From an uncultured Eubacteriales bacterium (GTDB taxonomy: Bacteria; Bacillota; Clostridia; Oscillospirales; Acutalibacteraceae), in NCBI GenBank assembly GCA_964475315.1, contig CAYYWE010000001.1, positions 3,210 through 31,978 on the forward strand: a stretch of 28,769 nt of DNA, in the 5' to 3' direction. The position numbers were made by a program, and so were the translations under genes. Below are positions 1 through 28,769 of this stretch, in pieces. Each line of letters opens with the position of its first letter. Position 1 is the stretch's first letter. The notes under the pieces were generated by a model. The model saw only the letters and a program-made list of their open reading frames with translations. It searched no databases and was not told where the DNA came from.

Positions 1-966
1 AAAATTATTTATATAAAATACACATATTGATAATATAATACTAAAAATTAGTATTGAAAATTTACGAATTTTTTCGCCCCAAATTTTTTTAATCCCTTCA
101 GATGCAAGCAATAAAAATAGCGAGGTTTTTAAGAATATTCCTGCCATCCAGATGCCCAAATATAATGAATCCAAATGTCTAAAAGCCCCAAATTTTCCTA
201 TACTTGTCGCTGTATATACTGGAAATAATTGTGTATTTACAAATTCACCCATTGTTCCTGTGATTAAAATTATCATAATTATAAAACTTAGATAAACTCC
301 TATGTCCCATAATATAATTCCGTTGAACTTTTTTTTTACATTTCCCGTGGCCATTGGTAACAAAACTCCAATTGCTACCAAACAAGAACTTTGTGAAACC
401 ATGTACAAAATTCCTTCTGCCACGGATTCGTAATTTTCATACATTAGTGGTTTAAAATTAATTTTTTCTACACTTGTTATTAACGAGCTAAACATAAATA
501 TTAGTGAAATTACCGTAGCTATTAATATAAAACTAGAAGTTCTTGACAGTGCTTCTAGACCTTTGTAGGCTCCATAACACGCAGAAAATAACATAAATAT
601 ACATAATGACTTTATTGACAACGGAGGGTTTATACAATTTGCTACGAAATTATCAAATATACTTAAAGTATGAAGTGTAATAATTAAAAAATATAAAATA
701 TATATTAGTATAAAAAAATATCCATATTTTCCCATTAAATCTCGTAAATTGTCAAAAATATTCATTTTTGGATCAAGTGTATATAATTTGTATATTGGTA
801 AGATTAATAAAAATGTAATGCTTAAAGATAAAATCGCTGATACCAAGTGATCCCAAATATCTGAATCTCCTATTAATAGAGTCCCGTATGTCATTGTAAC
901 GACCATTCGGCTCACAAATAACATTGAAAATATTTGTCCAACAGAAATACAGGGTCGTTTTTCCAT
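1..966 (-). CDS. gerKB: Spore germination receptor B subunit (GerAB/GerKB family, APC-fold membrane protein); 3' end runs off the window
   Basis: Missing from the ORF track because no stop lies in the window. Manual translation from ATG at 966 (AGGAG upstream) stays open to base 1: MEKRPCISVGQIFSMLFVSRMVVTMTYG...YKGLEALSRTS...QLFPVY...FRHLDSLYLGIWMAGIFLKTSLF. It is highly hydrophobic, has GerAB-type FP.Y and R.D...IW motifs, and lies directly downstream of gerKA. Confidence 0.85.
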   Translation of the reverse strand, partial: MEKRPCISVGQIFSMLFVSRMVVTMTYGTLLIGDSDIWDHLVSAILSLSITFLLILPIYKLYTLDPKMNIFDNLRDLMGKYGYFFILIYILYFLIITLHTLSIFDNFVANCINPPLSIKSLCIFMLFSACYGAYKGLEALSRTSSFILIATVISLIFMFSSLITSVEKINFKPLMYENYESVAEGILYMVSQSSCLVAIGVLLPMATGNVKKKFNGIILWDIGVYLSFIIMIILITGTMGEFVNTQLFPVYTATSIGKFGAFRHLDSLYLGIWMAGIFLKTSLFLLLASEGIKKIWGEKIRKFSILIFSIILSICVFYINNF

Positions 967-1007
967 AATTATTTTTTCTCCTAGCTATATATTTTTTAAA
1001 ATATTTA

Positions 1008-2561
1008 TTATTTTTTATTAATATTTCTGTCTTTTACTTCTGATCCTGGCAAATCTTGAACATGTATATTTTTTTTAGACAAAAAGCTCCAGCCACTGCG
1101 TACTAAAACATCCCGCATGGCAAAAATATTAAACGGTGATAACGGCGAAGTAAACGGCACTCCATAACTATTTTTTGCACAAATATTTACTAATACTAGC
1201 GTAAAAACTATCATAATTCCCCAAATTCCTAATAATCCTCCGGTTACTATAAATACAAATTTTAATATTGAAATCGGTTCGTACAAATTTGGAATTACGT
1301 ACGAAGAAATTGCCGTAAGCGCGACTACCATCAATGTTGGCGCGCCGATAAGCCCCGAGCTTACCGCTGTTTCACCTATTACCAGTGCCCCTACTATACT
1401 GACTGCGTGTCCTAATGGTCTAGGGATTCTAAGTCCAGCTTCACGCATTATTTCATATATCAGATGTATCAAAATCGTTTCAAACATTAGTGAAAATGGT
1501 GTTGTTCCAACCGCTAGTGCGATTTTTGTCAATATTGGTCCAGGCAAAATTTCCGGGTTAAATGTGCTTATTCCCACATATAATCCTGGTAACAAAGTTG
1601 ATAACATAAACGCAAGGTATTTTAACCATCTTGTGAAAGTTGCAAAATAAGTATGCATAGAATAGTCATCTAGGTGCTGAAAATATTCTATAAACAAGTA
1701 CGGAACTATCAGAACATTAGGTGTTCCGTCTATGATTAAAGCAATTCGACCCTCAGAAATTTTGCCGCAAACAGTATCAGGTCTCTCAGTCATCCCGACG
1801 CTACTAAACAAAGAAAAATCACCTTGGTCTTCCAAATACGGTATAATATATCCAGATTCCATTACAGATTCCAGGTTAATTTGCGCAAGTTTATATTTTA
1901 ATTTATTTAAAATATCTTGTGAAACCTTGTTTTTTAAATAACACAAACATATTGAAGTTTTACTCGTACTTCCAATTTGTGTTAATTCAAATCTCAAATC
2001 GGTGGTTTTAAGACGTCTTCTTATTAAAGTCATATTAATCATTAGTGGCTCAACAAAGCCCTCTCTTGAGCCACGTTGCATAATTTCTGTTGAAGGCTCA
2101 GTTATAGATCGAAAATTAAACCCTTGTACGCCAAGAGCTAACATGCTATCGCAACCATCCATAGCTAGTAGGGCGAACCCGGACATTATCATATTAAAAG
2201 CATCATCAAAATTTGAAATTTGTAATTGGTCCGGCGAAATTATAATATTATCACGTATATAATCATATTTTTCCTGATTCGTACTTCCCTGAATTTTGCT
2301 TTGCTCCTGAATAATTGGCTTCATAACACTGAGTGTCAGAGTATCTTTATTAACCATTCCTCCTATTGTAATCAAAGCGCTCTGGACATCTTTAATATTT
2401 AAATACTTAATAGACAAATCGGCTGTTTCTCCGAACTCTCTCTTAAAAAATTCTACGTTTTCGCACAAAGATCTTGAGAAAAACTTTTTGTCTTTTACAA
2501 TATTTTTTTTACTGTTTTTATTATAAATATACACATCCAAAAAGTGTTTCATATAACCCAT
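1008..2561 (-). CDS. gerKA: Spore germination receptor A subunit (GerA/GerKA family)
   Basis: GerA motifs RSITEPSTE..RGSREGFVE, EGRIALIIDGTP and EIMREAGLRIPRPLGHAVSIVGALVIGETAV. The ORF track starts at 2627; ATG 2561, with AGGAGG at 2580-2575, is the more likely start. Confidence 0.92.
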   Translation of the reverse strand: MGYMKHFLDVYIYNKNSKKNIVKDKKFFSRSLCENVEFFKREFGETADLSIKYLNIKDVQSALITIGGMVNKDTLTLSVMKPIIQEQSKIQGSTNQEKYDYIRDNIIISPDQLQISNFDDAFNMIMSGFALLAMDGCDSMLALGVQGFNFRSITEPSTEIMQRGSREGFVEPLMINMTLIRRRLKTTDLRFELTQIGSTSKTSICLCYLKNKVSQDILNKLKYKLAQINLESVMESGYIIPYLEDQGDFSLFSSVGMTERPDTVCGKISEGRIALIIDGTPNVLIVPYLFIEYFQHLDDYSMHTYFATFTRWLKYLAFMLSTLLPGLYVGISTFNPEILPGPILTKIALAVGTTPFSLMFETILIHLIYEIMREAGLRIPRPLGHAVSIVGALVIGETAVSSGLIGAPTLMVVALTAISSYVIPNLYEPISILKFVFIVTGGLLGIWGIMIVFTLVLVNICAKNSYGVPFTSPLSPFNIFAMRDVLVRSGWSFLSKKNIHVQDLPGSEVKDRNINKK

Positions 2562-2674
2562 AAATAGTCTAAAGCCTCCTGTTTGCTTTTTATTTTTATG
2601 TTTCACAGGAACTTTAAATTTATTCATGAAAATTAATTATTTCAAAACAAGTTTAACAATTTAGTTTACTCATT

Positions 2675-2860
2675 AGACTTCTTGTAAAATCAAGGATATA
2701 TTGTATAATAGAAGAGTAAAATATAAAAAACTACGGACCAAAAAATTCTGCAGGATAACAGGAGTAAAAATTAAAGCACGTGGCAATGCTGGAGTACTTG
2801 CGTGAGTATAGGACGCATGCGCATATAGCCGCAAGTTACGGAGTTCATGAGAACCAAACT
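2675..2860 (+). mobile_element. Left-end fragment of an IS5-family (ISL2 group) element with a degraded transposase N-terminus
   Basis: Starts with the terminal repeat AGACTTCTTGTAAAATCAAGG (identical to 3321-3301 on the minus strand). Broken frames read KNYG.., RITGVK.. and AMLEYLREYRTHAHIAASYGVHE, the HTH_Tnp_4-type segment. Cut off at 2860 by the next element. Confidence 0.82.
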
Positions 2861-3321
2861 AGACCTCTCGTGAAATCAAGACAAAAGCTCATAATTACAA
2901 ACAGCGGAGATTAAATTGTATCTAAAAACAAAGCGTTTTCTACGATTTCGATATTTTTCAAAAAGAATTCTAAAACACTTAACAAATACAATAGCGTATT
3001 TATTTTGTATTCTTTTACTTGAAATTTTGCTGTTATTGGCTTTATCTGATTTTGTAAGAGGATGTTTTTTTAGTTTTTGAATTTTTGTGAAATTTGTTAA
3101 TTCCTTTTTTCTTTCCGGAACAACAAAATTTCTAAAATAGTTCATCTTCCATTGATAGTTTAATTTTTTGACATGTTTTTTGCATACTTTTTGTTCAATA
3201 TTTCTTGTATGTTTTAATTTTTATTCCCGTTATCCTGTGGTTTTTTCAGATCCATAGTTTTTTATATTTTTATATGTCATTCCTCTATTATACCATACAT
3301 CCTTGATTTTACAAGAAGTCT
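2861..3321 (-). mobile_element. Internally deleted IS5-family (ISL2 group) element, 461 bp, with both terminal inverted repeats
   Basis: TIRs AGACCTCTCGTGAAATCAAG (2861-2880) and CCTTGATTTTACAAGAAGTCT (3301-3321). The N-terminal remnant from ATG 3280 (MTYKNIKNYGSEK / RITGIKIKTY / KLSMEDEL) is fused to the C-terminal remnant KKHPLTKSDKANNSKISSKR...FRILFEKYRNRRKRF..RYNLISAVCNYEL, typical of DDE_Tnp_4 ends. The catalytic core is missing. Confidence 0.88.
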
Positions 3322-3324
3322 GTA

Positions 3325-5283
<1,959 letters not shown>

Positions 5284-5295
5284 TTATATATTTTA

Positions 5296-5694
5296 TTAAT
5301 TACTAAAAATATCTTTATCCGTAATATTTTCTGTGTTTTCACTATTTTTTACAGGTCTACTATCTTGTATTATTAAATTTGTAAATTTTAATTTTACACA
5401 AAATGGCGAGAAAATATAAAATCCAGTAAATATTAACAAAACTATTAATAATCCTAAGAGACAGTAACCGCCACCTTTAAAAACACACAAAGCAAATATA
5501 ATTAAACACAAAGATTCTATAAATCCTAATACCTGGAATATTTCAGTTTTTAATATTATTTCACTTTTATTTCCACAACACGGACAATTTATATCATTTT
5601 TGTTCTTAAATACAAATATCTCACTGTACCACAATCTGGAATTACAATATGGACATCTAGGTAACTTAAAATCAAATTTGGCGATTTTAATCAC
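5296..5694 (-). CDS. Small membrane protein with CxxC-x19-CxxC zinc-ribbon-like motif (cxxc_20_cxxc / TIGR04104-like)
   Basis: CPYC...(19 aa)...CPCC followed by two hydrophobic segments. The start codon is uncertain because the GTG lies inside the GGAGGTGA Shine-Dalgarno sequence. Confidence 0.7.
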   Translation of the reverse strand: MIKIAKFDFKLPRCPYCNSRLWYSEIFVFKNKNDINCPCCGNKSEIILKTEIFQVLGFIESLCLIIFALCVFKGGGYCLLGLLIVLLIFTGFYIFSPFCVKLKFTNLIIQDSRPVKNSENTENITDKDIFSN

Positions 5695-5706
5695 CTCCAG
5701 AAATTA

Positions 5707-5976
5707 TTATTTCTTTATTTTTCTTAATTTTTTAAAAATAGTACCAGTATTCAAGCAACTTAAATATATATTTATACTATTTTTATTATTAATATTATTA
5801 AAATATAATATAAAAGACTTCGGTAAATTTTCAGTCATATTTTTTATAATACCATTTTTCTCACAACTTGACAAATATTTTCTATTACTTTTATAAACAG
5901 TAAGTCTGTCTAAATCAAAAATGCCAATTATATTTCGAACATTTATAATATTGTTTTCTCCTATGCTAATATACAT
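5707..5976 (-). CDS. remB: Extracellular matrix regulator RemB / YaaB (DUF370)
   Basis: MYISIG..IINVRNIIGIFDLD...PKSFIL...IYLSCLNTGTI.K pattern; positioned upstream of gyrB like B. subtilis yaaB. Confidence 0.85.
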   Translation of the reverse strand: MYISIGENNIINVRNIIGIFDLDRLTVYKSNRKYLSSCEKNGIIKNMTENLPKSFILYFNNINNKNSINIYLSCLNTGTIFKKLRKIKK

Positions 5977-6083
5977 AAAATATTATACCCCTTTTTTAAA
6001 TACTATACATAAAAATTACGTATTTTCAAACCCAAAAAATATATAAAAAAGACTAGTATGAAAATCATTAAAACATAATTATA

Positions 6084-6109
6084 TTAGCACAGAAATAAAT
6101 CTGTGCTAA
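6084..6109 (-). terminator. Hairpin downstream of the flippase gene, probable intrinsic terminator
   Basis: Perfect 10-bp stem TTAGCACAGA-aataaa-TCTGTGCTAA, 3 bp after the stop at 6113; the U-tract is weak. Confidence 0.6.
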
Positions 6110-6112
6110 GTT

Positions 6113-7894
6113 TTATTTTATTATATTGTACTTTGTTAATAATTTAGAAATTTTTTTTAATTTTGGTACGGTATTTAAGTCATTTGAAGTAATAGTGTTT
6201 GTTAAAATTAGACTTAAAATATAAATTATCATAGCTATTATTATGGATAATACAGTAGAAATTTTATACGGTAGTATATTGCTCAGTAATCCATGAGAAG
6301 CGTACGCACTTAAAGCACATAACGTGCTGGAAATTATAGGTTTGACAAAAATCTGATCAAAATTAATAGAAACATTTATTATTTTTTTAAGGCAAACAAT
6401 CGCTGTCACACATACAAATAAATAACAAGTTAGCGTCCCTATTCCTGCACCTTGGATGTTAATCTCTGGTATACCAACCAGAAAATAATTTAACAGTACT
6501 TTAATAATTACCCCGATGGTCAAAATTTTGAGTGGTATATCAGCACGACCTACAGCTTGTAAAATACTACATAATGGAGTGCCAAGAGCCACAAATATTA
6601 TACCGATTGCATAAATACTCATAATTTGTGCTGCAACTGAGATTTCGCCGATACTTTTATTTTTGCCTATAGTGTTATAAACTAGATCCATTATGGGATA
6701 AGACAATACGGACATTCCCAGACCGGCTGGAAAAGAGATAATACTGGTAATTTTTAGTACAGTTTCAATATTTTTTTGAATTTTTTCTTTAGTTTTGGTC
6801 ACCCATGCTGAAGTTACGTTTGGAAGAGCACTTATTGCTAAACCTTGAGTTATAGTCGGCAAAAACATAGTGATAGTGTTCATGTAGCCGAAACAGCCAG
6901 CTAAAAACACATGTGTACTCCCTGAACTCACCACGGTTTCTGGTATTAAATTACTGTAAGCTTTTAACAAAACTTCTGGAGCGTAGGTCATAATATCACT
7001 CAATCTTCTTTGAACCAAAGTTGCGTCTATGGCTGAAGCTATGTTCATAATTGCCGCGCCCATAGCAACCGGGATAGAAATTTTTAACAACTTTTTTAAT
7101 AATTCTTTTGCTGAACGAGCTGGAGGAGAGCTTTCCAGTTCTTCTTTTGTAATATGATCTCCAACAAATTTGTATTTTATCAACATATATAGATATCCAG
7201 ACAAAGCACCTAGAGTTATGCCCAAAACTGCACCTGCTGAAGCCCAAGATAACAAGCTTTCACGTGCTAGATTTTCTGTTTCATAATACGTCCCAAACAC
7301 AGTGTGATAATTATTATATTCTTTCATGCCGAAATACATAACCAGTCCTGCGAGACTTACCCCAAATACGACTTTTCCGATAGACTCCACTATTTCTGAA
7401 ACAGCCGTTGGAATCATGTTTCTGAGACCTTCATAATAGCCTTTATATATAGAAATCAAACACGAAAAAAACACAGTCGGTGCAAGCGCCATAAGTGAGT
7501 ACAGAGAGCCCGGTGAATTGATAAATTTTACATACGGAAAAGCCAACACGAACATTAATATTGACCCAATAAGTCCTGTAATCACGAACAACGGTACAGA
7601 AACTTTGTGTATAAACCTTACGTCTTTGTACCTTTTTTCTGTCAAGTCACTTGAAACCATTCTTGAAACAGCTATGGGCAGCCCAGCCGTGGCGAGAGCA
7701 TAAACAGGCGTGTAAATAGTGTAAGCCGTACTAAAATAACCCATCCCAACACCCCCTAAAATATATGACAATGGTATCTTAAAAGCCGCCCCTGCAATTT
7801 TCACGATTATCATACCAACAGCCATAATTAGTGCCCCGACAGCAAAAGATTGTCCGGTATTTTTTTGAGTTTTAATATCCTGTGGTGCACTCAT
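6113..7894 (-). CDS. MOP-superfamily polysaccharide / lipid II flippase (SpoVB/MurJ/YabM-like)
   Basis: N-terminal GALIM..GMIIVKIAGAAFKIPL..ILG..GMGYF..AY..Y..VYALATAGLPIAVSRMVS signature; many TM segments; SILQAVGR..IP motif. Confidence 0.88.
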   Translation of the reverse strand: MSAPQDIKTQKNTGQSFAVGALIMAVGMIIVKIAGAAFKIPLSYILGGVGMGYFSTAYTIYTPVYALATAGLPIAVSRMVSSDLTEKRYKDVRFIHKVSVPLFVITGLIGSILMFVLAFPYVKFINSPGSLYSLMALAPTVFFSCLISIYKGYYEGLRNMIPTAVSEIVESIGKVVFGVSLAGLVMYFGMKEYNNYHTVFGTYYETENLARESLLSWASAGAVLGITLGALSGYLYMLIKYKFVGDHITKEELESSPPARSAKELLKKLLKISIPVAMGAAIMNIASAIDATLVQRRLSDIMTYAPEVLLKAYSNLIPETVVSSGSTHVFLAGCFGYMNTITMFLPTITQGLAISALPNVTSAWVTKTKEKIQKNIETVLKITSIISFPAGLGMSVLSYPIMDLVYNTIGKNKSIGEISVAAQIMSIYAIGIIFVALGTPLCSILQAVGRADIPLKILTIGVIIKVLLNYFLVGIPEINIQGAGIGTLTCYLFVCVTAIVCLKKIINVSINFDQIFVKPIISSTLCALSAYASHGLLSNILPYKISTVLSIIIAMIIYILSLILTNTITSNDLNTVPKLKKISKLLTKYNIIK

Positions 7895-7992
7895 AGATTT
7901 TTATACTCCTAAATTTTTTAATCTAATTTATTTTATTATATCACAAATATATTATTTTTTTCCGAATATTATGTGGTCATAATTTTTTCAAT

Positions 7993-8232
7993 AGACCTCT
8001 TGCAAAATCAAAAAAAGAGAACAAAAAACATCCCCTTACAGAATAAGACAAAGCTAATAACCATAAAATTTCCAGTGAAAAAGTCCAAAACAAACACACC
8101 ATTGCATTTACTAAACATTTTAGAATTCTTTCTGAAAAACGTTGACATCGCAAAAAACGCTTTGCTCTTAAGTTCAACTTAATCTCTGCCATTTTCAATT
8201 GTAAGCTTTTGTTTTGATTTTGTAGGAGGTCT
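7993..8232 (+). mobile_element. 240-bp MITE-like derivative of the same IS5/ISL2 element
   Basis: Inverted ends AGACCTCTTGCAAAATCAAAA (7993) and TTTTGATTTTGTAGGAGGTCT (ending 8232). The interior reads KKHPLTE*DKANNHKISSEKVQNKH...FRILSEKR*HRKKRFALKFNLISAIFNCKLLF*, the transposase C-terminus with two internal stops, homologous to 2861-3100. Confidence 0.88.
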
Positions 8233-8454
8233 GTTTAAAGCATCCCCAGTAGTTAAGAAAAAAGTAATGATAATTAATTTTTAAAATTTATAATCTCAAA
8301 AAGTTTTCCGGGATTAGTTTTTTTAGCAAATAAAATGTGTTTATTATATATATTTATAATTTTATTAATTTTGCATAATTTTTTTATTTCAAACAAAAAA
8401 ACACCAGCTAGATACAAAATGAGCACCTAACTGAAAAAAATATGATTTTTAATT

Positions 8455-9654
8455 TTATCTAGAGAGATAAAGAGCTATAGCTGTACGGTTTGGAAGCTTA
8501 AGAATAGTACCAGCAGTAAGTTTGTCTGTGACTTCAAGACCGTTGAAAGTTGAAATAGCAGTAGCATATTTGTTTTCTTTGTAGTAGGACATTGCTATAG
8601 AAGAAATTGTATCTCCATACTGAACTATATAATCTTCGTATTCCATGTCTAAACCTTTGGAGAGAGTTATATTAGCTGTATCATCGTCGCCGGATTGGTT
8701 ATCTATGTTTTCTATTGAGACATTTTTGTCACTGGTGTCTTCGCTGTTTGCGTTATATGAAGTATCTCCGATAGTTACGAGCGCACTAGAACTGGCGGAT
8801 TTAGTGTTTTCTGTAAGTTTAGAATAAGCAAGATAAAATACTCCCAAAATTAAAGCGCTACTAACTGCTGTTTTAGACAATTTTTGGATAATCGGTTTTC
8901 TGAGTTCATAGTGATATTTTATATAAGATTTCCAGGAACTAGTTTGAGAGAGTTTTTCAGCTTTTTTTAATTCTACTATTAGCTCAGGTATAGATTCAAA
9001 CACCAGATTTTTGCATTTATCTAAAATTATATGAAGAGGTTTATTAAACCCCATAGAACATTCCGGTTCAAGAATAGTATAAATAATATCATGAATATTT
9101 TTAAAAATTAATTTTTTACTAGTTTTAGAGTCAGAATATTTACTTAAATTTTTTAAATTTCCCTGAAATAACACGTCTTTATCTTTGTTTAGTACAATAT
9201 TTTCGAGCTCTGTAAGACAACCTATAATTTGGTTTGGAAGGGAGTTCATATTGTAAATTCTAATTAAAATATATTCAAGTATAGAGCATCTTTCGTTAAA
9301 ATGACTGTCATTAAAATTTTTATCAAAAAAAGTTTTTATATTTTCATACTGATAGTATTTAAAAACAGCATAATAATTATTATTTTCTATAAAAAAATTT
9401 TTATATTCATGAGGTTTATTACTAGATTCGTAAGCTGAAAACAAAAGCTCTAAAATACTTGTATTATTTTTATCGTATTGGAATTGATTTAAAATATATA
9501 AATTGTCAAGTGTATTTTCGTTTTGATAAGCTACGAGTGTACTATAATTACTAATATTATTATTAATATTAGTATTTTTTTGGCTGTTATTATTAATATT
9601 ATTATATAAATTAGCTATTATAGTATAATTCGAATTTTTGTTTAAATTAGACAT
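8455..9654 (-). CDS. Single-pass membrane protein with C-terminal LysM domain and N-terminal putative degenerate protein-kinase-like domain
   Basis: LysM: YIVQYGDTISSIA..YY......I..FNGL....L.AG..LKLP. TM: AVSSALILGVFYLAY. The N-terminal pattern YAVFKYY / ERCSILEYIL / LENIVLNKD.DV resembles the kinase hinge, alphaE and catalytic-loop region (inference). ATG 9654 is preferred over GTG 9666, which overlaps the RBS-like AAGGCGTG. Confidence 0.8.
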   Translation of the reverse strand: MSNLNKNSNYTIIANLYNNINNNSQKNTNINNNISNYSTLVAYQNENTLDNLYILNQFQYDKNNTSILELLFSAYESSNKPHEYKNFFIENNNYYAVFKYYQYENIKTFFDKNFNDSHFNERCSILEYILIRIYNMNSLPNQIIGCLTELENIVLNKDKDVLFQGNLKNLSKYSDSKTSKKLIFKNIHDIIYTILEPECSMGFNKPLHIILDKCKNLVFESIPELIVELKKAEKLSQTSSWKSYIKYHYELRKPIIQKLSKTAVSSALILGVFYLAYSKLTENTKSASSSALVTIGDTSYNANSEDTSDKNVSIENIDNQSGDDDTANITLSKGLDMEYEDYIVQYGDTISSIAMSYYKENKYATAISTFNGLEVTDKLTAGTILKLPNRTAIALYLSR

Positions 9655-9740
9655 ATATTTTTTCACGCCTTTTTTATGAAATTTGTAAAAATTTATATAA
9701 TTTTATAAAAAACTGAACAAATAAAACATATTTATTGCAC

Positions 9741-9769
9741 TTGACTAGATATTTATATGATAATATACT
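9741..9769 (+). promoter_or_regulatory. Putative sigma-A promoter of the HAMP/MORN operon
   Basis: TTGACT (9741-9746) - 17 bp - TATACT (9764-9769). Confidence 0.5.
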
Positions 9770-9785
9770 AGAATAATTAAGTCAA
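9757..9785 (-). promoter_or_regulatory. Putative sigma-A promoter of the LysM gene, overlapping the opposite promoter
   Basis: Minus strand TTGACT (9785-9780) - 17 bp - TATCAT (9762-9757). Confidence 0.45.
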
Positions 9786-9870
9786 TAAAAACTCAAAAAA
9801 ATATAATTACTAATATTTTTTGTAAAATTTGTGTAATTTTGTTTTTTAAAAAATATTTATGTGAGGGGAT

Positions 9871-12843
9871 TTGGTCGTGAAAAAAAACTCAAATAATAAT
9901 AAAAAAAATAAAAATAGTAATATTAAAGAAAATTTCAAGAAAAATCTTGGTGACAGTGCTGTTGGAATTACAAAATTACTGGCTAACAAAAAATTTATAT
10001 ACGTGTTACTAGGAATATTATTATTAAGTTTGGGTTTTGTAGCACAGTATTTTTTGAATAGACCAAATTTTGGTACTTTTTTGGGTTCTGATATGGACTT
10101 ATCTAACAATGTTTATATTTTAGGTGTTAATGAAGAAAATAATGAGTACAAAATTACAAAAGTGTCGCAAAGTGGAGCAACTAAGTTTCAACTAAAGTTA
10201 GAAAAATCTAATGACAAATACGAAAATGTATATAAAAATTTAGAAGTAGACTCTAAAGGTAATATTTATATTGTAAAACAACAGAAAAAAATTGATGCGG
10301 TAGTTTCAGATGCCAGTATGTACCCAACTACAAATGAAAAAATTTTAATGTATGATCATAACGGAATATATATAAAAGAAATAGCTTCTATAGATTTCAC
10401 ACAAAGCGCTAGTCCACCAGTAGAACCGTATATACAAAAAATACAAATAGTAGACCAAAATATGTTTATTATAGCTCGAGAAGGTAATTATTATGATATT
10501 ATTTCGGCTAATCCGTTGTTAGATGAAGCTCCTAAAAAAATTAAGTCTTTTGAAATTGTTCCAGATGGTGCTTTAACAAATCAAAATTATCAATGGGTAA
10601 GTGATATGAGTGTATTATCTAGCGGAAGAATTTTTTATTCGACTTTAAATGGTAAATTATATGGTACTAATAACCAGGGGGTATTTGAAGATTATTCTAG
10701 TGTTATGAAAACGAATAATTTTTTAATCTCAGATATGAGCATAGATCCCAATGATGATTTATATTTTACAGATACTGTAACAGGTAGGTTTTATAAATTA
10801 AATACAAAAAGTATTTCTTTACAGACTTTATATAATCTAGATAGTCCGTTATATGAAAACACAAACTTGATTTTTAGAGATATCAAAAAAGTAAAATGTT
10901 TAGACACAGGGGATTTTTACGGAAATTCTAAGTCTTATGAAAAAGTGTTTCATGTCAGATTTGGGAGTAATAATTATTTAGTTGGGAATTTAAGAGGTTC
11001 GTTTTTCCCGTGGGGCCTAATTATTATGATACTAGTAATTTTATTGGTAATTGGAATTTTTTACGGTATTAAATTTTTGGCGAAATTAGAAATAAAAAGA
11101 ATACCGTTGGTAGTAAGAATATTAAGTTTATTTTTACCGGTGTTTATTATTTCTATGATAGTTTTAGTCGGAGTTAATACTCTGGATGGTGTTAAAGAAT
11201 ACATGAGTTTGTTAAAAAGCGAACAAGAACGTGGAGCTAAAACTGCGTCAGACTTAATATCAGGTAGTGATTTTGCAAAATTAAATCACGTATCAGGCTA
11301 TATGAACTCAGATTATATAAAATTAAAAAATTCTTTGCAAAAAAGTCATAGTGATATTTATTCTAAAATTGGAGATAGAAGTGATTATTTAGTTACTTAT
11401 GTAGAAAATTACGGTAGTTTATATACTAGTATTAATACTAAATATGACGTAAATTCAGAAAGTTATAACAGATTAAAATATACAAACCCAGATATGGTTC
11501 CTAATGGTTACTGTCTAATAGATTATGTTTTAGAGCAAGATGAAGTTGAAAAATTATATAATATCTGGAATAAATTTGTCTCTTCAGATAATACAGAATA
11601 TTACATGGACGTAGAATTTAAAGACGTATACGGAGATTTAACTGCCTCTTTTGCTCCTATAAAAGACTCTAATGGGCAAGTAGTCGGACTAGTAGGGAAC
11701 TTTCTAGACGAAAAAATTCACCAAACTAGAGAATTTTGGGAAATTTTAAAACATGCTTCGGCTCTTATATTAATAATTACTATATTAATTATATTTTATG
11801 TATGTTTTATAATAAAATACGCTTTGAGACCGTTAAAAAAAATAGAAAAATCTATAAAAACTACAGAAACTGGTACTTGGGATACAAGAATAAAATTAAA
11901 ATCTAAAGATGAATTTGCTGACATAGCTGAAGCGTTTAATATTATGTCAGAAAAAATTCAGAGATATACTTCGAATTTAATAAAATTAAATAAAGAGTAT
12001 ATAAGATATATTCCTGATAAATTATTTAAATTAATAGACAAAGATAAAATCACCCAAGTTAATTTACATGATAATAAATCTTGTTTGCTAAATATAGTAC
12101 AGGTAAATTTTAATATTTCATGTAATGATAAATTTGATTTTAATAATCAAATAGATGTATTTAGAGCTATAAGCGAAAGTTATGAAAAATTATTTGACGT
12201 AGTAGAACAAAATCACGGTATAGTACATTCTTTTGACGGTCTAGGACTAATAGCTTTGTTCCCAGATAGTCCAGATGATGCTTTTCTAGCTTCGTTACAA
12301 TTTAAAGAGCTTGAAATTAATAAATTTGTAAAAGATCAAATGCACATATTATTAGGCTCAGGTTATGTACTAACTGGTATTTCTGGAGATTCTGAAAGAC
12401 GTGGTGTGATATTAATTTCAGACGAACTTATGCAATTATATAATATGAATTCTAGATTAAGTATTTTGGACATAAACCACGTTGCAACAGAAAGTATTAT
12501 TAAAAATATAGAAAATATAAAAAATAAAGGGACTCTTTCTTTTAGATATATCGGTCGTGCTGAAAATACTACTGGTGGAGAGTTTACTAATATTTACCAA
12601 ATAATAGAAAATAATAATAAATATAAAAAAGATTTGTATATTTCTACTTTTGAAATATTTGAAAAAGCTGTTAAGTTATATTTAAATAGTGAATTTGAAG
12701 AAGCACGTAAGTTATTTGCAAGTGTAATAAGAACTAACGAAAATGACAAAGTTAGTATGAGATATTTATTATTATGTGACGAAGAACTTAATAAAATAAA
12801 TCAAATTGGTATGACTAAAAATTTCACCGGTTATATTATATAA
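9871..12843 (+). CDS. Four-TM receptor: beta-propeller-like ectodomain, second ectodomain, HAMP, degenerate class III nucleotidyl cyclase domain, TPR-like tail
   Basis: TM segments near aa 43-63, 380-402, 414-437 and 630-652. Blade-like repeats EVDSKGNIYIV / DMSVLSSGRIFYS / DMSIDPNDDLYFTD. HAMP: RPLKKI...DTRI.LKSKDEFADIAEAFNIMSEKI. Cyclase-like YIRYIP..LF.L...GLIALFP..PDDA..ISDE; tail FEKAVKLY...F.EARKLF..V...N.ND.VS.RYL..C. Confidence 0.82.
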   Translation: MVVKKNSNNNKKNKNSNIKENFKKNLGDSAVGITKLLANKKFIYVLLGILLLSLGFVAQYFLNRPNFGTFLGSDMDLSNNVYILGVNEENNEYKITKVSQSGATKFQLKLEKSNDKYENVYKNLEVDSKGNIYIVKQQKKIDAVVSDASMYPTTNEKILMYDHNGIYIKEIASIDFTQSASPPVEPYIQKIQIVDQNMFIIAREGNYYDIISANPLLDEAPKKIKSFEIVPDGALTNQNYQWVSDMSVLSSGRIFYSTLNGKLYGTNNQGVFEDYSSVMKTNNFLISDMSIDPNDDLYFTDTVTGRFYKLNTKSISLQTLYNLDSPLYENTNLIFRDIKKVKCLDTGDFYGNSKSYEKVFHVRFGSNNYLVGNLRGSFFPWGLIIMILVILLVIGIFYGIKFLAKLEIKRIPLVVRILSLFLPVFIISMIVLVGVNTLDGVKEYMSLLKSEQERGAKTASDLISGSDFAKLNHVSGYMNSDYIKLKNSLQKSHSDIYSKIGDRSDYLVTYVENYGSLYTSINTKYDVNSESYNRLKYTNPDMVPNGYCLIDYVLEQDEVEKLYNIWNKFVSSDNTEYYMDVEFKDVYGDLTASFAPIKDSNGQVVGLVGNFLDEKIHQTREFWEILKHASALILIITILIIFYVCFIIKYALRPLKKIEKSIKTTETGTWDTRIKLKSKDEFADIAEAFNIMSEKIQRYTSNLIKLNKEYIRYIPDKLFKLIDKDKITQVNLHDNKSCLLNIVQVNFNISCNDKFDFNNQIDVFRAISESYEKLFDVVEQNHGIVHSFDGLGLIALFPDSPDDAFLASLQFKELEINKFVKDQMHILLGSGYVLTGISGDSERRGVILISDELMQLYNMNSRLSILDINHVATESIIKNIENIKNKGTLSFRYIGRAENTTGGEFTNIYQIIENNNKYKKDLYISTFEIFEKAVKLYLNSEFEEARKLFASVIRTNENDKVSMRYLLLCDEELNKINQIGMTKNFTGYII

Positions 12844-12897
12844 ATATATTTTTAAAATATTATAAAAATATAATTTAGAATAGGACGGATATAATTT

Positions 12898-14406
12898 ATG
12901 TCAGTAATTTCAAATATATTTTCAAGAGTTACTACTGGTATACAAACACAGTTAACTTCTATATCGACTTTGATGGTAAAAGCAAAAAATTTTGGCAATA
13001 GAGCGGCTGCATATGCGCAACAAAAGATACAAGCTCTAGCCCAAAATTTAACCCGTAACCCTAGGTCCAAAGAAGACTACGTAAAAGTATTTGGTTTATA
13101 TATTTCTAAAAAATTTACTACTATTTCTATTGTAGTAGTAGGAGTTTTAGGATATTTATTAATATATCAGCTTATACCATGGGCTGAAGGTAAAGTTTGG
13201 ACTACTAATTTAAAAATAGATACTATTAAATATACTACTTTTAGTGGAAAATCTAGAGTTTATAATCAAAATGACCAGTTAATATATCAAGGCAATTTGA
13301 CTAACGGAAAACCTGATGGCCCTGGTAAGCAATATTTTCTTAACGGAAGATTAAAATATAATGGAAATTTTCAGGCCGGAAAATATCACGGTGAAGGTGA
13401 ATTATTTGGTGAAGACGGAATAATTATATATTCTGGTATGTTCGAAAACAATAATTATCAAGGCGAAGGAAAATTATATAATAACATAGGTAAAGTAATA
13501 TATGTTGGTTCTTTTGAAGTTGGACAAAGATCTGGCAAGGGTATAGAATATGATCCAGATACTATGTTAAGAAAATACTATGGAGATTGGATTAATGATG
13601 TAAAAAATGGCTATGGCGTAGAATATGAAGAAGACGGTACTAGTGTTAAATACGAGGGTAACTTTAAAGACGGCTCATACGGTGGCGAAGGTATGTTATA
13701 TGTAAACAGCGTACTAAAATACGCTGGAAGTTTTGCCAACGGATTATATAACGGCACGGGAAGTTTGTATAATCTCGATACAGGTACTCTAATTTATGCC
13801 GGTGAATTCAAAGACGGTCTGTATGATGGCGCTGGTATATTATACGACCAGGATACTTCGACAATATTATATAACGGTACTTTCTCTAAAGGTAAAAAAC
13901 AAGGCACTGGTACGTCTTATGACAAGTTGGGCTCAACTGAGTTTACCGGTGACTTCAGAGGGGACAGCATAGATTATATAAAATATTTAGGTAGGTCTCC
14001 TGAAGACGTAACTGCTGAGTTTGGTCAAGAAACATACAAAACTGAAGTAGACAATAAATTAATTATTACCTATTTGGGTCTAGACGTATCAGTAGTGTTT
14101 AAAATAGACGAAGAATTAGGCACATATGTTTGCGAAAAAATGATCTTGGGAACTAAAAAAGAATTTATGGGTCTTGGCGCCCAGAGTACAGCCGTAGAAA
14201 GACGTGAAGTTATGGGCGAACCGTTTTCATCTATAGACTTTAGTTGTTCGGATTACTATAAAACTGTATTTTCTAATTTAGCTATTAATATTAATAACAC
14301 CAATGCTATACCATGCGATAAATACATGCTTGATAAGTATTTTATAAGATTTTATTTTAACGACGGCAGAACAGAACTAAAATGTATTGAAATTTGTTCT
14401 TTATAA
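12898..14406 (+). CDS. Membrane-anchored MORN-repeat protein
   Basis: About nine consecutive Y.G.F..G...G.G..Y repeats (YQGNLTNGKPDGPGKQY to YNGTFSKGKKQGTGTSY) after one TM segment (TISIVVVGVLGYLLIYQLI); AGGACGGA RBS-like sequence upstream. Confidence 0.9.
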   Translation: MSVISNIFSRVTTGIQTQLTSISTLMVKAKNFGNRAAAYAQQKIQALAQNLTRNPRSKEDYVKVFGLYISKKFTTISIVVVGVLGYLLIYQLIPWAEGKVWTTNLKIDTIKYTTFSGKSRVYNQNDQLIYQGNLTNGKPDGPGKQYFLNGRLKYNGNFQAGKYHGEGELFGEDGIIIYSGMFENNNYQGEGKLYNNIGKVIYVGSFEVGQRSGKGIEYDPDTMLRKYYGDWINDVKNGYGVEYEEDGTSVKYEGNFKDGSYGGEGMLYVNSVLKYAGSFANGLYNGTGSLYNLDTGTLIYAGEFKDGLYDGAGILYDQDTSTILYNGTFSKGKKQGTGTSYDKLGSTEFTGDFRGDSIDYIKYLGRSPEDVTAEFGQETYKTEVDNKLIITYLGLDVSVVFKIDEELGTYVCEKMILGTKKEFMGLGAQSTAVERREVMGEPFSSIDFSCSDYYKTVFSNLAININNTNAIPCDKYMLDKYFIRFYFNDGRTELKCIEICSL

Positions 14407-14472
14407 TCTAGTTTTTGTAAAATTATACTAAATTATAAAAAAATATAATAAACTTCAAAATAACATGTAAAA

Positions 14473-14707
14473 AAGAACTAACAAATTTCACAAAAATTCA
14501 AAACTCCAAAAAAAAAACAAAAAAACGAAGCTAATAACCATAAAATTTCAAGCGAAAAAGTCCAAAATAAGCACGCTATTTCATCTAGCGTTTTAGAATT
14601 CTTTCTAAAAAATATATCGAAATCATAGAAAACGCTTTGCTTTTAGGTTTAATTTAATCTCTGTTATTTGTAGTTATGAGCTTTTGTCTTGATTTTGCAA
14701 GAGGCCT
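14473..14707 (+). mobile_element. Right-end fragment of the same IS5/ISL2 element
   Basis: Homologous to 2861-3110 (reverse complement) and 8020-8232: ACAAATTTCACAAAAATTCAAAA...AAAACGCTTTG...GAGCTTTTGTCTTGATTTTGCAAGAGGCCT. Right TIR at 14688-14707; no clear left TIR. Confidence 0.85.
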
Positions 14708-14850
14708 AATATTGTTTATCGCTGTTTGTGCGGCTTGCCCCGACTCTACTTTGTTTCATTTGTAGCTCTAATTTTGACCTATCTTTTTGTTATGTGCCCT
14801 GATGCTTTTCAAAAACTGTAATTATTCCAAACAAAAAATTATAAAAGAGC

Positions 14851-15906
14851 TTAGTATTCATAAATAAATTTTCTTAAATCTTCTTTAGTTTTTGACAAAT
14901 TATTTATAACCAAAACCATTTTTTGGGAATAAGTTTCGTTCCGCACGTTGTCATCTGTAGGGATTCTAAATTCTTCTATATCATATTTTAGATATTCTAA
15001 AGAACTGAAAATTAATCTTCCGATTTCAGATTGTTTGAAATCCGTACTTACGAGAGGCGCCAAATTTGAAACTAACTCTGTTATTTTTGTAACATTGGCG
15101 GTTTTCAGTTTTTCTATGACCGATTTTATAACTTGTCTTTGACGTAAAGTTCTATCATAATCCGAGCCTATGCTATCGCGATTTCTAGCATGTTGAAGTG
15201 CCTGTACACCCGTTAAGTGTTTAACTCCAGAAGAAGTTTCTAATTTGTTATTTTTTATATTAGCATGTTTATTTATATATGCACATTCTTGACTAGTTAA
15301 ATTTAATTCTATTCCACCAAGAGAGTCAATTATTTTTGAAAATCCTTCGAAGTCTACACATGCGTATCTGTCTATATAAATACCAAAATTTTTATGAATA
15401 GTATTTATAGTTAATTTACAGCCACCGTGTGCATAAGAAGCGTTTATTCTGTCTTTGTTGTGACCAGGTATGTCTACCCAAATGTCACGCATAATAGAAG
15501 TTATTTTTATTTTTTTTGCGCGCATATTTAGAGACAAAATTAGCATAGAGTCACTGCGACCACCATCGCCAGCAGACATAGAATCGCTACCGACCAATAA
15601 TACATTTAAGATCATATTGTCATTTAATAAATTACCGGCGTTATTTACAAACAATTCAGAGTTATCTTTGGTTTCAAAATTTTGCTCGTAATTAAACGAC
15701 TTTAAAGTAACATAAGCATAAATCATAATGTTCCCGATAATTCCAACACACAAAAAAAACACACAAAATAATATTTTACTTATAGAAATTCTAGATTTTC
15801 TTTTTTCTTTTTTTTTTTCTGAAGAGTATATGTCTACATATTTTTGTCCTGTTTTTTCACATATGCGCTCGTTATGTTCCGAATAATTATTATTGTTATT
15901 GTTCAT
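14851..15906 (-). CDS. LCP (LytR-CpsA-Psr) family cell-wall glycopolymer transferase
   Basis: N-terminal TM; LNVLLVGSD, GRSDSMLILS, SIMRDIWV.I, RINASYAHGG, VDFEGF..IID.LGGI, AL.HARNR..SDYDRT.RQ. Confidence 0.93.
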   Translation of the reverse strand: MNNNNNNYSEHNERICEKTGQKYVDIYSSEKKKEKRKSRISISKILFCVFFLCVGIIGNIMIYAYVTLKSFNYEQNFETKDNSELFVNNAGNLLNDNMILNVLLVGSDSMSAGDGGRSDSMLILSLNMRAKKIKITSIMRDIWVDIPGHNKDRINASYAHGGCKLTINTIHKNFGIYIDRYACVDFEGFSKIIDSLGGIELNLTSQECAYINKHANIKNNKLETSSGVKHLTGVQALQHARNRDSIGSDYDRTLRQRQVIKSVIEKLKTANVTKITELVSNLAPLVSTDFKQSEIGRLIFSSLEYLKYDIEEFRIPTDDNVRNETYSQKMVLVINNLSKTKEDLRKFIYEY

Positions 15907-15932
15907 TTAAAGTCTCCTCTCACAAAAACTAA

Positions 15933-15960
15933 ATTCTACCATAGATAAACAATCTGTCAA
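15933..15960 (-). promoter_or_regulatory. Putative sigma-A promoter (extended -10) of the LCP gene
   Basis: Minus strand TTGACA (15960-15955) - 16 bp - TGgTAGAAT (-10 at 15938-15933); GAGGAG RBS follows. Confidence 0.55.
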
Positions 15961-15988
15961 GTATAAATTTTTGGAGATACATAAGAAA

Positions 15989-18703
15989 TTATGGCATCCA
16001 TTGTTTTGCTTCATTTTCATCAATGTGAAATCTGCCACATTTAACAACGTTTTTAATATAACTTTCGACCTCTTTTAATGCCTTGTCGTTATCTCCGCTT
16101 AAATTAATACAGCTATTTTCAGCGTTTTGATACGGATATTTATCACTATAACAAATTCTTCCTTTGCCATCAGTTAAGACATAGTACGGGCTACTACCCA
16201 TGTAAATCATTCTTTTATGATTGTATTGAAATTTAAGCCCTGACTCAATAATCTCTGAAACTGTCTGAGGGCCATTTTTAATACCATATTTATTTTTCCA
16301 CTCAGTATTATCTTTATTTTTGATAAAATCATTTCTAATACTATCAGATGTAGACATACCTGAAATACAGTTATTGTCAATAATCCATAGTTTTTTGAAC
16401 TTCTCCAAATTTTCTATAATTTTGTCTTGAGCAATAAAATAAGTTTTTAAATACCACAAATTTCTAAAAAGTTTACAAGTGTTTTTAGAGTGATTTTTTA
16501 AATTTTCTAGTGAACTTTTTTCTATTTTAAAATTCGAATCACTGGACCTAATAATAGTATCAATTTTTTTTTTATTATTAGCCCCTGCTAAATTACTAAC
16601 AGGTCTGAATATATTATTTATAACTTCGTTATAAATATCTGTTAATTCCGATAATTTAATTTTTTCTATATTTTTAACAGCTGTACATACATCATTTATT
16701 TTTTTACGTATAGAGCTTACTTTTTTACAAATATCACTATATTCTTTAGAACTTATTTTTTCTTGAATGCTTAAAAAGTTTTCTTCAAATTTTTTTAAAT
16801 ATTCTTGAATTTTATCGCAAACATGGTTGCGTGTATTATAATTTATAATATCCTCTGGTTTACTATTTTTTGGAGTTTTTAATATGTCCTCTAAAACGCC
16901 ATCAATATAAGTGTTAGCATCCGTTTCGACACTATCCAATTTGTCCCCAAAACTTTTTATTTTTTCTAGTAATTTCTCATATGATTCAATAAATTTTTTG
17001 GAGCAGTCATTTATTAACTTTTCAGTATCATCTGATAATTTTTCGGTATCCCTAAACTCTGTATTTTTTATATTGTTAGATATATTTTTAATTTTACTTA
17101 TTGAGTTCTTCAAGTTTTCTCTACTTTGTAAGTTGTTTGGCTTAATCTCTCTTAAATTTTCCTTAATATCATTAAAAATTTCTTTAATACTATTAAAAGA
17201 TCCTAAATTTTCTGTTTTTATAGTACTAGAAATAAAAAGAGATCTTTTTATAACATCATGTACGAAACCCTGTAAGTCTACACCATCACTAACCATGCCA
17301 AGCCACTTTGTTTTACCATACTTATTACTACAAATATCGTCATAAAAGCTAGTTCCAGTTAAGTTTCTCATAACACTACTAACTTGATCAATAGCCATTT
17401 TGTTTTTTATTAGATCTTCAAATTGTTTTTTTATCAACTCTATTTTTTCTTTAAATTGTTCAAAAAAAAATTTTATATTATAAATATTTTTATCATCAAT
17501 TTTTTCGATTTTTAAATTTTTTACACTATCAAAATCTGAAAAGTTTAAGCTTTTAGCATCTAAAGAAAAACTAGAACTATCACTTAAATTTTCTATTTCT
17601 TTACACAACTTTGATAAAAAATCATATATATCTTTGTGGTATTTGTCTAAAGATTTTTGACCATTTTGTATAATCTTACATAACTCTTTTAGCTTAATTT
17701 TTATTTCACCAATGGTGAATTTTTTTAGATCTATACTATCCAACAAATTTTTTAAATTTTCATTCATACTAAATAATCCATTAGTTTTTTCAAGAATTTC
17801 TAATTTTTTTTCTTCAATTTTTTTAAAATTTTCATCGTCTTCTAACAATTTATCGATCGTTTTCATTATATCATTATAACTAGTTTCCCAACTGTTTATA
17901 TTTGTATTGATTTTTGATTTAGAAAAAGTCAAAAACTCTGAAGAACGAACCTTTATGAAAAAAGTGTCAATACAATCTTTTATTTCTTCTTTATAAGTCA
18001 TACATGTTTCTAAATCAGCGTTGTCGTCTAGTACATCTATTTTTTTGAAGTTAATTGTTTGTTCGATTTTGTTTAAAAAACCTATTATGCCACTACTACG
18101 CATATCATTAAATAAATTATACAATATTTTCATCATATCTCTATAATTTCCTTTTGATTTTAGATTTTGCAAATTATATTTATTAAATATTTTAATTATT
18201 TTATTTAAAACATTGTCTTGTTGCGTAGCTTTGTTATGAATATTACCCATTAAAGTTTCAAGAGACTTTTTTAAACTTTCTACTGAATTTTTTACATCTT
18301 TGCCCGCAATTAAAGCATATTTAGGAGCTTTGTTACAACTATTTAAAAAAGCAACTACCGATTTATAAAAATTATTTAATCTAACATATTCGTCCTTTTT
18401 AGAGTTTGGTTCATATGATAGACTTAGACTATTTATAGCGGCGTAGCTTTCGCTGTAATTAAATTTATTTCGATTATTAAGAAATTTATCCATGTTGGTT
18501 TTGAATTTTGCTAAAGTGCACATAATTTTTTGTTCAACATTTTCAATATTTTTAAAATTTAAATCTTTGTAACTGTCTATTTCTTTTTTTAAATTATTAA
18601 TTTCTTTAATAAGTTCAATTCTTTCTTGATTTTTCTCTTTTCCACCTGTGCCTATAAAAGAACCTACAACAGCTTGTTTGATTTTTTCGCTTAGCTTACT
18701 CAT
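15989..18703 (-). CDS. Large helical / coiled-coil-rich hypothetical protein (about 904 aa)
   Basis: 2.7-kb open frame; ATG 18703 follows AAAGGGTG (the ORF track's GTG 18712 lies in this RBS). K/N/I/E-rich, with no signal peptide, TM segment or recognisable motif. Confidence 0.75.
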   Translation of the reverse strand: MSKLSEKIKQAVVGSFIGTGGKEKNQERIELIKEINNLKKEIDSYKDLNFKNIENVEQKIMCTLAKFKTNMDKFLNNRNKFNYSESYAAINSLSLSYEPNSKKDEYVRLNNFYKSVVAFLNSCNKAPKYALIAGKDVKNSVESLKKSLETLMGNIHNKATQQDNVLNKIIKIFNKYNLQNLKSKGNYRDMMKILYNLFNDMRSSGIIGFLNKIEQTINFKKIDVLDDNADLETCMTYKEEIKDCIDTFFIKVRSSEFLTFSKSKINTNINSWETSYNDIMKTIDKLLEDDENFKKIEEKKLEILEKTNGLFSMNENLKNLLDSIDLKKFTIGEIKIKLKELCKIIQNGQKSLDKYHKDIYDFLSKLCKEIENLSDSSSFSLDAKSLNFSDFDSVKNLKIEKIDDKNIYNIKFFFEQFKEKIELIKKQFEDLIKNKMAIDQVSSVMRNLTGTSFYDDICSNKYGKTKWLGMVSDGVDLQGFVHDVIKRSLFISSTIKTENLGSFNSIKEIFNDIKENLREIKPNNLQSRENLKNSISKIKNISNNIKNTEFRDTEKLSDDTEKLINDCSKKFIESYEKLLEKIKSFGDKLDSVETDANTYIDGVLEDILKTPKNSKPEDIINYNTRNHVCDKIQEYLKKFEENFLSIQEKISSKEYSDICKKVSSIRKKINDVCTAVKNIEKIKLSELTDIYNEVINNIFRPVSNLAGANNKKKIDTIIRSSDSNFKIEKSSLENLKNHSKNTCKLFRNLWYLKTYFIAQDKIIENLEKFKKLWIIDNNCISGMSTSDSIRNDFIKNKDNTEWKNKYGIKNGPQTVSEIIESGLKFQYNHKRMIYMGSSPYYVLTDGKGRICYSDKYPYQNAENSCINLSGDNDKALKEVESYIKNVVKCGRFHIDENEAKQWMP

Positions 18704-18888
18704 AAAAAACACCCTTTCTGTGATATATTTACAAATAAAAATAATTTTATTCGATTATTTTAGTATTATAAAACAAAAACGTCAAGCCATTGAAAATTAT
18801 AAATAATTTTATTTTCGTACTTGAAATACACAAACATAAGTTATAAAATTAAAGAATTGATATTTTAAAATTTTAGGAGGAGATATTT

Positions 18889-19950
18889 ATGAAAGTAGTG
18901 TTCATACTGATCGGAATAGTGTTGTTAAACTTGATTATTTTAGCTCATGAGTGGGGTCATTACATTTCAGCTAAATTAAGTGGCGTCAAAGTTAACGAGT
19001 TCGCGCTTGGAATGGGGCCAAAATTGTTGAAATTCACCAAAGGAGAAACTTTATACTCTTTGAGGGCTTTTCCAGTAGGCGGATTTTGTGCTATGGAGGG
19101 TGAAGACGTTGAAAGTCAAGACCCGCGAGCTTTCCAAAAAGCTAAAACTTGGCAAAAAATTATAATAGTTGCGATGGGTGCAATAATAAATTTAGTTTTG
19201 GGATTTATTTTGGTTTTTGTTTTAAACACACAAAATAACTATTTTAGTTCAAATATAATATCTAATTTTGATGAAAATGCTGTATCAAATCACGAAAATG
19301 GTTTGAAAATTGGCGATAAAATTTTAAATATAGACGGTACGAAAATTTTTACTTACAGAGATATAGACTTTGCGTTGACTGCTGATAAAAGAACTGAATT
19401 TGATATTAAAGTAAAACGTGGAAATAATGTTGTAAACTTAGAAAATGTAAAATTTGATTTAATTACAAATGAAAATAATATTACAGATGTGAATATAGAT
19501 TTTGACGTAGAAAAGATTAATAAAAATCTTGGAAGCTTAATTTCTCAAAGTTTTTTAAGAACTATATCTAATATTCAGACTGTTTGGGTTGGAATTATAG
19601 GCATGATTACCGGAAGATTTCCATTTAGTAATATGGGTGGCACCATTGGGATGGTTACACAAATTGGTGATATTGCTTCGGAAAGTTTTAAAACGAGTTT
19701 TGTTACAGGCTTGTTAAGTTTAGTAAATGCTGCGGCTGCTGTTACATTGAGTTTGGGTGTACTTAATTTGTTGCCTGTACCGGCTTTAGACGGCGGTAGA
19801 TTGGTGTTTCTGTTATTTGAATTGATGACAAGAAAAAAGATAAATCCAAAATATGAAGGTTTGATTCACGCTTTGGGATTTGTATTGTTAATAATTTTAA
19901 TGATAGCTACTGGTTATAATGATATCGCAAGATTATTAAGAAAAGGTTAA
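18889..19950 (+). CDS. rseP: Site-2 intramembrane zinc metalloprotease RseP (M50 family) with PDZ domain
   Basis: AHEWGH (HExxH), R.FPVGGFC.MEGE, KI..VAMG, PDZ-like GLKIGDKIL.IDG, NLLPVPALDGG; AGGAGG RBS. Confidence 0.95.
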   Translation: MKVVFILIGIVLLNLIILAHEWGHYISAKLSGVKVNEFALGMGPKLLKFTKGETLYSLRAFPVGGFCAMEGEDVESQDPRAFQKAKTWQKIIIVAMGAIINLVLGFILVFVLNTQNNYFSSNIISNFDENAVSNHENGLKIGDKILNIDGTKIFTYRDIDFALTADKRTEFDIKVKRGNNVVNLENVKFDLITNENNITDVNIDFDVEKINKNLGSLISQSFLRTISNIQTVWVGIIGMITGRFPFSNMGGTIGMVTQIGDIASESFKTSFVTGLLSLVNAAAAVTLSLGVLNLLPVPALDGGRLVFLLFELMTRKKINPKYEGLIHALGFVLLIILMIATGYNDIARLLRKG

Positions 19951-19956
19951 TTATTT

Positions 19957-21003
19957 ATGCGCAAACAAACGCGGGAAATACAGATTGGTAAATTAAAAAT
20001 TGGTAATAATAACCCTATTGCTGTTCAGTCCATGTTGAATAAACGTTCAGATTTAACTCAAGATAATGTTGAGCAAGCGATAGAATTAAGAAATGCTGGT
20101 TGTGATGTTATAAGAATATCAGTACTAGATTTAGAATCAGTTAATAATATATATGAAATTAAAAAAAAAGTAGACATCCCAATTGTTGCTGACGTTCATT
20201 TTGACCCTAAATTAGTGATAGAATCGGTTCACGCTGGTGTTGATAAGGTTCGTATTAACCCTGGAAATATAAACTTTGATAATAATATTAAAAATATAAG
20301 TAAATTGTGTTTAGAAAAAAAAATCCCTATAAGAATTGGCATAAACTCGGGGTCATTAGAACATGAAGTTTTGTCTAAATATAACAAAATTTGTGCAGAA
20401 GCTATGTATGAAAGCGCTGTATATAATATTAAATTGTTAGAGAAACATGATTTTAATAATATAGTAATTTCTGCCAAGTGTTCTGACGTACGAATGACTA
20501 TAGATACATATAAATTGATCTCTGAGAGATGTATTTATCCGTTGCATCTAGGTGTGACTGAAGCTGGTACTGAAACTATGGGTACTATTAAATCTGCGAT
20601 CGGGATTGGAAGTTTGTTAGCGTCTGGAATTGGTGATACTATTCGTGTAAGTTTAACAGAAAATCCTGTAAAAGAAGTAAAGACTGGTATAAATATACTA
20701 AAATGTTTAAATTTGTACAAAAATAATGTTAATATAATTTCTTGCCCAACATGTGGTCGTACAAAAATTGATATTATAAATATCACAAAAAAAGTAGAAA
20801 AATTATTAGAAAATAGTAGAAAAAATATAAAGATTGCAATTATGGGTTGTGCTGTTAACGGCCCCGGTGAAGCTAAAGATGCTGATATTGGTATTGCTGG
20901 CGGTGATAGATTTGGAATTATTTTCAAAAAAGGACAAATTTTAAAAAAAGTTCCAGAACAAGATTTAATAAAAGAATTATTAAATGAAATAAATTTGTTG
21001 TAA
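19957..21003 (+). CDS. ispG: 4-hydroxy-3-methylbut-2-en-1-yl diphosphate synthase (flavodoxin)
   Basis: IAVQSM, PIVADVHFD, KVRINPGNI, IRIGINSGSL, YPLHLGVTEAG, GIGDTIRVSLT, SCPTCGR, MGCAVNGPGEA. Confidence 0.97.
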   Translation: MRKQTREIQIGKLKIGNNNPIAVQSMLNKRSDLTQDNVEQAIELRNAGCDVIRISVLDLESVNNIYEIKKKVDIPIVADVHFDPKLVIESVHAGVDKVRINPGNINFDNNIKNISKLCLEKKIPIRIGINSGSLEHEVLSKYNKICAEAMYESAVYNIKLLEKHDFNNIVISAKCSDVRMTIDTYKLISERCIYPLHLGVTEAGTETMGTIKSAIGIGSLLASGIGDTIRVSLTENPVKEVKTGINILKCLNLYKNNVNIISCPTCGRTKIDIINITKKVEKLLENSRKNIKIAIMGCAVNGPGEAKDADIGIAGGDRFGIIFKKGQILKKVPEQDLIKELLNEINLL

Positions 21004-21017
21004 ACCAGGAGTTTGTT

Positions 21018-24000
21018 TTGACTTTTAAAGATTTTTTTAGTGAATATATTAATAATTTTTATGAGTTTGAAAGTTTTATATCCGGCATTTTAAGTTCAGA
21101 GATAAAAAATATTAGTATAAATAAAAAAAAATTAGAGCTAGAATTACAGTTAATTTCTCAAGAACGTATTTCTCAAGAAAATATAAAAAAAACACAGGAT
21201 ATTTTGTGTAATTCTAATTTAAATTTAAAAAAAGTCAAAATAAGTATAGAGTATGTTAATAATTGTACACATAAATCTAAAATTTTAAGTATAATAAAAT
21301 TAATTTTTGAAGAACGTATTTTAACCAAAAATATTTTTAAAGATAGTTCTATAGAAATATTTGATAATAATATTAAAATTATTTTAAATATTAATAGTAA
21401 AGAAATTATAGAGCAGAAAAATATTAAAAGAAAAATTTTAGATAGTATTTATAAAAAACTAAATATTAAATTTAATTTAATATTTGAATATAACAAAGCT
21501 AATATTATTAATAAAATTGATAATATTATTGTTAAAAAAAAAGATATTGTTAATGTTGAAAATACAAAAAAAGTAGGCCAAAAAATAGAAAATAAAGAAA
21601 AAATTGATACAAAAATACCAGGAATTGAACTTAGAACTAAAAAAAACCTAACACCGCAAGTATATTTACCATCGGCCGAAATTCTTATTGGAGGTAAGAT
21701 TGATCCAGAAAAATTAATTTCTATACGTGAAATTGATCCGCAAATGAAATCGGCTGTAGTGTGGGGCGATGTATTTTTTATTGATTCGAGAATCACGAAA
21801 GATAACAAAAAAGTTATTTTTACAGCGTATATTACAGATTATACTGGTTCTATAATATTGAAAATTATTGAAAATAAAAAAAATGATTATTTGAATAATA
21901 TTAAAAACGGGATAAGTTTACTTGTACAGGGTGACTTGTCTGAAGATATGTATGAAAAAGAAGTAGTTTTGAAGCCAAAAAATATTAGTATCGTACAAAA
22001 ATATAACATAGTTGATAATTATGAAAAAAAACGTGTGGAATTACACTTGCATAGTAACATGTCTTCGATGGATGGCATTAATGACGTTACGAAACTGATC
22101 GAGAGAGCTTATAAATGGGGGCATCGTGCGATTGCGATTACTGACCACGGTGTTGCTCAGGCATATCCAGAAGCGATGAACTGTGTGAACAATATTAACA
22201 AAAAAATTACAGATGATTCACAGAAAATGAAAATAATATACGGAATAGAGGCATATTTTGTTAATAATATGCTCCCGATTTTGACTGGTCATAATAATAG
22301 AAATTTTAACAGTGAATTTATATGTTTCGACTTAGAGACTACTGGTTTTAATGCAAAACTTGATAAAATTATAGAAATCGGTGCTTATAAAATAAAAAAT
22401 AATGAAATTTTGGACAGATTTTCTATATTTGTTAATCCTAATGTAAAAATTTCAGATAGAATTTCTGAACTCACCGGTATTACTCAAGATATGTTAAAAA
22501 ATGCTCTTGAAGAACGTGAGGCTATGGAAAAATTTATAGAATTTTGTGGAGATAATCCGGTTTTAGTGGCTCACAATGCAAACTTTGATGTATCTTTTAT
22601 AAAATTTTTGATAAAAAAATTAAATATTGTTTTTAATTTTACATATATTGACACCGTCCAATTAAGTAGGGCCCTTATTATGAGTATAAAAAACTATAAG
22701 TTAGATACCGTTGCAAAATTTTTAAAAATACCTGAATTTAATCATCATAGGGCTTGTGATGACGCCAAAGCGCTTGCTTATATTTTTATAAAATTACTAA
22801 AAATGGCACACGAAAATTACAATATTTGTGATATTTCACAATTAAATACTAGTATGTCAAATACAGATTCTAAAAAAAATGTTTCTTATCATATGGTAAT
22901 TTTAGTTAAAAATCAAATCGGTCTTAAAAATTTATACAAATTAATTTCATATTCACATTTAAATTATTATTATAAAAAACCAAGAATTCCCAAAAGCGAG
23001 TTAATAAAACACAGAGAAGGCCTGATTATTGGTAGTGCATGTGAAGCAGGGGAGTTGTACAGGAGTATCGTAAATGGTAGACCTTGGGAAGATTTGTTAG
23101 AAATTGCTAAATTTTACGATTATTTAGAAATCCAACCGTTGGGCAACAATGAATTTATGTTACGAGAAAACAAAGTTCAAAGTATTAATAATTTAATAGA
23201 ATATAATAATATAATTATAAAAATTGGTGAAGAGTTAAATATACCTGTTGTTGCTACAGGTGACGTTCATTTTATGGACCCACATGAGTCTGAGTACAGA
23301 AAAATTTTAATGGCAGGTCAGGGTTACGAAGATGCTGATAGTCAGGCACCGCTATATTTTCGAAATACTGCCGAGATGCTGGAAGAATTTTATTATTTAG
23401 ATAAGCAAAAAGCGCATGAGATCGTGATCGAAAACACAAACATAATTGCAGACATGGTAGATTTTATATCGCCTATTCCGAATGGTGTTTACCCACCGTT
23501 TATACCAGGCGCGCAGGAAGAATTAATTGAAATTACTATGAAAAGAGCAAAAGAAAAATACGGAGACCCATTGCCAAAGATAGTTTTGGACAGACTTGAC
23601 AAAGAATTAGGTTCTATTACTAAACATGGATTTTCGGTTTTGTATATAACCGCACAAAAATTAGTTGCTGACTCCGAAAAACATGGTTATTTAGTGGGTT
23701 CGAGAGGCTCGGTTGGATCGTCGTTTGTTGCTACAATTTCAGGAATTTCTGAAGTTAATCCACTGGTTCCACATTATTTATGTACAAATTGCCATATTTC
23801 AGAATTTATTACCGATGGTTCGTATGGTTCAGGCTTTGATTTGCCACCTAAAAAATGTCCGAAATGTGGAAAATTATTTAAACAAGATGGTCATGATATC
23901 CCGTTTGAGACTTTTTTAGGTTTTGATGGTGATAAAACTCCTGATATAGACTTGAATTTTTCAGGTGAATATCAATCTGAAGCACACAGGTATACGGAGA

Positions 24001-25373
24001 CTCTTTTTGGCAAAAATAATGTTTTCAAAGCGGGTACTATCGGTACTGTGGCAACAAAAACTGGCATAGGTTTCACAAAAAAATACGCCGAAGAACGTAA
24101 TATTAAATTAAAGAAAGCCGATATGTTACGTCTCGCGACTGGGTGTACAGGTGTCAAAAGAACAACAGGGCAGCATCCAGGTGGTATGGTTGTTGTTCCA
24201 AAAGACAAAGAAATTTATGATTTTTGCCCAGTTCAAAGGCCTGCTAACGACCAAAAATCAGATAACATTACCACACATTTTGATTTTCATGCTATTCATG
24301 ATACTATTTGCAAACTTGACGAACTGGGTCACGATGTGCCGACTATTTATAAATATTTAGAAGATTATACAGGTGTGAAAGTCGCGGATGTCCCAATGAA
24401 CGACCCGAAAGTTATGTCTTTATTTACTTCTACTGATGCTCTTGACGTTAAACCAAGTGATATTGATTCTGAAACGGGTACTTTTTCTCTACCTGAAGTT
24501 GGCACAAATTTTGTTAGACAAATGTTAAAAGAGTGTAAACCGAAGACATTTTCTGATTTATTACAAATTTCCGGATTGTCTCATGGTACAGACGTTTGGA
24601 ACGGTAATGCTCATGAACTAATTTTAAATAAAACATGTACAATTTCTGAAGTTATCGGGACTCGTGACAATATTATGGTATATTTAATGCATAAAGGTAT
24701 GGACCCTAAAACTTCGTTTAACATAATGGAAATAGTGCGCAAAGGGAAAGCTACGAAATTATTAACTCAAGAACATTTAGAATCAATGCGCGAACACAAT
24801 GTCCCCGAATGGTATATTTCATCGTGTATGAAAATTAAATATATGTTTCCAAAAGCTCATGCGGCAGCTTATATGATCTCGACTTTAAGATTAGGTTGGT
24901 ACAAAGTTTACAAACCTACGGAATATTATGCGGCGTATTTTACAGTCCGGGGGGAAGACTTCGACGGTTTTATAGCTATGAAGGGGAAAGAGGCCGTACG
25001 AAAAAAAATGTCTGACATAATTTCTATGGGCAAAGAAGCTAGCGCTAAAGACCAGATTGCGTTCGCAACATACCAAATTATAAACGAAATGCTTTCCAGA
25101 AATATACAAATTTTGCCAGTTGACTTGTACAAATCTGATACATATAAATTTTTAGTAGAGGACGGCAAAATTAGATTGCCATTTTGTTGTCTAGGTGGAC
25201 TCGGGGGCGCAGCTGCTCAGGGTATTGTTGACTCTCGCGTTGACGGAAAGTTTATTTCTATTGACGATTTACAATCTAGGTCTAAAATCACTAAGGCTGT
25301 TATAGAGTTATTAGATGGAGCCGGTATTTTAAAAAATGTCCCAAAAACGAATCAAGTCACTTTTTTTGATTAA
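21018..25373 (+). CDS. polC: DNA polymerase III PolC-type alpha subunit
   Basis: PHP domain (RVELHLHSNMS.MDG, AIAITDHG), inserted DEDDh exonuclease (FDLETTG, AHNANFD, HHRA.DDA), zinc finger CTNC/CPKC, PDIDLNFSGEYQ, KYMFPKAHAAAY. TTG start after CAGGAG. Confidence 0.98.
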   Translation: MTFKDFFSEYINNFYEFESFISGILSSEIKNISINKKKLELELQLISQERISQENIKKTQDILCNSNLNLKKVKISIEYVNNCTHKSKILSIIKLIFEERILTKNIFKDSSIEIFDNNIKIILNINSKEIIEQKNIKRKILDSIYKKLNIKFNLIFEYNKANIINKIDNIIVKKKDIVNVENTKKVGQKIENKEKIDTKIPGIELRTKKNLTPQVYLPSAEILIGGKIDPEKLISIREIDPQMKSAVVWGDVFFIDSRITKDNKKVIFTAYITDYTGSIILKIIENKKNDYLNNIKNGISLLVQGDLSEDMYEKEVVLKPKNISIVQKYNIVDNYEKKRVELHLHSNMSSMDGINDVTKLIERAYKWGHRAIAITDHGVAQAYPEAMNCVNNINKKITDDSQKMKIIYGIEAYFVNNMLPILTGHNNRNFNSEFICFDLETTGFNAKLDKIIEIGAYKIKNNEILDRFSIFVNPNVKISDRISELTGITQDMLKNALEEREAMEKFIEFCGDNPVLVAHNANFDVSFIKFLIKKLNIVFNFTYIDTVQLSRALIMSIKNYKLDTVAKFLKIPEFNHHRACDDAKALAYIFIKLLKMAHENYNICDISQLNTSMSNTDSKKNVSYHMVILVKNQIGLKNLYKLISYSHLNYYYKKPRIPKSELIKHREGLIIGSACEAGELYRSIVNGRPWEDLLEIAKFYDYLEIQPLGNNEFMLRENKVQSINNLIEYNNIIIKIGEELNIPVVATGDVHFMDPHESEYRKILMAGQGYEDADSQAPLYFRNTAEMLEEFYYLDKQKAHEIVIENTNIIADMVDFISPIPNGVYPPFIPGAQEELIEITMKRAKEKYGDPLPKIVLDRLDKELGSITKHGFSVLYITAQKLVADSEKHGYLVGSRGSVGSSFVATISGISEVNPLVPHYLCTNCHISEFITDGSYGSGFDLPPKKCPKCGKLFKQDGHDIPFETFLGFDGDKTPDIDLNFSGEYQSEAHRYTETLFGKNNVFKAGTIGTVATKTGIGFTKKYAEERNIKLKKADMLRLATGCTGVKRTTGQHPGGMVVVPKDKEIYDFCPVQRPANDQKSDNITTHFDFHAIHDTICKLDELGHDVPTIYKYLEDYTGVKVADVPMNDPKVMSLFTSTDALDVKPSDIDSETGTFSLPEVGTNFVRQMLKECKPKTFSDLLQISGLSHGTDVWNGNAHELILNKTCTISEVIGTRDNIMVYLMHKGMDPKTSFNIMEIVRKGKATKLLTQEHLESMREHNVPEWYISSCMKIKYMFPKAHAAAYMISTLRLGWYKVYKPTEYYAAYFTVRGEDFDGFIAMKGKEAVRKKMSDIISMGKEASAKDQIAFATYQIINEMLSRNIQILPVDLYKSDTYKFLVEDGKIRLPFCCLGGLGGAAAQGIVDSRVDGKFISIDDLQSRSKITKAVIELLDGAGILKNVPKTNQVTFFD

Positions 25374-25407
25374 TATTTTTACTGTATATAAAAAATAATT
25401 TTCCCTA

Positions 25408-25436
25408 TTGACAAATAAAAAATTACGTGATACAAT
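25408..25436 (+). promoter_or_regulatory. Near-consensus sigma-A promoter with extended -10
   Basis: TTGACA (25408-25413) - 17 bp - TGaTACAAT (-10 at 25431-25436). The ORF track's TTG 'start' is this -35 box. Confidence 0.7.
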
Positions 25437-25476
25437 ACAAATACAATTCAAGTTTAAGAAAGTAGGACTGCGATTT

Positions 25477-26184
25477 ATGAAAATACACAATATTAAAAAT
25501 GGTTTAAAAAAAGCAAGTGCTGTAGCATTAGCGACTTTAAGTGTGTGCCCGAGCATGAATGCTGCTGGACACAGAGAACATGAAGAAGAATCAAGTTCAA
25601 TTGTAAGCAATGTGGCTTCGGCTATTGTAGGTGGTGCTACTGTAGGTATCGCATGGGTGTTAACTCACTTCTTTGGTGGTAAAAAAACTGGTGAGACTGC
25701 AAATACTAAATTTACAATTCCTGAAGAGTTAGAAGCGCTTTACAAAAAGTACGATGAAAAAGCTGAACAAGAAAATGAGAAAGCTGTGATTGACGCTATA
25801 TACAATTACTTAAAGTATTCGTTTGAAAATGCATTTGTTAAATTAGAAAAAGTAGATAAAAAAATTGATGATACAGAATTTAACAAAATTTTTGAAAAAT
25901 CTGCGGAATATAGATATTTTGGAAAATTGGAATTAGTAGATCAAGGAAAATTAAAAGAACACTTTAAAGATAGTTATGGTAATAAAGAACATTCTAAGGG
26001 TTATGTATGTCAACTGGGTTATGCTGATGGATTTTTAGTGGAAGCTGTTGCTCCTTGTTTAAATTGTGAACCAGCCAAGGAATTTGTTGAAAAGTTATTA
26101 AAAGCAAGTAAATACAACAATGGACATATGTTTCGTGAAGATATATCAGATTGGTTTAGCCATTGGGAAAAGAATGCTAAATAA
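25477..26184 (+). CDS. Hypothetical exported / membrane-anchored protein (235 aa)
   Basis: ATG 25477 after AGTAGGA. Signal-peptide-like MKIHNIKNGLKKASAVALATLSVCPSMNA, then a Gly/Ala-rich hydrophobic stretch (VASAIVGGATVGIAWVLTHFFGG) and a soluble domain with no recognisable motif. Confidence 0.8.
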   Translation: MKIHNIKNGLKKASAVALATLSVCPSMNAAGHREHEEESSSIVSNVASAIVGGATVGIAWVLTHFFGGKKTGETANTKFTIPEELEALYKKYDEKAEQENEKAVIDAIYNYLKYSFENAFVKLEKVDKKIDDTEFNKIFEKSAEYRYFGKLELVDQGKLKEHFKDSYGNKEHSKGYVCQLGYADGFLVEAVAPCLNCEPAKEFVEKLLKASKYNNGHMFREDISDWFSHWEKNAK

Positions 26185-26246
26185 TTACTGTTTATAATTC
26201 ACAAAAATCTTGGAAATAATTTTATATTAAAGTAAATTGTTAGGTA

Positions 26247-26275
26247 TTGACTTATATAATTGGATGTATTAGTAT
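26247..26275 (+). promoter_or_regulatory. Putative sigma-A promoter of the rimP-nusA-infB operon
   Basis: TTGACT (26247-26252) - 17 bp - TAGTAT (26270-26275). Confidence 0.5.
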
Positions 26276-26312
26276 AGTGCTATTGGGTGTAGAGAAGATG
26301 ATGTAAAGTTGG

Positions 26313-26338
26313 AAGAGTGGGAGACGTCCCGCTCTTTT
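26313..26338 (+). promoter_or_regulatory. rimP leader hairpin, probable NusA-dependent attenuator
   Basis: AAGAGTGGG-AGACGT-CCCGCTCTT followed by TT: a 9-bp stem with one G-U pair and a short U-tract, in the 5' leader of rimP. This resembles the Firmicutes ylxS/rimP leader. Confidence 0.7.
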
Positions 26339-26383
26339 GATTGTGTGTATACAAAACTAAATACAAGGTTTAGGAGATAAAAA

Positions 26384-26875
26384 GTGATAAAGAACAAAAA
26401 TAGTAATATTTCACAAAGGGTACAGGAAATAATTTTACCTGTAATAGAAAAATTAGGGTATGATTTATGGAATGTTAAGTTTGTGAAAGAGGGCCCGGAC
26501 TGGTTTTTAAGAGTATTTATAGATAATTTGGATAACAAAAATAATATAAAAATAGAAGATTGCGAGAAAGTTAGCAGGAGTATAGATAAGTTGCTAGATA
26601 TAGAAGATCCTATTGAGCAGTCATATTGTTTAGAGGTGTGTTCGCCGGGAATAGAACGTGAATTATCGTGTGATAGGCATTTAGAAAAATATGTTAATAG
26701 TAATGTAAAAGTAAAATTTATACGGCCTGATGAAAATAAAAATAAGTTAATATCTGGAGAATTAGTTTCTTTTGATAAATTATTTGTTAATATAAAATTA
26801 AAAAACCAAGAAATTAAAAATATACTGAGAAAAAATATTTCTCATATTAATTTAACAAGTTTTGACTTAATATAA
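26384..26875 (+). CDS. rimP: Ribosome maturation factor RimP
   Basis: GYDLW.V.FVKEG..W.LRVFID, EDCEKVSR.I..LLD.EDPI...Y.LEV.SPGIEREL; GTG start after AGGAG. Confidence 0.95.
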   Translation: MIKNKNSNISQRVQEIILPVIEKLGYDLWNVKFVKEGPDWFLRVFIDNLDNKNNIKIEDCEKVSRSIDKLLDIEDPIEQSYCLEVCSPGIERELSCDRHLEKYVNSNVKVKFIRPDENKNKLISGELVSFDKLFVNIKLKNQEIKNILRKNISHINLTSFDLI

Positions 26876-26898
26876 AATTATGGAGGAATTTATAAAGA

Positions 26899-27957
26899 AT
26901 GAATATAGAAATTTTTGAAGCTTTAAGAGCGTTGGAAAAAGAACGCGGGATATCTATGGATTTTATGTTAGAGAGAATTAACAAGGCTATAGTTACGGCG
27001 TGCAAAAATAATTACGGTGGGAATGAAGACGTAATTATTAATTTGGATGAAGAACAGGGAATATTTGAGGTAAGTTTATTAAAAACCGTAGTTGAAGAAG
27101 TTCAAGATAGTAACAGAGAGATAAATTTACGAGATGCTCTAAAAATCAAAAAAAATGTAGATATAAAAATAGGTGACCAGGTAGGAGTATTGTTAAATAC
27201 TAAACAGTTTGGACATATTGCAGCACAGACAGCTAGAAATATTATAAGACAAGGGATAAAAGATGGTGAAAAAGCTCAAATAGCACAAGAATTTGAAAAT
27301 AAAAAAGATAGTATAGTAATAGCGACGGTTGAAAGAATAGATAATAAAACGGGAGCGTTTACTTTAAAAATTGGTAAAGCTGAGTCAAGTTTGCCTGTTG
27401 CAGAGCAAGTGGGAATACAAAATGTTAAAGAAAATGATCAAATTAAAGTGTACGTAGCGGATGTAATTATGACAGATAAGGGGCCAAAAATTTTAGTTTC
27501 TAGAACGCATTCTAGATTCGTAGCGAAACTGTTTGAAAATGAAGTCCCAGAAATTTTAGATGGCACTGTGAAGATTAAAGCAGTGGCGCGTGAAGCCGGA
27601 TCTAGGACGAAAATGGCAGTTTGTAGTTATAATCCTAATGTTGATCCTGTTGGAGCATGCATAGGGGCCCATGGGAACAGAATTAATTATATAGTACAAG
27701 AATTAGGTGGCGAAAAAGTAGATTTAATAGAATATAATGATAATATTTTAGAATTTGTAGCATCAGCGATTTCTCCGGCAAAAGTGACTAAAGTTGAATA
27801 TGATAGATCACAAACTAATGCTTGTATAGTAAAGGTTCCAGAGAACCAGTTTTCGTTGGCTATAGGAAATCGTGGTCAAAATGTAAGATTAGCAGCTAAA
27901 TTGACAGAATACAAAATAGATATTAGATCAGACAAAAATATTGATAATAATAATTAA
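26899..27957 (+). CDS. nusA: Transcription termination/antitermination factor NusA
   Basis: F.HIAAQTA.NII.Q, S1 domain, I.VSRTH, LFENEVPEI.DG.V.IK.VAREAGSRTK.AV, SLAIG.RGQNVRLAAKLT..KIDI. Confidence 0.98.
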   Translation: MNIEIFEALRALEKERGISMDFMLERINKAIVTACKNNYGGNEDVIINLDEEQGIFEVSLLKTVVEEVQDSNREINLRDALKIKKNVDIKIGDQVGVLLNTKQFGHIAAQTARNIIRQGIKDGEKAQIAQEFENKKDSIVIATVERIDNKTGAFTLKIGKAESSLPVAEQVGIQNVKENDQIKVYVADVIMTDKGPKILVSRTHSRFVAKLFENEVPEILDGTVKIKAVAREAGSRTKMAVCSYNPNVDPVGACIGAHGNRINYIVQELGGEKVDLIEYNDNILEFVASAISPAKVTKVEYDRSQTNACIVKVPENQFSLAIGNRGQNVRLAAKLTEYKIDIRSDKNIDNNN

Positions 27958-27981
27958 TATTAATAAAAAATAAAAATAGAG

Positions 27982-28297
27982 ATGAGAAAATATAAAAAAT
28001 ATTATTAATGAACGAAAATGTATAGCTTGCGGAGAGCATAGATTAAAACAAGAATTTTTGATGATAGTAAGACCGCCAAAAAAAGATTTAAATATAAATA
28101 ATAATAATAATAATATTTTAGATTTAAAAATTTTGTTTGGCCACGAAAAAAAAGAAGGTCGAGCGGCGTATATATGTAAAAATATAAATTGTATAAAAAT
28201 AGCCCAAAAATCAAGACGGATAGAAAAAAGTTTTTCTAGAAAAATAGACCCAGAATTATATAATTTATTAATAAAAAAACTAGAGAATATAAATTAA
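27982..28297 (+). CDS. ylxR: YlxR / RnpM (DUF448) RNA-binding protein, with apparent 1-nt frameshift after the start codon
   Basis: ERKCIACGE...EGRAAYIC...C motifs and position between nusA and ylxQ. The ATG at 27982 is out of frame with the domain by one base (A6 run at 27994-27999). The track's TTG 28058 start would omit the CxxC. Confidence 0.8.
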
Positions 28298-28309
28298 AAA
28301 ATAAAAATA

Positions 28310-28630
28310 GTGAATAATAAATTATTATGTTTTTTGGGTTTGACTAGAAAGTCTGGAAATTTGTATTTGGGCATGAATACAGTAAAAAATAATTTAAAAA
28401 AAATTTTATTAATATTAGTCACGAAAGATATTTCTGAAAATTCTTTTGAAGAAATAAATTTTATATCTAGAAAAAATAACATAAATATAAAAAAAATTAA
28501 TTATATTAAAGATGATATAAATATTTATATTGGTAAATATAGTGCGGTAATTGGAGTTTCAGATAAAAATTTTGTAGATAAAATAAATAATTTAATATCT
28601 CAGGAGGAATTACATGATACAAAAATATAG
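28310..28630 (+). CDS. ylxQ: L7Ae-family RNA-binding protein YlxQ
   Basis: LLCFLGLTRKSG.L..G...VK...KK..LILVTKDIS.NS pattern; position between ylxR and infB. Confidence 0.85.
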   Translation: MNNKLLCFLGLTRKSGNLYLGMNTVKNNLKKILLILVTKDISENSFEEINFISRKNNINIKKINYIKDDINIYIGKYSAVIGVSDKNFVDKINNLISQEELHDTKI

Positions 28631-28769
28631 AGTACATGAAATCGCAAAAGACTTTGGGGTACAAAGTAAAGATATAACAGAAATTATAAAAAAATATACT
28701 GGCGAAGAAAAAAAGCACATGGCTGCTCTTACATAACATGCACTTAATATAGTTTTTGAATATTTTTCA
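28614..28769 (+). CDS. infB: Translation initiation factor IF-2, 5' fragment (runs off the window) with in-frame TAA at codon 41
   Basis: AGGAGG at 28602-28607, ATG 28614, MIQKYRVHEIAKDFGVQSKDITEIIKKY..E.KKHMAALT*HALNIVFEYFS matches the IF2 N-terminal domain; canonical operon position. Confidence 0.88.

Follow-up and report, generated by a model that had tools for sequence, protein, structure and literature searches.

The three membrane-protein genes at positions 8455-14406 of the window, the whole 28,769-nucleotide stretch of clostridial DNA analysed here, very probably belong, as its envelope cassette, to a contractile injection system (CIS), a machine that resembles a phage tail. Their products are a pseudokinase-TM-LysM protein (P0001), a four-TM HAMP receptor bearing a pseudo-cyclase (P0002) and a TM-MORN protein (P0003). 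For the reading as a whole, that of a CIS envelope cassette which is detached in this genus and which docks or triggers the machine, the balance tips slightly in favour. The initial annotation had presented the trio as a stand-alone, undescribed signalling or scaffold module. Its suggestion of a scaffold for an envelope machine was the right kind of idea, but the trio is not a self-standing signalling system and is instead a fragment of a larger CIS operon locus, an outcome that the annotation itself had named as speaking against a separate system. The word "undescribed" does hold for the envelope cassette itself, of which no description was found in the literature on contractile injection with MORN, LysM, HAMP, pseudokinase or adenylate cyclase.

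The features of the module and its immediate flanks are as follows.

7986 to 8239 (approximate), no strand: left MITE-like repeat with 34-nt terminal inverted repeats, flanking the module and outside it
8455 to 9666, minus strand: P0001, pseudokinase-TM-LysM protein, 403 aa as listed (ORF, family alignment, AF2 model)
8461 to 8640, minus strand: predicted extracytoplasmic LysM of P0001, aa 343-402 (Pfam PF01476; PDB LysM matches)
8809 to 8883, minus strand: single TM helix of P0001, aa ~262-286 (model helix 245-286; hydropathy; K/R bias)
8932 to 9639, minus strand: cytoplasmic protein-kinase-fold domain of P0001, aa 10-245 (Foldseek, VIA-align, conservation)
9667 to 9870, no strand: divergent intergenic region with back-to-back promoter-like hexamers and a Shine-Dalgarno-like motif before P0002
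9871 to 12843, plus strand: P0002, 4-TM receptor with propeller, Cache-like domain, HAMP, pseudo-cyclase and helical tail, 990 aa as listed (ORF, Pfam, model)
10075 to 10983, plus strand: P0002 ectodomain 1, six-bladed beta-propeller, aa 69-371 (AF2 model strands; Foldseek)
11188 to 11709, plus strand: P0002 ectodomain 2, Cache/PAS-like, aa ~440-613, between TM3 and TM4 (AF2 model; Foldseek)
11806 to 11961, plus strand: P0002 HAMP, aa 646-697 (Pfam PF00672)
12073 to 12603, plus strand: P0002 degenerate class III cyclase-homology domain, aa 735-911 (BLASTP, Foldseek, alignment)
12619 to 12807, plus strand: P0002 C-terminal helical, TPR-like tail, aa 917-979 (common to the active-type cyclase P0064)
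12898 to 14406, plus strand: P0003, N-in single-pass membrane protein with MORN repeats, TM at aa 75-93 (ORF, Pfam, TM prediction)
14469 to 14716 (approximate), no strand: right MITE-like repeat, in direct orientation relative to the left copy

All three reading frames lie where they had been annotated, are intact and free of internal stops, and Pfam bears out the LysM, HAMP and MORN calls made earlier. In the window the trio is bordered by a MurJ-like gene on one side and an LCP gene on the other, and no CIS gene adjoins it; an Atlas search with a neighbouring 907-aa ORF gave no usable match. P0003 starts 54 bp 3' of the end of P0002, and the two are probably co-transcribed, while P0001 and P0002 diverge from a gap of 204 bp (198-222 bp using the likelier starts). 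The shared divergent promoter region of about 200 bp that had been proposed is thus present as a gap with promoter-like hexamers placed back to back (9741-9769 on the plus strand, 9785-9757 on the minus strand), but these matches are not above chance in AT-rich DNA. A Shine-Dalgarno-like GAGGGGA motif lies 5' of the likely GTG start of P0002 at 9877, a terminator-like hairpin lies 3' of P0001, and an Rfam scan of the window returned no RNA families.

The true start of P0001 is likely the ATG at 9654 (M5), where its homologues begin. An AlphaFold2 model of the protein (pLDDT 80) displays a protein-kinase fold over aa 10-241; all 220 PDB matches retrieved with it by Foldseek at E<=1e-3 are kinases or pseudokinases, and VIA-align of the same residues gave Z scores of 13-14.3 to BRAF, KSR, PknI and Stk1. 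In a 40-sequence family alignment, aa 1-260 contain no invariant or near-invariant Asp, and the HRD and DFG aspartates are therefore absent; nor was a Gly-rich loop (GxGxxG) found in the kinase domain. When mapped by secondary structure, without residue-level alignment, the invariant N60 and N156 would fall at the positions of the β3 Lys and the catalytic-loop Asn, respectively. The family sequence profile matched solved LysM domains in the PDB and yielded no kinase alignment, and the mapping of the catalytic motifs rests on fold and conservation. The domain at aa 10-245 is a pseudokinase, a kinase fold without catalytic residues. Five K/R residues precede the TM helix versus one after it, and this charge bias, together with the helix itself, predicts that the LysM (Pfam aa 346-392, E 2.6e-6, 27.7 bits against a cut-off of 20.9) is extracytoplasmic. 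Between them lie an invariant I299-G300-x3-Y304 motif, C-terminal to the TM, and then a disordered linker. Outgroup homologues of P0001, at 284-303 aa, are without the LysM.

The receptor P0002, for which the database gene call is 988 aa (P0004), was modelled with a pLDDT of 82 in the order TM1, propeller, TM2/TM3, Cache/PAS-like ectodomain, TM4, HAMP, cyclase fold and helical tail, with TM segments at aa 382-400, 417-435 and 630-648, the last of which is TM4. Foldseek matched the propeller to virginiamycin B lyase, Pizza6 and the TRIM71 NHL domain, and the second ectodomain to the WalK-like structure 9a5d. The HAMP (E 7.5e-10, 39.4 bits against a cut-off of 25) directly follows TM4. Residues 697-974 align by BLASTP with P0064, a PF00211-bearing protein, at E 3e-21, and the cyclase domain was matched by Foldseek to OaPAC, bPAC, CyaB, Cya2 and Rv1625c (target-normalised TM-score, TMt, ~0.7 for CyaB, Cya2, Rv1625c and OaPAC); it falls below the threshold of the Pfam PF00211 model. 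Relative to P0064, the motifs FSDIRRF, IGDAIM and AVNLASR are replaced by NIVQVNF, DGLGLI and LMQLYNM, and the alignment indicates that both metal-binding Asp residues, the transition-state Asn and the Arg are replaced throughout the P0002 family, including the outgroups. Many relatives carry an Asp one residue past the second canonical position (FDGLDAV), where P0002 has Gly. The domain thus appears catalytically dead, and synthesis of cAMP or cGMP is not expected because all catalytic residues are replaced across the family. A Pfam search with PF00211 found no cyclase gene in the 91%-complete genome assembly, and complementation of the dead half-site by a second cyclase is therefore unlikely.

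P0002 otherwise resembles the HAMP-linked class III adenylyl cyclases (Rv3645-type; CyaB, Cya2, Rv1625c, OaPAC) in its succession of TM receptor, HAMP, linker, cyclase fold and helical tail, and differs from them in the replacement of all catalytic residues in its family. The linker ahead of the cyclase domain resembles the motif that precedes the catalytic domain of P0064, which we take to be a "cyclase-transducer element". The earlier view that both enzyme-like domains of the trio look dead is well founded, as the kinase and class III cyclase folds are both without catalytic residues. The likeness to the degenerate GGDEF of PelD did not survive, there being no GGDEF match to this class III cyclase fold.

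The third protein, P0003, carries about nine MORN repeats at aa 130-338, eight recognized by a YxGxxxxGxxxGxG regular expression and one by Pfam (MORN, E 2.6e-15), followed by a C-terminal domain at aa 350-502. Its Atlas neighbours are Bacillota MORN proteins, and an Atlas search with the C-terminal domain gave no usable match.

The association with the CIS is read from gene neighbourhoods. Outside the genus of the window the trio occupies the tail-fibre slot of the CIS operon, with the baseplate genes on one side and the cap/PAAR-like/AAA genes on the other. It is embedded there in all seven order-level relatives examined, in all three family members with larger genomes, in six genera with small genomes and in a number of metagenomic loci, although one or two CIS-embedded loci are without a detectable trio member. 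This position is typified by two loci of small-genome relatives (L024 and L026), with the trio at 34-36% identity and the order ...base_V-gp25-1003aa-714aa-Tail_P2_I-596aa / LysM / HAMP-MORN-Cu_amine_oxidN1-Pvc16_N-242aa-DUF4280-AAA. In a family sample of 201 genomes from 185 genera, the pseudokinase family was found in 14 genomes and the CIS protein h596 (>=48% identity) in exactly those 14; all three trio genes are held by the 12 of these that lie outside the genus (12/12), a recurrent co-occurrence of the kind that the initial annotation had named as support for a system, and the trio adjoins h596 in six. The module-carrying genomes are relatives, and these co-occurrence counts are not independent events. 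The three larger-genome family members have a distant h596 and encode, in this order, h596, PK-like, HAMP-pseudocyclase and MORN proteins on one strand; the HAMP-pseudocyclase was not found in one larger-genome member, G207.

A pattern scan of contigs with the receptor alignment reached close relatives only (at least 39% identity), and other families were reached by profile search of sampled genomes. In an order sample of 401 genomes this search gave ten matches in four other families, and all seven of the ten loci that were examined, spanning a GC content of 0.31-0.66, lie inside the same CIS operon. Among metagenomic loci, L089 and L091 hold the full same-strand operon, with overlapping stops and starts in L091, L088 has the PK-LysM gene 4.5 kb upstream of sheath and tube genes, and L090 has the PK gene convergent with h596. 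Profile and pairwise comparisons matched trio orthologues over their full length in L024, L026, L034-L039, L089, L091 and L092-L098, and the slot is fixed across at least five families of Oscillospirales. None of the neighbourhoods examined held the pel-like exopolysaccharide, T7SSb or sporulation loci to which links had been envisaged, and T7SS genes in particular were absent from about 30 neighbourhoods.

In the genus of the window the CIS operon is split and the cassette is separated from the remainder. This genome (G000) carries sheath, tube, hub, spike, gp25, two Baseplate_J, Tail_P2_I and h596 (605 aa) genes on contigs C15 and C26, an AAA gene on C50 and DUF4280 on C38. The CIS here may be incomplete or only partly assembled, as searches of the 91%-complete assembly found neither a cap (Pvc16_N) nor a Cu_amine_oxidN1 gene. 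In two other genomes, G003 and G006, 110-120 kb separate the trio from the half of the operon that runs from sheath to h596. Genus member G007 (92% complete) is without either trio or CIS, and G021 (87% complete) has a CIS and no detectable trio.

An independent envelope module for signalling or scaffolding, with no relation to the CIS and merely located in CIS loci of some genomes, would agree with the trio's distance from sheath and baseplate genes in the window and the genus, with its own divergent promoter region and terminator-like hairpin and with its being kept intact within the genus. This reading is nevertheless quite improbable: in all lineages outside the derived clade the trio lies at the fixed CIS operon position, no trio-bearing genome without this CIS type occurs among about 600 sampled, and in several genus or clade genomes the order PK / HAMP-MORN-CuAmOx-Pvc16_N-h242-DUF4280-AAA is still contiguous, with the trio (except PK) co-oriented with cap, spike-tip and ATPase genes.

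The split operon, the MITE-like repeats on either side of the trio, the two genes not found in the assembly and, in relative G017, a receptor gene whose propeller-encoding part contains stops could suggest a non-functional, decaying leftover. Such decay is very improbable, as all three reading frames are intact and their orthologues are full-length at 50-70% identity, with many invariant residues, in 22-23 of the 24 species of the genus, a pattern of conservation that indicates purifying selection in ~1-Mb genomes from which dispensable genes are lost. The tiny-genome clade includes intracellular symbionts and "energy parasites" of termite flagellates, as well as relatives in the rumen and in the goat, mouse and human gut. 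Retention in such genomes despite the break-up of the operon is an argument for a central place of the machine and its envelope module in this way of life.

To our knowledge, only Streptomyces CisA and one putative haloarchaeal anchor have been described at the meeting of a CIS with the envelope in Gram-positive cells. The Streptomyces coelicolor CIS, of eCIS subtype IId, needs the bitopic membrane protein CisA (SCO4242) for firing; CisA is conserved together with this subtype, a contact with a baseplate protein is predicted for it, and its gene directly follows the baseplate genes, where conventional eCIS encode tail fibres (PMC12237407). The cassette resembles CisA in gene position and in topology, a single TM lying between a cytoplasmic N-terminal part and a C-terminal domain outside the cytoplasm, whereas the N-terminus of CisA is unstructured and its ectodomain is substrate-binding-like (PMC12237407). 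In place of that single actinomycete protein, the Clostridia lineage has three, with a pseudokinase, a LysM, a two-ectodomain HAMP/dead-cyclase receptor and a MORN array. Hbor_38620, a conserved membrane protein and putative anchor that correlates with a T6SS-like mode in haloarchaea, also travels with one CIS clade, that mode being a membrane-docked one in a single-membrane cell, a likeness drawn by description; it is archaeal, with six TM segments and a cytoplasmic domain of ~150 residues, and is without sensor or pseudoenzyme domains (PMC11566945).

For P0001, a precedent is EssB/YukC, the membrane pseudokinase of the type VIIb secretion system, which shares the cytoplasmic pseudokinase, single TM and extracellular domain and is a structural part of a Gram-positive secretion machine (bioRxiv 10.1101/2020.05.09.085852). 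P0001 differs in that its extracellular part is a LysM, or nearly nothing in outgroups, and in that its partner machine is a CIS; it gave no Pfam YukC/EssB match at E<=1.

Given the CIS association, it is fairly probable from gene position and domain content that the cassette would serve as the envelope docking or trigger module of the CIS, in a CisA-like role. The three proteins would assemble as a complex in the cytoplasmic membrane, tethered to the cell wall by the LysM and, in relatives, perhaps likewise by the Cu_amine_oxidN1 protein next door. On the outside, the MORN array, propeller and Cache-like domain would bind ligands from the wall, a partner cell or the host, and in the cytoplasm the pseudokinase and HAMP/pseudo-cyclase dimer would present a docking and switching surface to the baseplate of the CIS, probably by way of proteins at the baseplate periphery such as h596. 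An external cue would thereby bring the machine into place at the envelope and permit or set off its firing. One complex prediction of h596 with the pseudokinase domain (score 0.20, mark 0.32) speaks neither for nor against binding. A comparable logic is known in the threonine-phosphorylation pathway of the Pseudomonas aeruginosa T6SS (PpkA/TagQRST), where a membrane kinase-type sensor with an extracytoplasmic domain sets the place and time of firing of a contractile machine. In that diderm cell PpkA is active as a kinase, whereas the kinase fold is dead here and signalling would go by conformation or contact.

The same genomic association would equally suit a CIS-linked cassette for export or release, one that opens or marks a passage through the thick Gram-positive wall or controls lysis and so frees extracellular CIS particles. 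Wall-binding parts are present in the LysM and, in relatives, the adjacent Cu_amine_oxidN1 protein, and the CIS of this clade has been published as "extracellular" and classed as eCIS subtype IIb (bioRxiv 10.1101/2025.07.29.667580). We regard export or release as unlikely, since no hydrolase, holin or channel-like domain was found in P0001, P0002 or P0003 and a ligand-sensing HAMP receptor suggests signal-dependent control, not a passive conduit.

The docking and triggering role that we favour points to a route for CIS in Gram-positive cells that was not found in the literature searched, for which a conserved three-protein cassette that combines sensor ectodomains with two dead enzyme folds offers concrete candidates. 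The module would also be a clean case of a pseudokinase and a pseudo-cyclase recruited as structural or allosteric parts. A bolder and somewhat doubtful extension is that Clostridia of the Oscillospirales, among them the tiny-genome clade of protist-associated symbionts, may possess a membrane-docked, T6SS-like CIS in a single-membrane, thick-walled cell, where a pseudoenzyme trigger complex gates firing by ligand; the signal would pass from the propeller and Cache-like ectodomains through the HAMP to the dead cyclase, with the pseudokinase and MORN protein taking part. If true, a contractile injection machine would here be triggered by a signal-gated complex whose building blocks are pseudoenzymes.

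The flanks of the module had been annotated as two IS relics, and their reading as transposase remnants is rejected: small ORFs on one copy gave no Pfam match, and both are direct, non-coding copies of a MITE-like repeat of ~250 bp with the 34-nt terminal inverted repeats given above. A third copy lies inverted at 2852-3070 of the window, and the repeat has at least 15 matches in the genome.

The three genes studied here form an envelope cassette of a contractile injection system (CIS), a phage-tail-like machine, that is separated in this genome from its operon and was not described in the literature searched. The initial annotation had read the trio as a candidate undescribed envelope signalling module. 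Its reading of the domains was right in all main points by Pfam, structural models, Foldseek and alignments; its interpretation is supported in part, the trio not being a free-standing module. All three open reading frames are intact, at the coordinates proposed, and they lie between two copies of a repeat:

7986-8239: repeat copy 1, MITE-like, about 250 bp, direct with copy 2
8455-9666, minus strand: P0001, pseudokinase protein, intact ORF
9871-12843, plus strand: P0002, HAMP receptor, intact ORF
12898-14406, plus strand: P0003, MORN protein, intact ORF
14469-14716: repeat copy 2, MITE-like, about 250 bp, direct with copy 1

Pfam assigns a LysM domain to P0001, HAMP to P0002 and MORN repeats to P0003, to which NCBIfam adds just generic HAMP-sensor and LysM resemblances. 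An AlphaFold2 model of P0001, built from 40 homologues (mean pLDDT 80), places a protein-kinase fold at residues 10-241; every one of 220 Foldseek matches in the PDB at E<=1e-3 is a kinase or pseudokinase, including Stk1, PknI and the PAN3 pseudokinase, and VIA-align gives Z scores of 13-14.3 to BRAF, KSR, PknI and Stk1. A canonical kinase requires the aspartates of its HRD and DFG motifs. Since the family alignment contains no invariant or near-invariant Asp across residues 1-260, the domain is a pseudokinase; the alignment also lacks a Gly-rich loop. Two residues, N60 and N156, are invariant and would occupy, by secondary-structure mapping, the positions of the β3 Lys and the catalytic-loop Asn, respectively. 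Past the fold lie a single transmembrane (TM) helix (residues ~262-286, with K/R richer on its N-terminal side), an invariant IG...Y motif and a disordered linker that leads to the LysM domain. Homologues begin at M5, which makes the ATG at 9654 the probable true start.

The model of P0002 (41 sequences, pLDDT 82) and hydropathy agree on four TM helices. The interval between TM1 and TM2 forms a six-bladed β-propeller, matched by Foldseek to virginiamycin B lyase, Pizza6 and NHL domains, and that between TM3 and TM4 a Cache/PAS-like domain with a WalK-like match. After TM4 come HAMP, a linker resembling the motif that precedes the catalytic domain of P0064 (a PF00211-bearing cyclase protein), a class III cyclase fold and a helical tail. 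The cyclase fold matches OaPAC, bPAC, CyaB, Cya2 and Rv1625c in Foldseek, and residues 697-974 align with P0064 by BLASTP (E 3e-21). Aligned with P0064, neither P0002 nor any relative, however distant, retains the two metal-binding Asp, the Asn or the Arg; many relatives carry an Asp one residue past the second canonical position, where P0002 has Gly. No second cyclase gene was found in the window's genome. The database gene call for P0002 begins two codons downstream, at a GTG at 9877 that follows a GAGGGGA motif.

P0003 has a K/R-rich N-terminus (11 K/R versus 2 D/E), a single TM helix at residues 75-93 and about nine MORN units at residues 130-338, and the charge bias predicts that the MORN array lies outside the membrane. 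Its C-terminal domain of ~150 residues has no assignment in Pfam or Atlas. The order of domains in the three proteins is compatible with the topology, and the catalytic residues of both enzyme-like folds are lost.

The key evidence for an association with a CIS comes from two loci (L024 and L026) whose P0001 homologues are 34-36% identical and where the trio is embedded in a CIS operon. The order there is Phage_GPD, Phage_base_V, gp25, 1003-aa and 714-aa Baseplate_J-like proteins, Tail_P2_I and a 596-aa protein, h596; next come the LysM-pseudokinase, the HAMP receptor, the MORN protein and a Cu_amine_oxidN1 protein, followed by the cap protein Pvc16_N, a protein of 242 aa, the PAAR-like DUF4280 and a WHD-AAA ATPase. 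The window's genome has the same type of CIS on contigs other than that of the trio:

contig C15: hub, spike, gp25, two Baseplate_J, Tail_P2_I and h596
L030:318-2135, minus strand: h596 gene, 605-aa product, which always stands before the cassette in CIS operons
contig C26: sheath and tube
contig C38: DUF4280
contig C50: AAA ATPase

These CIS genes are spread over at least four contigs (loci L030-L033). The Pvc16_N cap and Cu_amine_oxidN1 genes, 3' of the MORN gene in relatives, were not found in the 91%-complete assembly. The h596 protein belongs to no Pfam family, and one homologue has a weak Big_2 match near its C-terminus; its N-terminus is strongly conserved, with R11, N12, Y14, G17, K18 and L19 among the residues invariant across homologues that are 24-58% identical.

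A family sample covered 201 genomes from 185 genera. Members of the pseudokinase family were found in 14 of them and h596, at 48% identity or more, in exactly those 14; all three cassette genes are present in 12 of the 12 pseudokinase-bearing genomes outside the window's genus. The trio adjoins h596 in six genomes (G142, G146, G169, G174, G192 and G219), is intact and away from h596 in the window's genus and three related genera, and is dispersed in G060 (a single 1.3-Mb contig, with coordinates that agree with the record of Ca. Paraimprobicoccus trichonymphae) and G145. Several genomes of the window's own clade have the pseudokinase gene and HAMP-MORN-CuAmOx-Pvc16_N-h242-DUF4280-AAA in one contiguous block; what seems a detached trio thus really belongs to a second half of the CIS operon, and in the window and its nearest relatives that half is split again after the MORN gene. 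Three family members with larger genomes and distant h596 only (26-33%) carry h596, pseudokinase-like, HAMP-pseudocyclase and MORN genes in this order on the same strand, the HAMP-pseudocyclase gene not being found in one of them (G207). As their pseudokinase-like proteins (284-303 aa) end shortly past the TM helix, LysM is a later addition. The endosymbiont Ca. Paraimprobicoccus trichonymphae (AP027925.1) has an isolated LysM-pseudokinase gene, with the HAMP and MORN genes ~340 kb and h596 ~660 kb away; several gaps free of genes surround it and might contain pseudogenes.

A receptor profile search of 401 genomes from 30 families of the order matched 10 genomes in four other families, and all seven regions examined among them (GC 0.31-0.66) carry this cassette inside a CIS operon; the receptor gene of G414 and G384 is shifted a few genes on, beside DUF4280 and AAA, and no pseudokinase gene was detected in the CIS region of G305. 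Searching 1.8 billion representative proteins with a profile returned dozens more full-length or pseudokinase-TM relatives, of which six were looked up at locus level. Two (L089 and L091) show the complete operon on a single strand, with overlapping stops and starts in L091; the pseudokinase gene of L088 is 4.5 kb upstream of genes for sheath and tube, and that of L090 is convergent with h596. One locus (L087) is too short to show CIS context. In L028 (P0156) the pseudokinase and receptor genes form a divergent pair, and downstream of the pseudokinase gene there is no CIS gene. The genomes in all these samples are related, and the counts are hence not independent events. Without a functional tie to the CIS it would be hard to account for a cassette position fixed across GC 0.28-0.66 and 25-60% identity, or for the persistence of both partners in ~1-Mb genomes once translocation had separated them.

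As a CIS envelope cassette, P0001, P0002 and P0003 would assemble into one membrane complex, anchored to the wall by LysM and, in relatives, also by the Cu_amine_oxidN1 protein. The propeller, Cache-like domain and MORN array may bind an external ligand or surface, and HAMP would pass the conformational change to a pseudo-cyclase dimer and the pseudokinase, which would dock the baseplate and license firing or positioning. A HAMP-only Cache receptor reported to act via a Ser/Thr kinase (10.64898/2026.05.25.727664) offers a precedent for coupling HAMP to a kinase fold. The closest precedents in role are CisA, a bitopic membrane protein required for firing of the Streptomyces CIS and encoded directly 3' of the baseplate genes, in the usual tail-fibre place (PMC12237407), and Hbor_38620, the putative anchor of a haloarchaeal T6SS-like CIS (PMC11566945). 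A wall-binding LysM domain would also suit a cassette that serves release through the wall, a less likely reading, as are a signalling module unconnected with the CIS and a trio in decay. The cassette would be a CIS membrane adaptor or trigger in kind, here in a LysM-bearing, detached form that belongs to a reduced-genome clade. Small-genome, low-GC Acutalibacteraceae include intracellular symbionts and putative energy parasites of termite flagellates (PMC10579323), along with rumen-ciliate-associated MAGs. A 2025 preprint reports eCIS subtype IIb in this clade and does not mention the membrane cassette (10.1101/2025.07.29.667580), and the eCIS surveys searched mention no MORN, cyclase or transmembrane accessory genes.

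Within the genus, the trio is full-length and in the same arrangement in 22-23 of 24 species, at 50-70% identity; sampling 16 other families of the order, one genome each, gave no full-length match. By record titles and source names, the relatives are gut MAGs from goat, human, mouse and termite that bear the labels Clostridia, Oscillospiraceae or Acutalibacteraceae. Among fragmented assemblies of the genus, neither trio nor CIS is present in G007 (92% complete), and G021 (87% complete) has the CIS with the trio undetected. The receptor gene of another member (G017:C13:1784-4695) has three TAG and one TAA stops in its propeller-coding part, with the C-terminal 680 aa still open; either a pseudogene or a fault in the assembly could account for this. 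A 2.5-kb contig binned as 'Holosporaceae bacterium' (JAISYW010000014.1) encodes a receptor homologue of 41% identity and is probably a mis-binned contig of a termite-gut Oscillospirales symbiont.

The flanking elements, taken initially for IS relics, proved to be direct copies of a MITE-like repeat with 34-nt terminal inverted repeats, and Pfam recognises none of the small ORFs carried by one copy. At least 15 matches to the repeat are spread over the 0.88-Mb, 151-contig assembly, several at contig ends; it fits the frequent local rearrangements around the trio in relatives and may drive both these and assembly fragmentation. The surroundings are otherwise ordinary chromosome, with no Rfam families in the window:

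1-2627, minus strand: GerA and spore-germination permease genes, kept in a ~1-Mb genome
2675-2729 / 3267-3321: nested inverted repeats
2852-3070: repeat copy 3, MITE-like, inverted
15989-18712, minus strand: 907-aa ORF, intact, adjoining the LCP gene

On one side follow an LCP (LytR_cpsA_psr) gene and the 907-aa ORF, which has no Pfam, NCBIfam-type or Atlas assignment and whose Atlas neighbours are low-scoring, low-complexity eukaryotic proteins, and then rseP, ispG, polC, rimP and nusA. The other side holds a gyrB/parE-like gene, a MurJ/Polysacc_synt-type flippase and the GerA and permease genes. As they persist in so small a genome, in a clade with intracellular symbionts among its members, the capacity for spore germination seems to have been preserved.

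Follow-up and report, generated by a model that had tools for sequence, protein, structure and literature searches.

The window (the whole stretch of DNA that was analysed, 28,769 nucleotides) encodes a membrane receptor whose class III cyclase-homology domain (CHD) has lost the catalytic residues. The homology of the CHD to class III cyclases is real, and the domain is a genuine descendant of the class IIIb receptor adenylyl cyclases; judged from its sequence, it is very probably maintained as a non-catalytic pseudoenzyme. Our best reading, with a probability of roughly 0.6, is that it serves an envelope module associated with contractile injection systems (CIS) as a docking or output domain that is controlled by signals and has no catalytic role. 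The features of the locus are as follows.

8455..9666, minus strand: divergent neighbour, a 403-aa protein with a pseudokinase-fold domain, a transmembrane (TM) segment and LysM (PF01476)
9667..9870, no strand: AT-rich divergent intergenic region of about 200 bp that separates the LysM and receptor genes, the presumed site of their promoters (sequence read)
9871..12843, plus strand: whole receptor gene (ORF list and translation; 990 aa from TTG 9871)
9994..10050, plus strand: TM1, residues 42-60 (Kyte-Doolittle, 19-residue window, score 2.1)
10051..11013, plus strand: ectodomain 1, residues 61-381, beta-propeller-like of NHL/SGL/SBBP type (lead only)
11014..11175, plus strand: hairpin of TM2, short basic loop and TM3, residues 382-435 (Kyte-Doolittle 3.0 and 2.8)
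11176..11757, plus strand: ectodomain 2, residues 436-629, single-Cache-like (lead only)
11758..11814, plus strand: TM4, residues 630-648 (Kyte-Doolittle score 3.1)
11806..11961, plus strand: HAMP domain, residues 646-697 (PF00672, E 7.5e-10, 39.4 bits, cut-off 25)
11962..12057, plus strand: linker with a cyclase-transducer-element-like motif (LNKEYIRYIPDKLFKLI...KITQV), residues 698-729
12058..12609, plus strand: class III CHD without catalytic residues, residues 730-913 (hhalign, Foldseek, VIA, dN/dS)
12106..12108, plus strand: N746 at metal-binding Asp 1, T/S in the family (MAFFT and merged alignment)
12229..12243, plus strand: S787 (substrate-specifying Lys) to L791 (metal-binding Asp 2), SFDGL against canonical KYIGD (HMM alignment to 2w01, MAFFT, hhalign)
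12409..12444, plus strand: I847 (class IIIb Thr), M854 (transition-state Asn) and N858 (transition-state Arg), inside ILISDELMQLYN
12568..12576, plus strand: T900-T901-G902 at the canonical K-G-K loop (merged family/canonical alignment)
12610..12795, plus strand: three-helix TPR-like tail, residues 914-975, also in canonical class IIIb relatives
12898..14406, plus strand: co-directional downstream neighbour, a 502-aa MORN-repeat membrane protein (PF02493, E 2.6e-15)

The receptor ORF is intact and gives 990 aa from the TTG start. Since a ribosome-binding site (AGGGGA, 9863-9868) lies 8 nt ahead of GTG 9877, and since the database entry P0002, 100% identical to the receptor, has 988 aa, GTG 9877 is the likelier start, with a product of 988 aa. 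Residue numbers are counted from nucleotide 9871.

The order of the receptor is a propeller-like ectodomain, a sCache-like ectodomain, HAMP, the cyclase-transducer element, a class IIIb CHD and a three-helix TPR-like tail, with four TM segments. The propeller-like and sCache-like assignments are leads only. For ectodomain 1, NHL/SGL clusters came up in the Atlas feature search at 0.83, which is under the trust level; an SBBP repeat matched in the relative P0133, and a faint SBBP match was seen in the query. For ectodomain 2, sCache_3_3/sCache_3_2 clusters were obtained at 0.90-0.92, and relatives carry matches to sCache_3_3 (P0113, P0143) or dCache_1 (P0098). Besides the receptor, the very small genome encodes just one other HAMP protein. 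The transducer-element linker is the most conserved segment of the protein (mean pairwise identity in the family 0.76), followed by HAMP (0.65). This linker, which contains YIPDKLF at residues 713-719, matches canonical IIIb relatives column for column, with N707, V714, P715, K724 and I727 common to both. The tail forms helices at model residues 218-239, 243-256 and 261-280 in the AF2 model; hhalign pairs it with the tails of canonical cyclases, and a weak TPR_2 match was found in the tail of the relative P0155. Thus, the YIP..LF element and the helical tail, which the initial annotation had described as retained, are common to the canonical IIIb relatives.

The homology of the CHD was examined at the levels of sequence and fold. 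PF00211, the Pfam model that had been suggested for checking the domain with HMMER, did not match the query even at E<=10. A phmmer search of 1.84 billion proteins gave 3013 matches at E<=1e-3, among which P0109 (E 2.5e-23) and P0113 (9.4e-23) pass PF00211, and the matches form a continuum reaching PF00211-positive cyclases; this similarity greatly exceeds what chance would give. When the family profile was compared with the canonical profile by hhalign, the probability was 100% (E 3.6e-42, 273 columns), and the comparison of the family profile with PDB 2w01 gave E 9.6e-5. The AF2 model of the CHD (pLDDT 84, pTM 0.82) has a cyclase fold: the top 50 Foldseek matches were all adenylyl or guanylyl cyclases, and the VIA fold Z was 17.7 for OaPAC, 16.2 for Cya2 and 15.7 for CyaB. 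Besides this fold, the module has retained the transducer element that links HAMP to the cyclase domain, the region of the arm hairpin and the tail helices. The structural core shared with canonical domains comprises G783, L796-F797-P798, G836, G839, R843, S850-D851, R892 and tail residues.

The catalytic register was set by a MAFFT alignment of the query with 147 relatives, including canonical 'DKDTNR' cyclases. The relevant segments are VNLHDNKSCLLNIVQVNFN (residues 730-748, nt 12058-12114), IVHSFDGLGLIALFP (residues 784-798, nt 12220-12264) and ILISDELMQLYN (residues 847-858, nt 12409-12444). N746, S787, L791, I847, M854 and N858 occupy the six catalytic positions, and the register of S787, L791, M854 and N858 was reproduced by an independent HMM alignment to PDB 2w01. 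The K-G-K loop, which we take to be phosphate binding, is invariant in the canonical relatives and is T-T-G at 900-902 in the query. Other canonical residues are also gone: an Arg is replaced by N748, and an Asp by H786 (Gln in the family). From residue 744 to 752 the query has no acidic residue, and the 67 family members show no conserved one in this stretch. These assignments bear out the initial annotation, which had proposed a class III cyclase domain with every catalytic position substituted, with Asn (codon 12106) at the first metal Asp, Leu (codon 12241) at the second Asp, Ser at the Lys, and Met/Asn at the transition-state Asn/Arg; hhalign agrees on the Leu, the Ser and the Met/Asn, and also on I847. 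The motifs that it quoted all lie where it had placed them, and the description 'without gaps' is only approximate, because hhalign holds the beta1 register as far as V745, paired with Ser; beyond this point, the beta1-alpha1 loop is aligned with gaps of 8 and 9 residues that compensate for each other.

The replacements are shared by the pseudo-cyclase family, which comprises about 67 relatives from uncultured gut Clostridia. Among the 67, T/S occupies Asp 1 in 96%, S the Lys in 81%, L Asp 2 in 85%, V/I/L the IIIb Thr in 96%, M the Asn in 90% and N the Arg in 85%. Since close homologues also lack D/D/K/N/R, the catalytic losses are old and common to the family. More widely, both metal Asp residues are missing from 89 of the 148 nearest cluster representatives. 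The replacement set is conserved in its own right and is largely hydrophobic or polar. Nei-Gojobori dN/dS for the CHD was 0.00-0.09 in 11 close ortholog pairs, and the sensor domains gave the same result. The earlier proposal of a maintained pseudoenzyme rather than decay therefore agrees with both the family-wide replacements and the selection analysis. Neither a canonical cyclase (PF00211) nor a cNMP-binding domain (PF00027) was found in the receptor's own genome, which is 91% complete, and PF00211 was not found in five relatives that are 92-99% complete. Because the residues are lost, their replacements are conserved and a cyclase/cNMP system was not found, the receptor most likely makes no cyclic nucleotide.

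Two neighbours accompany the receptor gene. The domain of the LysM protein has a protein-kinase fold by AF2 and Foldseek, with similarity to S. aureus PknB and to the PAN3, MLKL and Rv3910 pseudokinases, and PF00069 did not match this protein in the genome search. GC content is 0.20 in 9001-10000, the stretch that holds the intergenic region between the LysM and receptor genes. The MORN protein has one TM segment at residues 75-93 (Kyte-Doolittle). Of 42 family loci, 39 have the LysM gene (minus strand), and the remaining three contigs end upstream of the receptor gene; the MORN gene (plus strand) is also found in 39 of the 42, with 44-69% identity. Thus, LysM (minus), receptor (plus) and MORN (plus) are a co-conserved trio that travels together. 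In the window, the trio is flanked by the housekeeping and envelope genes gyrB, MurJ-like, LCP, RseP and IspG, with no CIS genes; the MORN protein of the window is 30% identical to that encoded inside CIS clusters.

The CIS context was analyzed in seven degenerate relatives sampled outside the family and in one canonical relative (P0155). Four of the seven (P0102, P0098, P0222 and P0082) lie inside full Afp/PVC-like CIS clusters with a constant gene order, in which the trio is placed between the baseplate genes and Pvc16_N, PAAR-like DUF4280 and an AAA ATPase. P0082 falls within the query's own 27-row clade. P0129 and P0143 adjoin DUF4280, P0129 together with the AAA ATPase. The flanking order of P0133 is the same (about 594 aa upstream; MORN, about 692 aa and Cu_amine_oxidN1 downstream), and no CIS core gene was seen in its 5-kb flanks. 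P0155 is not in a CIS context, and its neighbourhood is unrelated.

Traces of this arrangement are present in the family. Pvc16_N is kept downstream of the trio in 13 of 42 family loci, and one locus (L042) retains Tail_P2_I through to the AAA ATPase. In the receptor's own genome, one contig (C15) carries gp25, proteins of about 996 and 723 aa, Tail_P2_I and a protein of about 592 aa in the same order with 30-36% identity; a 579-aa sheath (C26), DUF4280 (C38) and the AAA ATPase (C50) are on other contigs. No Pvc16_N homologue was detected in this genome, 91% complete, by tblastn at 1e-4. Identity to one cluster (L050) is 29-30% for the trio proteins and 30-36% for the CIS proteins, showing parallel divergence. 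Among 121 genomes sampled from the taxonomic family, a sheath ORF of 574-608 aa occurs in all eight that carry the pseudo-cyclase and in one of the 113 others (70% complete); the genomes are related, and the counts do not represent independent events. We consider it probable that the trio is functionally tied to CIS. This wider context is new: the pseudo-cyclase gene is linked with the genes for a pseudokinase-LysM protein and a MORN protein, and with CIS clusters.

The receptor probably signals by contact, not via a messenger. Ligand-induced movements of HAMP and the transducer element would change the shape of the pseudo-cyclase dimer and the TPR-like tail, and partner proteins would read this change. 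The trio may form an envelope-spanning platform, with LysM on peptidoglycan, the MORN domain and both ectodomains (propeller and sCache) on the outer side of the membrane, and the pseudo-cyclase, tail and pseudokinase on the cytoplasmic face. The cytoplasmic parts might dock, position or gate a cytoplasmically assembled CIS on an external cue; as the actual mechanism, docking or gating is a tentative suggestion.

The receptor resembles the canonical class IIIb receptor cyclases P0113 and P0155 (metagenomic; sCache-HAMP-Guanylate_cyc-TPR-like tail, about 930 aa) in length and in the order of ectodomain(s), TM, HAMP, transducer element, CHD and helical tail, and its CHD has the same fold as the solved class III catalytic domains of Cya2 (2w01), CyaB (3r5g), OaPAC (4yus, 8qfg) and Ma1120 (4wp9), with Z of 15.7-17.7. 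In contrast to the canonical proteins, it shows D to N/T/S, K to S, D to L, T to I/V, N to M and R to N replacements, has lost K-G-K, is PF00211-negative, has the extra propeller-like ectodomain and the four-TM scaffold, and has pseudokinase-LysM, MORN and CIS partners, whereas the neighbourhood of P0155, the sole canonical example examined, is unrelated.

Among experimental precedents for the function of a dead CHD, AdvA is the best. AdvA of A. baumannii and PA4961 of P. aeruginosa are membrane proteins with a non-catalytic nucleotidyl-cyclase-like domain; AdvA showed no AC/GC activity, works by binding ZipA, and has an important extra C-terminal helix (bioRxiv 10.64898/2026.04.03.716176). 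Its likeness to cyclases is structural only, with very low sequence identity and no dimerisation arm (bioRxiv 10.64898/2026.04.03.716176). Like AdvA, the receptor is membrane-anchored with a cytoplasmic CHD-like domain without catalytic residues. The receptor is set apart from AdvA by sequence-level class IIIb homology, the arm hairpin region, the transducer element, the IIIb-type tail and the HAMP ahead of it, and by its CIS-linked context in Bacillota as opposed to the divisome.

The TssJLM membrane complex of T6SS and the Streptomyces CIS factor CisA are membrane attachment or trigger components found in CIS clusters, with a presumed role in joining the contractile machine in the cytoplasm to the envelope. 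The trio likewise consists of membrane proteins with a fixed place in CIS clusters (Bacillota), where it stands between the baseplate genes and the cap/ATPase genes. However, it has no sequence or fold relationship to them, its modules are HAMP, pseudo-cyclase, pseudokinase, LysM and MORN, and its anchoring or gating role is putative.

An unlikely alternative is that the trio signals independently of CIS and monitors or organises cell-wall growth or division, the CIS neighbourhood being historical linkage only. LysM is established to bind peptidoglycan, PASTA/LysM kinases monitor cell-wall growth or division, and AdvA sets a precedent for a divisome role. Scarcity of HAMP proteins in the very small genome is also in its favour, as is the detachment of the trio from CIS genes in the window and in most close relatives, where it stands amid housekeeping and envelope genes (MurJ-like flippase, LCP). 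Since about 690 kb separate the sheath gene from the receptor gene in the only relative with a closed genome, a CIS-independent role in the query lineage is conceivable. However, the housekeeping neighbours vary between loci, and every gene-bearing genome (8/8) has a long-sheath CIS. Moreover, six of the seven distant degenerate relatives adjoin CIS genes and the seventh, P0133, shares the flanking order, while trio and CIS have diverged in parallel from L050.

It is improbable that the remodelled pocket at the dimer interface binds a nucleotide or small molecule as an intracellular input. Its residues have not drifted (Y744, F747, N748, Q786, S787, L791, R844, G845, M854, Q855, N858 and D860 are 81-99% conserved in the family), which fits a new binding function, but a tightened dimer or partner interface explains this conservation equally. 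Degenerate second-messenger domains are well established as receptors (LapD, FimX, PelD), and degenerate GGDEF/EAL domains bind GTP or c-di-GMP. As in these proteins, and in animal C1/C2 adenylyl cyclases and soluble guanylyl cyclase with their degenerate pseudo-symmetric site, a signalling-enzyme fold is under selection after catalytic loss and reused for binding or conformational signalling. In those examples a nucleotide or drug-like ligand is still bound, or the domain has an active half as its partner, whereas the CHD has lost both halves. All base-, ribose- and phosphate-contacting residues are gone, several of them now bulky hydrophobics that would fill the pocket, and searches of the 91%-complete genome revealed neither a cyclase nor a cNMP-binding protein.

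A cryptic cyclisation or related palm-domain reaction via D789, D792, D851, E852 or D860 is very improbable. Loss of the canonical residues leaves other chemistry formally possible, acidic residues lie near the old site, with D851 and D860 97-99% conserved, and some 'pseudoenzymes' are known whose catalytic residues have migrated, according to a review (PMC10211241). However, since canonical cyclases also conserve D851 and have a conserved Glu at 860, both are probably inherited structural positions. D789, the 'shifted Asp' of FDG, is 73% conserved in the family (S or G in the rest), and the nearby Asp 792 occurs in 63% and is Gly in the query; neither position behaves as a catalytic residue would. 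The canonical sites also show no Lys/Arg replacement for binding of substrate or phosphate.

The dead CHD could also be read as the regulatory partner in a heterodimeric cyclase, joined to an active class III monomer as C1 is to C2 in animal enzymes; this reading is largely refuted. Class III cyclases are dimers with shared sites, and degenerate partners exist. Because both site halves (the Asp pair and Lys/Thr/Asn/Arg) are lost, the CHD would have nothing to add to a shared site; furthermore, the receptor gene is single-copy, and a PF00211 protein was found neither in its own genome (91% complete) nor in the five relatives. Finally, the selection analysis refutes a decaying gene remnant or annotation artefact, which the failure of Pfam to recognise the CHD might suggest. 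The frame of 990 codons is intact, as are the ORFs in 8/8 gene-bearing genomes, dN/dS is 0.04-0.10 over the whole gene, and about 50% identity is retained over at least 42 species.

The cyclase-like region at positions 11998-12780 was found to be part of a single long open reading frame on the + strand (9871-12843), whose 990-residue product is here called the receptor; residue numbers are counted from 9871. Translation probably starts at GTG 9877 rather than at the first in-frame codon, TTG 9871: the GTG lies 8 nt after the ribosome-binding site AGGGGA (9863-9868) and fits better. The copy in the public database has 988 residues. The layout of the receptor is as follows.

Residues 42-60, + strand: first transmembrane helix (hydropathy)
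Residues 382-400, + strand: second transmembrane helix (hydropathy)
Residues 417-435, + strand: third transmembrane helix (hydropathy)
Residues 630-648, + strand: fourth transmembrane helix (hydropathy)
Residues 646-697, + strand: HAMP domain (PF00672, 39.4 bits), directly after the fourth transmembrane helix
32 residues after the HAMP domain, + strand: linker
Residues 730-913, + strand: cyclase-homology domain (CHD)
Residues 914-975, + strand: three-helix tail
After residue 975, + strand: short variable C-terminal end

When the full-length protein and the segment 690-990 were scanned with Pfam and NCBIfam, the HAMP domain was the only match; its place behind a transmembrane helix is that of a HAMP-domain transmembrane receptor. 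For the first extracytoplasmic stretch there is a weak lead to a propeller-like fold (Atlas match 0.83, which is under the trust level). The lead for the second stretch, to a single-Cache-like domain, is better. Pfam matches in relatives (SBBP, sCache_3_3 and dCache_1) are consistent with these leads.

The cyclase motifs quoted in the initial annotation were all found where it had placed them. The Pfam Guanylate_cyc HMM (PF00211) gave nothing with the receptor even at E<=10, and a single-sequence phmmer search of the PDB returned only spurious low-complexity matches such as OspA. Since the Pfam, NCBIfam and single-sequence PDB searches were uninformative, profiles were needed. Residues 690-990 were searched by phmmer against 1.84 billion cluster representatives, which gave 3013 matches at E<=1e-3 and 923 at E<=1e-10. 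The matches form an unbroken series from close relatives to proteins above the Guanylate_cyc threshold (P0109, 63.7 bits; P0113, 70.3 bits; P0155, 74.0 bits), and P0109 is reached directly from the receptor at E 2.5e-23. A profile of the 67 closest homologues (the family) was aligned by hhalign with 34 canonical relatives at a probability of 100% (E 3.6e-42); the 273 aligned columns take in both the linker and the tail. The family profile also matched Cya2 (2w01), a cyclase of solved structure, at E 9.6e-5, with S787, L791, M854 and N858 in the same register as in a MAFFT alignment of 148 segments. Pairwise BLAST with the first canonical match, P0069, placed a gap at the first metal-binding Asp; the register there was settled by the 148-sequence alignment and hhalign. 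The domain had been said to align without gaps: this is only approximately right, as hhalign keeps the register of beta1 but opens compensating gaps just after it.

Class III cyclases are divided into subclasses, IIIb among them, according to the classification of Linder and Schultz. The receptor keeps the cyclase-transducer element of class IIIb between the HAMP domain/coiled coil and the CHD, together with the helical tail of its relatives, and both align column for column with the canonical relatives in hhalign. Invariant residues shared with the canonical relatives were found in the linker (N707, V714, P715, K724 and I727) and in the tail (T926, F930, E931, Y937, A945, F949, D959 and Y965). 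As read from these alignments, the receptor is a descendant of class IIIb receptor cyclases.

The catalytic residues were replaced at all six positions. The canonical D-K-D-T-N-R corresponds to N746, S787, L791, I847, M854 and N858. Thus, both metal-binding aspartates (beta1 and the beta2-beta3 turn) are absent, with N746 and L791 in the query and T/S (96%) and L (85%) in the family. The substrate-specifying Lys (or Glu) and Asp/Thr are likewise absent (S787 and I847; S, 81%, and V/I/L, 96%, in the family), as are the transition-state Asn and Arg (M854 and N858; M, 90%, and N, 85%). The class IIIb Thr, present in 100% of the canonical relatives, is the position of I847. The merged alignment showed three further losses: N748 takes the place of the Arg that follows the first Asp, H786 (Q in the family) that of the Asp preceding the Lys, and T-T-G at 900-902 that of the canonical K-G-K loop. 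No acidic residue occurs at 744-752 of the query. The MAFFT, Cya2 HMM and merged alignments therefore agree with the earlier view that every catalytic position is substituted. A "shifted Asp" as a catalytic substitute was set aside: D789 and D792 are poorly conserved. By the features that define catalysis, the receptor is excluded, as predicted from its sequence, from the cyclase enzyme family. The query has three peculiarities of its own: Asn at the first-Asp position (12106-12108), where the family has Thr/Ser; Gly at 792 (12244-12246), where 63% of the family has Asp; and a 3-residue insertion, NIK, at residues 882-884 (12514-12522), found in no other family member.

The CHD modeled as a class III cyclase fold. 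Modeling by AF2 from the family alignment gave a pLDDT of 84.4 and a pTM of 0.82, and the top 50 PDB matches in Foldseek were all class III adenylyl or guanylyl cyclases at a probability of 1.00. VIA-align gave Z 17.7 to OaPAC (205 residues, rmsd 3.5 A), 16.2 to Cya2 and 15.7 to CyaB; these alignments cover model residues 1-216 (the linker helix and CHD), and the solved structures do not extend to the tail. The modeled tail consists of three helices, and in sequence it can be aligned with those of the canonical relatives. In the arm hairpin region (824-849) there are no gaps relative to canonical cyclases, and the model shows a long beta-hairpin.

The 67 family members are about 975 residues long and about 50% identical, with the architecture of the receptor. 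All 42 species-level genomes in which the gene was found belong to uncultured Clostridia of the gut, from goat, human, mouse and further hosts. The homologues carry the substitutions too: the six positions are 81-96% conserved in the new state, and the adjoining new residues Y744, F747, N748, F788, R844, G845, Q855, F857 and D860 are 85-100% conserved. The dN/dS of the CHD was 0.00-0.09 (Nei-Gojobori method, 11 close ortholog pairs), and that of the ectodomains was the same. With the catalytic residues gone, purifying selection on the gene and conservation across the family, the proposal of a maintained pseudoenzyme rather than decay held, and the CHD is predicted to be catalytically dead. Mean pairwise identity was highest in the linker between the HAMP domain and the CHD (0.76), followed by the HAMP domain (0.65). 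Thus, the signal-relay path into the dead domain is under the strongest constraint, which argues for a domain that still serves as a regulated output rather than only as a passive dimeriser. Since all signal-relay parts are kept, the receptor is well suited to studying which roles a cyclase dimer can have besides catalysis.

One alternative is that the dead domain regulates an active cyclase. The window's own genome (0.88 Mb, 151 contigs, 91% complete) has one copy of the receptor gene, and neither a PF00211 match nor a cNMP-binding domain was found in it. PF00211 was also absent from five relatives (1.0-1.4 Mb, 92-99% complete), and this alternative was dropped. Furthermore, the shared active site has lost both of its halves, so the receptor would be unable to complement a partner. 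The same genome encodes only two HAMP proteins, and transmembrane sensors seem to be very few in this organism. The other HAMP-containing open reading frame (746 aa) is at 5287-5439 of contig C7.

The degenerate forms are numerous. Among the 148 nearest representatives of 50%-identity clusters, 89 lack both metal-binding Asp residues, 11 keep one and 48 keep both; the family of dead-cyclase receptors is thus large. A FastTree phylogeny of the relatives was computed with the six catalytic columns removed. The Asp-Asp forms make up 48 of the 52 rows of one well-supported clade (99), and every other row of the tree is degenerate. If the root lies among the canonical enzymes, catalysis was lost once or a few times, with wide diversification afterward. 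The domain is a clean example, traceable in sequence, of the passage from class III cyclase to pseudoenzyme. Some degenerate members, such as Herbivorax WP_306694978.1, still pass PF00211, whereas the query's branch fails. NCBI names the Herbivorax protein "adenylate/guanylate cyclase domain-containing protein". Database labels for these proteins are either only "HAMP domain-containing" or, wrongly, "adenylate/guanylate cyclase domain-containing", and scoring such proteins as cyclases would overstate cAMP signaling in Clostridia.

The receptor gene is flanked by two partners, and together they form a trio. The divergent gene upstream (8455-9666, - strand) encodes a 403-aa protein with a C-terminal LysM domain. 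Its cytoplasmic N-terminal part of about 255 residues modeled as a protein-kinase fold, with the best matches to S. aureus PknB/Stk1 and to the pseudokinases PAN3, MLKL and Rv3910 (TM-scores about 0.5). PF00069 (Pkinase) was not detected in the LysM protein in the genome search. A kinase fold lacking the Pkinase signature indicates that the locus pairs a pseudokinase with a pseudo-cyclase. The co-directional gene downstream (12898-14406, + strand; 54-nt gap) encodes a 502-aa MORN-repeat protein with a single transmembrane helix. The trio is kept in 39 of the 42 family loci, and the outer flanks vary. The receptor is thus inherited together with two membrane proteins whose ectodomains are of wall-binding or repeat type.

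The neighborhoods of seven degenerate relatives outside the family and of one canonical relative were inspected. In four of the degenerate ones (P0102, P0098, P0222 and P0082, the last in the query's own clade), the receptor gene lies inside one long, equally ordered cluster. The order is Phage_base_V, gp25, proteins of ~995 and ~720 aa, Tail_P2_I and a ~590-aa protein; then the LysM/pseudokinase protein (~392 aa, in brackets in the order), the HAMP-pseudo-cyclase, the MORN protein and a ~650-aa protein; and finally a Cu_amine_oxidN1 protein, Pvc16_N, a ~250-aa protein, DUF4280 (PAAR-like) and an AAA ATPase. This cluster is an Afp/PVC-type contractile injection system (CIS). The large proteins of ~995, ~720, ~590, ~650 and ~250 aa in these clusters (L050:1-22733, L051, L052 and L053) have no Pfam family, and the Cu_amine_oxidN1-domain protein, between the MORN gene and Pvc16_N, is 726-977 aa long.

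The local order around P0133 matches, with proteins of ~594 and ~304 aa upstream and MORN, ~692 aa and Cu_amine_oxidN1 proteins downstream; no CIS core gene was found within its 5-kb flanks. P0129 and P0143 adjoin DUF4280, and P0129 also adjoins an AAA ATPase. The sole canonical relative inspected, P0155, has an unrelated neighborhood. The LysM and MORN proteins of the window are homologous to those of the CIS clusters (E 1e-11 over 366 residues for LysM; E 3e-65 with 30% identity for MORN), and the receptor has 29% identity over the 338-residue HAMP-to-CHD stretch (tblastn).

Within the family, Pvc16_N lies 1-5 kb downstream of the MORN gene in 13 of 42 loci. In the most divergent locus, L042, the genes from Tail_P2_I through the AAA ATPase are present, and the trio lies inside a CIS cluster as it does in P0102, P0098, P0222 and P0082; 12 further loci retain Pvc16_N as a part of this arrangement. 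The window's trio is outside any CIS cluster, and its neighbors are MurJ-like, LCP, RseP and other genes. It is orthologous to the CIS-cluster trio, and a matching CIS is present in the same genome. Contig C15 carries a baseplate block in the order of L050 (30-36% identity), and a 579-aa sheath, DUF4280 and an AAA ATPase are on contigs C26, C38 and C50, respectively. Counterparts of the ~634-aa, Cu_amine_oxidN1, Pvc16_N and ~246-aa proteins of L050 were not found by tblastn (1e-4) in this genome, which is fragmented and 91% complete, so that the result does not argue for their absence.

In a sample of 121 genomes of the taxonomic family, the pseudo-cyclase was found in 8, mostly of 1.0-1.4 Mb. 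A 574-608-aa sheath was present in all 8 carriers and in only one other genome (70% complete); the remaining sheaths are 300-483 aa long and probably of prophage types. The carriers are related, so these counts show association and not independent events. In genome G104 the receptor and sheath genes share a contig, at a distance of 9 kb; in the closed genome G020 about 690 kb separate them. The evolutionary link of the trio to the CIS is tight. Complete-looking CIS are kept in small Clostridia genomes (the window's own, 0.88 Mb; G089, G006, G020, G106 and G107, 1.0-1.4 Mb, 92-99% complete). Retention of both the CIS and the ~6-kb trio in genomes of about 1.0-1.4 Mb argues for their importance to the organism's lifestyle.

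To our knowledge, little has been established on the connection of Gram-positive CIS to the membrane and the thick wall, or on what triggers them. The trio provides concrete candidates for both, and culturable carriers of its clustered version are Herbivorax sp. ANBcel31 (WP_306694978.1) and Wukongibacter baidiensis (WP_432666855.1). The CHD may be described as a fully degenerate class III cyclase output domain that was apparently taken, along with a pseudokinase, into an envelope module associated with the CIS. We tentatively propose, at a probability of about 0.3, that the HAMP-pseudo-cyclase receptor, the pseudokinase-LysM protein and the MORN protein form the membrane/cell-wall anchor and trigger of the CIS in monoderm Bacillota. 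Binding of an external ligand would alter the shape of the pseudo-cyclase dimer together with that of its TPR-like tail. This might change how they contact the pseudokinase domain, the MORN protein's N-terminus or the baseplate proteins, and the changed contacts could anchor, position or gate the CIS at the membrane. Co-folding of two copies of the CHD plus tail with the pseudokinase domain (residues 1-255) gave a score of 0.00 (mark 0.32), which speaks neither for nor against binding. If the proposal is true, a catalysis-free receptor complex built from two dead signaling enzymes would sense an external cue and set the place and time at which a phage-tail-like machine assembles or fires, and even gut Clostridia with ~1-Mb genomes would have kept this complex.

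Experimental precedent for a CHD-like domain without catalysis comes solely from AdvA, a membrane protein of A. baumannii. AdvA binds ZipA via the tip and an extra terminal helix; it lacks the dimerisation arm, and its likeness to cyclases is purely structural (bioRxiv 10.64898/2026.04.03.716176). In contrast, the receptor is clearly homologous to cyclases in sequence, keeps the arm region and the transducer element, and sits behind a HAMP domain. It is therefore set apart from the arm-less, structure-only type, with the features of AdvA taken as published. Neither the family nor a HAMP- or cyclase-like component of a CIS cluster was found described in our literature search, which took in few of the subscription journals.

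Several other genes near the trio were observed. A MurJ/MatE/Polysacc_synt-type flippase gene (6113-7894, - strand) lies two genes upstream, a placement that is not conserved in relatives. Rv3910, whose kinase-homology domain is among the fold matches of the LysM protein, is a mycobacterial MurJ homologue with its own pseudokinase domain. An LCP (LytR-CpsA-Psr) gene (14851-15906, - strand) adjoins a 907-aa open reading frame (15989-18712, - strand) that belongs to no Pfam family and lacks a counterpart in all 42 related loci. The ubiquitin C-terminal hydrolase (UCH) family, PF00443, is unusual in bacteria. Absent from the window, a match to it was detected in the gene after MORN in three close relatives, as follows.

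L002:10543-12120, UCH gene
L003:10625-12796, UCH gene
L004:10758-11843, UCH gene
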